Of a DNA stretch of 49,851 bases, positions 1 to 49,851 are shown one piece after another. The notes under the pieces were generated by a model that saw nothing but the letters and a program-made list of their open reading frames with translations, had not been told where the DNA came from and did not search any database. The stretch covers positions 1-49,851 of the IMG/VR virus record IMGVR_UViG_3300025875_000041, one strand, 5' to 3'. Source of the stretch: a virus (lineage: Duplodnaviria > Caudoviricetes). How positions within the stretch are numbered: position 1 is the first letter of the stretch; each line of letters starts with the position of its first letter. A program made the translations under genes and the position numbers.

Positions 1-56
1 GCCAACGATCTCTCCCCGCCGTTTTTCCACCCCCGAACCGCACGAGAAGGGCACTC

Positions 57-389
57 ATGGCTGCCCAACGCTCTTCAACGGCTCTGCGGGCAGTCAAGCC
101 CGGCGAGAAGGCAGCCCCGCGGCCCCGCACGGCGAAGGCTGCTCCGAAAACGGTCACCCAGGCCGCCGCCGACGGCTCGACGCGGGAACTTCTCGTGGCG
201 CTGCGGGCCCGGGTCGCGACGTCGGTGCAGGACCCGACCACACCGGCCCGCGACCTCGCCGCCTTGACCCGCCGGCTGCAGGACATCGTCAAGGAGATCG
301 AGGCGATCGACCTGCGCGAGAAGCAGGACCTCGAGGCCAAGGCGAACGAGGCCGATATCGATGAGAGCTTCGACGCCTCGGCCGTCTAG
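57..389 (+). CDS. Terminase small subunit
   Basis: 110 aa helical protein directly upstream of TerL, with an ARDLAALTRRL segment typical of actinophage TerS. Confidence 0.75.
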   Translation: MAAQRSSTALRAVKPGEKAAPRPRTAKAAPKTVTQAAADGSTRELLVALRARVATSVQDPTTPARDLAALTRRLQDIVKEIEAIDLREKQDLEAKANEADIDESFDASAV

Positions 390-1851
390 CCCGCGGCTCA
401 GCGAGGTCGCCCGGCACGTCGTGATGCCCGACGGCATTGTGACGACGGGTTGGCCCAGGGTTGAGGCGAAGGGCGCCGAGCTCGGGATCGTCTATGACGA
501 CTGGCAGAAGGGCGCCGGTCGGATCGCGCTCGGCCGGCGCGACGACGGGAAGTACGCGGCGACGGTCGGCGGCGTTACCTGGAGCATCCCCCGCCAGGTC
601 GGAAAGACGTTCCTCGTCGGCTCGATGCTCCTCATCCTCTGCGCGTTGTTCCCCGGTCTGAAGGTGCTGTGGACGGCCCACCGGCTGCGGACGTCGACGA
701 TGACGTTCCAGTCGATGCAGGGCATGGCTCGGCGTAAGAAGATCGCTCCGCTGATCGCTCACATCCGCACGGCGAACGGTGAGCAGGAGATCGCGTTCCA
801 CAACGGCTCCCGGATCTTGTTCGGCGCGCGGGAGCAGGGATTCGGCCGCGGCTTCGACGAGATCGACATCGAGGTATTCGACGAGGCGCAGATCCTCACC
901 GAGAAGGCGCTCGAGGACATGGTTCCCGCAACCAACCAGGCCCGGCACCCGCACGGCGCCCTGCTGTTCTACATCGGGACTCCGCCGCGTCCGTCCGACC
1001 CCGGCGAGGTCTTCACGAACCGCCGCACGAAGGCGATCGGCGGGAAGACGCATGACGCGGCTTACCTCGAGTTCTCCGCCGATGAGGACGCCGAGTTGGA
1101 CGACCGCCGGCAGTGGGCGAAGGCGAACCCGTCGTACCCGAAACGCACCCCGCTGGAGTCGATGCTCCGCATGCGGGAGAACCTCGGCAGCGACGAGGCC
1201 TGGCGCCGCGAGGCCCTCGGCATCTGGGACCCGCTGACCTCCTCGACCGTGTTCGCTCCGGGTGCGTGGGAGAACTGCTCGTCCGACGAGACGTTCGGCG
1301 GACCGATCGGCGCGCTGGGCCTGGCTGTCAGCGTCGACAGCCGGCACGCTGCGGTCGTCGGAGCCGTCCAGCTCGGTGACCAGGTCGTCGTCAAGCCCCT
1401 GCGCTACGGCGCCGGGACAGCGTGGGTGGTCGACGAGCTGAAGGTCCTGCAGTCGCAGCACCGCGTGCCGGTCGTTGTCGACGGCAAGGGCCCGGCGAGC
1501 CCACTCCTGCCGCACTTGAAGCGTCGCGGCGTCCGGCACCACGTCGCGGTCCTCGAAGACGTCCTGAACGCGTGCGCGCAGATCGACACGCTCGTCACCG
1601 AACGTCGCCTGGAGCACGGGCACTATCCCGAGCTCGACGCTGCGGTCGCCGGCGCCGTGAAGCGGCCGGTGATCGACCGGTGGGCGTGGGGGCGGCGCAA
1701 GTCCGTTGTCGACGTCTCGCCGCTCGAGGCGGCGTCGCTCGCCGCATGGTGGGCGTCCCGGCCAAAGCAGGCCGCACCACCACCACCGCTGCCGCAGGCC
1801 ATCGAGGCCAGCGATGCACCCCAACACGAGCTGGCCACGGCCGGCTTCTGA
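361..1851 (+). CDS. Terminase large subunit
   Basis: Walker A-like IPRQVGKT, Walker B IEVFDEAQ, coupling motif GTPP, WAKANPS, C-terminal nuclease region; exact start uncertain. Confidence 0.93.
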   Translation: MRASTPRPSSPRLSEVARHVVMPDGIVTTGWPRVEAKGAELGIVYDDWQKGAGRIALGRRDDGKYAATVGGVTWSIPRQVGKTFLVGSMLLILCALFPGLKVLWTAHRLRTSTMTFQSMQGMARRKKIAPLIAHIRTANGEQEIAFHNGSRILFGAREQGFGRGFDEIDIEVFDEAQILTEKALEDMVPATNQARHPHGALLFYIGTPPRPSDPGEVFTNRRTKAIGGKTHDAAYLEFSADEDAELDDRRQWAKANPSYPKRTPLESMLRMRENLGSDEAWRREALGIWDPLTSSTVFAPGAWENCSSDETFGGPIGALGLAVSVDSRHAAVVGAVQLGDQVVVKPLRYGAGTAWVVDELKVLQSQHRVPVVVDGKGPASPLLPHLKRRGVRHHVAVLEDVLNACAQIDTLVTERRLEHGHYPELDAAVAGAVKRPVIDRWAWGRRKSVVDVSPLEAASLAAWWASRPKQAAPPPPLPQAIEASDAPQHELATAGF

Positions 1852-1876
1852 CCCCAGTCGACGAGGGAGGACGCAC

Positions 1877-3157
1877 ATGTCGGTCCCCGTCGCGGAGCAG
1901 GGCTACGCCAGCGGCACCTCGTGGTGGAGCGCGATCGCCGAGGAGGAGACCCCGGAGGTCGCCTGGCCGAAATCGATCGGCGTGTTCGACCGGATGCGGA
2001 AGGACGCGCAGGTCATCTCGGTTTCCCGCGCGGTCACCTTCCCCATCCGCCGCACGACGTGGCGGGTCGACCGGGGTGCCGCCCGCCCCGAGGTCGCTGA
2101 GTACGTCGCCGACGAGCTCGGCCTGGACGTCGCCGGGCAGGCCCCGCGAGTGCCGGCGCGGACGCGGGACCGCTTCTCGTGGGCCGAGCACCTGCGCCTG
2201 GCGCTGCTGATGCTCCCGTACGGCCACAGCTACTTTGAGCAGACGTACCGCCCGGACTTGGCGACCGGCCAGTACCACCTCCGCAAGCTGGGATGGCGTC
2301 CGCCGAAGACGATCGACCGCGTCGAGGTCGCCGCCGACGGCGGTCTGATCGGGATCCACCAGGCCGGCATGAAGCAAGCCGACCTGATCACGGTCGACCG
2401 GCTCGTGGCCTACGTCAACGACCGCGAGGGCGGGAACTGGCTGGGCCAGTCCCTGCTGCGGCCGGCGTACGCCCCCTGGCTGATCAAGAGCCCCGCGTGG
2501 CGGACCTGGGCCATGACGGTCGACCGGAACGGCCTCGGCGTGCCGATCTACCAGGGCGCTCCCACCCCGGAAGGGCTCGAGGGCGAGGACGAGATCCAGA
2601 AGTGGCACGCAGAGGAGAAGGCCGCCGGCCTCGCCCTGGCCACGCAGTACCGCGGCGGTGCGAATGCCGGCGCGTACGTCCCGAACGGTGCCTCCCTCGC
2701 CCTCAAGGGCGTCGACGGCAAGCTGCCCGACTCCGACCCCCTCGTGCGCTACTGCGACGAGCAGATCGCCCGCGCGGTCCTCGCCAACTTTCTCTCCCTC
2801 GGCGGCGACAACTCGACCGGCTCCTACGCCCTCGGCGACACCTTCGCCGAGTTCTTCGTCCAGAGCCTCCAGACGATCGCCATGCAGATCGCCGATGTCG
2901 CCACCCAGCACATCGTCGAGGACCTGGTCGACCTGAACTTCGGCCAGGACGAGCCCGCACCTCGGATTGTCTTCGACGAGATCGGTGCCACGCACGCCAT
3001 CGACGGCAACACCGTGCAGGCCCTCGTCCAGGCCGGAGTGCTGTCGCCCGACGAACCGCTCGAGCAGCACATGCGGACCATCTACCGCCTGCCCGCCGCC
3101 GACGTCGCCACCCGGCGCGTGAAGCCCGGGCCAGCACCAGCACAGGAGGCCGCGTGA
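1877..3157 (+). CDS. Portal protein (DUF935-like)
   Basis: Follows TerL; GGAGG RBS before ATG 1877; YGHSYFEQ, GQSLLRPAY, GSYALG and P-R-I-V-F motifs. Confidence 0.88.
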   Translation: MSVPVAEQGYASGTSWWSAIAEEETPEVAWPKSIGVFDRMRKDAQVISVSRAVTFPIRRTTWRVDRGAARPEVAEYVADELGLDVAGQAPRVPARTRDRFSWAEHLRLALLMLPYGHSYFEQTYRPDLATGQYHLRKLGWRPPKTIDRVEVAADGGLIGIHQAGMKQADLITVDRLVAYVNDREGGNWLGQSLLRPAYAPWLIKSPAWRTWAMTVDRNGLGVPIYQGAPTPEGLEGEDEIQKWHAEEKAAGLALATQYRGGANAGAYVPNGASLALKGVDGKLPDSDPLVRYCDEQIARAVLANFLSLGGDNSTGSYALGDTFAEFFVQSLQTIAMQIADVATQHIVEDLVDLNFGQDEPAPRIVFDEIGATHAIDGNTVQALVQAGVLSPDEPLEQHMRTIYRLPAADVATRRVKPGPAPAQEAA

Positions 3158-4386
3158 AGACCCACAAGACGCCGGAGGCGCTGGCCCGCGAGGCTCAGCG
3201 CGCGCTGTTCGCGAAGGAGCCCGACGGCCGCTACGAGCTCGCGGTCACGGCGAAGGCTGATGGTTCGTCGAAGGGCCGCGTGCAGATCTACGGCGTCATC
3301 GGCGACTGGTGGGACGGCCTCGACGCGGCGACCCTCGCTGCCCAGATCAGCGCCATGGACGCGGACGAGATCGAGGTCCACCTCAACTCCCCGGGCGGCA
3401 TCGCGTCCGACGGCATCGCCGTCTACAACGCCCTCAAGCAGCACGACGCGAGCGTGCACATCGTGATCGACGGCCTGGCCGCTTCCGCCGCCTCGGCCAT
3501 CGCGATGGCTGGTGACAAGGTCACGATGGGCGTCGGCGCCCAGCTGATGATCCACGACGCCAGCGGGCTGTGCTTCGGCCAAGCGTCGGACATGCTCAAG
3601 ACCGCCGAGATGCTGGACAGCTTCTCCAACTCGTACGCCGACGTGTATGCCGACCACGCTGGCGGCACGCGTGCCGACTGGCGTGAGCGAATGCTCGCCG
3701 AGACCTGGTACACCGCCGACGAAGCGGTCGAAGCCGGTCTCGCGCACGCGGTCGAGAAGACCGTGAAGGCCGACGAGGCGAAGAACGCGACCAGCGCGTT
3801 CGACCTGTCGATCTTCGCCTACGCGGGCCGCGACAGCGCCCCCGCACCCCACAAGCCTCCGGCGCGGCCGGCGGAACCCACCACCCAGATGGAAGGAGTC
3901 GCCGTGAGCGACACCCTCAGCAAGGGTCTGCGTGAGCGGCTCGGCATCCCCGCCGAGGCCCAGCTCGACGAGGCGGGCCTCCTGGCCGCCGTCGACGAGG
4001 CGCTCACCGAGCAGGCCGAGCCCACCACCGCGACGCTGCCGACCGGCGTCGTCGCGATCGACCGGACCCAGCTCGACGCCCTGCAGGCCGACGCCGCGCA
4101 GGGTCGGGCCGCCCGGCAGGAGCAGCTGGCCAGCGCCCGCGAGGCCAAGATCACCGCCGCCATCACCGACGGCCGGATCACCCTGGCGAGCGCGCCGCAG
4201 TACCGCGCGCTGCTCGAGCAGGACGACAAGCAGGGCAGCACGACCGGTGGCGACCTGCTCGCGAGCCTCGCCAAGAACACCGTGCCCGTCCAGGCCAAGG
4301 GGTTCACCGGCGGTGTCGACGAGGTCACCGACGACGACCAGGTCTACGCCAAGGTCTGGGGCCCCACCGAGAAGAAGGAGGCCTGA
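3154..4386 (+). CDS. ClpP-type capsid maturation protease with C-terminal scaffold region
   Basis: GTGA overlap with portal stop; LNSPGG, DGLAASAAS, MIH, ETWYTADEAVEAGLA ClpP motifs; helical Ala/Glu-rich C-terminus. Confidence 0.9.
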   Translation: MKTHKTPEALAREAQRALFAKEPDGRYELAVTAKADGSSKGRVQIYGVIGDWWDGLDAATLAAQISAMDADEIEVHLNSPGGIASDGIAVYNALKQHDASVHIVIDGLAASAASAIAMAGDKVTMGVGAQLMIHDASGLCFGQASDMLKTAEMLDSFSNSYADVYADHAGGTRADWRERMLAETWYTADEAVEAGLAHAVEKTVKADEAKNATSAFDLSIFAYAGRDSAPAPHKPPARPAEPTTQMEGVAVSDTLSKGLRERLGIPAEAQLDEAGLLAAVDEALTEQAEPTTATLPTGVVAIDRTQLDALQADAAQGRAARQEQLASAREAKITAAITDGRITLASAPQYRALLEQDDKQGSTTGGDLLASLAKNTVPVQAKGFTGGVDEVTDDDQVYAKVWGPTEKKEA

Positions 4387-4389
4387 GTC

Positions 4390-4746
4390 ATGGGCGACTA
4401 CTCCCCGAAGTTCAAGCCCGGCCAGGACATCACCCTGACCGCCTCCGGGCCCATCACCGGCGGCCAGCTGGTCGCGGTGTCCGGCGTCAACACGGCCGCC
4501 CCCACCGGTGGCTCCGTCCCCAACTGGCTCGGCGTCGCCCGGCAGGACGCGGCCACCGGCGACAAGGTCGTCATCGTCCGCGGCGGCGTGCAGAAGCTCG
4601 TCGCCTCCGGCGCCGTCACCGCCGGTGACCGCGTCATCCCCGCCACCGCCGGGAAGGTCGCCACCAGCACGGCGGCCAACACCGTCGGCACGGCCCTGAC
4701 CACCGCCGTCGACGGGGCCATCGTCCTCGTCGCGATGGACCGCTGA
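4390..4746 (+). CDS. Capsid decoration/cement protein (DUF2190-like)
   Basis: 118 aa Gly/Ala/Val-rich beta protein between protease and capsid; GVARQDAATG, G-ALT motifs. Confidence 0.7.
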   Translation: MGDYSPKFKPGQDITLTASGPITGGQLVAVSGVNTAAPTGGSVPNWLGVARQDAATGDKVVIVRGGVQKLVASGAVTAGDRVIPATAGKVATSTAANTVGTALTTAVDGAIVLVAMDR

Positions 4747-4756
4747 GGAGCGCGAC

Positions 4757-5680
4757 ATGGCGTACACGTACCCGCCCGCCGGGCCCACGCTGAGCAGCGA
4801 CCTGACCGCTGCCCAGGTGCACTACCTGCTCAAGAGCCCGGGCCTCATCGCCCGCCGCGTCCGCGAGCTGTCCCTCTACCGCTACATCGCGGACTTCCTG
4901 CTGACCGCCCGCTACACGGCGGTCGGCGGCGCGATCCTCTACCCCAACGGGGAGTCGCTGTTCACCAACGACGACCCCGAGGCCATCGGCCCGCTCGGTG
5001 AGTACCCGCTCACGACCCTCGACGCCGGCACCCTCGCCATGGCGAAGACCGTCAAGTGGGGCCGCGACGTGGAGGTCTCCGACGAGGCCATCACCCGCAT
5101 GCTCGCCGACCCGCTGAACCGGGCGCTGACCAAGCTCGTGAACACCAACGTCCGGTTCGTCGACTCGGTCGCGCTCGGCGTCATCGCGTCGAAGATCACC
5201 GCGACCAAGGCAGCCGGCGCCGCCTGGACCACCGGCAACCAGATCATCTCCGACGTCCTGCTCGCCAAGGCGTCGACCGAGGAGCTGGAGGACGGCTTCG
5301 ACCTCGACACCGTGGTGCTGCGTCCGACGCAGTACGCCAAGGTGATGGCGGCGCTGATCGCGCAGAACCTGCTCCCGCGGGAGAACGGCGACGTCATCAG
5401 CACGGGCGACTTCCCGAACGTGCTCGGCCTGACATGGACGTCGTCCATGCACTCGCCGGTCACCGACCCGCTGCTCGTCGACCGGCAGCAGCTCGGCGGC
5501 ATGGCCGACGAGCAGATCGAGTCGCCCGGGTACGCCCGCGGGGCCGACGGCACCAGCGTCGAGGTCAAGTCGATCCGCGAGGACCACCGCGACGGCTACC
5601 GGGTCCGCGCCCGCCGGGTCACCGTGCCCGTCGTCGTCGAGCCCAACGCCGGCCTGCGCATCACCGGGACGGGGATCTGA
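4757..5680 (+). CDS. Major capsid protein
   Basis: 307 aa; GAGGAG RBS; GEYP, KWG, SDEAI motifs; position. Confidence 0.88.
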   Translation: MAYTYPPAGPTLSSDLTAAQVHYLLKSPGLIARRVRELSLYRYIADFLLTARYTAVGGAILYPNGESLFTNDDPEAIGPLGEYPLTTLDAGTLAMAKTVKWGRDVEVSDEAITRMLADPLNRALTKLVNTNVRFVDSVALGVIASKITATKAAGAAWTTGNQIISDVLLAKASTEELEDGFDLDTVVLRPTQYAKVMAALIAQNLLPRENGDVISTGDFPNVLGLTWTSSMHSPVTDPLLVDRQQLGGMADEQIESPGYARGADGTSVEVKSIREDHRDGYRVRARRVTVPVVVEPNAGLRITGTGI

Positions 5681-5949
5681 TGGCGCACGTGGTCACCGCT
5701 GCGGGCCTCGTGGCGAAGATGCAGAACGACACCGGTGAGGGGTACCTGTACCGCGGGGACGTCGTCCCGGCCGCCGTGTCGAAGACCGAGGTCAAGCGGC
5801 TGCTCGACCTCGGCCTGATCAAGGAGGCGGAGGTCGTGCTCGTCGAGGTCGTCGAGCCGGCCGTCGCCGTGGTCGATCCGGCCACCGATGCGAGCGAGCC
5901 CGCGGCCGAGCCGGAGCCCACTCCGGCCCGCAAAACCCGCTCCGCCTGA
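5680..5949 (+). CDS. Small head-associated protein
   Basis: TGATG overlap with capsid stop; RLLDLGLI motif plus low-complexity tail. Confidence 0.65.
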   Translation: MAHVVTAAGLVAKMQNDTGEGYLYRGDVVPAAVSKTEVKRLLDLGLIKEAEVVLVEVVEPAVAVVDPATDASEPAAEPEPTPARKTRSA

Positions 5950-5968
5950 TCCAGGAAGGGGTGCGCCA

Positions 5969-6361
5969 GTGTTCGCCACGACAGCTGACCTGACCGGCCG
6001 CTGGCGCACCCTCACCAACGCGGAGACGACGAAGGCTGACCTGTTCCTCGCCGATGTCGAGCGGGACCTGGTTCGGGCCTACCCGGACCTGCCGACCCGC
6101 GCGGCCGCGGACGTCGACTTCACCGCCGAGCTCACGCGGATCACATGCAACGTGGTGCGCCGGCGCATGACCGGCGAGGAGTTCGAGGGCCTCGAGTCGA
6201 ACTCCGAGACGCAAGGTCCGTATGGGCGCACTCGGCGCTTCCGTGACCAGGGCGACGACCTCGAGGTCACCGCCTACGAGCGGCGCATCCTCGCCGGCGC
6301 CGTCCATGCGCCATCGGCAACCGGCAGCCCCACCACTGCGGCCTGGAGCAACGAGCCGTGA
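5969..6361 (+). CDS. Head-to-tail adaptor
   Basis: FAT-ADL--RW N-terminus and ETQGPY motif; RBS GGAAGGGG. Confidence 0.8.
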   Translation: MFATTADLTGRWRTLTNAETTKADLFLADVERDLVRAYPDLPTRAAADVDFTAELTRITCNVVRRRMTGEEFEGLESNSETQGPYGRTRRFRDQGDDLEVTAYERRILAGAVHAPSATGSPTTAAWSNEP

Positions 6362-6678
6362 GGACGTTCGCCGTCCAGGTCCGCACCAAGCAGACCGAGC
6401 GGTGGGGCGAGAGCACCACCGGGCCCCGGCGCACGGTCGAGGGATGCACCCGCTGGCCGCGCGGCAGCGAGGAGACCACCGACCGGGCGAACGTGGTCAC
6501 TACCGGCTGGATGCTGTCCGCGCCGGTCGACTCCGGGATCACCGCCTCCGACGAGGTGCAGATGCCCGACGACCCCACTTGGTGGCAGGTCGTCGGCGAC
6601 CCGCAGCCGTACGCCGACTCCCCGTTCAGCGACTGGAAGCCCGGCACTCCGATCGCGCTGACCCGGACGAAGGGCTGA
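6358..6678 (+). CDS. Head-to-tail stopper
   Basis: GTGA overlap; WQVVGDP motif; position. Confidence 0.75.
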   Translation: MRTFAVQVRTKQTERWGESTTGPRRTVEGCTRWPRGSEETTDRANVVTTGWMLSAPVDSGITASDEVQMPDDPTWWQVVGDPQPYADSPFSDWKPGTPIALTRTKG

Positions 6679-6680
6679 CC

Positions 6681-6977
6681 ATGGGCGACCACCGCAAGCT
6701 CATCGCCCAGCTCGCTGGCTCACCGTCGGTCGCCGCCGGCAGCCGCGCCGTCGCGGAGAAGGTCCAGGCCGCGGCCGAGCGGATCGACTCGCAGGGCGAC
6801 TTCAAGGTCGAGGACACCTGGCTCGTCGTGAACGGCTTGCGCCGGCGGGTGTCGGTCGTGCGTAACACCGCTGAGGACGCCGCCCGCGTCGAGTTCGGCC
6901 GCCAGTCTGGCCGCGACGGCTCGGACGGCCGCGGTGGTCTGCGTCCCCTCGGCCGTGCCGCACGTCTGGTCGGCTGA
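6681..6977 (+). CDS. Neck/tail completion protein (HK97 gp10-like)
   Basis: A-RVEFG ... RPLGRAA motif; position. Confidence 0.65.
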   Translation: MGDHRKLIAQLAGSPSVAAGSRAVAEKVQAAAERIDSQGDFKVEDTWLVVNGLRRRVSVVRNTAEDAARVEFGRQSGRDGSDGRGGLRPLGRAARLVG

Positions 6978-6979
6978 CC

Positions 6980-7399
6980 GTGCCCATCCTCGGCGGCAGC
7001 ACTCCTGCCGACGTTGACCTGTTCCCCGACGTCGAGAAGGCCATCGGTGAGGCGTTACGCGCAGCTGTCGGCATTCCTACCGGCCACGCCGACAGCCACA
7101 CTCCCGACAACCTCGAGGCGGTCCTGCCGTTCCTTCAGGTCGTCCGGTACGGCGGGGGTGACGACTGGGTCACCGACCAGGCTGCGGTCGACGTCGACTT
7201 CTTCGCCGCCACACGGGACCAGGCCCTCAACCTCGCTCGCCTTGGGCACCAGGCCCTCATCGCTGGCCGACTGTCGTACGGCGGCACCCTGATCGACCTC
7301 GTGCAGACGTCGGTAGGCGTCGTCGAGCGTCCCCGAGAGGGCAACGTCCGCCGCTTCGGCGGCTCCTACACGGTCAGCGCCCGCCGCGTGCGGGCCTGA
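6980..7399 (+). CDS. Tail terminator
   Basis: FPDVE, LPFLQVVRYGG, VDVDFFA motifs; precedes major tail gene. Confidence 0.8.
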   Translation: MPILGGSTPADVDLFPDVEKAIGEALRAAVGIPTGHADSHTPDNLEAVLPFLQVVRYGGGDDWVTDQAAVDVDFFAATRDQALNLARLGHQALIAGRLSYGGTLIDLVQTSVGVVERPREGNVRRFGGSYTVSARRVRA

Positions 7400-7472
7400 C
7401 CGCTCACCGCGTCACTCCACCCGCCCCGCGCTCGTCGGGGAACCGCCACTCCCCGACCCAGGAAAGGTCACC

Positions 7473-8138
7473 ATGCCCAACTTTGCAGGGCTCGCCGCGA
7501 AGAAGTCCGAGCTGATCCGCAAGGCGCTCGGCATGTCGCTGTTCCTCACAGAGGACCAGACGACGGCCAGCATCATCACCAACCTCACCGACCCGGCCAC
7601 TGGCGCCCTGCTGCCCCTGCCGACGGGCGGCGGGTACGTCGACTGTGGCTGGTTCACCGACGAGGGCCTGCGGTTCACGCGCGCCGTCGAGCAGGACGAG
7701 GTGACCTCCGCCGGCTCGAGCACGCCGACCCGCACCGACATCACGTCCGACACCGACACCCTGCAGGTCGACCTGCAGGAGACGAACCGGATGTCGATCG
7801 CGCTCGGCACGGGTGCGGCGAAGTCCGGCCTGGTCCTCACCACCGGCTCGAAGGAGCTGAAGCTCGACAAGCCGACGACCTCGGCGCCTCGCCGCTACCG
7901 CGGCCTCGCGCTCGCAGTCGATGGCCCGCCGGAGGCGGAGATCTACTTCGGCGAATGGTTCCCGCGTCTCGCGGTCACCGACTACGCCGACAGGGCGTTC
8001 GCGAAGGGCGCGGAGTACCGGATTGGCGTCACGTTCCGTGGCGAGGTCGACAGCACCCTCGGCACCGCGAAGCGCTCCTTCTGGGGCGGCCCGGGCTGGC
8101 AGAACCTGCTCGACGAGATGGGTTTCCCGACCACCTAA
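7473..8138 (+). CDS. Major tail (tube) protein
   Basis: 221 aa; GWFTDEG, P-RTDI, LQETN motifs; position. Confidence 0.85.
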   Translation: MPNFAGLAAKKSELIRKALGMSLFLTEDQTTASIITNLTDPATGALLPLPTGGGYVDCGWFTDEGLRFTRAVEQDEVTSAGSSTPTRTDITSDTDTLQVDLQETNRMSIALGTGAAKSGLVLTTGSKELKLDKPTTSAPRRYRGLALAVDGPPEAEIYFGEWFPRLAVTDYADRAFAKGAEYRIGVTFRGEVDSTLGTAKRSFWGGPGWQNLLDEMGFPTT

Positions 8139-8143
8139 CGGTT

Positions 8144-8187
8144 GTCCGGCGGCGACCACCCAGGGGTGGCCTGGTCGCCGTCCGGAC
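8144..8187 (+). terminator. GC-rich stem-loop just after the major tail gene
   Basis: GTCCGGCGGCGACCA pairs with TGGTCGCCGTCCGGAC with one bulge; no U-tract, so may be a stability or pause element. Confidence 0.5.
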
Positions 8188-8227
8188 TCCACCGGCCTAC
8201 CCCGCACCAGCAGCAGAGGAGCAGATC

Positions 8228-8395
8228 GTGGCGAAGAGCAAGGCAGAGGGCTTCGGCGTGTTCAAGAAGGACGACCAGCAGGTCGTCGCCTGGAGCATCG
8301 ACGAGGCCGTGCGCTACCGGTTCGACGGCTGGGAGGAAGTCGCCCCGGCGCTCCCAGAGAACCAGCCCGAGGCCGACGCAGACGCGTCCGCCTGA
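8228..8395 (+). CDS. Small hypothetical tail-region protein
   Basis: GAGGAG RBS then GTG 8228; 55 aa. Confidence 0.65.
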   Translation: MAKSKAEGFGVFKKDDQQVVAWSIDEAVRYRFDGWEEVAPALPENQPEADADASA

Positions 8396-8419
8396 CCCCA
8401 GCACAGAAGGGCCCACCCC

Positions 8420-8632
8420 ATGGATGTCCCGATCACCAAGGTCGAACTCATCGACTCCACCTCGGACGCTCCGGCGCACCGTACGAGCCGGGTGCTCATC
8501 AACGACGTCGCGGTGCTGATCGCCAAGGACGGCGTCGAGCTCGAGATGGTGAGCGGCTCACCAGTCGTGACGCTGCGACTGCTGCCCGCCACCTTGATCT
8601 TCAGCCACGCCGCACAGGAGCCCACCCCATGA
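8420..8632 (+). CDS. Hypothetical protein
   Basis: 70 aa; ATGA overlap with the next gene. Confidence 0.6.
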   Translation: MDVPITKVELIDSTSDAPAHRTSRVLINDVAVLIAKDGVELEMVSGSPVVTLRLLPATLIFSHAAQEPTP

Positions 8633-8967
8633 GCACGAGCACCACCAAGCACACCGCCGGCCTGGACCTCGACACCCTCGAGGACGACGGCCAGATCCGC
8701 CCGCCGTACGACTTCACCTTCGCCGGCCGCACGTGGACCGCGTACGACCCGGACCGGGTCGACTGGACGGTCATCGCCGCGCTCGACAGCGACGACGCCC
8801 GCGAGGTGCTGCAGGTCTACCTCGAGCCGGACGACTACGCCGAGTTCGCACAGCTCAAGCCGGCGCCGCCGAAGTGGAAGGTGCAGCGGCTCCTGGTCGC
8901 GCTCAACCGGCACTTCTACGGGGCGGAGAAGCCCGCGGGGGAATCGCCCGCCTTGCCCGCCTCCTAG
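8629..8967 (+). CDS. Tail assembly chaperone (short form)
   Basis: AGGAG RBS; position before tape measure; slippery G GGG GAA at 8937-8943. Confidence 0.85.
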   Translation: MSTSTTKHTAGLDLDTLEDDGQIRPPYDFTFAGRTWTAYDPDRVDWTVIAALDSDDAREVLQVYLEPDDYAEFAQLKPAPPKWKVQRLLVALNRHFYGAEKPAGESPALPAS

Positions 8968-9389
8968 AGAGGTACGGCAAGGCGATCCAGTACGACCTCC
9001 TCGGCAGGCTCGACGTCGCCGAGGCCTGGCGCCGGCGCCGCTTCCGGTTCCTGCTCGACATGATCGAGCAGCTGCCGGCGCACTCGCGGTACGCAGAGGC
9101 CGTTGCCGATGACGACGAGCTGGCCCGCGCCAGCCTGCATGACGAGGAGCGCGCTCCGCGTCCGCCGCGGCTGTCGTCGTGGGATCCCGTGGTCGCCGAG
9201 CTCCGCGTCACGAACGAGCGGATCGGCGCCCTGATCCAGTACGTCGCCGTGCTGTCGAAGAACTCCTACGACCCGCCCGCGCTGCCACGACCTGAGACAG
9301 CGTTCGACCGCGCCCGCCACGACTTCGCCGTCGAGCGGCACGCCCGCATCGGCCTGCAGCTGGTGCCACCCACCGACGAGGAGGCCTGA
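8629..9389 (+). CDS. Tail assembly chaperone, long form via -1 frameshift
   Basis: G GGG GAA (8937-8943) shifts -1 into the open frame GGIARLARLL..., which stops at 9389 overlapping the tape measure ATG. Confidence 0.85.
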
Positions 9390-12300
9390 TGCCGTTCCAG
9401 GCCGAGACCGTGTGGGTACCGACGATCCCGAGCTTCAAGGGTTTCGGCGCGGCCATGGACAAGGGCACGACTGGCGCAGCGGCCAGCGCCGGCGTCAAGG
9501 CTGGTGCGTCGTTCTCGAAGTCGTTCGCGGCAGGCGCTGGCAAGGACCGGTCGTTCGAGGCCGTCGAGAAGCGCATCGCGGACACGGTCAGCGCGTCGAG
9601 CAAGAGGATGGCCGCGGCGCGTACCGCAGAGGAGGACGCAACCCGCAAGGCGCGCACCGAGGAGCAGAAGCTCCAGGAGCTGCGGGAGTCCGGCAAGGCG
9701 AAGGCGTCGCAGCTTTCGACCGCAGAAGACCGTCTGGTGCGCGCTCAGCGTGCGCTGAGGAACGCCCAGGACCAGACCCGCAAGTCGACGCAGGACTACG
9801 ACGACGCGCTCGAGCGGGGCACGCGGGAGCTGAAGGACGCGCACAGCGAGGCGACCCGCTCCGTGTCCGCGTTCGACCGCCTCGGCCGGGCGGTGTCCGG
9901 GGTGAAGGGCGGGCTGAACTTCTCGGGCGTCGGGAACGTCGCGAAGGCCGGCTTGCGCGGCGTCGCGACCGGCGCGGGCGCGGTGGTGGTTGGTCTGACC
10001 GCTGCCGGCGCCGCCGGGGTCGCGTACGGCGTGAAGGTGGCCTCCGGCAACGAGCAGGCTGAGATCAGCTTCACGACGATGCTCGGGTCGGCCCAGAAGG
10101 CCTCCTCGTTCCTCAAGGACCTGCAGCAGTTCGCCGCGACGACGCCGTTCGAGTTCCCCGAGCTGCAGACCGCCGCCTCGTCGCTGATCTCCGCCGGCAT
10201 CGAGGCCGACAAGGTCATCCCGATCATGCGGACCCTCGGCGACGTCACGTCCGGCATGGGCACCGGCTCTGAAGGCGTCCAGCGGGCCACGGTCGCGCTG
10301 CAGCAGATGTCGGCGGCCGGGCGGATCACCGGGGAGGACCTCAACCAGCTCCGCGATGCCGGGGTGCCCGTCTTCGACCTCCTGGCTGCAGCCACGGGCA
10401 AGAGCAAGGCCGAGATCGTCAAGCTCGCCCAGGCTGGGAAGCTCGGCAAGGACGAGCTGGGCCAGCTGATGAAGGCGCTGGAGGACGGCAAGGGGCTCGA
10501 GCGCTTCTCCGGCCTGATGGACAAGCAGAGCCAGTCGCTGCAGGGGCTTGCGTCGACGCTGAAGGACACCCTCGGCCAGGGGCTCGCGGACGCGGTCCGA
10601 CCCTCGTTCCCTGTGATCAAGCAGGGCTTCAAGGAGATCAACGCTGGAGCTGGGGCGTTTTTCGGCTACCTCGACGACCACCGCGAGGACATCACGGCGA
10701 TCGTGGGCGCGGGTGGTGCGGCGCTGAAGTCGTTCTCCCGGATCGCCAAGGGCGCGTTCGGCGGGGCGTCGGACAGCCTGACCGGCGGCACCAGCGCGCT
10801 GACCTCGTTCGCGGACTACGTGTCGTCGCACCAGGCGGACATCACGTCGTTCTTCGTCGGGGCGGGTCACGCGGCGATCGGCTTCGGGAAGGGCCTGGCG
10901 CAGGTCGCCTACGGGGCGCTCCGCGCTTTCCAGGGGCTGAACCAGGGCGTGAACGCTGCACTGGTCGCGATCATCGAGGGCGCGGCTGACACTGCTCGAC
11001 TGCTCGGGAACAACGACCTAGCGGCCAAGCTCGACGGGATGGCGGAGCACGCCCGGACGAAGGCTGCCGCGATGGACGCCTCCCTCGGGGGCGCTGCGGA
11101 CGGCATCAAGAACAAGCTGATCCCGGCGCTCGACGCGGCCGACGCCGGTCTGACCAAGGTCGGCAACGCGGAGATCGCCAAGGCCGCGCTCCGCGATCAA
11201 GCCGCCATGGCTGCGCTGGCGATCAAGGGCATTGGCACCGAGGCTGACGGATCCCAGATCAAGCTGAAGAAGTTCGCCGACATCTCGAAGCTGTCGGCTG
11301 ATCAGCAGGCCGGTCTCAAGGGCCGGATCAACGACGCCCGGACTGCGCTGAACCAGCAGCTCGGCGCGATCCAGGCCGCCGGCGGGGGGCAGAAGCAGCT
11401 CACTGCCGCTTGGAAGGAGGGCAAAGACCGCCTCTACGACGAGTTCCGCCAGATGGGCCTGTCGAAGAAGGCCGCTCAGGACCTGGCAGCGAAGTACGCG
11501 GGCATCAAGCCGAAGGTGAAGACCGAAGTCACACAGCCGGGCATGAAGGATGCCCGAAAGAATACGCAGGGGTTTAAAAAGGACATCGCGAACCTGCCGA
11601 ACAAGAAGAACATCGACATCAAGGTCCAGTTCGACGTCATCGCCAAGGGCATCGACATCGGGATCGCGGCCGCCGCCGACTTCTTCGGGACGAAGAAGGG
11701 CAAGGCCCGGGGCGGCATCATCGAGGGCAAGGCGCGCGGCGGCATCCTCCCCGGCAACACGCCCCTCTCGCGTGGCGATGACATCGCGTTCCCCATGCAG
11801 AGCGGAGCCATCCAGCCGCTGCGCGGCGGCGAGGGCATCACCGTCACCGAGGCACTGCGGGACCCGTACGAGCGCCGTCGGCTGATGACGATGAACCAGC
11901 GTGTCCTGAGCGGGGCATCGCCGTCGTCCGTCCGACAGTCGATGGGTGAGGGCCTGGCGACGGGCGGCTTCGTCGACTCGAGGATCCAGGCACTGGCCGA
12001 GCTGGGGCCGATTCCGAACGTCGCCTCTACCCTGACGAAATCGGCCGGCGCCGTGACGGATCTCGCCGCCGCGATCGGCAAGCGGGCGGCTCAGGAGGCG
12101 CAGAAGAAGTACGCCGAGAGTGGCGGCAACACCGGTGCGGCACTCGCCTTCGCGAAGGCACACAAGGGCCATCCGTACCAGTACGGCACGATCTGGGACT
12201 GCTCGGGGATCGTTGGCGCGATGCACAGCATCGCCAAGGGCGAGGACCCGCACCGCCGCTACGCCACGCCCGCGTTCCATGGCGACAAGGCGCAGGGGTT

Positions 12301-12823
12301 CACGCGGGGCAAGCAGTCGAACTTCATGATCGCGGTGAACCCGAACCCGGGGAAGTCCGGGCACATGGTCGCGCGGGTTAACGGGGTCGGCGTCGAAGAG
12401 GCTGGCGGTGTCGGCCTCCGGGTTGGCGCATCCGCGCGAAGCCTCAGCAACGGCATGTTCTCGTGGCGCGGCGGGCTCGCTCAAGGTGGCATCGTCGGTG
12501 ACCTGCCGTACGACCTGCTCAACCCACGCGGCGAGCGGTACGACCCGAAGCTGCGCCGCGTCGTCGAGCAGACCTCGCTGCGCACCGCGCTGTTCGACCA
12601 GGGCGGCTACCTGCAGCCCGGCCTGACGCTGGCCTACAACGGCACCGGCAAGCCCGAGCGGATCCGCACCGAGGTCCAGGAGCGCAGCGTGCGGCAGGCC
12701 ACGGGGACAACTCGGAACGTGACGCTCAACGCGTACGGGTCAGACCCGCGGCAGACGGCCCGCGAGCTCCACGAGCTCGAGCGGATCGACGATGTGATGA
12801 GCCAGTTCCAGGGCAGGGGGTAG
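9389..12823 (+). CDS. Tape measure protein with C-terminal NlpC/P60-like domain
   Basis: 1144 aa Ala/Gly-rich; FAATTPFE and GRITGEDLNQL tape-measure motifs; PYQYG..DCSG..GH near the C-terminus. Confidence 0.93.
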   Translation: MPFQAETVWVPTIPSFKGFGAAMDKGTTGAAASAGVKAGASFSKSFAAGAGKDRSFEAVEKRIADTVSASSKRMAAARTAEEDATRKARTEEQKLQELRESGKAKASQLSTAEDRLVRAQRALRNAQDQTRKSTQDYDDALERGTRELKDAHSEATRSVSAFDRLGRAVSGVKGGLNFSGVGNVAKAGLRGVATGAGAVVVGLTAAGAAGVAYGVKVASGNEQAEISFTTMLGSAQKASSFLKDLQQFAATTPFEFPELQTAASSLISAGIEADKVIPIMRTLGDVTSGMGTGSEGVQRATVALQQMSAAGRITGEDLNQLRDAGVPVFDLLAAATGKSKAEIVKLAQAGKLGKDELGQLMKALEDGKGLERFSGLMDKQSQSLQGLASTLKDTLGQGLADAVRPSFPVIKQGFKEINAGAGAFFGYLDDHREDITAIVGAGGAALKSFSRIAKGAFGGASDSLTGGTSALTSFADYVSSHQADITSFFVGAGHAAIGFGKGLAQVAYGALRAFQGLNQGVNAALVAIIEGAADTARLLGNNDLAAKLDGMAEHARTKAAAMDASLGGAADGIKNKLIPALDAADAGLTKVGNAEIAKAALRDQAAMAALAIKGIGTEADGSQIKLKKFADISKLSADQQAGLKGRINDARTALNQQLGAIQAAGGGQKQLTAAWKEGKDRLYDEFRQMGLSKKAAQDLAAKYAGIKPKVKTEVTQPGMKDARKNTQGFKKDIANLPNKKNIDIKVQFDVIAKGIDIGIAAAADFFGTKKGKARGGIIEGKARGGILPGNTPLSRGDDIAFPMQSGAIQPLRGGEGITVTEALRDPYERRRLMTMNQRVLSGASPSSVRQSMGEGLATGGFVDSRIQALAELGPIPNVASTLTKSAGAVTDLAAAIGKRAAQEAQKKYAESGGNTGAALAFAKAHKGHPYQYGTIWDCSGIVGAMHSIAKGEDPHRRYATPAFHGDKAQGFTRGKQSNFMIAVNPNPGKSGHMVARVNGVGVEEAGGVGLRVGASARSLSNGMFSWRGGLAQGGIVGDLPYDLLNPRGERYDPKLRRVVEQTSLRTALFDQGGYLQPGLTLAYNGTGKPERIRTEVQERSVRQATGTTRNVTLNAYGSDPRQTARELHELERIDDVMSQFQGRG

Positions 12824-12826
12824 CGC

Positions 12827-13783
12827 GTGCCCTATCTCGGTGGTGGCATCCCTGTGCTCGACGAGGACGACAACAACCAGCCGATCCTCAACGGCTTCGA
12901 GGAGTCGCGGACCCTAGCGTTCCGGTCGCTCGACGGGGCCAACCTGATCTCGTTTGTCGGCGATGAGTACATCGCGCGGGTGGGTGTGACCGGCATCGAG
13001 GTCCCGCCGCGCGAGCTCGTCGAGCAGGAGTCGCAGGGCGAGGACGGCGCGCAGCTGGACGAGATCAAGGTGCTGGCGCGGACGTGGTCCGTGCCCCTGC
13101 GCATCGGGTCGAACTCGGGCCACCGCGACTTCCTCACCAAGCGCAGCGCCGTGCGGGCCCTGCTGAACCACCGCAGCGTCGACTACCAGGCGCACGGCGG
13201 CACCTTCGACCTGGTCGCCAACAGCGTCCTCGGCGAGCGTGCGCTCCGGTCGACGTACCTGTCGGGCTGGGAGGGTGACTGGCAGCAGGCGACGGCCGGG
13301 TCGTACTTCGAGACCGTGCCGATCGTCGGGCGCTCCGTGCGCCCGTACTGGACGAGCGAGCGGTGGACGACGCCGCCGATCATGCGCCCGACCGGCTTCT
13401 CCTGGTTCGGCTCCTGGCCGCCCGTGCTGTCCCCGTCGCGGACGCTCGGCGCCGACATCACCGTCTCCGTAGACGGAGACGCGAGCTCGTGGCCGAAGAT
13501 CGAGGTCGGCGGCTACGCCCCGTCGGTCGAGATCAGCGGGCCCGGCCTCTACGTGGTGGTCCCCGACGGCCTGGCCGACGGCGAGACGTTCACCCTCGAC
13601 ACGTACCCGCCGAACCGCTTCCCGCTGTTCAACGGCCAGCTCGACTGGGGTCGGCTCGGCTGGCAGCGACGCTGGGCGCCGATGGCGCCCGGGGACAACC
13701 TGTTCAACATCGACCTCGGCGTGGCCGGCGGGAAGGCGTGGGCCGTCGTGTCCGGGCCGACCCTGTGGGAAACCCCGTGGTAG
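12827..13783 (+). CDS. Distal tail (Dit-like) minor tail protein
   Basis: Directly after tape measure; PYW and PGDN motifs. Confidence 0.75.
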   Translation: MPYLGGGIPVLDEDDNNQPILNGFEESRTLAFRSLDGANLISFVGDEYIARVGVTGIEVPPRELVEQESQGEDGAQLDEIKVLARTWSVPLRIGSNSGHRDFLTKRSAVRALLNHRSVDYQAHGGTFDLVANSVLGERALRSTYLSGWEGDWQQATAGSYFETVPIVGRSVRPYWTSERWTTPPIMRPTGFSWFGSWPPVLSPSRTLGADITVSVDGDASSWPKIEVGGYAPSVEISGPGLYVVVPDGLADGETFTLDTYPPNRFPLFNGQLDWGRLGWQRRWAPMAPGDNLFNIDLGVAGGKAWAVVSGPTLWETPW

Positions 13784-15804
13784 CGGTCGGCGTCCCGGTG
13801 ATGTTCGGGAACTGCTCGGGGTCGAAGTCGCTTCACGGGTCGAACCGCATCATCGGCGGGCGAGACTGGGCCGCGCGCGTTCCCGACTTGGCTGCCGCGA
13901 TCAACTCGTCTGGCTGCTGGGTCTTCGGCGCCTCCGAGGTCCACGCCCCCGACGACGAGTGGAAGGACAGCGCCTACCCGGCCGGCGGCCACAAGTACCT
14001 CGAGGCGGCGCTGAAGGCGCTCGACCCGGCCTGGGCCATCGCGGCCGGCGCGGAGGGCAACTGGACGTACATCCTGACGAGCAGGGTCAGCCTGGTCTCG
14101 TCGAAGAACGTCCACTACGAGAAGGCGTACGACCGGGGCTTCACCGACTGCCTGGTCGCGGTGACCGGGACGACCCTGCAGACGCACGTGCTGAACACGC
14201 ACTTCACCGCGCACGACGACAAGGGCCACGACGCCGCCCGCGCCCGGCAGGCTCGCCAGATGGTCGCCTACGCCAAGAAGCTCGGCCGCGCGGTGTGGGG
14301 CGGCGACATCAACTCCTCGAGCGGGCGTAAGAACTACCCCCGCGACATCGCCTTCAAGGCCGGGTGGCGGGGCCTGCGCCAGCGCGGCTCGGTCGTCAAC
14401 GGCGGCCTGAGCTCGTTCTCGACGAACCCGAAGAAGGACTACTGGCTCGACGAGCTCTTCACCCGCGAGAGCGAAGCCGTGACGGGCGCGACGCTGGTCC
14501 TGACGAACGGCGTCAACGGGTCGAAGGTGATCACCGACCACAACTGGCTGAAGGCCACCGTCGTCTTCGACACCGCGGCCAGCCCCTACGTGGCCCCCGC
14601 GCTGAAGCCGCTCGAATCCTCCCCGGTCGTCATGCCGAAGCCCTACTCAGGCCTCCCGTGGACCGCGACCGCCCGGGACCGCGAGCTGAACTTCACCTCC
14701 GACATCCGGCTCACCACGGCGACGCTGCAGGAGAACTGGAACACCCCGGACATGCTCACCGTGACCGGCACGTGGGCCGGCCTGGCGCCGCTGTTCGAGG
14801 CCGGGGCCGGCGTCGAGGTGCGCGACGACCAGAACAAGCAGCGGCTCACCGGCCCGGGCATCGACATCCAGGACGAGGGCACTCGCCGCGGCACGGTCAT
14901 CTTCGCCAGCGACCTGATCATGCTGTGGGAGCGGATCTGCTACCCGGACCCGACGAAGGACTGGAAGGCGCAGGGCACCGCGACGCAGGACGTCCGGGTG
15001 GGCACGAGCGAAGCACGCCTCCTGGCGTACATCAACGTCAACCTCGGTCCCGGAGCCCTGGACACCCGCAGGGAGCCGCTCCTGCGCCTGCCCGCCTCGC
15101 GCGGGCGCGGCCCGATCGGCACGACGTCTGCGAACTCGTCGCAGACCCTCGGCGACGTGTGTGCGGCCCTCGCCGAAGAGGCCGAGCTGCGGATGCGGAT
15201 CGTGTTCACCGTCGACGCGAGCGGCCCGCACTTCGACCTGGTCCTCGACGACTGCCCCGACGTGTCCGGGTGGGCGTCGTTCTCCACCCCCGACGCCGGC
15301 GGGCCGTACCTGCTCGACGAGAGCTGGCGGCGTCGGATCGCCCGCCCCGCCGCGACGACGATCCTGTCGATCGCCGGCGAGGAGACAGCCCGCATCCTCA
15401 CCGAGAGGACCGACCAGGACGCGTGCGACACGTGGCGCGGCCGCGGGGGCCTGAGGATCGAGCAGGTCCTCGACCAGTCCGGCACCACCGACGTCGCCGA
15501 GATCGCCGCCGGCATCGACGAGGCCATCGCCTCCGGCGCCGGGCCCTCAGAGCAGTCGCTCCCGATCGGCCGCGCTCAGGGTCTCGGAGACCTCGTTCCC
15601 GTCGGCTCCCTGGTTGGGGCGTCGGTGCGCGGCGACGACACCGTGGACCGGCTCCGGCAGATCACGACCACCCTGGCCCGCCAGCAGGGCCAGCCGACGC
15701 TCACCGTGACCGGCTCCATCGGGACGCCCGACGGCGTCCTCACCCCCAAGCAGCGCCAGCTCGCCGCCGCGCTCACCTCAGCGAAGGAAGGACAGCGCCT
15801 GTGA
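13777..15804 (+). CDS. Minor tail (Gp37/Tal-like) protein with N-terminal EEP domain
   Basis: EEP motifs FGN, ASEV, NTHF, GGDINS, LDELF, TDHN; C-terminal half resembles actinophage post-Dit baseplate proteins (YINVNLGPGA, RIEQVLD). Confidence 0.72.
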   Translation: MVAVGVPVMFGNCSGSKSLHGSNRIIGGRDWAARVPDLAAAINSSGCWVFGASEVHAPDDEWKDSAYPAGGHKYLEAALKALDPAWAIAAGAEGNWTYILTSRVSLVSSKNVHYEKAYDRGFTDCLVAVTGTTLQTHVLNTHFTAHDDKGHDAARARQARQMVAYAKKLGRAVWGGDINSSSGRKNYPRDIAFKAGWRGLRQRGSVVNGGLSSFSTNPKKDYWLDELFTRESEAVTGATLVLTNGVNGSKVITDHNWLKATVVFDTAASPYVAPALKPLESSPVVMPKPYSGLPWTATARDRELNFTSDIRLTTATLQENWNTPDMLTVTGTWAGLAPLFEAGAGVEVRDDQNKQRLTGPGIDIQDEGTRRGTVIFASDLIMLWERICYPDPTKDWKAQGTATQDVRVGTSEARLLAYINVNLGPGALDTRREPLLRLPASRGRGPIGTTSANSSQTLGDVCAALAEEAELRMRIVFTVDASGPHFDLVLDDCPDVSGWASFSTPDAGGPYLLDESWRRRIARPAATTILSIAGEETARILTERTDQDACDTWRGRGGLRIEQVLDQSGTTDVAEIAAGIDEAIASGAGPSEQSLPIGRAQGLGDLVPVGSLVGASVRGDDTVDRLRQITTTLARQQGQPTLTVTGSIGTPDGVLTPKQRQLAAALTSAKEGQRL

Positions 15805-16769
15805 CGACCACCTCACGGCCCGCCAACGGGGTCGGTGGCTTCTCCGACGCCGACTGGGCCACCCGCTTCGGCGGCCAGGACGGCATCATCGAGGACTACG
15901 ACGGCCACTCGTTCGACATGACCCTGCTCAACGGGTCGAACGAGGCGCAGTTCACCGCCGCGCTCATCAGTGTCAACGGCTACACGCTGACGGTGCCCGC
16001 TGGCGAGCGGGTGTCCCTGCCCGCGCCGACGTCCGGGTCGAAGACGTTCCACATCGGCGTGCTGTTCGACTCGGCGCTGAACGTGCCCGTCGCCGTCACG
16101 CAGCAGGACGGCAGCGTCGTGCAGACCGCCACCGACGCCGGTCCGTGCCGGCTGATGGCGTACGAGGACGGCACGGTCCCCGACAGCACCGGCAAGCGGT
16201 TCCTGATCCTCTACACCCTCACCCGCACGTCCGCGGCTCTGACGGGCGCCACCGTGTCCGACCGACGCCGCTGGGTCGGCGTCGCCATCGACTTTCCCTA
16301 CGTCCGCGGGCTCGACGCCGCACCGGGCAACGAAGGGTTCTACCCGCGCGGCAGCATCCGCATTGACGCCCCGAACGGCCGGGTGCTCTGCCGGACCCTC
16401 ACCAGCGCCGGGCTCGTCTGGACCGACCCGCTCGCCGCCGGCCCGTTCCCGTTCCCGTTCGCGTCGAACATCATCGCCCGCAACGCCACCGGCAACAGGG
16501 TCACCTACAGCAAGCGCGCCGGCCTCGCGAAGCTCGTCGGCGACGTGCAGAAGTCGAGTGGCAGCTTCTCCAGCGAAACCACCCTCGGCTACCTCCCGCT
16601 CGGCTTCCGCCCCGCCGTCCCCGAGCGGCTGCTTTGCAAGACGTCCGGGGCGGGCGGGCAGACCGAGGTCCGCGTCGATCCGAGCAACGGTGCCGTCGTC
16701 GTCACCGACAACGGCGACACCTTCAGCTGGGTCAACCTCTCACCCGTGATCTTTGAGGCAGGAATCTGA
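15801..16769 (+). CDS. Minor tail protein
   Basis: GTGA overlap; C-terminal LGYLPLGFRP motif typical of tail fibre tip domains. Confidence 0.7.
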   Translation: MTTTSRPANGVGGFSDADWATRFGGQDGIIEDYDGHSFDMTLLNGSNEAQFTAALISVNGYTLTVPAGERVSLPAPTSGSKTFHIGVLFDSALNVPVAVTQQDGSVVQTATDAGPCRLMAYEDGTVPDSTGKRFLILYTLTRTSAALTGATVSDRRRWVGVAIDFPYVRGLDAAPGNEGFYPRGSIRIDAPNGRVLCRTLTSAGLVWTDPLAAGPFPFPFASNIIARNATGNRVTYSKRAGLAKLVGDVQKSSGSFSSETTLGYLPLGFRPAVPERLLCKTSGAGGQTEVRVDPSNGAVVVTDNGDTFSWVNLSPVIFEAGI

Positions 16770-16770
16770 C

Positions 16771-18444
16771 GTGACGCGCCACTTCTTCGCCCCCGAGCCG
16801 ATCTTCCTCACGCCGGTCCCGCCCGCCGTGATCATCGGCATCAGCCAGCCCTTCGCGCTGTACGACAGCCGCGAGGGCGGCAATCAGATCACCGACTGCA
16901 CCGCGTCCGACGGCCTCACCCAGCTGACGCCGGTGAACGGGCGCTACCTGGCTGACGGCACCGGGCAACCGCCCGCCTTCTACGGGCCCAACGACGTCGT
17001 CCTGCTGTGGCTCGACGCCGGCGGCGACGCGCGGTACCCGCTCTTCGCGGTCGACGTCTTCCCGACGGTCGTGGCGAAGGTCCTCGAGTGGATCGCCAGC
17101 GGTGGCACCGTCGACTACACCAGCCAGGCGTTCATCGACGCCGTGGTGGCAGCTGCTCCTTCGGGAGCCGGCGCTGTCGACTACACGAGCGCGTCCTTCA
17201 AGGAGGCCGTCCAGGACCTCGTCGCGGACGAGTTCGCCGGGACGCAGGGCGCGGGCGTCTCCGTCGCCTACAACGACACCACGGGGAAGCTCGCGGTCAC
17301 CGTAGCCAGCGGCACCTCCGGCGGGCTCGACGCGGAGGGCGTCCAGGACGTGCTCGGCGCGATGGTCACCCAGGCAGGCGGCACGTACAACGACACGGCC
17401 GGCACGATCACGCTCCCCTCGAGCGGAGGCGGCACGGCGACCTTCGACGCCGAGGCTGTTCGCGACGCAATCGGGACCGCGATGAGCGGAACCGGCATGG
17501 TCACCGTGACATCGAACGATGCGGCCGACACCATCGTCGTCTCCGGATCGAGCGCTCTCGCCGCCGCCCTGTCCGCGAAGGCCGACCTTGTCGGCGGGAA
17601 GGTGCCAGCCAGCCAGCTACCCACCTCGAGCACGCCCACCGGCATCCTGCCCGTCGGCATCCTGCCCGCTGGCACGAACCCGCCTGCAGGCTCTCCGATC
17701 CCGGCGTACTACCTGACGCCGGTCACGGTGTCTACCTCCGCCCCTGCGGCGTCGCGGGTCGCTGCCAGCTCGGTGAGCAACGCCGCGACCAAGGCTCTTC
17801 TGGTGCCGATCCCCGCGGGCGCCGCAGTCGGCGACGTCGCGATTGTCTCCACCGTGCACAGCCCCTCGGACGGCGCGACGACGCCGGCGGCGACCGCCGC
17901 CTACACCGCGATCGCCGGCAGCGGATGGACCGGGAAGGCTTCGTCGACGCTCGCGTTCTCGAGCCGCATGGAGGTGTACGCGACGGTCCTCACCTCGGAC
18001 GACCTGACCAACGGCCTCACGATCAACGTGGTCAACGTGCAGCAGATGGTCGCCTCGATCGAGGTGCTGCGGAACGTCGCCGGCGGACTTGCCGGGGTGA
18101 CCGCCACGATCCTCAAGGACACCACCTCGACCTCCGTCAAGCCGCTGCCCTCGCTGCCGATCACTCAGAAGTCGCTGGTGCGCGCGCTCTACGGAGAGCG
18201 TCGGACCGACGCCTCGCTCGGCGGCACCTTCGCCACCTCGGGCGCGGCGATCACGCCGGACTTCTGGACTGCTCGCACCGGCACTGGTGCGGTGGCGCTT
18301 GCTCTCGCCACTTACCCGGCGGCAGACACCGACTCCACGGCGGGTGGCTCCGGCGACGCGTGGACGATCACGACCCCGGGCGCCACCGGCACCGCCGCCA
18401 ACCCGAACGGGTACGCCGCTGTCGTCGCGATCGCGAGCGCCTGA
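16771..18444 (+). CDS. Tail fibre-like minor tail protein
   Basis: EAVQD/EGVQD/EAVRD and YNDTxG repeats; KADLVGGKVPASQLP motif; Thr/Ala/Gly-rich. Confidence 0.65.
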   Translation: MTRHFFAPEPIFLTPVPPAVIIGISQPFALYDSREGGNQITDCTASDGLTQLTPVNGRYLADGTGQPPAFYGPNDVVLLWLDAGGDARYPLFAVDVFPTVVAKVLEWIASGGTVDYTSQAFIDAVVAAAPSGAGAVDYTSASFKEAVQDLVADEFAGTQGAGVSVAYNDTTGKLAVTVASGTSGGLDAEGVQDVLGAMVTQAGGTYNDTAGTITLPSSGGGTATFDAEAVRDAIGTAMSGTGMVTVTSNDAADTIVVSGSSALAAALSAKADLVGGKVPASQLPTSSTPTGILPVGILPAGTNPPAGSPIPAYYLTPVTVSTSAPAASRVAASSVSNAATKALLVPIPAGAAVGDVAIVSTVHSPSDGATTPAATAAYTAIAGSGWTGKASSTLAFSSRMEVYATVLTSDDLTNGLTINVVNVQQMVASIEVLRNVAGGLAGVTATILKDTTSTSVKPLPSLPITQKSLVRALYGERRTDASLGGTFATSGAAITPDFWTARTGTGAVALALATYPAADTDSTAGGSGDAWTITTPGATGTAANPNGYAAVVAIASA

Positions 18445-18447
18445 CCG

Positions 18448-20226
18448 GTGGCTATCGACGGGATGGTCCTGGTCGGCGCCGACGGCAGCCGGCAGACGTA
18501 CAAGCTCGTCATGCAGACCGTCGTCAACGGTCCGCTCCAGGACGCCCAGCTCGTGCTGTGGGACGGCACGAGCTTCGGAGTGCCCCCGGACCGGCTGCCG
18601 TCGACCGTGGCCGTTCAAGCAACGTCGGTTCGTTTCGGCGCCTGCCCTCCAGCAGGGAGCACCGCTGCCGATGTCGTTACCAAGTTCGGGCAGAAGTCAT
18701 TCGTGCGGACCTTTCTCGGCACGCCTTCCGGCACGCCGCCGGTCAAGATCGCCGGAGCGTCGGGCGTGCACATCTCCTGGTCGCTGGGCGGCGCCACCGG
18801 ATACCAGCCGTTCATCGACGGCACCTACGACACAGCCATGAAGGCGTGCCTCGCAGGCTTGGACCCGACCTACTTCTACGTCGAGGCACTGCACGAGCTC
18901 GACAACAAGGTCAACGGTGGCACCACGACCCTCGCCATAGGAACGGCGGTCAAGAACCACTTCTACGACCTCGTGCAGGCCGCGAACCCTGCGCTCCGGG
19001 TCGTCAACACCCTCACCGGCTACGCGTTCAGCGACAACAACACGAAGTACACGTCCGGTGCGACCGACCTCAACTACGGCTCGATCAAGGCCCACATCAT
19101 CGGGCTCGACCTCGACGGCATCCACAGCTTCCCCTACCCCAACCTAGACACCCGGGCGAAGAACGCGCAGAAGTTCATCCGCGACCACGCCGCCTACGGG
19201 TACACCGACTGGGCGGTCCCGGAATGGGGCACAACGACGACCCAGCCGCAGGACCAGCCCGACCTGCTGATCATGGCGAACGACTGGATCACGAAGTACG
19301 GCAACGCGTGGAAGGCCGAAGCCAAGCCGCCGGTGTGGGTGACCTGGTACGACTACGGCAGCAACCCCGAGGACGCCGGTTCGACAGCGACCGACCTCCT
19401 GACCGTGCCCGCCCCGATCAACGCGTTGAAGGCGTTGGTCGCGGGGTACTCGCCGCCAACTTCTACCCCTCCCACCGCCAACTTCACCGGGTCTCCGACG
19501 TCGGGGCCCGTCTCCGGCACGCTGCTGTTCGAGGACGACTTCGTAGGCGCCGCAGGTGCTGCGCCGGACCCCGCGAAGTGGGCCGAATGGTCGACGGCCA
19601 CCTACAACGGGTCCGCGGCGTACGGCAACATCAAGCCGGGGATGCGCGCCACCCTCGACGGCTCCGGCCACCTGGTCATCCCGGCGACGCCCACCGCGGG
19701 CACATCGATCAGCACCGCCGGAAAGTTCGACTTCGTCTACGGCACGGTCAGCATCTGGGCGATGGCCCCCACCACGCCCGGCTACTGGCCCGGCCTGTGG
19801 ACGCTGAACAACACCCCCGACGGCGACCCGGACCTGCCCGTCGTCGGCGAGATCGACATCCACGAGTCGTACACCGGCCTCGCGAACTACTACCACCGGG
19901 CCACGCACAACTGGTCCGGCGCGACGACATGGAGCGCAGCAGCTGACCCGTCGGCCGGCCTCGGCCACGTCTTCGGCGAGTGGCACAAGTACTCGGCGAG
20001 GGTCGCCCCGGGCGAGATCCGGTTCTTCTTCGACGACGTTGAGCAGGGCCCACCCGCGCTGAAGTCGGAGGGCGCGGGGAAGCCGTACGCGTTCGGGCCG
20101 GACATCATGAACGGCAACTGGATCATCCTCACTCTCGCCATCGGTGGCGCTGGCGGCCAGCAGGACGGCATGGCCGTGTCCCCGGCGCAGCTCCTCATCG
20201 ACCGCGTCGAGGTGCGAGCCCTGTGA
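18448..20226 (+). CDS. Two-domain glycoside hydrolase (GH26-like plus GH16), probably virion-associated
   Basis: HELDN, IIGLD, PEWG (clan GH-A-like); GYWPGLW, GEIDIHE (GH16 ExDxxE), WHKY, IDRVEV. Confidence 0.72.
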   Translation: MAIDGMVLVGADGSRQTYKLVMQTVVNGPLQDAQLVLWDGTSFGVPPDRLPSTVAVQATSVRFGACPPAGSTAADVVTKFGQKSFVRTFLGTPSGTPPVKIAGASGVHISWSLGGATGYQPFIDGTYDTAMKACLAGLDPTYFYVEALHELDNKVNGGTTTLAIGTAVKNHFYDLVQAANPALRVVNTLTGYAFSDNNTKYTSGATDLNYGSIKAHIIGLDLDGIHSFPYPNLDTRAKNAQKFIRDHAAYGYTDWAVPEWGTTTTQPQDQPDLLIMANDWITKYGNAWKAEAKPPVWVTWYDYGSNPEDAGSTATDLLTVPAPINALKALVAGYSPPTSTPPTANFTGSPTSGPVSGTLLFEDDFVGAAGAAPDPAKWAEWSTATYNGSAAYGNIKPGMRATLDGSGHLVIPATPTAGTSISTAGKFDFVYGTVSIWAMAPTTPGYWPGLWTLNNTPDGDPDLPVVGEIDIHESYTGLANYYHRATHNWSGATTWSAAADPSAGLGHVFGEWHKYSARVAPGEIRFFFDDVEQGPPALKSEGAGKPYAFGPDIMNGNWIILTLAIGGAGGQQDGMAVSPAQLLIDRVEVRAL

Positions 20227-20273
20227 CCTCAACAGACCGCACGCTCTCCGACCTCAACGCCGAAGGCTGACCG

Positions 20274-22352
20274 ATGGCTCTGCGAGTCCAGTTCACCGAC
20301 ACCTCGACGGGCAGCCCGACCTCCTGGTCGTGGTCGTTCGGCGACGGGACTACGTCGACCAGCCAAAACCCGAGCCACGACTACACCGCCGCCGGCACGT
20401 ACACGGTGGCACTCACGGCCAGCAACTCGGCCGGGTCGAACACGGTCACGAAGGCGGGCTACATCACCGTCACCGCCGCTGCAGCCACGGACACGTCCTG
20501 GCCGACGGTGCCGACCAACGTCGTCGCGTCGAACATCGCCTCGGCCAGCTTCGCCCTCGCCTGGTCGGCGTCGACGGACGCGGTGGGCGTGACGGGCTAC
20601 GAGGTGCAGGTCAACGGCACCTCCTACGCCACGCCCACGGGGACCTCGGTCACGGTCACCGGGCTGACACCGGCCACGGCCTACTCGGTGCGCGTGCGTG
20701 CCCGCGACGCCGCCGGGAACTGGTCGGCGCTGTCGACGGCAATCACGGTCACCACGGCAGCCGCAACGTCGAGCGCGCCCGTCAACCTCTTCTCCTCTCA
20801 AACCCCGACGACGCCCGACCTCAACGACAACCAGTCGATCACCCTGGCGACGCGGTTCATGTCCGACGCTGACGGGAACGTGACGGGAGTCCGGTTCTAC
20901 CGGGCCGCGACCGCGCCCACGTCGGTCATCGGCCTGCTGTACTCCGACGCGGGCGTCGAGCTCGCTCGAGCAACGTTCGGGACGCTCGTGGTCGGGTGGA
21001 ACACCGTCAACTTCGCCTCTCCGGTCGCGATCACGGCGAACACCTACTACCGCGCCGCCTACTGGACGAGCGGGCCGTACGTGCTGACGTCCGGCCTGTT
21101 CTCCCCGGCCGTGGTGAACGGTCACCTGACGGGCACGGGCGGCTACTACGCCTACGGCGCCAGCCCCACGGCACCGACGAACCTCGGGGGCGGCTCCTAC
21201 TTCGCCGACGTCGCGGTCGTCGTCACCGGGGTCGTCGCCGCGCCTGGGTTCGCTTCCGCTCCGCTGTCGCCGCAGATGATGCCGAGCAACGCGTCTCTCT
21301 ACGTGTCCTGGACCGCGCCGGCCACGGACGGCGGGTCGGCGATCACCGGCTACGACGTGCAGCCGTTCGCCGGGACGACCGGCGGGGCGATCACGTCGGT
21401 CGGGGCGACGAAGGGCGCGACCGTGACGGGCCTGACGAACGGCACGGCGTACACGGTGAAGGTGCGAGCGAAGAACACCTCCGGAGCGGGGGCCTGGTCG
21501 ACGGCGTCGGCCGCGAAGACCCCCGCCGCGCCGCCTGCCGGAAGCGTCACGCACGGCTACCAGATCACCGCGGCGAACACGGGCCACGACAACTACGTCG
21601 ACCCGGCGCTCGGCAGGAAGGTCACCGATGCGGACCTGACCGTCCACACCGGTGATGTCGCTCTGTCCGACCTCACCACGGCTGGCGGGACCATCACCCG
21701 GCACTGGTTCAAGGGCGGGGTGATCAACAACCTGGACAACGTGACCTTCGTGGCCTGCCGCTTCGACCACGGCTTCTCCGGCTACAACAACGGCGTCAGC
21801 CACCCGTTCACGTGGAACTGGTGCACGCTCGACGCGCCCACTCCCAACGCTCAGGGAGTCGGCGGGGTCACCTACAACAACTTCACCCTGTTCCGCTGCC
21901 GCATCGGCGGCGAGATGGACGGGCTGAAGGCGAACGGCAACGTCCTCGCTCGCGAGTGCTTCATCCGGACCACCGCGTCAGCTCCCGACGACCACAACGA
22001 CGGCGTCCAGTCGACCGGCTCCGACATGGGCAACATCATCGAGCGCTGCAACATCGACTGCCGCCCCGTCTCCGGCATCGGCGGACCCAACGCGGCCCTG
22101 TTTGTCGCTGACAACTCGTCGGGCCTGCACGCCTGGGTCGACAACTACCTGATGGGCGGCGACTTCCCGATCCGGATGTACGACGCCGCGACCTACAACG
22201 TGCAGGGCAACTGGATCCTCAACGGCACGTTCGGGGGTGGGCCGGTGGACCGCCGCGTCATCCCCGCCTCAGATGTCACCTGGGGCACGGTCCGGCCGAA
22301 CCTCGTCGTCGACTCCTCCGGCGCCCAAGTCTCCGTCGTGGCCGCGCCCTGA
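20274..22352 (+). CDS. PKD-FN3-DUF4082-FN3-beta-helix protein, probably virion-associated
   Basis: WSWSFGDG (PKD); DAVGVTGYEV and VRARDAAGNWS (FN3); GVRFYR..GWN..YFADV (DUF4082); DGGSAITGY (FN3); HNDGVQ beta-helix region. Confidence 0.78.
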   Translation: MALRVQFTDTSTGSPTSWSWSFGDGTTSTSQNPSHDYTAAGTYTVALTASNSAGSNTVTKAGYITVTAAAATDTSWPTVPTNVVASNIASASFALAWSASTDAVGVTGYEVQVNGTSYATPTGTSVTVTGLTPATAYSVRVRARDAAGNWSALSTAITVTTAAATSSAPVNLFSSQTPTTPDLNDNQSITLATRFMSDADGNVTGVRFYRAATAPTSVIGLLYSDAGVELARATFGTLVVGWNTVNFASPVAITANTYYRAAYWTSGPYVLTSGLFSPAVVNGHLTGTGGYYAYGASPTAPTNLGGGSYFADVAVVVTGVVAAPGFASAPLSPQMMPSNASLYVSWTAPATDGGSAITGYDVQPFAGTTGGAITSVGATKGATVTGLTNGTAYTVKVRAKNTSGAGAWSTASAAKTPAAPPAGSVTHGYQITAANTGHDNYVDPALGRKVTDADLTVHTGDVALSDLTTAGGTITRHWFKGGVINNLDNVTFVACRFDHGFSGYNNGVSHPFTWNWCTLDAPTPNAQGVGGVTYNNFTLFRCRIGGEMDGLKANGNVLARECFIRTTASAPDDHNDGVQSTGSDMGNIIERCNIDCRPVSGIGGPNAALFVADNSSGLHAWVDNYLMGGDFPIRMYDAATYNVQGNWILNGTFGGGPVDRRVIPASDVTWGTVRPNLVVDSSGAQVSVVAAP

Positions 22353-22402
22353 CCCGGCACGAGCAGGCAGAGCCACCACCTCAATCCCCGAGGAGGACCC
22401 GA

Positions 22403-22990
22403 GTGTCGAAGCTTCCTGTGACCTGGCCACCCCTGTCCGGAGACGTCCACCAGCACTGGCCCGGAAAGCGCTGGTGGCAGAAGCCCGGCCCGTGGTGCCG
22501 CACCAAGCACACCCTGCGCGCCGTCATCCGCACCCAGCCGTACGAGCTGCTGCTGTCCGTAGCGCTCGCCCTGTTCGGCCTGCGCGCGATCTTCAGCCCC
22601 ACCGCGGCCACCCCAGCCTCAATCAGCGCACAGCCGGACGGCATCACGATCCTCTACTGCGCCCTGTCCGTCGTCGCAGGCGTCGTGACCCTCGTTGGCC
22701 TGCTCGCTGGCACCGGGCGCGGCGAGTCGTCCGCGGCCTGCTCGGTCCGGCTCGAGGAACGCAAGTGGGCGCCCGGCGTCGAACAGGCCGGGCTGTGGTT
22801 CTCCGCAGCCGCGTGGCTGTCGTACCTCGTCGGCGTCGTCAGCACCATCACCACGGCCAGGTCGACGCTGCTCGCCCTGGCCCTCATCGCGCTCGCGGGT
22901 GCGAACCTCGCCCGCGCCCGCGCGATCCGTCACAGACAGGTCGAGCGGCTGGAGGCTATCCGCGCACTGCGGACCATGGAAGGACCGTGA
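22403..22990 (+). CDS. Multi-pass membrane protein (lysis region)
   Basis: GAGGAGG RBS; about four hydrophobic segments. Confidence 0.7.
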   Translation: MSKLPVTWPPLSGDVHQHWPGKRWWQKPGPWCRTKHTLRAVIRTQPYELLLSVALALFGLRAIFSPTAATPASISAQPDGITILYCALSVVAGVVTLVGLLAGTGRGESSAACSVRLEERKWAPGVEQAGLWFSAAAWLSYLVGVVSTITTARSTLLALALIALAGANLARARAIRHRQVERLEAIRALRTMEGP

Positions 22991-22993
22991 CCA

Positions 22994-23392
22994 GTGACCC
23001 CCGCACTGATCATCAGCGTCATCGTCGCCCTGCTCGGTGGCGGCGGCATCGGAGCGTTCCTCAAGGCGCGCTCCGAGAACCGCAACATCCAGGCCGCGAC
23101 CGAGGACCTGCAGGCACAGACGAAGGCGCTCGCCGAGAAAACGCCTGCCGAGATCGAGTCGATCAGCGTCGCCACGATGCGAACTTCGCTCGAGTCGTCG
23201 CAGTCGCAGGTCCTGCAGCTGCAGCGCGAAGCCGCCGAACGCGACGCCCGACACGACCGGGAAAAGCAGGAATGGACGATCGAGAGGTCGACGATGCGCG
23301 CCGAGTTCGACGCGATGGAAGCCAAGCTCCGCGCCGCCCTCGACGAGCTCCTGGCGTTGAAGCAGCGGCACAACATGGTCGAGCCAGCGTGA
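22994..23392 (+). CDS. Membrane-anchored coiled-coil protein (lysis region)
   Basis: N-terminal TM segment ending in LLGGGG, then a long helical region. Confidence 0.7.
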   Translation: MTPALIISVIVALLGGGGIGAFLKARSENRNIQAATEDLQAQTKALAEKTPAEIESISVATMRTSLESSQSQVLQLQREAAERDARHDREKQEWTIERSTMRAEFDAMEAKLRAALDELLALKQRHNMVEPA

Positions 23393-23394
23393 CG

Positions 23395-23547
23395 TCAGGC
23401 CTTGTTCCGCTTCACGTACGCCCTGAGCGCCCGCCGCACTTCGTCGGTCAGCGTCTCGCCCCGGCGCTCAGCGGTCTCCTGCGCAGCCTCGTACTCGTCG
23501 TCGGGGATGCGGAAGCCGCGGGTCTTCGTCTTCGGCTTGTTGGGCAC
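23395..23547 (-). CDS. Ribbon-helix-helix DNA-binding protein
   Basis: 50 aa from GTG 23547: TRGFRIPDDEY...GETLTDEVRRALRAY. Confidence 0.75.
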   Translation of the reverse strand: MPNKPKTKTRGFRIPDDEYEAAQETAERRGETLTDEVRRALRAYVKRNKA

Positions 23548-23615
23548 GCCTGACCGTACCGGGGCGCTTCTCGCGCGGTAGCCGTGCCCGGCGGGTGGGA
23601 GCCAGCGCGAGCCGG

Positions 23616-23849
23616 TCACTCGTCCTCCATCGCTTGGTGACGCTTGCTCGTGATGTAGAGGTCGGTCATTCCGACCGCTGTCCACATCGGGAGTCCGTCA
23701 CTGGTGAACGACTGGAACGTCTTGTCGCCAGCTTCGTCAAGGACCTCAGCGAGGACGATGAACGCAGTCACTAATGAGCCGTCGACCACCTCGGTAACCA
23801 CTTCACCAAGCCGTCCGAGAACTCGCTCCTTCTCGCCATCGGTAGTCAC
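23616..23849 (-). CDS. Hypothetical protein
   Basis: GTG 23849 overlaps the stop of the upstream leftward gene; 77 aa with globular composition. Confidence 0.6.
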   Translation of the reverse strand: MTTDGEKERVLGRLGEVVTEVVDGSLVTAFIVLAEVLDEAGDKTFQSFTSDGLPMWTAVGMTDLYITSKRHQAMEDE

Positions 23850-24046
23850 AGCGGAGACCGTCCGACGTGCGGCTTGCCAGTCACAACGACGGTCGACACG
23901 GCCTTGTCGCACCATCGCCCGCGTTCGTGCTGGAACCCACCGTGCGTGTAGCAGTAGCGATCGTTTCCGTACTCGATCCGACCGAGCGAGCACCGACCCG
24001 CTTTGATGTCCTCCTGCTCGGAGTTCACCGGGATCCAGTCGCTCAC
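23846..24046 (-). CDS. Hypothetical Cys/His-containing protein
   Basis: 66 aa; GTGA overlaps at both ends. Confidence 0.55.
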   Translation of the reverse strand: MSDWIPVNSEQEDIKAGRCSLGRIEYGNDRYCYTHGGFQHERGRWCDKAVSTVVVTGKPHVGRSPL

Positions 24047-24288
24047 CAGTCCGCCCCGTTCTCGATCGCGTCGGCGCGTCGAGACACCTCGCGGGCGTCG
24101 CCTAAGTCGCCCCCTAAGTCCGCCGCCGCGCTCCGCAACGCCTTGACCACGGCTGCGCGGGTCCGGTCGGGCTCGGTGGCGACCGTGCCCGCGAGGTCAT
24201 ACGAAACCTCCCACGGCACCCCCACCGATAGGTAGGAAGCCGCTTCTTCGGCGGGAACGATTCGCGTCGCGTTGGCCTTGGTGTGCAT
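24043..24288 (-). CDS. Hypothetical protein, probably leaderless
   Basis: ATG 24288 lies 6 nt downstream of a TACCTT -10-like hexamer; 81 aa. Confidence 0.6.
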   Translation of the reverse strand: MHTKANATRIVPAEEAASYLSVGVPWEVSYDLAGTVATEPDRTRAAVVKALRSAAADLGGDLGDAREVSRRADAIENGADW

Positions 24289-24342
24289 GCACCAAAGGTA
24301 GCAGGTGTGCATGCACCGCGCTAGAGTTGGTGCATGCACACC
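24280..24342. promoter_or_regulatory. Divergent leaderless promoters with three 14-bp operator-like repeats
   Basis: GGTGTGCATGCACC at 24280-24293 and 24304-24317, inverted copy at 24329-24342; TAGAGT (24322-27, +) and TACCTT (24295-300, -) each followed by TGGTGC-ATG. Confidence 0.75.
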
Positions 24343-24834
24343 GGAGAAGAGTGGCGAGCGGTCGTCGGGTACGAGGGGCTGTACGAGGTCAGTGACCAAG
24401 GGCGGGTCCGGAGTTTCGTCTCGGGCCGCCTACGTAAGCCCCAGCCGCAGCACCACGGCCACCTGAAGGTGATCCTCTGTGACAGCGGGCGCCGCCGTGG
24501 TTTCCACGTCCACACCCTCGTGCTGACGGCGTTCGTGGGCCCCAAGCCACTCGACATGGAGTGCCGCCACCTGTTCGGCGACCCCGCCGACAACCGCCTC
24601 ACGCACCTGGCGTGGGGGACGCCGTCCGAGAACAAGTACGACCAGGTTCGACACGGCACCGACCACCACGCCTCGAAGATCGAGTGCGACTCCGGGCACC
24701 CCTTCGACGACCTCAACACCTACGTCTACCGAACCGCGAAGGGCGGCGAGGCTCGCGGCTGCCGGGAGTGCCGCAGAGAGTCCGTCCGTAGGTACCGCGC
24801 CAGCAAGCGCGCTCAGCGAGAGGAAGCCGCATGA
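24334..24834 (+). CDS. NUMOD4-HNH homing endonuclease
   Basis: EEWRAVVGYEGLYEVSDQGRVRS (NUMOD4); HTLVLTAF..CRH..DNR..L-WGT-SEN; C-terminal Cys cluster. Confidence 0.9.
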   Translation: MHTGEEWRAVVGYEGLYEVSDQGRVRSFVSGRLRKPQPQHHGHLKVILCDSGRRRGFHVHTLVLTAFVGPKPLDMECRHLFGDPADNRLTHLAWGTPSENKYDQVRHGTDHHASKIECDSGHPFDDLNTYVYRTAKGGEARGCRECRRESVRRYRASKRAQREEAA

Positions 24835-26147
24835 TCCTGACCGCGAGTCACATCCAAGCCGCGCTGAAAGCAGCAGGCGCAGGCTCCGGCCTCGTCATGC
24901 CAGCCGACAAGATCGCGGACGCCTTCAACGACGCGATCAGCAAGCACGGCGATGGGCTGTTCACCACCGTCAACACGTACGCCGCGCTCGTCTCCGAATG
25001 CATGATGGAGTCCGCCTACTTCCGGACCACGCAGGAGTACGCCAGCACCGGCGCCTACCAGCCCTACCGAGGGCGCACGTTCATCCAGATCACCTGGAAG
25101 GACAACTACTCCGCCTTCGGCAAGTGGTGCAAGTCGGTCGGACTGGTCGACGACCTCGACTACTTCGTGAAGAACCCGACGAAGCTCGCCGACCTGAAGT
25201 GGGCCGCGCTCGGCGGCGTCTGGTACTTCACCAAGAAGATGTTCAGCGGGAAGCCGCTCACCGCCTACGCCGACAGCAGCCTCCAGGTCGGACGCGCCGT
25301 GAACATGGGCAACCCCTTCAGCAAGAACACGCCTAACGGCCAGAAGGCCCGGGACGACGCCTACCGCGCCGTCGTCAAGGCGCTCACCGCAGACCCACCG
25401 ACACCCACTCCGGAGGACTCCGACGTGCCCGTGAACTTCCGAGGTGGCAAGACCTGCACCTGCGTCGCCACCAGCCTGCCTCTGGTCGAGAAGGACATGA
25501 TCAGGCGCGGGCTCATCAAGCAGAGCATCGACTGCTACCAGTTCGGCTACCGCGACGACGTCTCCGCCAGCGCAGGCACGCACGCCGGCGGCGGGAACAC
25601 CGACGTCGCCCAGTTCTCCGACGCTCAGATCGAGGTGTGGCGCCTGTGGGGCTGGACCATCCAGCACCGCACCCGTGCCCAGGGCTTCGACATGGACCAC
25701 GGACACGGTTGGCCGCTGGGCTGCACCCACCTGTCCTCTGGCGGCCGCGCACAGGCCGCGCAGTGGGCGACCCGCCAGAACGGGCTCGTCAGCAAGGGAC
25801 GCGTCGCCGGCCGCTGGCCGATCGACGACTGGAAGACCGCCATGAAGAAGCGCCTCGCGCAGATCGCCGAGGACGCCAAGGAGAAGGAGCTCGAGTTGCC
25901 CACCACCGCAGAGGTCACCACGGCCGTCATCAAGGCCATGAAGTCCGACACCGACCTGCTCGAGAAGATCGGCGAGGCCGCGGCCAACGCCGACGTCGTC
26001 CCGAACGAGTTCACGGCGAACCCGACCAACGAGTTCGTCGCCACCAAGACGGCGCTCGTCTACCTGTCACGGCAGAACAAGGCGCTCGCCAAGCAGCTGG
26101 ACGCGCTGATCGCCCGGTTTCCCGACAGCACCCCTCCCGCCGTCTGA
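24831..26147 (+). CDS. Endolysin (GH19-like plus putative M15-like Zn peptidase plus C-terminal domain)
   Basis: ES..F..T-EY, YRGRTFIQITWKDNY (GH19); SAGTHAGGG-TD ... HGH. Confidence 0.85.
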   Translation: MILTASHIQAALKAAGAGSGLVMPADKIADAFNDAISKHGDGLFTTVNTYAALVSECMMESAYFRTTQEYASTGAYQPYRGRTFIQITWKDNYSAFGKWCKSVGLVDDLDYFVKNPTKLADLKWAALGGVWYFTKKMFSGKPLTAYADSSLQVGRAVNMGNPFSKNTPNGQKARDDAYRAVVKALTADPPTPTPEDSDVPVNFRGGKTCTCVATSLPLVEKDMIRRGLIKQSIDCYQFGYRDDVSASAGTHAGGGNTDVAQFSDAQIEVWRLWGWTIQHRTRAQGFDMDHGHGWPLGCTHLSSGGRAQAAQWATRQNGLVSKGRVAGRWPIDDWKTAMKKRLAQIAEDAKEKELELPTTAEVTTAVIKAMKSDTDLLEKIGEAAANADVVPNEFTANPTNEFVATKTALVYLSRQNKALAKQLDALIARFPDSTPPAV

Positions 26148-26151
26148 GCCG

Positions 26152-26862
26152 CTGACGGTCACCGCGTTCCAGTTCAACGCGCGGTGGCCGGGCTTCTCCA
26201 GCACACCGAAGTCGCCGTCGTGGGCGACGCGGGGCCCAGGCCTCGTGCTCGAGGCGGAAGAGTCTGGCGCGTCGGTGCTCATCATCCAGGAGATGGGCGC
26301 CGACCAGGCTCCCGGCTTCTTCGCCGCGATGGGCCCGGACTGGCACTACAGCCGCGCCGGGCTGAACGTCGTCGCCTGGGACACCCGCCAGTGGACATGG
26401 GCGTCGAGCGACCCGACGAACCTGTCCTCGTTTGGGCAGATGCAGCGGACGCTCTTGGTGGTCACGCTGCGGCACGCGAGCGGGCGGCTCGAGCGGTTCG
26501 CCAGCAGCCACCTCGCCGCAGCAGCGTCGGACCTCACCGCTGCGCGGGCGATCGTGGCAAGGGCTACGCAGGCCGCTGAGGTCGCAGCAGCCCTCGCCTC
26601 GTCGTCGGTACCCACCCTGCTCGGCGCGGACTGGAACAGCCGCGCAGCCACCGACAGCGGGACCTCAGCACCCCGCACCATCCTCGGCGCGCTCGGCTGG
26701 ACGTTTGACACCACGCCGCTCGCCAACGACGCCAAGCACGGCATCGACGGCACCGCCAGCAACTACGGCATCACCATCACCAGCTCGGTCGTCGTCGACC
26801 TCGCCGGACTCAGCGACCACGACGGCCGCCTGGTCGTCGCCACCACCAAGGAGACCCCGTGA
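26152..26862 (+). CDS. EEP-family phosphoesterase; start uncertain (first standard start 26245)
   Basis: Same frame gives LTVTAFQFNAR, IIQE, SSHL, GADWN, IDG, SDH. Confidence 0.72.
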   Translation: MTVTAFQFNARWPGFSSTPKSPSWATRGPGLVLEAEESGASVLIIQEMGADQAPGFFAAMGPDWHYSRAGLNVVAWDTRQWTWASSDPTNLSSFGQMQRTLLVVTLRHASGRLERFASSHLAAAASDLTAARAIVARATQAAEVAAALASSSVPTLLGADWNSRAATDSGTSAPRTILGALGWTFDTTPLANDAKHGIDGTASNYGITITSSVVVDLAGLSDHDGRLVVATTKETP

Positions 26863-27455
26863 CCCCACTCCTGATCGCCCTCGCGATCTTCGCGTTCACC
26901 CTGCCGCTGCCGCTCATCCTGCAGCTGCTCATCGCCGCGGTGCTTCCGCTCCTCGTCGGCCTGGTGACCAACCGCGTCACCAGCTCGGCGAAGAAGGCGA
27001 TCCTGCTGCTCGTCCTGAGCATCGCGGCCGCCGGCCTGAACGACCTGCTGACCTCCGTCAAGGCCGACCAGTCGTTCGACGCCGGACTCTGGCTGCTCGG
27101 CGCGGTGGCCACCTTCCTGACCAGCGGCGCCTTTCACCTCATCCTGTGGAAGCCGACCGGAGTCGCCGCAGCCGCGCAAGACGCCATCCCCGCCACCCAG
27201 CCGTCCGGCCAGGTCCTCGAGGCTGACCCGGCGAGCGAGATCCCGGGCACGCTCGAGCAGGGCCGCATCATCCCGCAGAGCCAGAACGATCAGGACGTGG
27301 CCGACGCGATGGCCGACGTGTTGAAGTCGCAGCACCCGGACACCTTCGACGTGCACACCGAGAACGGCGTGACCTACGACGGGAAGGGCAACCCGCTCAA
27401 CCCGCGCGACCTCGACGGCGACGGCCGCGACGACACCAACGGCCAGTTCGTCTAG
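26859..27455 (+). CDS. Holin
   Basis: AAGGAG RBS; VLPLLVGLVT..KAILL motif; 3-4 TM segments; downstream of endolysin. Confidence 0.75.
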   Translation: MTPLLIALAIFAFTLPLPLILQLLIAAVLPLLVGLVTNRVTSSAKKAILLLVLSIAAAGLNDLLTSVKADQSFDAGLWLLGAVATFLTSGAFHLILWKPTGVAAAAQDAIPATQPSGQVLEADPASEIPGTLEQGRIIPQSQNDQDVADAMADVLKSQHPDTFDVHTENGVTYDGKGNPLNPRDLDGDGRDDTNGQFV

Positions 27456-27521
27456 CGGTCCGAGCCGGACCTCCCGGACCCGGGTCGGGAGCTGTAGCCC
27501 GCAGCACTCAGCACGACGCAT

Positions 27522-27554
27522 CAGCGCCCTCCGCCATCACGGCGGAGGGCGCTG
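27522..27554. terminator. Terminator between convergent operons
   Basis: Perfect 14-bp stem CAGCGCCCTCCGCC / GGCGGAGGGCGCTG with 5-nt loop, followed by TTCT. Confidence 0.8.
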
Positions 27555-27562
27555 TTCTGCGT

Positions 27563-27856
27563 TCAGCGGATGGCGTTGTGCCGGCGGTTGAAGTTGTCCG
27601 CCGAGATGTAGGCGTGGATCGGTGAGCACACCCAGCACAGCGGGAGCAGGACGAATCCGATGACCACGGCGAGCAGCGCGGCCGAGATTAGCGCCGACAC
27701 GAACCAGAAGATGGCCGAGACCGGGTTGCCCGTGTAGAGGTGCCCGAGGCCAGGGATGAGAAGCGACAGAATCGCGGCCACCCCTCGGCTCTTGGGCGAC
27801 GCGGTCGGCATCGGTCGCTGGTAGGGCTGATGCGGCTGCATGCGCTTGCTAGCCAT
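27563..27856 (-). CDS. Small membrane protein (TM2-like)
   Basis: KS-GVAAILSLLIPGLGHLY-G motif; hydrophobic helices. Confidence 0.75.
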   Translation of the reverse strand: MASKRMQPHQPYQRPMPTASPKSRGVAAILSLLIPGLGHLYTGNPVSAIFWFVSALISAALLAVVIGFVLLPLCWVCSPIHAYISADNFNRRHNAIR

Positions 27857-28047
27857 CAGGTGAGCTGCAGGATGACGATGAGGCCGATGAGGAGGACGAT
27901 GATCCCCACGACGGCGGCAAGAACGATGAGGATCACCTTGAGCGCCGTGCTGCCAGCACGCTGCGGCGGCATTGGCTGGTAGTACTGCGGTTGCGGCTGG
28001 CCGTATGGCGGCTGCTGCGGCCGTTCTGGCTGCTGCGGTGTGCTCAT
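27856..28047 (-). CDS. Small Pro/Gln-rich membrane protein
   Basis: PQQP-rich N-terminus and one long hydrophobic C-terminal helix. Confidence 0.7.
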   Translation of the reverse strand: MSTPQQPERPQQPPYGQPQPQYYQPMPPQRAGSTALKVILIVLAAVVGIIVLLIGLIVILQLT

Positions 28048-28143
28048 GTCCTGCGTCCCCCCGGGGTAGGTCTGTGCCGACCAGGATGAGGTACGCGCGA
28101 CCGACCCGCAGGCGATTCGCCGAACATCACCCGAATGGGTGGT

Positions 28144-28368
28144 CTACGGCTTCACGTCGAGCGCGGAGTGGCCCGGGTCCATTTCCCGGAACGGCACGAG
28201 CACCCGGAACCGCCATGCCCCGGTGATGTCGCGCATGTGCCGGTCGTAGTGGTCAAGGACCGGGCCGTAGCGCTCACCGTCCCGCTCCACGCGCGCGGGC
28301 GGTTGCTCAGCGTCGAGCTCCAGTCGCTCGGTGTCGCTCTTGCCGCCCTCGAAGATGATGCGCAGCAC
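28144..28368 (-). CDS. Hypothetical protein
   Basis: 74 aa ORF co-oriented with neighbours. Confidence 0.45.
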   Translation of the reverse strand: MLRIIFEGGKSDTERLELDAEQPPARVERDGERYGPVLDHYDRHMRDITGAWRFRVLVPFREMDPGHSALDVKP

Positions 28369-28467
28369 GTCAACGATTGCGGAAAGCAGACACGATCCAG
28401 TAGATCACCCAGCCGCTGACCCACACCACGATGCCGATGGCGAACAGCGACCCCAGTACGACCCCCA

Positions 28468-28986
28468 CTAGAGCGCCCACTCCTCGCGGTAGTCCGGGTG
28501 GTCGGCGTAGGACAGGGCCAGCCAGGTCAAGGTCTGCACGTGCAGGTCATGCCAGCCGATGGCGTACCGGCCCTCGTCCGGCCAGCCCGAGCGCCCAGCG
28601 TTCACGATCCTTCGCTTAACCTCGCAGTCGGCTGCGGCTTTGTTCAAGTCCAACTGCTTGCCGAAGGAAGCGCCACTGAGGTCGGATAGGTGTCGCGCCT
28701 CGATCTGTAAGCGGTGCTCATCCTCCGCGATCCGCGCCAGCAAAAACTCGGTCAGGGTCACGCCCGGATCCTCACCGTGCGGCGGGCTACTCGCTGCCGT
28801 CGAGATACCCGAGTCCCCCGCCTCGGGTTGACGGTGTGCAAGCGCCCGCTCGATCCGGTCGAACAGGTCGTCGGTCCCGACCAGGGGAGCCGCCTTGAGC
28901 AGCATCTCGACGTACGCCGCGGTCAGGGCATCGCGTCGCTCCGGTGAGAGGTCTAGCGAAGTCACAGGTACGGTCATTCTGCTCAC
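28468..28986 (-). CDS. DUF6221-like protein (alternative start GTG 28761)
   Basis: EFLLARIAEDE ... CEVKRRIV ... LALSYADHPDYREEW. Confidence 0.7.
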   Translation of the reverse strand: MSRMTVPVTSLDLSPERRDALTAAYVEMLLKAAPLVGTDDLFDRIERALAHRQPEAGDSGISTAASSPPHGEDPGVTLTEFLLARIAEDEHRLQIEARHLSDLSGASFGKQLDLNKAAADCEVKRRIVNAGRSGWPDEGRYAIGWHDLHVQTLTWLALSYADHPDYREEWAL

Positions 28987-29117
28987 TCCAATCCAGTGGG
29001 CTCAGCCCCTCGTCAGTTACCGCTGGCGGGGGGCGCTTTCGTCTGATCGTACGCCCCTGCGAGCCTGTCGATCCTTCGGGCGGAGCGCCCTATTCGCGCC
29101 CTCGGTCAGAAGGTCAG

Positions 29118-29226
29118 CCTAGTCAGGAGCAAGAACCTGCCTGCTTGCAAAGCAGGTGCGCTACCAATTGCGCCATGGCCCCGCGTCGTTCATCTGGCCT
29201 AGTCAGAGGGCATTTCCCCTAGTCAG
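29118..29226 (+). repeat. Three CCTAGTCAG direct repeats flanking the tRNA fragment (candidate integrase arm sites)
   Basis: Exact copies at 29118-29126, 29198-29206, 29218-29226; degenerate copies near 29008 and 29100. Confidence 0.65.
29140..29182 (-). other. 5' half of tRNA-Ala(UGC); probable attP common core
   Basis: Minus strand GGGGCCATGGCGCAATTGGTAGCGCACCTGCTTTGCAAGCAGG gives the acceptor 5' strand, D arm and anticodon arm; no canonical 3' half follows. Confidence 0.8.
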
Positions 29227-29504
29227 ACCGGCTTTCGTGCTGTCCTGCTCACTTCGAAATACGAGGTCCTACGGGACTCCGCGGGTGTGACCGCGTGCCC
29301 TAAATGCGCCCTCGCCGTACCTCTTGCGCCCCCGGGGCGCCTCGCGGCGCCCCTCGGAACAGGCCCAAGACTACCTCAGCTCGCCCTCGCTGCGTCGACC
29401 GCGAATCACGTAGTTCGCCGTAGCCGGTGCTACTGTCGAAACGTAGAAGACCCGGCGACGGTTGGAGCCGCCCCGGGTCGTGGCCCACACGAGAGGTGGA
29501 CAAG

Positions 29505-29870
29505 ATGAGCCTAGGCGACAGAGTCTTCACGCGAGAGACTTGCCATTGCGGCCGACAGGTCGTTGGCCTCGACCAGGGAGACGGCATCTTCACCCGGGGG
29601 CTGTGTGCTTCTTGCGACGAGGAGCGATGCGACGCCCCGCAGGACGGCCAGCGCTACTCCTGTCATCCCTTCATGGAGGGGCCCACGGCGGCGCAGAGCA
29701 TCGACTACCTGACCGGGCGAATGGTTCGAGTAGCCGAAGGTAAGGTTCGAGAAGCCGAGGAAAAAGAGCAGCTCGCTCGGCACAACTTGGAGAATGCCGA
29801 GCTGGCACTACGCGCCCGAAGAGCAGAGCTCGACGCGGCCAACCACATCCGCGCGGTGAGCAATGGCTGA
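29505..29870 (+). CDS. Hypothetical Cys-rich plus coiled-coil protein
   Basis: GAGGTGG RBS; CHC and CASC..C motifs. Confidence 0.6.
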   Translation: MSLGDRVFTRETCHCGRQVVGLDQGDGIFTRGLCASCDEERCDAPQDGQRYSCHPFMEGPTAAQSIDYLTGRMVRVAEGKVREAEEKEQLARHNLENAELALRARRAELDAANHIRAVSNG

Positions 29871-30471
29871 GGCTAGCGCGAAGTACCCGGAGGGCACACT
29901 CGTCACGATGCCCGAGAAGCACGGCGACGCGGTGTTCACCATCGACGAACCGTGGCTCGACGAGGACACCGGCGAGCAGTGCTACTACCTGAGCAACGAG
30001 AACTACATCGGGCTCGACGCCACCGAGTCCGAACTGCGCGAGTTCATGACGGCTGCCGACGCAAGCAAGCGTCGGCTGCCCACCCCCGACGAGTTCGCCA
30101 AGGCGTACGACTGGCTCAGCGACCCGTTCAATGATCGGCTCTCGCTCAGCGCCGCCGATCAGGAGGGCGGTGGTCGCGTCGTCCTCGTCGGCCGCACCGT
30201 CGAGGGCCTGCCCTTCTATGCCACTGTCTTGGTCGAGCGCATCGACTGGGCCGACAAGTGCTGCGATCACCCGGACGGCTGCGCCTGCACCATGGGGCAG
30301 GCCGTGCGATTCGCACGCGAGCACGAGGACGAGCGGACCCACGCGCGGCGGCAGGCTGGGCTCGCCGAGTTGCAGGCCACGAGTCCCGACGAGGAGCCGT
30401 CGGCCAGCGAGATTGCTGACCGTGTGCGCCGAGCACGTCAGCACATCGCTAACGGGCCAGCCGGCTCGTGA
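29863..30471 (+). CDS. Hypothetical acidic protein
   Basis: 202 aa; overlaps both neighbours. Confidence 0.65.
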   Translation: MAEASAKYPEGTLVTMPEKHGDAVFTIDEPWLDEDTGEQCYYLSNENYIGLDATESELREFMTAADASKRRLPTPDEFAKAYDWLSDPFNDRLSLSAADQEGGGRVVLVGRTVEGLPFYATVLVERIDWADKCCDHPDGCACTMGQAVRFAREHEDERTHARRQAGLAELQATSPDEEPSASEIADRVRRARQHIANGPAGS

Positions 30472-30818
30472 CCGCGACCGCACGGCTGACGACGGCGGAG
30501 GTGGCCTCCGTCCTGGTCGACGCGATGGGCGGAACTCTCATCGCCGCCCTCGCGGGCGCGAAGGACCGGAAACTGCCGTACCGCTGGAGGTCCGGTGCTG
30601 TCGCGCCGCGCCTCGAAGCGGAGGTCCACCTACGGGCGGCGCTCGACGCCTGGTGGATCCTCACGGCGAGCGACAGTGAGGACACGGCGCGCGCCTGGTT
30701 CATCGGCTGCAACCCGCACCTAGGAGACGCGCAGCCCTTCATGGCGCTGCGCGAGGGACGCCTCCGCGAGGTGCTGGCGGCGGCTCGCGCTTTCGTCAGC
30801 GACGGACAGGCACCGTGA
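30468..30818 (+). CDS. Xre/MbcA/ParS-type antitoxin-like protein
   Basis: ALAGAKDRKLPYRW ... ARAWFIGCNPHLGDAQP...LREG pattern. Confidence 0.68.
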   Translation: MTATARLTTAEVASVLVDAMGGTLIAALAGAKDRKLPYRWRSGAVAPRLEAEVHLRAALDAWWILTASDSEDTARAWFIGCNPHLGDAQPFMALREGRLREVLAAARAFVSDGQAP

Positions 30819-31207
30819 GCGCACCAAGCCAACCGACGCTGCCTGAGCAGGGGGTGGCGCACTGCATTTTCTGCGACCACACCGAGACCTTCACGACCGA
30901 CGTCGGACGGTCGGACGCAATGGAGGACCACTACCGGACGCGTCACCGCAGCATGCTCGACGCACTCGTCGGTAGGCCGGGTGCGCGCTTCAAAAAGTCG
31001 CCACTGCCTACTCCTCCTGAGGAACTGCGCGCGTCGTTTACGAAGGTCCCTCACCGTCGCCTCGTCTACTGGGAGGTCAAGCACGGCGCTCGCGTCGTCG
31101 GAGCCGCATACGCGAAGACCAAGCCGCTAGCCGTCGAGCAGGCCGACGAAGCGGTGCGCGTGCACGAGGCGGTCATCAACACCATGGGTAAGAGGTGCTG
31201 CGCATGA
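30815..31207 (+). CDS. Hypothetical protein with C2H2-like motif
   Basis: CIFC...HYRTRH; GTGA overlap. Confidence 0.55.
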   Translation: MSAPSQPTLPEQGVAHCIFCDHTETFTTDVGRSDAMEDHYRTRHRSMLDALVGRPGARFKKSPLPTPPEELRASFTKVPHRRLVYWEVKHGARVVGAAYAKTKPLAVEQADEAVRVHEAVINTMGKRCCA

Positions 31208-31359
31208 GCGAGGACTGGCCGCGCCTTGAGCGCGAGTTGCGCGAGCTGGAGGAGCGCGACCCGAAGATCAAGGCTGCACGCGAACGGGTCGAGCACGTCA
31301 CCAGCGAGCACGAGCGCTGGCGGCAGGCGATGGTTCGCGACCTGTGGGCGGACGGCTGA
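31204..31359 (+). CDS. Small helical hypothetical protein (not in ORF track)
   Basis: ATGA overlap; 51 aa MSEDWPRLERELRELEERDP... Confidence 0.55.
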   Translation: MSEDWPRLERELRELEERDPKIKAARERVEHVTSEHERWRQAMVRDLWADG

Positions 31360-31362
31360 GCC

Positions 31363-31641
31363 GTGCTCTGTCACTACTGCGGCGCGGCCGAAGCGACGAC
31401 CAGCGACCACATCGTTCCTCGCTCCCGGGGCGGGGCCGACGCCAAGTACAACCGCGTCCCCGCCTGCCAGCCCTGCAATCAGGCCAAGGCCGACGCCATG
31501 CCGACCTGTGAGTGCATCACCTGCCGAGCCGCCCTGAACATGCCACGACGCAAGCCGAAGTCGTACAAGGCGCGACGGCCGGACATCCACACCTTGAGCG
31601 GCTATCTGCGCTATCCCGCCATGCCGGACGACCTGCGCTAG
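31363..31641 (+). CDS. HNH endonuclease
   Basis: [27 protein letters not shown]. Confidence 0.85.
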
Positions 31642-31671
31642 TTCTTCGGCGCTGGCTAGATCGACCCAGGG

Positions 31672-32730
31672 CTAGGCCGCATCCTCGTCGTCCTGCGCAC
31701 GCTTGCGCTGCTGCTCCATGCGGTCGGCCACCAGGTCGAGCTGGGTGTCCCAGAGGTTGCCGTACCGGTCGAGTGTCATCGCCGCCGAAGCGTGCCCGAG
31801 CATCCGCTGCACGACCTTCACGTCCGCCCCCGATGCGATGGCCAACGACGCCGCGGTGTGGCGCAACTCGTGCGGGTGCATGTCGCCCAGCCCAGCAGCG
31901 AGAGCCGCCGGCTTGAACGCTCGAGCCCGCCAGGAGTGCGGGTCCAGTCGGTGACCCTTCTCGCCCACGAACAACGGACCTGGCTTCTCCGGCAGCCGCG
32001 CGAGCACCGACGCCTGGACGGGGACCTCTCGTTCCTTCGAGCCCTTCGTCGGACCCAGCTCGCGGCCCTCAGACGACACCGACCACGAGTGCCGCACCCG
32101 GATCCGCTTCCGCACCCGGTCCACATCGTCCTGGCCCAGCCCGAGCGCCTCACCCAGCCGCATGCCCGTCGTGCCCAGCAGCAGCACCAGAGGCCCGTGA
32201 GGACCAGACGCTGCCACCAGGCGCTCCAGCTCGGCCCACGACAGGAACCGCATCGAGGTGCGGGTCAGCCGGGGGAGCGCGACACCCTCGGTCGGGTCCC
32301 CCGTGAGCAGCCGGTCCGCCATCGCCAGCCGGTAGCAGCGGCGCAGCATCATCAGTCCGCGGTGACGCACCGAAGCCGACAAGCCGGGCCTCGCGACCCA
32401 TGCGCGAATGTCCGACGGCTTCAGCGTCGTCGCCAGCCGATCCCCGAACGCAGCGACTACGTGTTCTGCGTCGTAGCGATACGCATCCTGGGTCTTCGGA
32501 CGCAGCCCACCGATGCCCGCCAGGTAAGACTCCGTCATCTCCGCGACCGTCAGCTGCGGACGCTGGTCGGCGATCCGTGGGTCGAGACGTCGCTTGGCAT
32601 CGAACGTCTCCGCAGCGGTCTTGTTGGCAAACCGCCGCTTGCGCTGCTGTCCACCCTCGCGCCAGCGGACCTCGTATCGCTGACCAGGGCCCGTCCTGGC
32701 GCCCCGGCCCCAACGGTCGTGGACGCTCAC
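31672..32730 (-). CDS. int: Tyrosine integrase
   Basis: TGMRLGE (R), HELRH, LGH, TLDRY catalytic motifs; N-terminal arm-binding-like region. Confidence 0.95.
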   Translation of the reverse strand: MSVHDRWGRGARTGPGQRYEVRWREGGQQRKRRFANKTAAETFDAKRRLDPRIADQRPQLTVAEMTESYLAGIGGLRPKTQDAYRYDAEHVVAAFGDRLATTLKPSDIRAWVARPGLSASVRHRGLMMLRRCYRLAMADRLLTGDPTEGVALPRLTRTSMRFLSWAELERLVAASGPHGPLVLLLGTTGMRLGEALGLGQDDVDRVRKRIRVRHSWSVSSEGRELGPTKGSKEREVPVQASVLARLPEKPGPLFVGEKGHRLDPHSWRARAFKPAALAAGLGDMHPHELRHTAASLAIASGADVKVVQRMLGHASAAMTLDRYGNLWDTQLDLVADRMEQQRKRAQDDEDAA

Positions 32731-33059
32731 CGACGCCCGCGCATGCTGACCGTTGGCTCACCGTCCATGGGGATATCGTCCCACTCGACGTCCAGCCACA
32801 ACCCCGCCAGCAGGTCGGCGTCGGCCTCTTCCATCTGCGTGAACGTCACGCCCTTGTGCTTGAGCTCCAGGTGCGCGATGGCGTGAGCGGTGGCCCACTC
32901 TGCGTCGTCGACCTCGCTGATCAGGATTAGCCGGGACTCGTGGTGGATCTCCTCGTTGCAGCCGAGCGGCAGTTCGTTCGTCTGGACCACTCGCCAGCCA
33001 GGCCAGCGCTGCTCGAGCTCTTCGGTCACGCAAAACTGGTCGACAAGACGCTTACTCAT
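32727..33059 (-). CDS. ImmA/IrrE-like protein with altered HExxH (HAIAH)
   Basis: Between repressor and int; TAHAIAHLELKH...EEADAD; start 33059 or 33065. Confidence 0.65.
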   Translation of the reverse strand: MSKRLVDQFCVTEELEQRWPGWRVVQTNELPLGCNEEIHHESRLILISEVDDAEWATAHAIAHLELKHKGVTFTQMEEADADLLAGLWLDVEWDDIPMDGEPTVSMRGRR

Positions 33060-33537
33060 GATCATCCCCTTTGATGATGCGTCGCTTGGGTGCCGCCTTG
33101 CGGTGTCCCCGCGACACGCCCTCCCCCGAAGGCGCTACGGGAGACACTACGGCCGAACCTGTCGCGCCCGATGCATCTTGCGGCAAAGAGTCTGTGCTCG
33201 GAGAGAACCAGTCAGGGTGCTCGGTCTCGAGCTCTGCCAGCCGCTTCGAGGCGGCTTCGCCTGCGGCCAGCCGAGACGCGAGCATCCCGAGCAACTCCAG
33301 CGTCGACAGCTCTGCCTTCGGCTGCTCGAGGACGCGCTCGACGAGCGAGCGCTTACGTGGCGGCACCCGTCCGGATCGCGCCTCCCAGCCTTCGAGCGTG
33401 CGTACCTCGATACCGACGAGAGGCGCGAACTCCTCGCGCGAGTAGCCAGCGGCCACTCGTCGCTCGATGAGTTGCTCTCCCCCAAGAGTCTCCACAGTCG
33501 AAGACTCGCACAACCTCGTACCCACACGTACCTCCAC
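33052..33537 (-). CDS. Immunity repressor (XRE HTH); start may be GTG 33495
   Basis: RRVAAGYSREEFAPLVGIEVRTLEGWE HTH; divergent from the excisionase-like gene. Confidence 0.78.
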   Translation of the reverse strand: MEVRVGTRLCESSTVETLGGEQLIERRVAAGYSREEFAPLVGIEVRTLEGWEARSGRVPPRKRSLVERVLEQPKAELSTLELLGMLASRLAAGEAASKRLAELETEHPDWFSPSTDSLPQDASGATGSAVVSPVAPSGEGVSRGHRKAAPKRRIIKGDDHE

Positions 33538-33630
33538 GTAGAAACCCGTACGCGGAGCAATCTAGGGGTAACGAGTGGCAGCGCGCTAGTACTTCTACGG
33601 AAACTCCCCTAATTCACGTAGTTGACGGGG

Positions 33631-33666
33631 TTGTGCGAGGTACGTGAAACGCGTAGGGTCTGGCCC
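33631..33666 (+). promoter_or_regulatory. Early rightward leaderless promoter
   Basis: TTGTGC-17 nt-TAGGGT, then 7 nt to ATG 33667; no RBS. Confidence 0.55.
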
Positions 33667-33891
33667 ATGAAGACCGCAAAACACGTGGACCCGATGGCCG
33701 GCGTCGAACTGATGCTGACGGTCAAGCAGGTCGGAGCGGTACTGCAGAAGGACGAGTGGGCGGTGCGAGACCTCATTCACTCGGGCGACCTCTCGGCGCA
33801 CAACGTCGGCAAGGGGGAGCGGTCGATCTGGCGCATCAAGCCCAGCGACCTGAACCGCTACCTCGACTCGCGCAAGAGCGCTGCCGCATGA
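33667..33891 (+). CDS. Excisionase/Cro-like HTH protein
   Basis: MLTVKQVG..VRDLIHSGDL..WRI..DL-RY (HTH_17-like). Confidence 0.8.
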   Translation: MKTAKHVDPMAGVELMLTVKQVGAVLQKDEWAVRDLIHSGDLSAHNVGKGERSIWRIKPSDLNRYLDSRKSAAA

Positions 33892-34283
33892 CCACGCTGC
33901 CCGCCCGCTTCTGGGCCAAGGTCGAGAAGACCGACACCTGCTGGCTCTGGAAGGGCCGCGTGATGTGGAAGGGCTACGGGATGTTCAGGTTCGAGAACCG
34001 GCCCGACCAGCGGGTACACCGCCTGGCGTACGCCGAGGTGGTTGGTCCCATCCCTGCAGAGATGACGATCGATCACCTCTGCCGCAACCGGGTCTGCGTC
34101 AACCCCGACCACCTCGAGGTCGTCACCCGCGAGGAGAACACCCGCCGAGCGCGTGCCCTCGTGACGCACTGCAAGCGCGGACACGAGCTGCCACCGCGTA
34201 CACCCCACGCGACCCAGCGCGTGTGCCTGATCTGCGTTCGCGCCTTGCGGGCGTCTCGAAAGGCTCGCTCGACCACCACCTGA
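33888..34283 (+). CDS. HNH endonuclease
   Basis: RFWAKV..CWLW..GYG..HRLAY..DHLCRNRVCVNPDHL..THCKRGH. Confidence 0.9.
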   Translation: MTTLPARFWAKVEKTDTCWLWKGRVMWKGYGMFRFENRPDQRVHRLAYAEVVGPIPAEMTIDHLCRNRVCVNPDHLEVVTREENTRRARALVTHCKRGHELPPRTPHATQRVCLICVRALRASRKARSTTT

Positions 34284-34435
34284 TCTCGGCCCCGCGCGCG
34301 TGCTTCGGAGGACCGCGCCGAGACCGACGGGCTGGCCCCCACCATCCCCGGGGGCCAGCCCCCACCACCCATCACGCAAACCGCCGCTGGTCATCCCAGG
34401 CAAGGGGTGACGACCAGCGGCAGGCAGGAGACAGC

Positions 34436-35032
34436 ATGACAGACCAGATGCGCCACTCATGGTTGGTGCAGCGGCTGAACAAGCCAGCGGGCGCGGGACG
34501 CCTCGCGGCACTCGGCGAGGCGTTCTCGTTCGGGGGCGGGCTGCAGAACGGCGGCCTGTCCAAGGACGCGATGGACCTGCTGCGGTCGGTCTTCTCGTTC
34601 GACTACATGGGCGCAGCCGAGTTCGAGTTCGGCGCCGTCCCGGCGGCGCTTCAGGCGATCGCGAAGGCACGGCGCAGCCTCGTTGCCAGCGTCGTGTCTG
34701 TCGACCTCGCGACAGTGCCCCTGCCCTGGTCCGCACGGAAGGACGAGCCGAAGATCATCAAGGGCTCGGCGAGCGTCTACGTGCTTTGCCGCAGCGCACA
34801 CCCCAGCGAGATCGGTGAGCGCATCGTCGGCTGGGCGAGCGAGCCCTACGGCCGGACGTTGAAGGAGTCGACCAACCTCAACCGAGCGTTGCGTCCGAGC
34901 GACGAGTTCGACAGTCGGACCTGCGGATGGCTCGAGCTGGACAACGGCTTCTTCTTCTTCACCGACGCCGAGATGTGGGTGAAGACCTGCGCCATCTTCG
35001 GCGTCGAGGCGAAGTCCGAGGTGTCCGCATGA
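34436..35032 (+). CDS. Hypothetical phage protein
   Basis: AGGAG RBS; FDYMGAAEFEFGAVP segment. Confidence 0.75.
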   Translation: MTDQMRHSWLVQRLNKPAGAGRLAALGEAFSFGGGLQNGGLSKDAMDLLRSVFSFDYMGAAEFEFGAVPAALQAIAKARRSLVASVVSVDLATVPLPWSARKDEPKIIKGSASVYVLCRSAHPSEIGERIVGWASEPYGRTLKESTNLNRALRPSDEFDSRTCGWLELDNGFFFFTDAEMWVKTCAIFGVEAKSEVSA

Positions 35033-35340
35033 TGCCCGCCGAGCAGTACCGCCCGACCCACCGTCGCCCCTGCCCCTTCTGCGGCAGCAACGGCTGGTTC
35101 GTCGACCAGACGACCGGCCTGATCCGCGCCTGCGTGTGCCTCCCCGCCGACACCGACGAGAACCCGCCGGCCGATGTGGTCGCGCGTCTTCTGCCCGCCG
35201 CGCCCGTCAGCGACATCCCGCAGCCCGAGCAGTGGGAGCCGCGCCCGGGCATCGACAACCGCGTCGTCGAGGTGCTGGCCTGGATGCTCGTCGGCCTCGT
35301 CGTCGTGCTGGTCGTCGTGATCGTGCGGGGCCTGTCGTGA
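35029..35340 (+). CDS. Hypothetical Zn-finger plus C-terminal TM protein
   Basis: CPFC..CVC; hydrophobic C-terminus; ATGA overlap. Confidence 0.6.
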   Translation: MMPAEQYRPTHRRPCPFCGSNGWFVDQTTGLIRACVCLPADTDENPPADVVARLLPAAPVSDIPQPEQWEPRPGIDNRVVEVLAWMLVGLVVVLVVVIVRGLS

Positions 35341-35609
35341 GCCGCGCGCGGATGATCCAGCGCGCCACTGAGGTGCTCGCGACCTACGAGCCGATCCAGG
35401 AGTACGTCCGCAGCAGCCTGGTCGAGGCGATCTTCGACGAGGTACTGCCTCAGGTCAACACCGTGGTCGAGTTGGAGGCGCTGCCGAACTGGACGGTTCT
35501 GCTCAACCCGGAAGGGTGGGTGATTCAGACCCCGTGTCCGGCTCAGGCCGCGAACGCTTTCCGTTTCGGTCCCCTGACCGTCGTCTGGAAGCCCGAGGTG
35601 ACCTCGTGA
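35337..35609 (+). CDS. Hypothetical protein
   Basis: GTGA overlaps at both ends. Confidence 0.6.
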   Translation: MSRARMIQRATEVLATYEPIQEYVRSSLVEAIFDEVLPQVNTVVELEALPNWTVLLNPEGWVIQTPCPAQAANAFRFGPLTVVWKPEVTS

Positions 35610-35770
35610 CCTGGGACGTCTTCACAGTGCAAGGACGCTGCCCCTACTGCGGTGCGGAGTCTGGCGAGCCATGCCTGACCTCGACCCAGCGCAAGGCGTA
35701 TCACTCGCACGTCAACCGAGTCGCCAACGCTCACCGGGTCGACTTGTACCGAGCGCAGGTGGCCTCGTGA
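35606..35770 (+). CDS. Small phage zinc-finger protein
   Basis: CPYCGAESGEPC...H..R. Confidence 0.65.
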   Translation: MTWDVFTVQGRCPYCGAESGEPCLTSTQRKAYHSHVNRVANAHRVDLYRAQVAS

Positions 35771-35874
35771 CCGCCCGCCAGCGCTACTGGACGAGCGTGG
35801 TCGCGACGGCCGCCGTCCTGTTCACCCTGATCTGGGTCGTCACCCCGGTGCTCGTGATCGCGGTGGCTCCCTGA
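35767..35874 (+). CDS. Small membrane peptide
   Basis: 35 aa hydrophobic; overlaps both neighbours. Confidence 0.5.
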   Translation: MTARQRYWTSVVATAAVLFTLIWVVTPVLVIAVAP

Positions 35875-36311
35875 TGGCCGACAGGTGGCGCGTGCAGGTG
35901 CGCGACAAGAAGAGCGGCGACGTCTTCGGCTGGAAGACGGTCGTGGACCGGCTGAACCGGCAGACCGCCGGAGAGACGGCCGAGTTCTACGCCCGCCGCT
36001 ACCCGGAGTGGACGCTGCGGCTCCTCGACGACACGACGGCTGAGGCCGTGCACCTGGGCCGCGACGGGAAGCCGCTAGAGACCGTCGGTGGCGGATGCGA
36101 GTGCTGGGTCACGCCGGAGAGCGAGTGGTTCCGCTACGGCAGCGCCGTCGAGCCCGGCTCGGCAGTCGAGCCGAACCCGGAGTGCCCCCAGCACGGGGGC
36201 TTCGCCGAGCCGGTCATGCGACGCGACGCCCGAACCTCGGAGCAGGTCCTCGCTGACCTCGCAGCCGATCGCTATGAGGCCTCGTTGGAGCGGGGAGGGT
36301 CCGATGTCTGA
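35874..36311 (+). CDS. Hypothetical protein
   Basis: 145 aa; TGATG overlap. Confidence 0.6.
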   Translation: MADRWRVQVRDKKSGDVFGWKTVVDRLNRQTAGETAEFYARRYPEWTLRLLDDTTAEAVHLGRDGKPLETVGGGCECWVTPESEWFRYGSAVEPGSAVEPNPECPQHGGFAEPVMRRDARTSEQVLADLAADRYEASLERGGSDV

Positions 36312-36480
36312 GCGTCGTCGCTGGCTAACGGACAAGCAGCTTGACCACGCAGACCGCATGCGAGCCGAACTCGTAGCCCGCCGGGAAGCGCACATCGCCA
36401 AGCACGGGCCGCACACCTGCACGCCTGACCCTAAGGACCCGTGGTCGACGTGCGACCTCGAGAAGGCGGTGGCGTCGTGA
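36304..36480 (+). CDS. Hypothetical protein
   Basis: GGAGGG RBS; 58 aa. Confidence 0.55.
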   Translation: MSERRRWLTDKQLDHADRMRAELVARREAHIAKHGPHTCTPDPKDPWSTCDLEKAVAS

Positions 36481-36662
36481 TGGCCGCGCTCCGAGAGGCG
36501 GTCGCCGACAGCGTGTTCCGCCGCGGCGAGTACGTCGACAACCTCGCCAACGACATCGAGCGGATGAGCCTCACCGCCGAGCAGGCGGTCGCGCACCTGC
36601 GGCTCGTTGCCCAGCTGCTCCGCGAGGAGAGCGACAAGGCGATGCAGGAGCGTGCCTCGTGA
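36480..36662 (+). CDS. Hypothetical protein
   Basis: Overlaps both neighbours; helical. Confidence 0.55.
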   Translation: MAALREAVADSVFRRGEYVDNLANDIERMSLTAEQAVAHLRLVAQLLREESDKAMQERAS

Positions 36663-36967
36663 GCGGGCGCATGGTCAGCGTGACGGAAGCGCGGAACCTG
36701 TCGTCGCTCGCCAAGCGCGACCAAATCCTGCACCCCGAGGTCGTAGTTCCCGACCTCGCCCACACGGTCGTTGTGCAGGCCGAGCAGATCGCCGCGCTTG
36801 GCGAGGCCATCAAGGACTTGTGCTGGAAGGCGACGCAGTACGGCGAAACGGCCGACGGCGACACCTTCGCGTACATCCTGCCGAAGGGAACCGTGCATCG
36901 GCTCATCGGCGCTGCGCAGTCCGCTGGCATACCTGCGGTCTTCCGTAACGCGGAGGTGGAGGCATGA
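36659..36967 (+). CDS. Hypothetical protein
   Basis: 102 aa; GTGA and ATGA overlaps. Confidence 0.6.
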   Translation: MSGRMVSVTEARNLSSLAKRDQILHPEVVVPDLAHTVVVQAEQIAALGEAIKDLCWKATQYGETADGDTFAYILPKGTVHRLIGAAQSAGIPAVFRNAEVEA

Positions 36968-37470
36968 GCCTCGTCGGATTCAAGGGCCAGAATCACCCGC
37001 AGCAGATCGGTAAGCGCGGCGCACTGGACGAAGTCGATGACCGGGGCACGCCGCCCGAGTTGTTCGACCCGCTGAACACTCTGCACCACTTCACCCTGGA
37101 CGTGGCGGCCGCGCCGCACAACGCCAAGTGCTCCACGTTTTACACCCGCAAGGACGACGGGCTTGCTCAGCCGTGGGCCGGGGCGGTCTGGTGCAACCCG
37201 CCGTACTCCGACCTGCTGGCTTGGGTCGGGAAAGCGTGGTCCGAGTGGTTCTCGGGTGCTCCCTCGCTGATCGTGATGCTGCTCCCCGCCAATCGACCTG
37301 AGCAGCGGTGGTGGCAGGAGTACGTCGAGCCGTTCCGCGACCAGGGTGGGCCGCTGTCCGTCCGCTTCCTCGCCGGTCGCCCGCGCTTCATCATGCCGGG
37401 TCAGACCGAGGTGCTGCCGAACCAGCGACCCCCGTTCGGGCTATGCACGCTCACCTGGACGCACTCGTGA
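36964..37470 (+). CDS. Phage DNA N6-adenine methyltransferase
   Basis: TPPELF, FTLDVAA, DGL-QPW, WCNPPYS, VMLLPA. Confidence 0.85.
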   Translation: MSLVGFKGQNHPQQIGKRGALDEVDDRGTPPELFDPLNTLHHFTLDVAAAPHNAKCSTFYTRKDDGLAQPWAGAVWCNPPYSDLLAWVGKAWSEWFSGAPSLIVMLLPANRPEQRWWQEYVEPFRDQGGPLSVRFLAGRPRFIMPGQTEVLPNQRPPFGLCTLTWTHS

Positions 37471-38336
37471 CCGCGCCGACGCTGCTCACGCAGCCCGAGC
37501 ACCACGGCCTCACCATCATGCGCAACGTCGAGCAGGGCACCGAGGATTGGCACAACCAGCGACGCGGCATGGTCACGGCGTCGGTTGTCGGCAGGCTGAT
37601 CTCGGTCGGCTACCTCGGAGCTGACGGCTACGACTGCCCCGAGTGCGGCGCTCAGTCGGGTCTGCCGTGCCTGAGCAAGGTCAAGAAGGCCGGCGAGTCC
37701 GGAGCACCGATCCGTACCTTTCACGGTGCCCGCACGGAGGTCGCGACCGGCAACCGCACGGACGCTGCCCAGGTCTTCGCGCCCGCCACAGGTGACGATG
37801 CGCGCGGGCTGACGCTGCTACTCGCAGCCGAGCGCATCACTGGACACACCGACCCGACCTACATGTCCGACGACATGTGGCGCGGCCAAGAGGACGAGCC
37901 GATCGCCCGCGAGGTCTACAGCCAGCACTTCGCACCCGTCTCGACAGTCGGCTTCATGGTCCGCACCGGTCCCGGCTTCACGATCGGCTACTCACCCGAC
38001 GGCCTGATCGGCGACGACGGTCTGATCGAGATCAAGTCGCGGCGGCAGAAGAAGCAGCTCGCCACGATCCTCGACGGCCAGATCCCCGCCGAGAACATGG
38101 CGCAGATGCAGTGCGGCCTCCTCGTCTCCGGCAGGGCGTGGTGCGACTACGTGTCCTACTGCGGCGGCATGCGGCTCTGGGTCCAGCGCGTGACGCCGGA
38201 CCCCCGATGGTTCGCGGCCATCACCGCTGCCGCTCAGGCATTCGAAGAAGCGGCCATCGAGATGGCCGCCACCTACCAAGAGGCAACCCAAGGGATGCCT
38301 GATACCGAACGACCCGACCTCGAAATGAGCATCTGA
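37467..38336 (+). CDS. YqaJ/lambda-type exonuclease with inserted zinc finger
   Basis: EQGT-DW..R-G.VTAS, SPDGL, IEIK, Q-Q-GL, WCDYVSY. Confidence 0.88.
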   Translation: MTAPTLLTQPEHHGLTIMRNVEQGTEDWHNQRRGMVTASVVGRLISVGYLGADGYDCPECGAQSGLPCLSKVKKAGESGAPIRTFHGARTEVATGNRTDAAQVFAPATGDDARGLTLLLAAERITGHTDPTYMSDDMWRGQEDEPIAREVYSQHFAPVSTVGFMVRTGPGFTIGYSPDGLIGDDGLIEIKSRRQKKQLATILDGQIPAENMAQMQCGLLVSGRAWCDYVSYCGGMRLWVQRVTPDPRWFAAITAAAQAFEEAAIEMAATYQEATQGMPDTERPDLEMSI

Positions 38337-38337
38337 G

Positions 38338-38541
38338 ATGGACCTTCGTGTAGACCTCATCCTTCGTGTTCAGAACGACCACTCGGCCTCCGCTTTTGGC
38401 ACTTCAAAGTCGCCGAAGGGCGAGCATTGGCGCTGCGCATGCGGCGAGTCCTATCAGGGCAAGGGCGCGTTAAGCAGCGGGCATCGCCATAGCGCCACCG
38501 AGATCCTGTCGGCGCTCGACGCGGCCGCGACGAACGCATGA
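38338..38541 (+). CDS. Small hypothetical protein
   Basis: 67 aa with CACG..H..H. Confidence 0.55.
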   Translation: MDLRVDLILRVQNDHSASAFGTSKSPKGEHWRCACGESYQGKGALSSGHRHSATEILSALDAAATNA

Positions 38542-39209
38542 CCGCGTTCGACATCTCCGACACGCTCGCGCCGAACTCCGATCAGCTCGACGCAGTGGAC
38601 CTGCTGGGCGGGCCGCAGACCTTCACCATCAGCAAGGTCAGCAAGGGCAACCCCGAGCAGCCCGTACAGATCCACCTGGCCGAGTTCGACCGGCCCTGGC
38701 GACCCGGCAAGAGCATGCGCCGCGTCATGGTCGCCTGCTGGGGCCCTGACGCCAACCAGTACGTCGGTCGCAGTGTCCGCCTGTGGTGCGACCCCAAGGT
38801 GGCGTTTGGCGGTCAGGACGTCGGAGGCGTTCGCATCCTCGCTCTGTCGCACATCGACAAGCCGAGAGGCATCCCGCTCCTCGTCTCTCGCGGCAAGAGC
38901 GCCATCTACAAGGTCGACGTCCTGAAGGTCGAAGCGCCGAAGACCTCGCCCACGGTGTCGCCCGAGCTGCTGGCCGACCTGTCCGCAACGTTCGAGCGCA
39001 AGGGCATCCCCGAGGAGGCGCGACTCACCGGCGTGCACCGCATCACCGGAGGTTCGCAGACCGGCCTCGAGGTCATCACCGAAGACGAGGTGCGCCAGGT
39101 GCTCAAGGCGCTGGAGTCGCGGCCCGATGTCGCACCCAAGCAGGCCGAGCAGCAGCCCGAGCCCGCCGACGACTGGCCTGCCGTGGCCCAGCCGGGCGGT
39201 GCCCAGTGA
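38538..39209 (+). CDS. Candidate ssDNA-binding/annealing protein
   Basis: Near the exonuclease; DQL-A-DL..WG..G..V-L..D..V-FGG..GG-RI; acidic C-terminal tail. Confidence 0.5.
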   Translation: MTAFDISDTLAPNSDQLDAVDLLGGPQTFTISKVSKGNPEQPVQIHLAEFDRPWRPGKSMRRVMVACWGPDANQYVGRSVRLWCDPKVAFGGQDVGGVRILALSHIDKPRGIPLLVSRGKSAIYKVDVLKVEAPKTSPTVSPELLADLSATFERKGIPEEARLTGVHRITGGSQTGLEVITEDEVRQVLKALESRPDVAPKQAEQQPEPADDWPAVAQPGGAQ

Positions 39210-39505
39210 CCGCGGTCGTCGCAGGCGCGCCCCACGCCTCCGGCCGTGTGGCTGGGGAGGGCGCGCGCCACCGCGCTCTCCCCAGCCTGCCCAGTGATCC
39301 GGTCAACCACCCCGCGCACTACACGAGCCACCCGAGCGGCGTGGAGTGCATCACCGTCGCCGAGCACTACGGCTTCAACATCGGCAACGCCATCAAGTAC
39401 CTGTGGCGCGCTGGCCTCAAGGGCGGCGCCATCGAAGACCTGAAGAAGGCCGCTTGGTACGTCAATCGCGAGATCGAGAAGCGCACCAAGGAGGACGAGC
39501 AGTGA
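39206..39505 (+). CDS. DUF3310-family protein
   Basis: DPVNHPAHY..ECI..GNAIKYLWRAG-K..EDLKKAAWY. Confidence 0.85.
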   Translation: MTAVVAGAPHASGRVAGEGARHRALPSLPSDPVNHPAHYTSHPSGVECITVAEHYGFNIGNAIKYLWRAGLKGGAIEDLKKAAWYVNREIEKRTKEDEQ

Positions 39506-40212
39506 CCGAGATCCAGTTCCGCAGTGACATGTCGGTCGAGACCACGCGCGTCGAGGGCGACGACCTCGACGTCGCCCGAGCAGCCTGGGTTAGCACAAAG
39601 GGTCAGCGAGCCGAGGACGAGGCGGACCGCGACCGCGCTACAGGGCTGATCAACATGCTGATGCGCGACCGACACGGCTCGCCCTTTGAGCAGGTCGGTC
39701 TGCAGTTCCTCGTCTCCGCGCCGATCTTCGTCTGGCGCGAGCACATGCGCCACCGCATCGCTTCCTACAACGAGATGAGCGGGCGCTACACCCAGCTCGC
39801 GCCGGTGTTCTACGAGCCCGCCGTCGACCGGGCGCTGGTCCAGCAGGGCAAGCCCGGGGCCTACTCGTTCGTCGCGGGCACGGAAGAGCAGCACGGCAAC
39901 GCAGTCTTCGCCATTCGGCACGCAGCCCGTACCGCGTACGGGCTGTACGAGGTCCTGCTCGCCCAGGACGTCGCCAAGGAGGTCGCTCGCATGACGCTTC
40001 CGGTGAGCATCTACTCGACCGCCTACGTCCGGATGAACCTCCGCGCGCTGATGAACTTCCTCAGCCTCCGCACCAAGAGCCCGAACGCCCGGTTCCCTTC
40101 GTTCCCCCAGCGCGAGATCGAGATGGTCGCCGAGCAGTACGAGCGGGCGATGGAGGACCACTTCCCGCTCGTCTGGTCAGCCTTCGTGCTCAACGGACGG
40201 GTGGCACCCTGA
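39502..40212 (+). CDS. thyX: FAD-dependent thymidylate synthase
   Basis: HGSPFE, RHRIASYNEMSGRY, KEVAR, NLRALMNFLSLR, Q-EI. Confidence 0.93.
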   Translation: MTEIQFRSDMSVETTRVEGDDLDVARAAWVSTKGQRAEDEADRDRATGLINMLMRDRHGSPFEQVGLQFLVSAPIFVWREHMRHRIASYNEMSGRYTQLAPVFYEPAVDRALVQQGKPGAYSFVAGTEEQHGNAVFAIRHAARTAYGLYEVLLAQDVAKEVARMTLPVSIYSTAYVRMNLRALMNFLSLRTKSPNARFPSFPQREIEMVAEQYERAMEDHFPLVWSAFVLNGRVAP

Positions 40213-40451
40213 TGGATCTCGTCAACCGCTCCGCCACCCCGAAGGACCGGACCGTCAGCGACGACGCGACCCGGCTGCAGATCGTCGAGCACCTGATCGA
40301 CGGGAAGACGATCCCGCAGATCGCCGAGCTCGTCGGCTACCACCGGACCCAGGTGCAGATGGTCGCCTGCGCGCACGGCTACCCGACGGCGAAGTACATG
40401 GAGCGGTCGCGGGACCTGCTGGCCGCGCGGGTTTCTAGCGAGGCGCCGTGA
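40212..40451 (+). CDS. HTH DNA-binding protein
   Basis: GKTIPQIAELVGYHRTQV. Confidence 0.65.
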   Translation: MDLVNRSATPKDRTVSDDATRLQIVEHLIDGKTIPQIAELVGYHRTQVQMVACAHGYPTAKYMERSRDLLAARVSSEAP

Positions 40452-40738
40452 GAGTCGTCGTCGCCAACCCACGCCCGTCGATTCCGGGCAGCCTCACAGA
40501 CCTCGTAGAGCGCGGTCGCGCTTCTGAGTGGGGTAGCACTCGGCGCCGAGCCGAAGAACTCGTCGCTGCCGTCCGTGCTCTTCGGGGAGCGCTCGAAGCG
40601 GACGGCAAGAAGCCTGCGAGGCCGAGCGAAGCCACGCACGAAAGGCAGTACGACAACCGCTGCGGCGCGATTGCCACTGACGGCCCTTGCCGTACGCCCG
40701 TGCACGCTGCGGGAGTGCATTGCTGGAGGCACCCATGA
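40448..40738 (+). CDS. Hypothetical protein
   Basis: C-terminal C..C..C..H; overlaps both neighbours. Confidence 0.5.
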   Translation: MRVVVANPRPSIPGSLTDLVERGRASEWGSTRRRAEELVAAVRALRGALEADGKKPARPSEATHERQYDNRCGAIATDGPCRTPVHAAGVHCWRHP

Positions 40739-41229
40739 GCACGATCCTCGCGATCGACCCAGGCGACCAGCAGTCCGCCTTCTGCCTCATCGACCGGGCG
40801 TCGCGCCGGCCGATCGAGTTCGCCAAGGTAGCGAACTCCGTCCTGCTGGAGCACCTCCGCACAAACACATGGGGCCAGGACGTCGCGGCCATCGAGATGA
40901 TCGCCTCCTACGGCATGGCCGTGGGCGCATACGTCTTCGAGACGTGCGTGTGGATCGGTCGCTTCGCCGAGGCCGTCGTCTACTCGCAGCACCTCGAGCC
41001 GGACCTGATCAAGCGCCAACCAGTCAAGCTCCACCATTGCCACAGCGCGAAGGCGAAGGACACCAACGTCCGCCAGGCCCTCATCGACCGCTTCGGCGCC
41101 GGCGCGAGCAACGGCGGCAAGGGCACGAGGGCCGACCCGGGCTGGTTCTACGGCTTCGCCGCGGACGTCTGGCAGAGCTACGCGCTGGCCGTCTTCGTGG
41201 CTGACCAGCAGGCCGGGGTCACGCCGTGA
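40735..41229 (+). CDS. RuvC-like Holliday junction resolvase
   Basis: ILAIDPG, AIE, K..D, D-W--YA motifs; GGAGG RBS. Confidence 0.72.
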   Translation: MSTILAIDPGDQQSAFCLIDRASRRPIEFAKVANSVLLEHLRTNTWGQDVAAIEMIASYGMAVGAYVFETCVWIGRFAEAVVYSQHLEPDLIKRQPVKLHHCHSAKAKDTNVRQALIDRFGAGASNGGKGTRADPGWFYGFAADVWQSYALAVFVADQQAGVTP

Positions 41230-41393
41230 GCGCCGCACGCCCAGTGCTCGTCATGACGGCTCACCCCGAGGGACCCGCAACGGTCGGACTCTGCCTGTGG
41301 CTCTCGTACTGCCGGGGCATCGGCGAAGTCGTCGCCCGGCACCGCACCGCCATCACGTCCGTGCAGCACGAGCCGGTGAGGCGGAACCCGTGA
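41226..41393 (+). CDS. Small hypothetical protein (not in ORF track)
   Basis: GTGA overlaps at both ends; 55 aa. Confidence 0.45.
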   Translation: MSAARPVLVMTAHPEGPATVGLCLWLSYCRGIGEVVARHRTAITSVQHEPVRRNP

Positions 41394-41734
41394 CCGCGAC
41401 CGAAGAGACGCGCCCCTACGTCTCGCAGCGCAGAGGTAAGGCGCCCGAGCGATCCGCTACCTACCAGATCGCCAGCCCCGGAGACTGGGCTGCGGACGGC
41501 AACTGCGTCGGCAGCGCGGAACCGGACATCTGGCACTCCGACGACAGCCACCGCGAGCGCGAGTCCGACTCCTACAACAGCGACGCCAACCTCGCCATTC
41601 GCATCTGCAAGACCTGCCCGGTACAGGTGGCTTGCCTCCAGTACGCACTCGAAGTTCCCCAGGCTGCCGACTGGGGCATCTGGGCCGGTACGACGGCCGC
41701 TGAGCGTCGCGTACTGCGCCGGAGGTCCGCATGA
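41390..41734 (+). CDS. whiB: WhiB-family transcription factor
   Basis: W...C..ICKTCPV..CLQYAL..GIWAG. Confidence 0.9.
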   Translation: MTATEETRPYVSQRRGKAPERSATYQIASPGDWAADGNCVGSAEPDIWHSDDSHRERESDSYNSDANLAIRICKTCPVQVACLQYALEVPQAADWGIWAGTTAAERRVLRRRSA

Positions 41735-41910
41735 CCGAGCGCGAGTACATCCTCGCCCGCCTCCAGGTCGAGCGGGAGCAGGCCATGGCCCGCTGGAACG
41801 TCGCCGGACCGTCGCACGCACGCGTCCAGCCCCGTGAGCCGCGTCGTCTCGTAGCCGCCGTGCAGGCCGAGCAGCGACGCCGTGAAGCCTGGCGAGGGAC
41901 CGCCGCATGA
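41731..41910 (+). CDS. Small hypothetical protein (not in ORF track)
   Basis: GGAGG RBS; ATGA overlaps; 59 aa. Confidence 0.55.
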   Translation: MTEREYILARLQVEREQAMARWNVAGPSHARVQPREPRRLVAAVQAEQRRREAWRGTAA

Positions 41911-42128
41911 CCACCGCAGAGCAGGCCGACCGGACCGCGCGCAACATCCTCGAGCTCGTCCAGGCACGCCGCCAGCTCGCCGCCGTGCGGGTGGTCGTCG
42001 ACCGCCTTCGGAGTAGCCCAGCACCGAGCGAGGGGTTCCGCCTCGACCTGGTGGTGGAAGACCTCGACGCCGCGCTCGCACATCAGCCCGCGCCCACGTC
42101 CTCCGACTCCCGAGAGGTCCCCGCCTGA
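41907..42128 (+). CDS. Hypothetical protein
   Basis: 73 aa; overlaps both neighbours. Confidence 0.55.
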   Translation: MTTAEQADRTARNILELVQARRQLAAVRVVVDRLRSSPAPSEGFRLDLVVEDLDAALAHQPAPTSSDSREVPA

Positions 42129-42553
42129 TGGCCCGCCGCATCCCCGACGGCTTCGTGCCGCTCCACACGAATTACCTGCGCGACCTCGCCATCCAGCGTG
42201 CTGGCGTCGAGGCCGAGCTGCTGTACATCCGGGGCCTGGCGCACTCGAAGGGCGGGAAGACCGATGGGTTCCTGTCGACGTTCGACCTGCCCGTGTTCGG
42301 CGTCCGGCTGAAGCGCGTCGAGGTCCTGGCCGCCGCTCTCGTGCGCGAGGGGCTGTGGGTCGAGGCCGAGGACGGGTGGCGCATCCGGTCGTGGACGAAG
42401 TGGAACGGGACGCCCGAGGAGATCGCCGAGCAGACGGCACGCCAGCAGGCCGCGGCGGTTCGGACGAACCACAACCGGTGGCACCAGGAGCAGACGAAGA
42501 ACGACTGCCCGCTGTGCCAGAGCGAGCCGCTGAGGTTGGTTGGTGCACGGTGA
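42128..42553 (+). CDS. Replication initiator-like protein, N-terminal domain
   Basis: LYIRGLAHS...TDGF...LVREGLW..GWRI-SW-KWN..NHNRWH..CPLC; iteron-like repeats nearby. Confidence 0.6.
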   Translation: MARRIPDGFVPLHTNYLRDLAIQRAGVEAELLYIRGLAHSKGGKTDGFLSTFDLPVFGVRLKRVEVLAAALVREGLWVEAEDGWRIRSWTKWNGTPEEIAEQTARQQAAAVRTNHNRWHQEQTKNDCPLCQSEPLRLVGAR

Positions 42554-42564
42554 ACGGAGACGAT

Positions 42565-42984
42565 ATGCCTGACCTCGACCCTGCCGTGATCATGGCGAAG
42601 CACTCGCCGGACGGATGGGCAGACGACGGACAGGGTTGGTGTCCCTCATGCGGCATGTTCATCGTCGGCCCGGGGTGCGAGGCCTACCGCTTGGCTGAGG
42701 CGCTGGCCGCCGAGCAAGCCAAGGTGGCGCGGGCGTGGGCCTGGTACCGCGACGAGTCCGGCCTCGTGGATGAAAGCGATCTCGCTGCCGCCCTCGCTGA
42801 CCAGCCCGAGCGGGGCAGCGGTGACCCTTTCACCTGCGTCTGCGTCGAGTGCGGCGCTGTGGTCACTGGACGCGGCGGTGATCCGATCGCGGTGCTTGAC
42901 GGATGGGTCTTCGACGGCAGCGCCTGGCGTTGCCCCGAGCACGCCGCTCGCGCTCGTACGCCCGAGCAGGAGCAGGGCCGGTGA
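42565..42984 (+). CDS. Hypothetical protein, paralog of 43704-43997
   Basis: GGAG RBS; shared MPDLxP, YRLAEALAAEQAKVAR and ALADQPE blocks. Confidence 0.7.
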   Translation: MPDLDPAVIMAKHSPDGWADDGQGWCPSCGMFIVGPGCEAYRLAEALAAEQAKVARAWAWYRDESGLVDESDLAAALADQPERGSGDPFTCVCVECGAVVTGRGGDPIAVLDGWVFDGSAWRCPEHAARARTPEQEQGR

Positions 42985-43220
42985 GCGGATCGCTACACCG
43001 ATCGCTAGAGCGTTCGCTACACCGATCGGTGGGGGTGATCGCTAGCGAATCGCAGAGCAAGAGCAAGAGCAAGAGCAAGAGCAAGAGCAAGATTCCGACC
43101 GACAAGTCGGGAGCACTGGTCCAGGTCTGTCTGTGGTTGATAGCTCTACTTCCGAATCCGAAATCGTTAGGTACCTACACGCGCGAGATGGCGACGCTCG
43201 GATTCGGGGTGACAAGATGA
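42981..43220 (+). CDS. Low-complexity ORF spanning the candidate origin
   Basis: GTGA and ATGA overlaps; SLHRSLERSLHRS and (SK)6. Confidence 0.45.
   Translation: MSGSLHRSLERSLHRSVGVIASESQSKSKSKSKSKSKIPTDKSGALVQVCLWLIALLPNPKSLGTYTREMATLGFGVTR
42988..43092 (+). repeat. Iteron-like repeats and (AGAGCA)6 tract; candidate replication origin
   Basis: TCGCTA at 42990, 43002, 43014, 43039; TCGCTACACCGATCG at 42990 and 43014; AGAGCA x6 at 43054-43089. Confidence 0.7.
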
Positions 43221-43711
43221 TCAACCACGACCAGGCCGCCCGCATCGCCGCCTCCATCACGATGCTCCGACCCGACTGGCCGCAGTCGCAGATCGTCACT
43301 CTCTGTGGCGAGCTCAAGCACTGGCCGCTGCTCGACCTCGCCGTCGGCCTGGCCTACATCGCCATCGACCGCAAGCCCGACGGCAGCTGGGCCAGCAAGA
43401 GCCCGTACCGCGTCAAGGAGCAGGGACCATGGCGAGCGATCGGCATCGTCGACCCCGAGCAGCAGGCCGCACGCGACCGTGGCCAGCGCGAACTGCAGGA
43501 GCGGCACGACCTCATCGCCACCCGAGCCCGCGCCATCCGCCTCTGCCCGATCTGCGACGACGAGGGACGGCTCGCCAACAGCCGCCTCTGCACCCACGAC
43601 GACCGGGCCACGCAGACCCGCAGCACCGGAGCCGCAGCCGCACGCCAAGCACTCGCCGATGCACGAGCAGCACGCCAGCAGACCCAGACCCAGGAGACCG
43701 CCGATGCCTGA
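43217..43711 (+). CDS. Replication-associated protein (initiator C-terminal-like)
   Basis: LRPDW N-terminus and CPICDDEG...CTH end. Confidence 0.55.
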   Translation: MINHDQAARIAASITMLRPDWPQSQIVTLCGELKHWPLLDLAVGLAYIAIDRKPDGSWASKSPYRVKEQGPWRAIGIVDPEQQAARDRGQRELQERHDLIATRARAIRLCPICDDEGRLANSRLCTHDDRATQTRSTGAAAARQALADARAARQQTQTQETADA

Positions 43712-43997
43712 CCTCAACCCCGCCGCCGTCATGGCCGCGCACGCTCGACACTTCGACGGATTCACACGCTGCATCGAGACCGTGCGCCTACGGCCGGAAG
43801 AGCACTGCGAGCCATATCGCCTGGCAGAGGCGCTGGCCGCCGAGCAGGCCAAGGTGGCGCGGGTCGAGCAGAGGCTCAACAACGCGGACGAACACGGCCT
43901 AGACGACGTTAGCGATGACTTCGCTGAGGGTTACTGGCTCATGCACGAGCAAGTCCGCGTGGCCCTCGCTGACCAGCCCGAGCAGGTGACCCGATGA
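43704..43997 (+). CDS. Hypothetical protein, paralog of 42565-42984
   Basis: AGGAG RBS; shared blocks as above. Confidence 0.7.
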   Translation: MPDLNPAAVMAAHARHFDGFTRCIETVRLRPEEHCEPYRLAEALAAEQAKVARVEQRLNNADEHGLDDVSDDFAEGYWLMHEQVRVALADQPEQVTR

Positions 43998-44443
43998 GCA
44001 CCCCGCCTGTGGACGTGGCCGCGATCCGAGCGGCGCTGGCAAAGGCGACCCCCGGGCCATGGGAGAGCGATCGGACGTTCTGGAAGATCGGCTCAAAGTA
44101 CCCGGGCATGGACCATTTCTGGCACGACATCCTCGCCGTGAGTGCTCGTCCGATCGGACGATTCGACGACTCGCTGCCGAACGGAACCGCCGACGCCGAG
44201 CTGATCGTCCTGCTCCGCAACAACGCCGAGGCGCTGCTGGACGCACTGGAGCGGGCTCAGGCGGCGAGCGAGGGCCTGGACATGCTGGTCGCTCAGGCCG
44301 AGCGGCGGGGCGCGACTGACGCGTGGAGCAAGGGGCTCGTCAGTGGCATTGGATTCGCAACCCGAATGCAGCGTGATCCGGAGACGTGGGAGCCAGTCAA
44401 CCCCTACCGCGACGCCATCGAGACCGGGAGCACCGACCTGTGA
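43994..44443 (+). CDS. Ead/Ea22-like protein
   Basis: KATPGPW ... DAELI..RN...LLDALE. Confidence 0.65.
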   Translation: MSTPPVDVAAIRAALAKATPGPWESDRTFWKIGSKYPGMDHFWHDILAVSARPIGRFDDSLPNGTADAELIVLLRNNAEALLDALERAQAASEGLDMLVAQAERRGATDAWSKGLVSGIGFATRMQRDPETWEPVNPYRDAIETGSTDL

Positions 44444-45330
44444 CCCAGCCCTGCGACATGTGCAGCCAGCCCAGCCAGACCCCGACATGCCCCCGGTGCC
44501 TCGGCTACCAGGCGTGGGCCGGCAAGGACTCCGCCGGTGCGTCACCGACCCGCCTGGCCAAGACGAAGCCCAACCTCGAGGCGCTGCCCGGCCTGGTCGC
44601 GGCGCTCGCCCGATGCGTCACCGAAGCGCCCGCTGACGCTGGTGGCGGTAGCGGAGGCAAGCCCGGGTCGAAGCCGCCGATGCGCCTCGACGTTGTGCAC
44701 CTTGTCGACGAGCGCGAGAAGCCGCTGTGGTGGGGCGAGGACCCGCGCGAAGCCGATCTGCAGGACCGGTACGGCGTCACGTGGTCGCTGCACGCCTGGT
44801 CGCGCGTCGTCTGGGAGGAGATGCCCGACGCGGACTTCCTGGCCGAGACGCCCACGACCGAGACCGAGAGCACATACCTGCTGGCCGCGTGGACGTGGAT
44901 CGGGCAGCAGCAGTGGGCCGACGAGTTCTGCGACGACGTCAACGCGCTCGCCCGCAAGTGCCGTGCCGGACTGGGCATCCGTCCCGAGCTGCGGCTGTCG
45001 TGCCGCTACTGCCACGACCTCGTCCAGCCCGTCGACGCCAAGCACGACGTGACCACGTGGGAGGCGTGCGCGTACGGCCTGTGCCGCGGGTGCGGTCGGG
45101 ACTACCCGCTTGGTCCGGCCCTCGCGGCGCTGGGTCAGGTGCAGGACCCGATGACGCTCAAGGCCATCTCGGCAGCGACCAGCCTGCCCGAGCGAACCCT
45201 GCGACGGTGGTCCGAGCTCGGGGCGATCAAGCCAGCACCGGACTCGGCAGGGCGCCGACGCGGGCGCCTGTTCGACCTGGCCGAAGTGCGGGCCGCGGCG
45301 AGGACCTTGAACCGGTCGCTTGCAGGGTGA
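44440..45330 (+). CDS. Zn-finger plus C-terminal HTH protein; candidate late-gene regulator
   Basis: Several CxxC pairs; LPERTLRRW..G-I..LFDL-EV; last early gene before a promoter. Confidence 0.6.
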   Translation: MTQPCDMCSQPSQTPTCPRCLGYQAWAGKDSAGASPTRLAKTKPNLEALPGLVAALARCVTEAPADAGGGSGGKPGSKPPMRLDVVHLVDEREKPLWWGEDPREADLQDRYGVTWSLHAWSRVVWEEMPDADFLAETPTTETESTYLLAAWTWIGQQQWADEFCDDVNALARKCRAGLGIRPELRLSCRYCHDLVQPVDAKHDVTTWEACAYGLCRGCGRDYPLGPALAALGQVQDPMTLKAISAATSLPERTLRRWSELGAIKPAPDSAGRRRGRLFDLAEVRAAARTLNRSLAG

Positions 45331-45348
45331 ATGACAGCCGTGTAATCT
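45320..45348 (+). promoter_or_regulatory. Candidate late promoter
   Basis: TTGCAG-17 nt-TAATCT. Confidence 0.6.
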
Positions 45349-45378
45349 TACGGCCACTTGGGCGTACTGCTATGCCCT

Positions 45379-45420
45379 GAAGCGCCGTCGAGCTCACGCT
45401 CCGGCGCTTCTGTCGTCTTC
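45379..45420 (+). terminator. Terminator-like hairpin in the late leader
   Basis: GAAGCGCCG / CGGCGCTTC stem with inner GAGC/GCTC, followed by TGTCGTCTTC. Confidence 0.55.
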
Positions 45421-45550
45421 CGGCTGCACCGCTACCTGCCCGGCGTGGAACCCGGCGACGGGAACGGCGGCAGCGGCTTCCCGCTAGCGCTCGCTAGACC
45501 ACCGCGCGTGGCCGGAACCTCCGTGCTCGATCCCCGTCAAGGAGACCCAC

Positions 45551-45832
45551 ATGCCGAAGTCCAAGCCCGGCGCGCGCTGCCGGTACGCCGGTGAGGAGCC
45601 GTTCGGCACGCTGCCCGACGGCATCCGCCCCGGCACTGAGGTCACGGTCCGCGAGCTCGTGCCCGCCGGGGAGGCAGGCGCCCACACCGACACCGAGGAC
45701 TCCGTCGTCGTCGAGTGGGAGCAGGCCGACGTCGCCTACGACGACCAGGGCGCCGCGTCGCTCATCCACCGCTCGCGCGCCACGTCCATCGCCGCCGACG
45801 TGTTCGGTGACCTGTTCGAGGCGGTGGCCTGA
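45551..45832 (+). CDS. Hypothetical protein
   Basis: AAGGAG RBS; 93 aa. Confidence 0.7.
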   Translation: MPKSKPGARCRYAGEEPFGTLPDGIRPGTEVTVRELVPAGEAGAHTDTEDSVVVEWEQADVAYDDQGAASLIHRSRATSIAADVFGDLFEAVA

Positions 45833-46245
45833 TGCCGTTCACCACGACGATCGTCGGCGCGCAGCGCTACCTCGACGCCATCACCGGCCGCGCCGCAGCA
45901 GCCGCGCGCACGACGTACCTCGCCGCGCTGACCGCCGCGCCGACGCGGACGACGACGCTGGCCACGATGGCCGAGGTCGCCGTCGCGGGCTACGCCCGCC
46001 AGACGTACGTGCCGACCGCGCCGACGTCGGCGGACCCGCCCGTCACCGGGCTGAGCACCGCCGACACGTTCGGCCCGTTCACCGGCGACCCGCCCGCGAT
46101 CACGCACCTCGCGCTCGTCTCGGCGTCGTCCGGCACGACCGGTGACCTGGTCGGCTACTGGGCGGTCGACACCGCCAAGGACGTCGGCATCGGCGATTCC
46201 GTCACTGTCGCATCCGGTCAGGCCACGATCTCCGCGACGTCCTGA
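45832..46245 (+). CDS. Probable virion structural (fibre-associated) protein
   Basis: YLA-LT--P..EV..GYARQ..ITH..GD pattern. Confidence 0.6.
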   Translation: MPFTTTIVGAQRYLDAITGRAAAAARTTYLAALTAAPTRTTTLATMAEVAVAGYARQTYVPTAPTSADPPVTGLSTADTFGPFTGDPPAITHLALVSASSGTTGDLVGYWAVDTAKDVGIGDSVTVASGQATISATS

Positions 46246-47294
46246 TGCGCCGCACCACCGCCACGCCGCTCGCGGCCCTTGCCCTGGTCGTCGGGCTGCT
46301 CGCCGGCACGACCGCTTCAGCGGCCACGGCGAACGACGCAGCTTGCCGCAAGGCGACCGTCTCCGGCTCTCCCAGCACCACCGAGCTGCTCGCCTACGAC
46401 GCGTGCCGGTTCGACAGGCTCGACGCCGCTGTGGCCGCGCTCAAGCCGATCTCCCCGTCCCCGAGCCCCAGCGTCACCACCCCGCCGACCGCGAGTACGG
46501 CTCCGACCAGCCCGGGCCCGACGCTCGTGCCCACATCTTCGCCAAGCCCGACCAGCAGCCCGACCCTCGGTGCGAAGCCTGGCCCGTCGAACACCGGCGT
46601 CCCGGACGGCACCACCCTCACGGCGTACACGGGTCCGACGACCATCACCACGGCCGGCACCGTGATCGACGGCAAGGACGTCAGCAGCGCGCTGCGCATC
46701 GAGGCGAAGAACGTCGTCATCCGCAACTCGAAGATCCACGGGTCCGACGCGATCGGGATCGACACCACCGACTCCGGCGGCCTGACGATCTCCGACAGCG
46801 AGGTCTACGACTTCGAGACCGGGCTGGTCTACAGCAACTTCACCGCCGTGCGACTCGACCTGCACGACCTGTCGTACGACGGGGTGAAGCTCAGCAGCAA
46901 CGCCACGGTCCGCGACTCGTGGATCCACGCGCCGAAGCCGACCCCCGATGCGCACTGGGACGGCATCCAGGTCCAGAACGGTGTGGTGAACACCCTCATC
47001 CAGGGCAACAACATCGACCCGAGCGGGGCAGACACGAACTCGGCGCTGTTCCTGTGCCCCGACCTCGGCCCCACCACAGCCGGCCCACTCACCGTCACCG
47101 GGAACTGGCTCAACGGCGGCAACTTCACCGTGAACGTCCTCGACGGCAACAACGGGCAGTACTTCATCCGCGACATCCGGGTGACGAACAACCGCTTCGG
47201 TCCCGACCACAAGTACGGCTACTCCAACGTGAACGTGCCGATCACCCAGTCGGGCAACGTCGTTGACGCCACGGGTGCGCCGCTCGCCCTGTAG
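46245..47294 (+). CDS. Signal-peptide-bearing right-handed beta-helix protein
   Basis: MRR plus hydrophobic stretch plus ASA; Pro/Ser/Thr linker; PGPSNTGVP, NVVIRNS, HWDGIQ. Confidence 0.75.
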   Translation: MRRTTATPLAALALVVGLLAGTTASAATANDAACRKATVSGSPSTTELLAYDACRFDRLDAAVAALKPISPSPSPSVTTPPTASTAPTSPGPTLVPTSSPSPTSSPTLGAKPGPSNTGVPDGTTLTAYTGPTTITTAGTVIDGKDVSSALRIEAKNVVIRNSKIHGSDAIGIDTTDSGGLTISDSEVYDFETGLVYSNFTAVRLDLHDLSYDGVKLSSNATVRDSWIHAPKPTPDAHWDGIQVQNGVVNTLIQGNNIDPSGADTNSALFLCPDLGPTTAGPLTVTGNWLNGGNFTVNVLDGNNGQYFIRDIRVTNNRFGPDHKYGYSNVNVPITQSGNVVDATGAPLAL

Positions 47295-47303
47295 GAGCCA
47301 ACG

Positions 47304-49211
47304 GTGCCGATCGTTCAGCAGGCGTCCGGCACCTTCACGGGGTCGAGTCTCACCCCGACGCTGCCCGCCGCGTCGTCGGCGGCTAACTGTGTCGTCGTGT
47401 TCGTCGCTGCGAACACGACCGTCGCCACCCCCGCAGGGTGGACGTTGCGCGCCTCGCAGGTCAATCAGATGGGGCACTACCTGTTCGACCGGCAGGGCGT
47501 GTCGCTGACGTCGGTGACGATCACCAACAACGGCGGCGGCACAGCCGGCACGTGGTGGATCGCCGAGATCCAGGGCGGCGTCTACAACACCTCGCTGGGC
47601 CAGAACAACACGAGCAGCCAGACGACGTACAACACCGCTTCGCTCACGCCAGCCGCTGGCAACCGGATCCTGATCGCGTCCATCGGCTCGACGACCAATG
47701 GCGCTGTCGTCCGCACGACGTCCGGCTGGACGAACGGCTTCGTCGAGCAGGCCGACGTGTGCGCTCCGACTGCCGACTACCCGATGCAGGCTGTTGCAGT
47801 CCTCGACGGGGTCACGGCCACCGGTTCTGCGGCGTACAGCACGACGACGACGTACAGCGCCTTCAGCACGGGCCGCACGGCGATCATCGCGTCGTACGCC
47901 ATCAGCGCCAGCGGCAGCGGCGCCGCCTCACCTGTCACCGCGTCCGGATCGACGGGCACGACCGGCTCGGCCGCGCTCACCACCACCGCCCAGCCGACCG
48001 CGTCCGGATCTACGACGACATCAGGCGCGGCCACCCTGGCCGTGCCCGCTGCGGTCGCCGCTTCTGGCTCCACCGGTACGACCGGCCAAGCAGCGCTGAC
48101 CGCGACCGCACCGCTGACCGCGAGCGGGTCGACCACACCCACAGGGCCTGCGGCACTGACCCCCACGGTCCGGCTAGCCGTCAGCGGCTCGACGGGTCCC
48201 GCCGGCCAGGTCACGCTGACCAGCACCGTGCGCGCCACCGCCTCTGGGTCCACCGCACCGACCGGATCGGCCGCCCTCAGAGCGACCGCGCCGGTCACCG
48301 CGAGCGGCTCGACCACGGCGACCGGCTCCGCGTCCTTCGGCAGCTCCACGACCCCGGCCACCGCCGGCGGCACCACGGACCCCACCGGGTTCGCAATCGC
48401 CACCGCAGCCGCCCGGGTGACAGCGGCCGGCACCACCAGCCCGACCGGGTCAGCTAACGCCACCAGTTCGGCCAGCGTCACCGCGACCGGAACCTCCGCG
48501 GTCACCGGCCAAGCCAGCGTCACCGCCGCAGCACCGCTCGCAGCGAGCGGATCGACCGTCCTCACCGGGACCGCTGGCCTAGCCGCACAGCAGTCGCTCA
48601 CCGTCGCCGGCTCAACGACCCCGTCGGGCAGCGCCGCACTGAGCGCGGTCAGCCCGCAAGGCGTCACCGTGTCGGGGTCGACCAGCCCCACCGGCCAAGC
48701 TGCTCTCACCGTGCGCGCCCTGCTGACCGGCAATGGCGCCGCCGTTGTCGACGGCCACGCCACGGTCGTCGCCCAGGCCACAGTGACCAGCAGCGGCACC
48801 ACCGCACCGACCGGCACGGCTGCGCTCGGCGCCACTGGCCAGTCGGCCATCACCGCGTCGGGCAGCACCAGCACGACCGGCGACGGTCAGCTGCAGCCGC
48901 TCGTCGTGCTTACCGCGTCCGGATCCACCAGCACCAGCGGCATCGTGCAGACCCGCGCCACCGCCACGCCCACCGCGGCGGGCGCCACTGCACTCGCCGG
49001 GCAGACCGCGCTCACCGCGCTGCTCCAGCTGGCTGCGTCCGGCAGCGTGCGCGTCACAGGATCAGCGAGCCTGGCTGCAACCAACGAAGAGCCCGCCCAC
49101 GACTACACCTTCGCCGGCCACCTCGACCCGCGCAGATGGACGGGCACGCTCGACCAGCGGGCCTGGTCCGGCCACCTCGAGCCCCGATTGTGGGAAGGAG
49201 CGCTCGCGTGA
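47304..49211 (+). CDS. Repeat-rich fibre-like protein
   Basis: AGGAG RBS; about 19 repeats of ~20 aa (ASGSTxxTGxAxL...). Confidence 0.75.
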   Translation: MPIVQQASGTFTGSSLTPTLPAASSAANCVVVFVAANTTVATPAGWTLRASQVNQMGHYLFDRQGVSLTSVTITNNGGGTAGTWWIAEIQGGVYNTSLGQNNTSSQTTYNTASLTPAAGNRILIASIGSTTNGAVVRTTSGWTNGFVEQADVCAPTADYPMQAVAVLDGVTATGSAAYSTTTTYSAFSTGRTAIIASYAISASGSGAASPVTASGSTGTTGSAALTTTAQPTASGSTTTSGAATLAVPAAVAASGSTGTTGQAALTATAPLTASGSTTPTGPAALTPTVRLAVSGSTGPAGQVTLTSTVRATASGSTAPTGSAALRATAPVTASGSTTATGSASFGSSTTPATAGGTTDPTGFAIATAAARVTAAGTTSPTGSANATSSASVTATGTSAVTGQASVTAAAPLAASGSTVLTGTAGLAAQQSLTVAGSTTPSGSAALSAVSPQGVTVSGSTSPTGQAALTVRALLTGNGAAVVDGHATVVAQATVTSSGTTAPTGTAALGATGQSAITASGSTSTTGDGQLQPLVVLTASGSTSTSGIVQTRATATPTAAGATALAGQTALTALLQLAASGSVRVTGSASLAATNEEPAHDYTFAGHLDPRRWTGTLDQRAWSGHLEPRLWEGALA

Positions 49212-49474
49212 CCGGCACCCCGCACGAGACCGACGAGCTGCGCCCCTTCACCGTGCTGGTCAACCAGCAGCCCATCACAACAGCCGACGGCGTCAAGGCC
49301 TGCATCGTCCAGGCCGGCGACCGCCCCACCGTGTGGGTGGATCCGGTCGTGCGTGACGGCAAGACCCTGATGCGGGTGGCCGGGCTGGCTCGTGGTGCGT
49401 ACGACACGTGGGCCCAGGTCAGCCGAGGTGACGAGGTAGCAGTCATCTACCTCGGTCGGCTCTACGTCGACTGA
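49208..49474 (+). CDS. Small beta-rich hypothetical protein
   Basis: AAGGAG RBS; GTGA overlap; G-YDTWAQV..E..VI. Confidence 0.65.
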   Translation: MTGTPHETDELRPFTVLVNQQPITTADGVKACIVQAGDRPTVWVDPVVRDGKTLMRVAGLARGAYDTWAQVSRGDEVAVIYLGRLYVD

Positions 49475-49773
49475 TGCACGATCGCGCCAGCACCACCGAT
49501 CGCGGCTACGGCAACGAGCATCAGCGCGAGCGGCGCAAGTGGCAGGCCAGGCTCAACGGTGGCCGAGTCGTGCAATGCACGTGTCACGGCAGCTGCAAGC
49601 GGCACAGCGGTCAGTGTGAAGTGATGATCGACCGCGAGACACCGAGCGACCAATGGGACCTTGCGCACAACGAAGGGCAGCAGGGCTACGCGGGACCTTG
49701 GTGTAGGTCCTGCAATCGCGCAGACGGTGCCGTGCGGTCGAACGCACCCAAGTTGATCATTCGGGAGTGGTGA
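49474..49773 (+). CDS. HNH-like endonuclease, probably packaging-associated
   Basis: RGYG-EHQ-ER..WDLAH..GP-C-SCN; would precede terS after circularisation. Confidence 0.75.
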   Translation: MHDRASTTDRGYGNEHQRERRKWQARLNGGRVVQCTCHGSCKRHSGQCEVMIDRETPSDQWDLAHNEGQQGYAGPWCRSCNRADGAVRSNAPKLIIREW

Positions 49774-49851
49774 CCCCCCGTCCAGAAGATCCAGACGTCA
49801 CCGGCACTTGCCTCCGCCAGCAGCCAAAAATTCTCTCGACACGTTTCACGA

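Follow-up and report, generated by a model that had tools for sequence, protein, structure and literature searches.

We propose that the endolysin gene of a temperate phage probably carries a programmed +1 frameshift, either at TTT_CCC_N or five codons downstream at CCC_G, by which a 676-aa lysin–EEP protein would be made beside the 438-aa lysin of standard decoding. Such an endolysin–EEP fusion had been put forward in the sequence-only reading of this locus, and it is now supported by a diverged relative that keeps both TTT CCC and the frame offset, by the Phe-Pro ends of related lysins, by start-less EEP records in the databases and by in-frame fusions of the same two parts.

The window, by which we mean the whole stretch of DNA analysed (49,851 bases, ~69% GC), contains the complete virus record and is that of a temperate siphovirus-like phage, as seen from its terminase, portal, capsid, tail and tape measure genes and its tyrosine integrase. 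GC content and lysin matches to Mycobacterium and Gordonia phages point to an actinobacterial host. The lysis region runs from an HNH gene (24334-24834) through the endolysin and the EEP open reading frame to the holin (Table 1), an arrangement in which, as in actinobacteriophage lysin A, a peptidoglycan hydrolase identified by PHROG and tblastn adjoins the holin. Neither the N-terminal glycosidase domain nor the second lysin domain has a Pfam match. Zn peptidases of the M15/hedgehog fold combine that fold with an H-x6-D...H zinc motif; the second domain is likely such a peptidase, judging from its residues, and Foldseek returned weak hedgehog and DD-peptidase rows for it (E about 2). The last predicted helix of the lysin ends at about residue 428 in the AlphaFold model, directly before Phe-Pro.

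Table 1. Features of the lysin–EEP region, in window coordinates
Feature	Position	Strand	Remarks
Endolysin, 438 aa, short product by standard decoding	24831..26147	+	matches PHROG endolysin families (E 2e-30 to 3e-18) and, by tblastn, mycobacteriophage lysin A
Putative GH19/chitinase-like glycosidase domain at the N-terminus	24831..25385	+	phrog_317, residues 44-180; phrog_14712, chitinase
Second lysin domain	25425..25865	+	invariant His and Asp seven apart; near-invariant later His pair
C-terminal helical domain	25884..26114	+	helix at 207-230 of the stretch modelled with AlphaFold; 14 lysins share an ELPT...LDAL motif
Candidate +1 site CGG TTT CCC G	26115..26124	+	TTT_C and CCC_G can both shift to +1 pairing without changing the amino acid
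Pro-rich +1-frame linker	26119..26151	+	overlaps the lysin tail and TGA (26145-26147)
Second conserved candidate site CCT CCC G	26133..26139	+	kept in L001; PPAA/PPAV-like tail ends most clade lysins
EEP-fold phosphoesterase domain, 236 aa	26152..26862	+	N9, E47, H120, D160, N162, D199, D222, H223
Predicted mRNA hairpin, starting just after CTG	26156..26190	+	11 pairs kept in both lineages, 1 compensatory change (two sequences)
Holin	26859..27455	+	phrog_8269, E 2e-20; overlaps the EEP stop (GTGA)

The frame geometry holds as originally described. Between the TGA at 26107-26109 and that at 26860-26862 the +1 frame is free of stops (from 26110 onwards), with the GTG at 26245 as its first ATG, GTG or TTG, and the EEP motif LTVTAFQFNAR (26152-26184) lies upstream of this codon. 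The 3' end of the lysin gene reads CGG TTT CCC GAC AGC ACC CCT CCC GCC GTC TGA, and a slip at TTT would lead through the Pro-rich linker into the complete EEP domain. The EEP frame thus overlaps the lysin in +1 and has no usable canonical start, as GTG 26245 falls within the folded domain. High third-position GC leaves the lysin frame and appears in the +1 frame between two 60-nt bins, those that begin at 26080 and 26140. In a comparison of the window with the relative L001, pN/pS in the +1 frame was 0.36 over 26152-26244 (25 of 31 residues identical) and 0.41 in the remainder of the EEP domain, with 1.5 and 3.4 in the two other frames; this purifying selection argues that the 31 codons ahead of the GTG are translated. 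The databases annotate the window's EEP as a 205-aa form. Because strand 1, helix 1 and the conserved Asn are all missing from that form, the GTG-start and pseudogene readings fail, and initiation at GTG 26245 is effectively rejected by its position inside the domain and by selection on the upstream codons.

A sequence indel had been one of two early alternatives, the other being a CTG start at 26152, and the indel too can be effectively set aside. In run X1, which may be the source sample, one Logan contig of depth 22 covers 25823-26843 with neither a difference nor a gap, and a contig of run X2 is identical over 26131-26346, stopping short of TTT; both are assembled contigs, not raw reads, and contigs drop rare variants. 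The relative was found in two assemblies, as L001 and L002, which are identical over 5700 nt and represent one lineage; DNA therefore covers two lineages, the window and L001/L002, and the other lysin and EEP records of the clade are protein sequences. An indel artefact is unlikely because this diverged relative keeps GCC CGG TTT CCC and the same +1 offset: its lysin C-terminal domain is identical to the window's at 34 of 82 positions, and its linker, in the lysin/EEP overlap, has 9 additional nt that preserve the frame. On the 3' side of the shift site L001 reads CCT CCC GCC..TGA GCC GCT GAC. The relative shares window positions 24849-26853 as a single block of 76.6% identity (comparison with G002) and has a different holin, and the window's terminase, portal, capsid, major tail and tape measure genes have no match in it. 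Lysin and EEP thus travel as one module between phages with different holins. A papain-like peptidase gene (phrog_16701) lies at L001 848-1687 (+), ~0.9 kb upstream of the L001 lysin.

Re-pairing in +1 with the same residue is possible at three zero-frame codons in both lineages, TTT 26118, CCC 26121 and CCC 26136, the P-site contexts being TTT_C, CCC_G/A and a later CCC_G. Slips at either of the first two codons would give an identical peptide and the 676-aa product, and a slip at the third, within CCT CCC G, a different junction peptide. TTT is rare, as had been stated: in 15 late genes selected by hand, 10 of the 161 Phe codons are TTT, and in the lysin 1 of 16 is, the one at 26118, which is also the sole in-frame TTT-CC among the window's GC3-filtered open reading frames. 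When the 19 Phe pairs aligned between the window and L001 were compared, 16 were TTC/TTC, 2 TTT/TTC and 1 TTT/TTT; the last is the shift site, and the window's two other TTT codons in these pairs are TTC in L001. The site also lies in a 13-nt stretch without a difference from L001, just exceeding the other identical runs of 9-12 nt in the 3' part of the gene. The rare TTT kept in both lineages suggests, for these two DNA lineages, conservation beyond the needs of the protein. Among possible stimulators at the shift site, no adjacent stop and no strong SD-like element upstream were found (-4.2 and -3.0 kcal/mol). The predicted hairpin lies at a variable distance of 35-44 nt from the site, and its pairing is seen in two sequences, which give no statistical support.

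The catalytic set of the EEP superfamily comprises Asn, Glu, His, Asp-x-Asn, Asp and Asp-His. The AlphaFold model of the domain from 26152 (pLDDT 94) has the four-layer alpha/beta sandwich of this superfamily (PF03372), with strand 1 formed by residues 2-9; Foldseek matched it to TDP2, nocturnin and BVU_0621 (TM 0.71-0.78, E 6e-15 to 1e-12), and a PDB profile search also placed it in the EEP superfamily. Pfam gave no match at E<=0.1 for the window's EEP protein, and several of its homologues match PF03372, some above the cut-off. In an alignment of 99 rows, with gaps counted as misses, E47 and H120 were each conserved in 97, D160 in 95, N162, D222 and H223 in 88 and D199 in 82; N9 was identified in the alignment by eye. 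The annotated starts of related records are informative as well. All 12 stand-alone EEP records at ≥60% identity, a set that includes the window's own, that of L001 and one fragment, start inside the domain without strand 1, at five different positions; two fragments without the Glu column were set aside. Among the distant stand-alone records, strand 1 is present in 36 of 37. The product is thus invisible in the databases because gene callers shorten every close member of the clade.

The C-terminal domain of the lysin is found in 14 of 51 lysin homologues, which differ in their N-terminal domains, and 13 of these 14 end in Phe-Pro plus 4-15 residues, P0024 being the one without it. The PPA tail is missing from P0019. 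Phe-Pro occurs within the last 20 residues in the same proportion of the clade (13/14), in none of the 37 other lysin matches and in 2 of 85 EEP matches; several other columns of the C-terminal domain are equally conserved.

In-frame fusions were looked for in relatives, as had been suggested, and were found. P0015 joins a lysin N-terminal domain 66% identical to the window's in frame to an EEP domain 54% identical, and in a FastTree phylogeny of 45 domains from the better-scoring matches, rooted at the midpoint, it groups with 11 start-less EEP sequences at a support of 1.00; in this tree fused and free forms are interleaved. Of 88 EEP profile matches, 47 are at least 350 aa long, and a domain scan of 31 long EEP-bearing proteins detected GH25, Amidase_2, M15, LysM or PG-binding domains in 17 at E<=0.001. 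The EEP domain is usually preceded by a Pro-rich linker in these fusions, and the catalytic domains with which it is paired are of at least four kinds (GH25, amidase, M15 and GH19-like).

P0062-P0065 and P0067 are lysins with the peptidase-like domain; the C-terminal halves of P0062-P0065 end in EEP-like DxN and SDH/GDH motifs, and these four are possibly a more distant EEP fusion family.

The strongest competitor, which we nevertheless regard as unlikely, is that the EEP domain is a separate 236-aa protein initiated at CTG 26152 or ACG 26155, coupled to the lysin stop 4 nt upstream and kept scarce by a weak start. Both codons are conserved in L001, the domain folds completely from 26152, and many distant homologues are stand-alone proteins with Met directly before strand 1. 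Other late genes of the window restart at a GTG 3 nt past a stop, one of them with an equally weak SD (18448, -2.2 kcal/mol), and the start-less records would fit a CTG start too, because gene callers ignore CTG. However, CTG commonly encodes Leu in genes of such high GC, and the one at 26152 has almost no SD (-1.5 kcal/mol against a background quartile of -1.7, weaker than about three-quarters of random sites); the predicted hairpin would cover +5 to +39, starting 2 nt behind it, and a canonical start at this position occurs in 0 of the 12 close EEP records. A restart would also leave the rare TTT, the Phe-Pro ends, the frame-keeping indel and the conserved +1-frame Pro codons upstream unexplained. 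Frameshifting and restarting could operate together.

That the fusion is reached differently, by ribosomes shifting -2 or hopping or by RNA polymerase slipping on the short T/C runs, appears quite improbable: -2 re-pairing with the same amino acid is available at CCT 26133 in both lineages, but not at TTT or the first CCC, and the runs of 3-4 nt fall below the T5C5-type slippage cassettes described in PMC5009743. Least credible of all is an artefact of assembly, an indel that recently inactivated an in-frame fusion, or a short protein from GTG 26245. The close in-frame fusion P0015 and the annotated 205-aa form would suit this reading, but the gap-free contig over the junction, the identical offset in a relative from two assemblies, the low pN/pS on both sides of the GTG and the five scattered starts that remove strand 1 and the conserved Asn all contradict it.

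Under the +1 frameshift model, most ribosomes would end at the TGA at 26145, releasing the 438-aa endolysin, and a fraction would slip +1 at TTT_CCC_G (26118-26124) to make the 676-aa lysin–linker–EEP protein. The slip may occur by peptidyl-tRNA-Phe moving from UUU to UUC, or by tRNA-Pro moving from CCC to CCG, with the same product. The fusion would bring the predicted phosphoesterase to the cell wall, where cleavage of a phosphate link in a wall polymer may give the glycosidase and peptidase domains access. The locus probably arose either from an in-frame fusion or from a recombination landing out of frame, and we propose that the out-of-frame arrangement was kept because it delivers mostly plain lysin and little of the accessory enzyme.

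As for the substrate, the context makes a phosphodiester or a phosphomonoester likeliest, located within a wall glycopolymer or where such a polymer is linked to peptidoglycan: fusions of the domain to wall hydrolases and to wall-binding domains recur, and nothing at this position signals a DNA role. Alternatively, the domain may act as a nuclease or phospholipase. The Streptomyces phage Yosif encodes a structurally similar 232-aa EEP, apparently ahead of the terminase and outside the lysis cassette (the gene was matched by length). BT3783 (a mannosyl-6-phosphatase, PDB 4c1r/3mpr), BVU_0621 (3g6s), TDP2 and nocturnin share the EEP fold and catalytic set with the window's domain, at 14-16% identity, a level at which no substrate is transferable. 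BT3783 is an EEP-fold phosphatase acting on phosphorylated glycans (PMC4978465).

Both halves of the TTT CCC site have precedents, UUU_Ynn being described as especially +1-prone in bacteria and CCC_N as a utilised +1 site in Listeria phage PSA (PMC5009743). The capsid and tail-shaft genes of the Listeria phages PSA, A118 and A500 resemble the window's locus in shifting +1 on CCC near the 3' end of a late gene, where a C-terminal domain is added and short and long products result (PMC5009743). They are structural genes with Ig-like extensions and stimulation by a stop codon or pseudoknot (PMC5009743), whereas the window has a lysis gene, an enzyme as the extension, a tandem TTT_CCC and no identified stimulator. 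A +1 fusion of overlapping genes, as in the window, has also been proposed at UUU for Yersinia YopN-TyeA (PMC5009743, PMC3789692); there, the site is disputed and tyeA possesses a start and an SD of its own, whereas the window's downstream domain lacks a canonical start. UUU site assignments can fail, because in Y. pseudotuberculosis the hybrid persists after mutation of the proposed yopN UUU site (PMC3789692).

Among endolysins, Ms6 LysA, CTP1L and LysP7951 likewise draw two isoforms in unequal amounts from one lysin locus, but these arise from in-frame internal starts and have a common C-terminus (PMC9430671); the window's isoforms would have a common N-terminus, the minor one gaining a catalytic domain by recoding. 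The available part of PMC9430671, on two-isoform endolysins, makes no mention of frameshifts, and those of PMC10885494, PMC13313380 and PMC10652937 hold nothing relevant on lysins. GeneMark-predicted, untested frameshifts have been listed in genes near the endolysins and holins of Streptomyces phages (PMC9671017). No report of a +1 frameshift in a lysin gene was found in the literature searched. Utilised +1 frameshifts in phages are, to our knowledge, few and come from structural genes.

The sequence-only reading had placed the EEP protein in the slot that lysin B often occupies in mycobacteriophages. Lysin B is a cutinase-like mycolylarabinogalactan esterase of the alpha/beta-hydrolase fold with a catalytic Ser, encoded by a separate gene with its own start. 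The analogy stands for position and role, that of an accessory envelope enzyme beside lysin A and holin, but fold and chemistry differ; an identification of the protein as lysin B was rejected, as all listed fold matches are EEP and no PHROG match was obtained.

The recurrent pairing of lysin and EEP, together with the interleaving of fused and free forms, points to an unstudied accessory lysis activity on wall phosphate linkages. A broader proposal, which we offer tentatively and at appreciably lower confidence than the frameshift itself, is that in this actinobacterial phage clade the conserved tandem TTT_CCC shift sets the dose of an EEP phosphodiesterase by which phosphate-linked polymers of the wall (chains of a teichoic-acid-like kind, or their linkage unit) are released from peptidoglycan, the minor fusion being carried on the helical C-terminal domain of the lysin, possibly in an oligomer of short lysins, and serving as a functional lysin B counterpart for hosts without mycolic acids. 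If this is true, it would define a so far undescribed class of lysis enzyme and an endolysin isoform made by recoding. Such an activity would be useful for understanding how lysins pass glycopolymers, and the locus would offer a compact +1 cassette without an adjacent stop codon.

Three further features of the window were observed. In the region 8120-8394 (+), the major tail gene ends G GGT TTC CCG ACC ACC TAA, a -1-type heptamer, and shares the 11-mer GGTTTCCCGAC with the lysin site in a different frame. The -1 frame behind it is open to about 8394, and G001 and G002 contain no homologue; the heptamer may be a coincidence, because near 8228 the downstream open reading frame carries a GTG of its own behind a good SD. 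A GC-rich inverted repeat 3' of the holin (27500-27560, GCGCCCTCCGCC...GGCGGAGGGCGC), seen by eye and absent from the repeat scan, is likely a terminator between convergent genes. Finally, 58 nt from the 5' portion of a tRNA (Ala, anticodon TGC) lie at 29125-29182 (-), ~2.5 kb from the tyrosine integrase (31672-32730, -); they are likely an attP core, the 5' rather than the 3' half being unusual.
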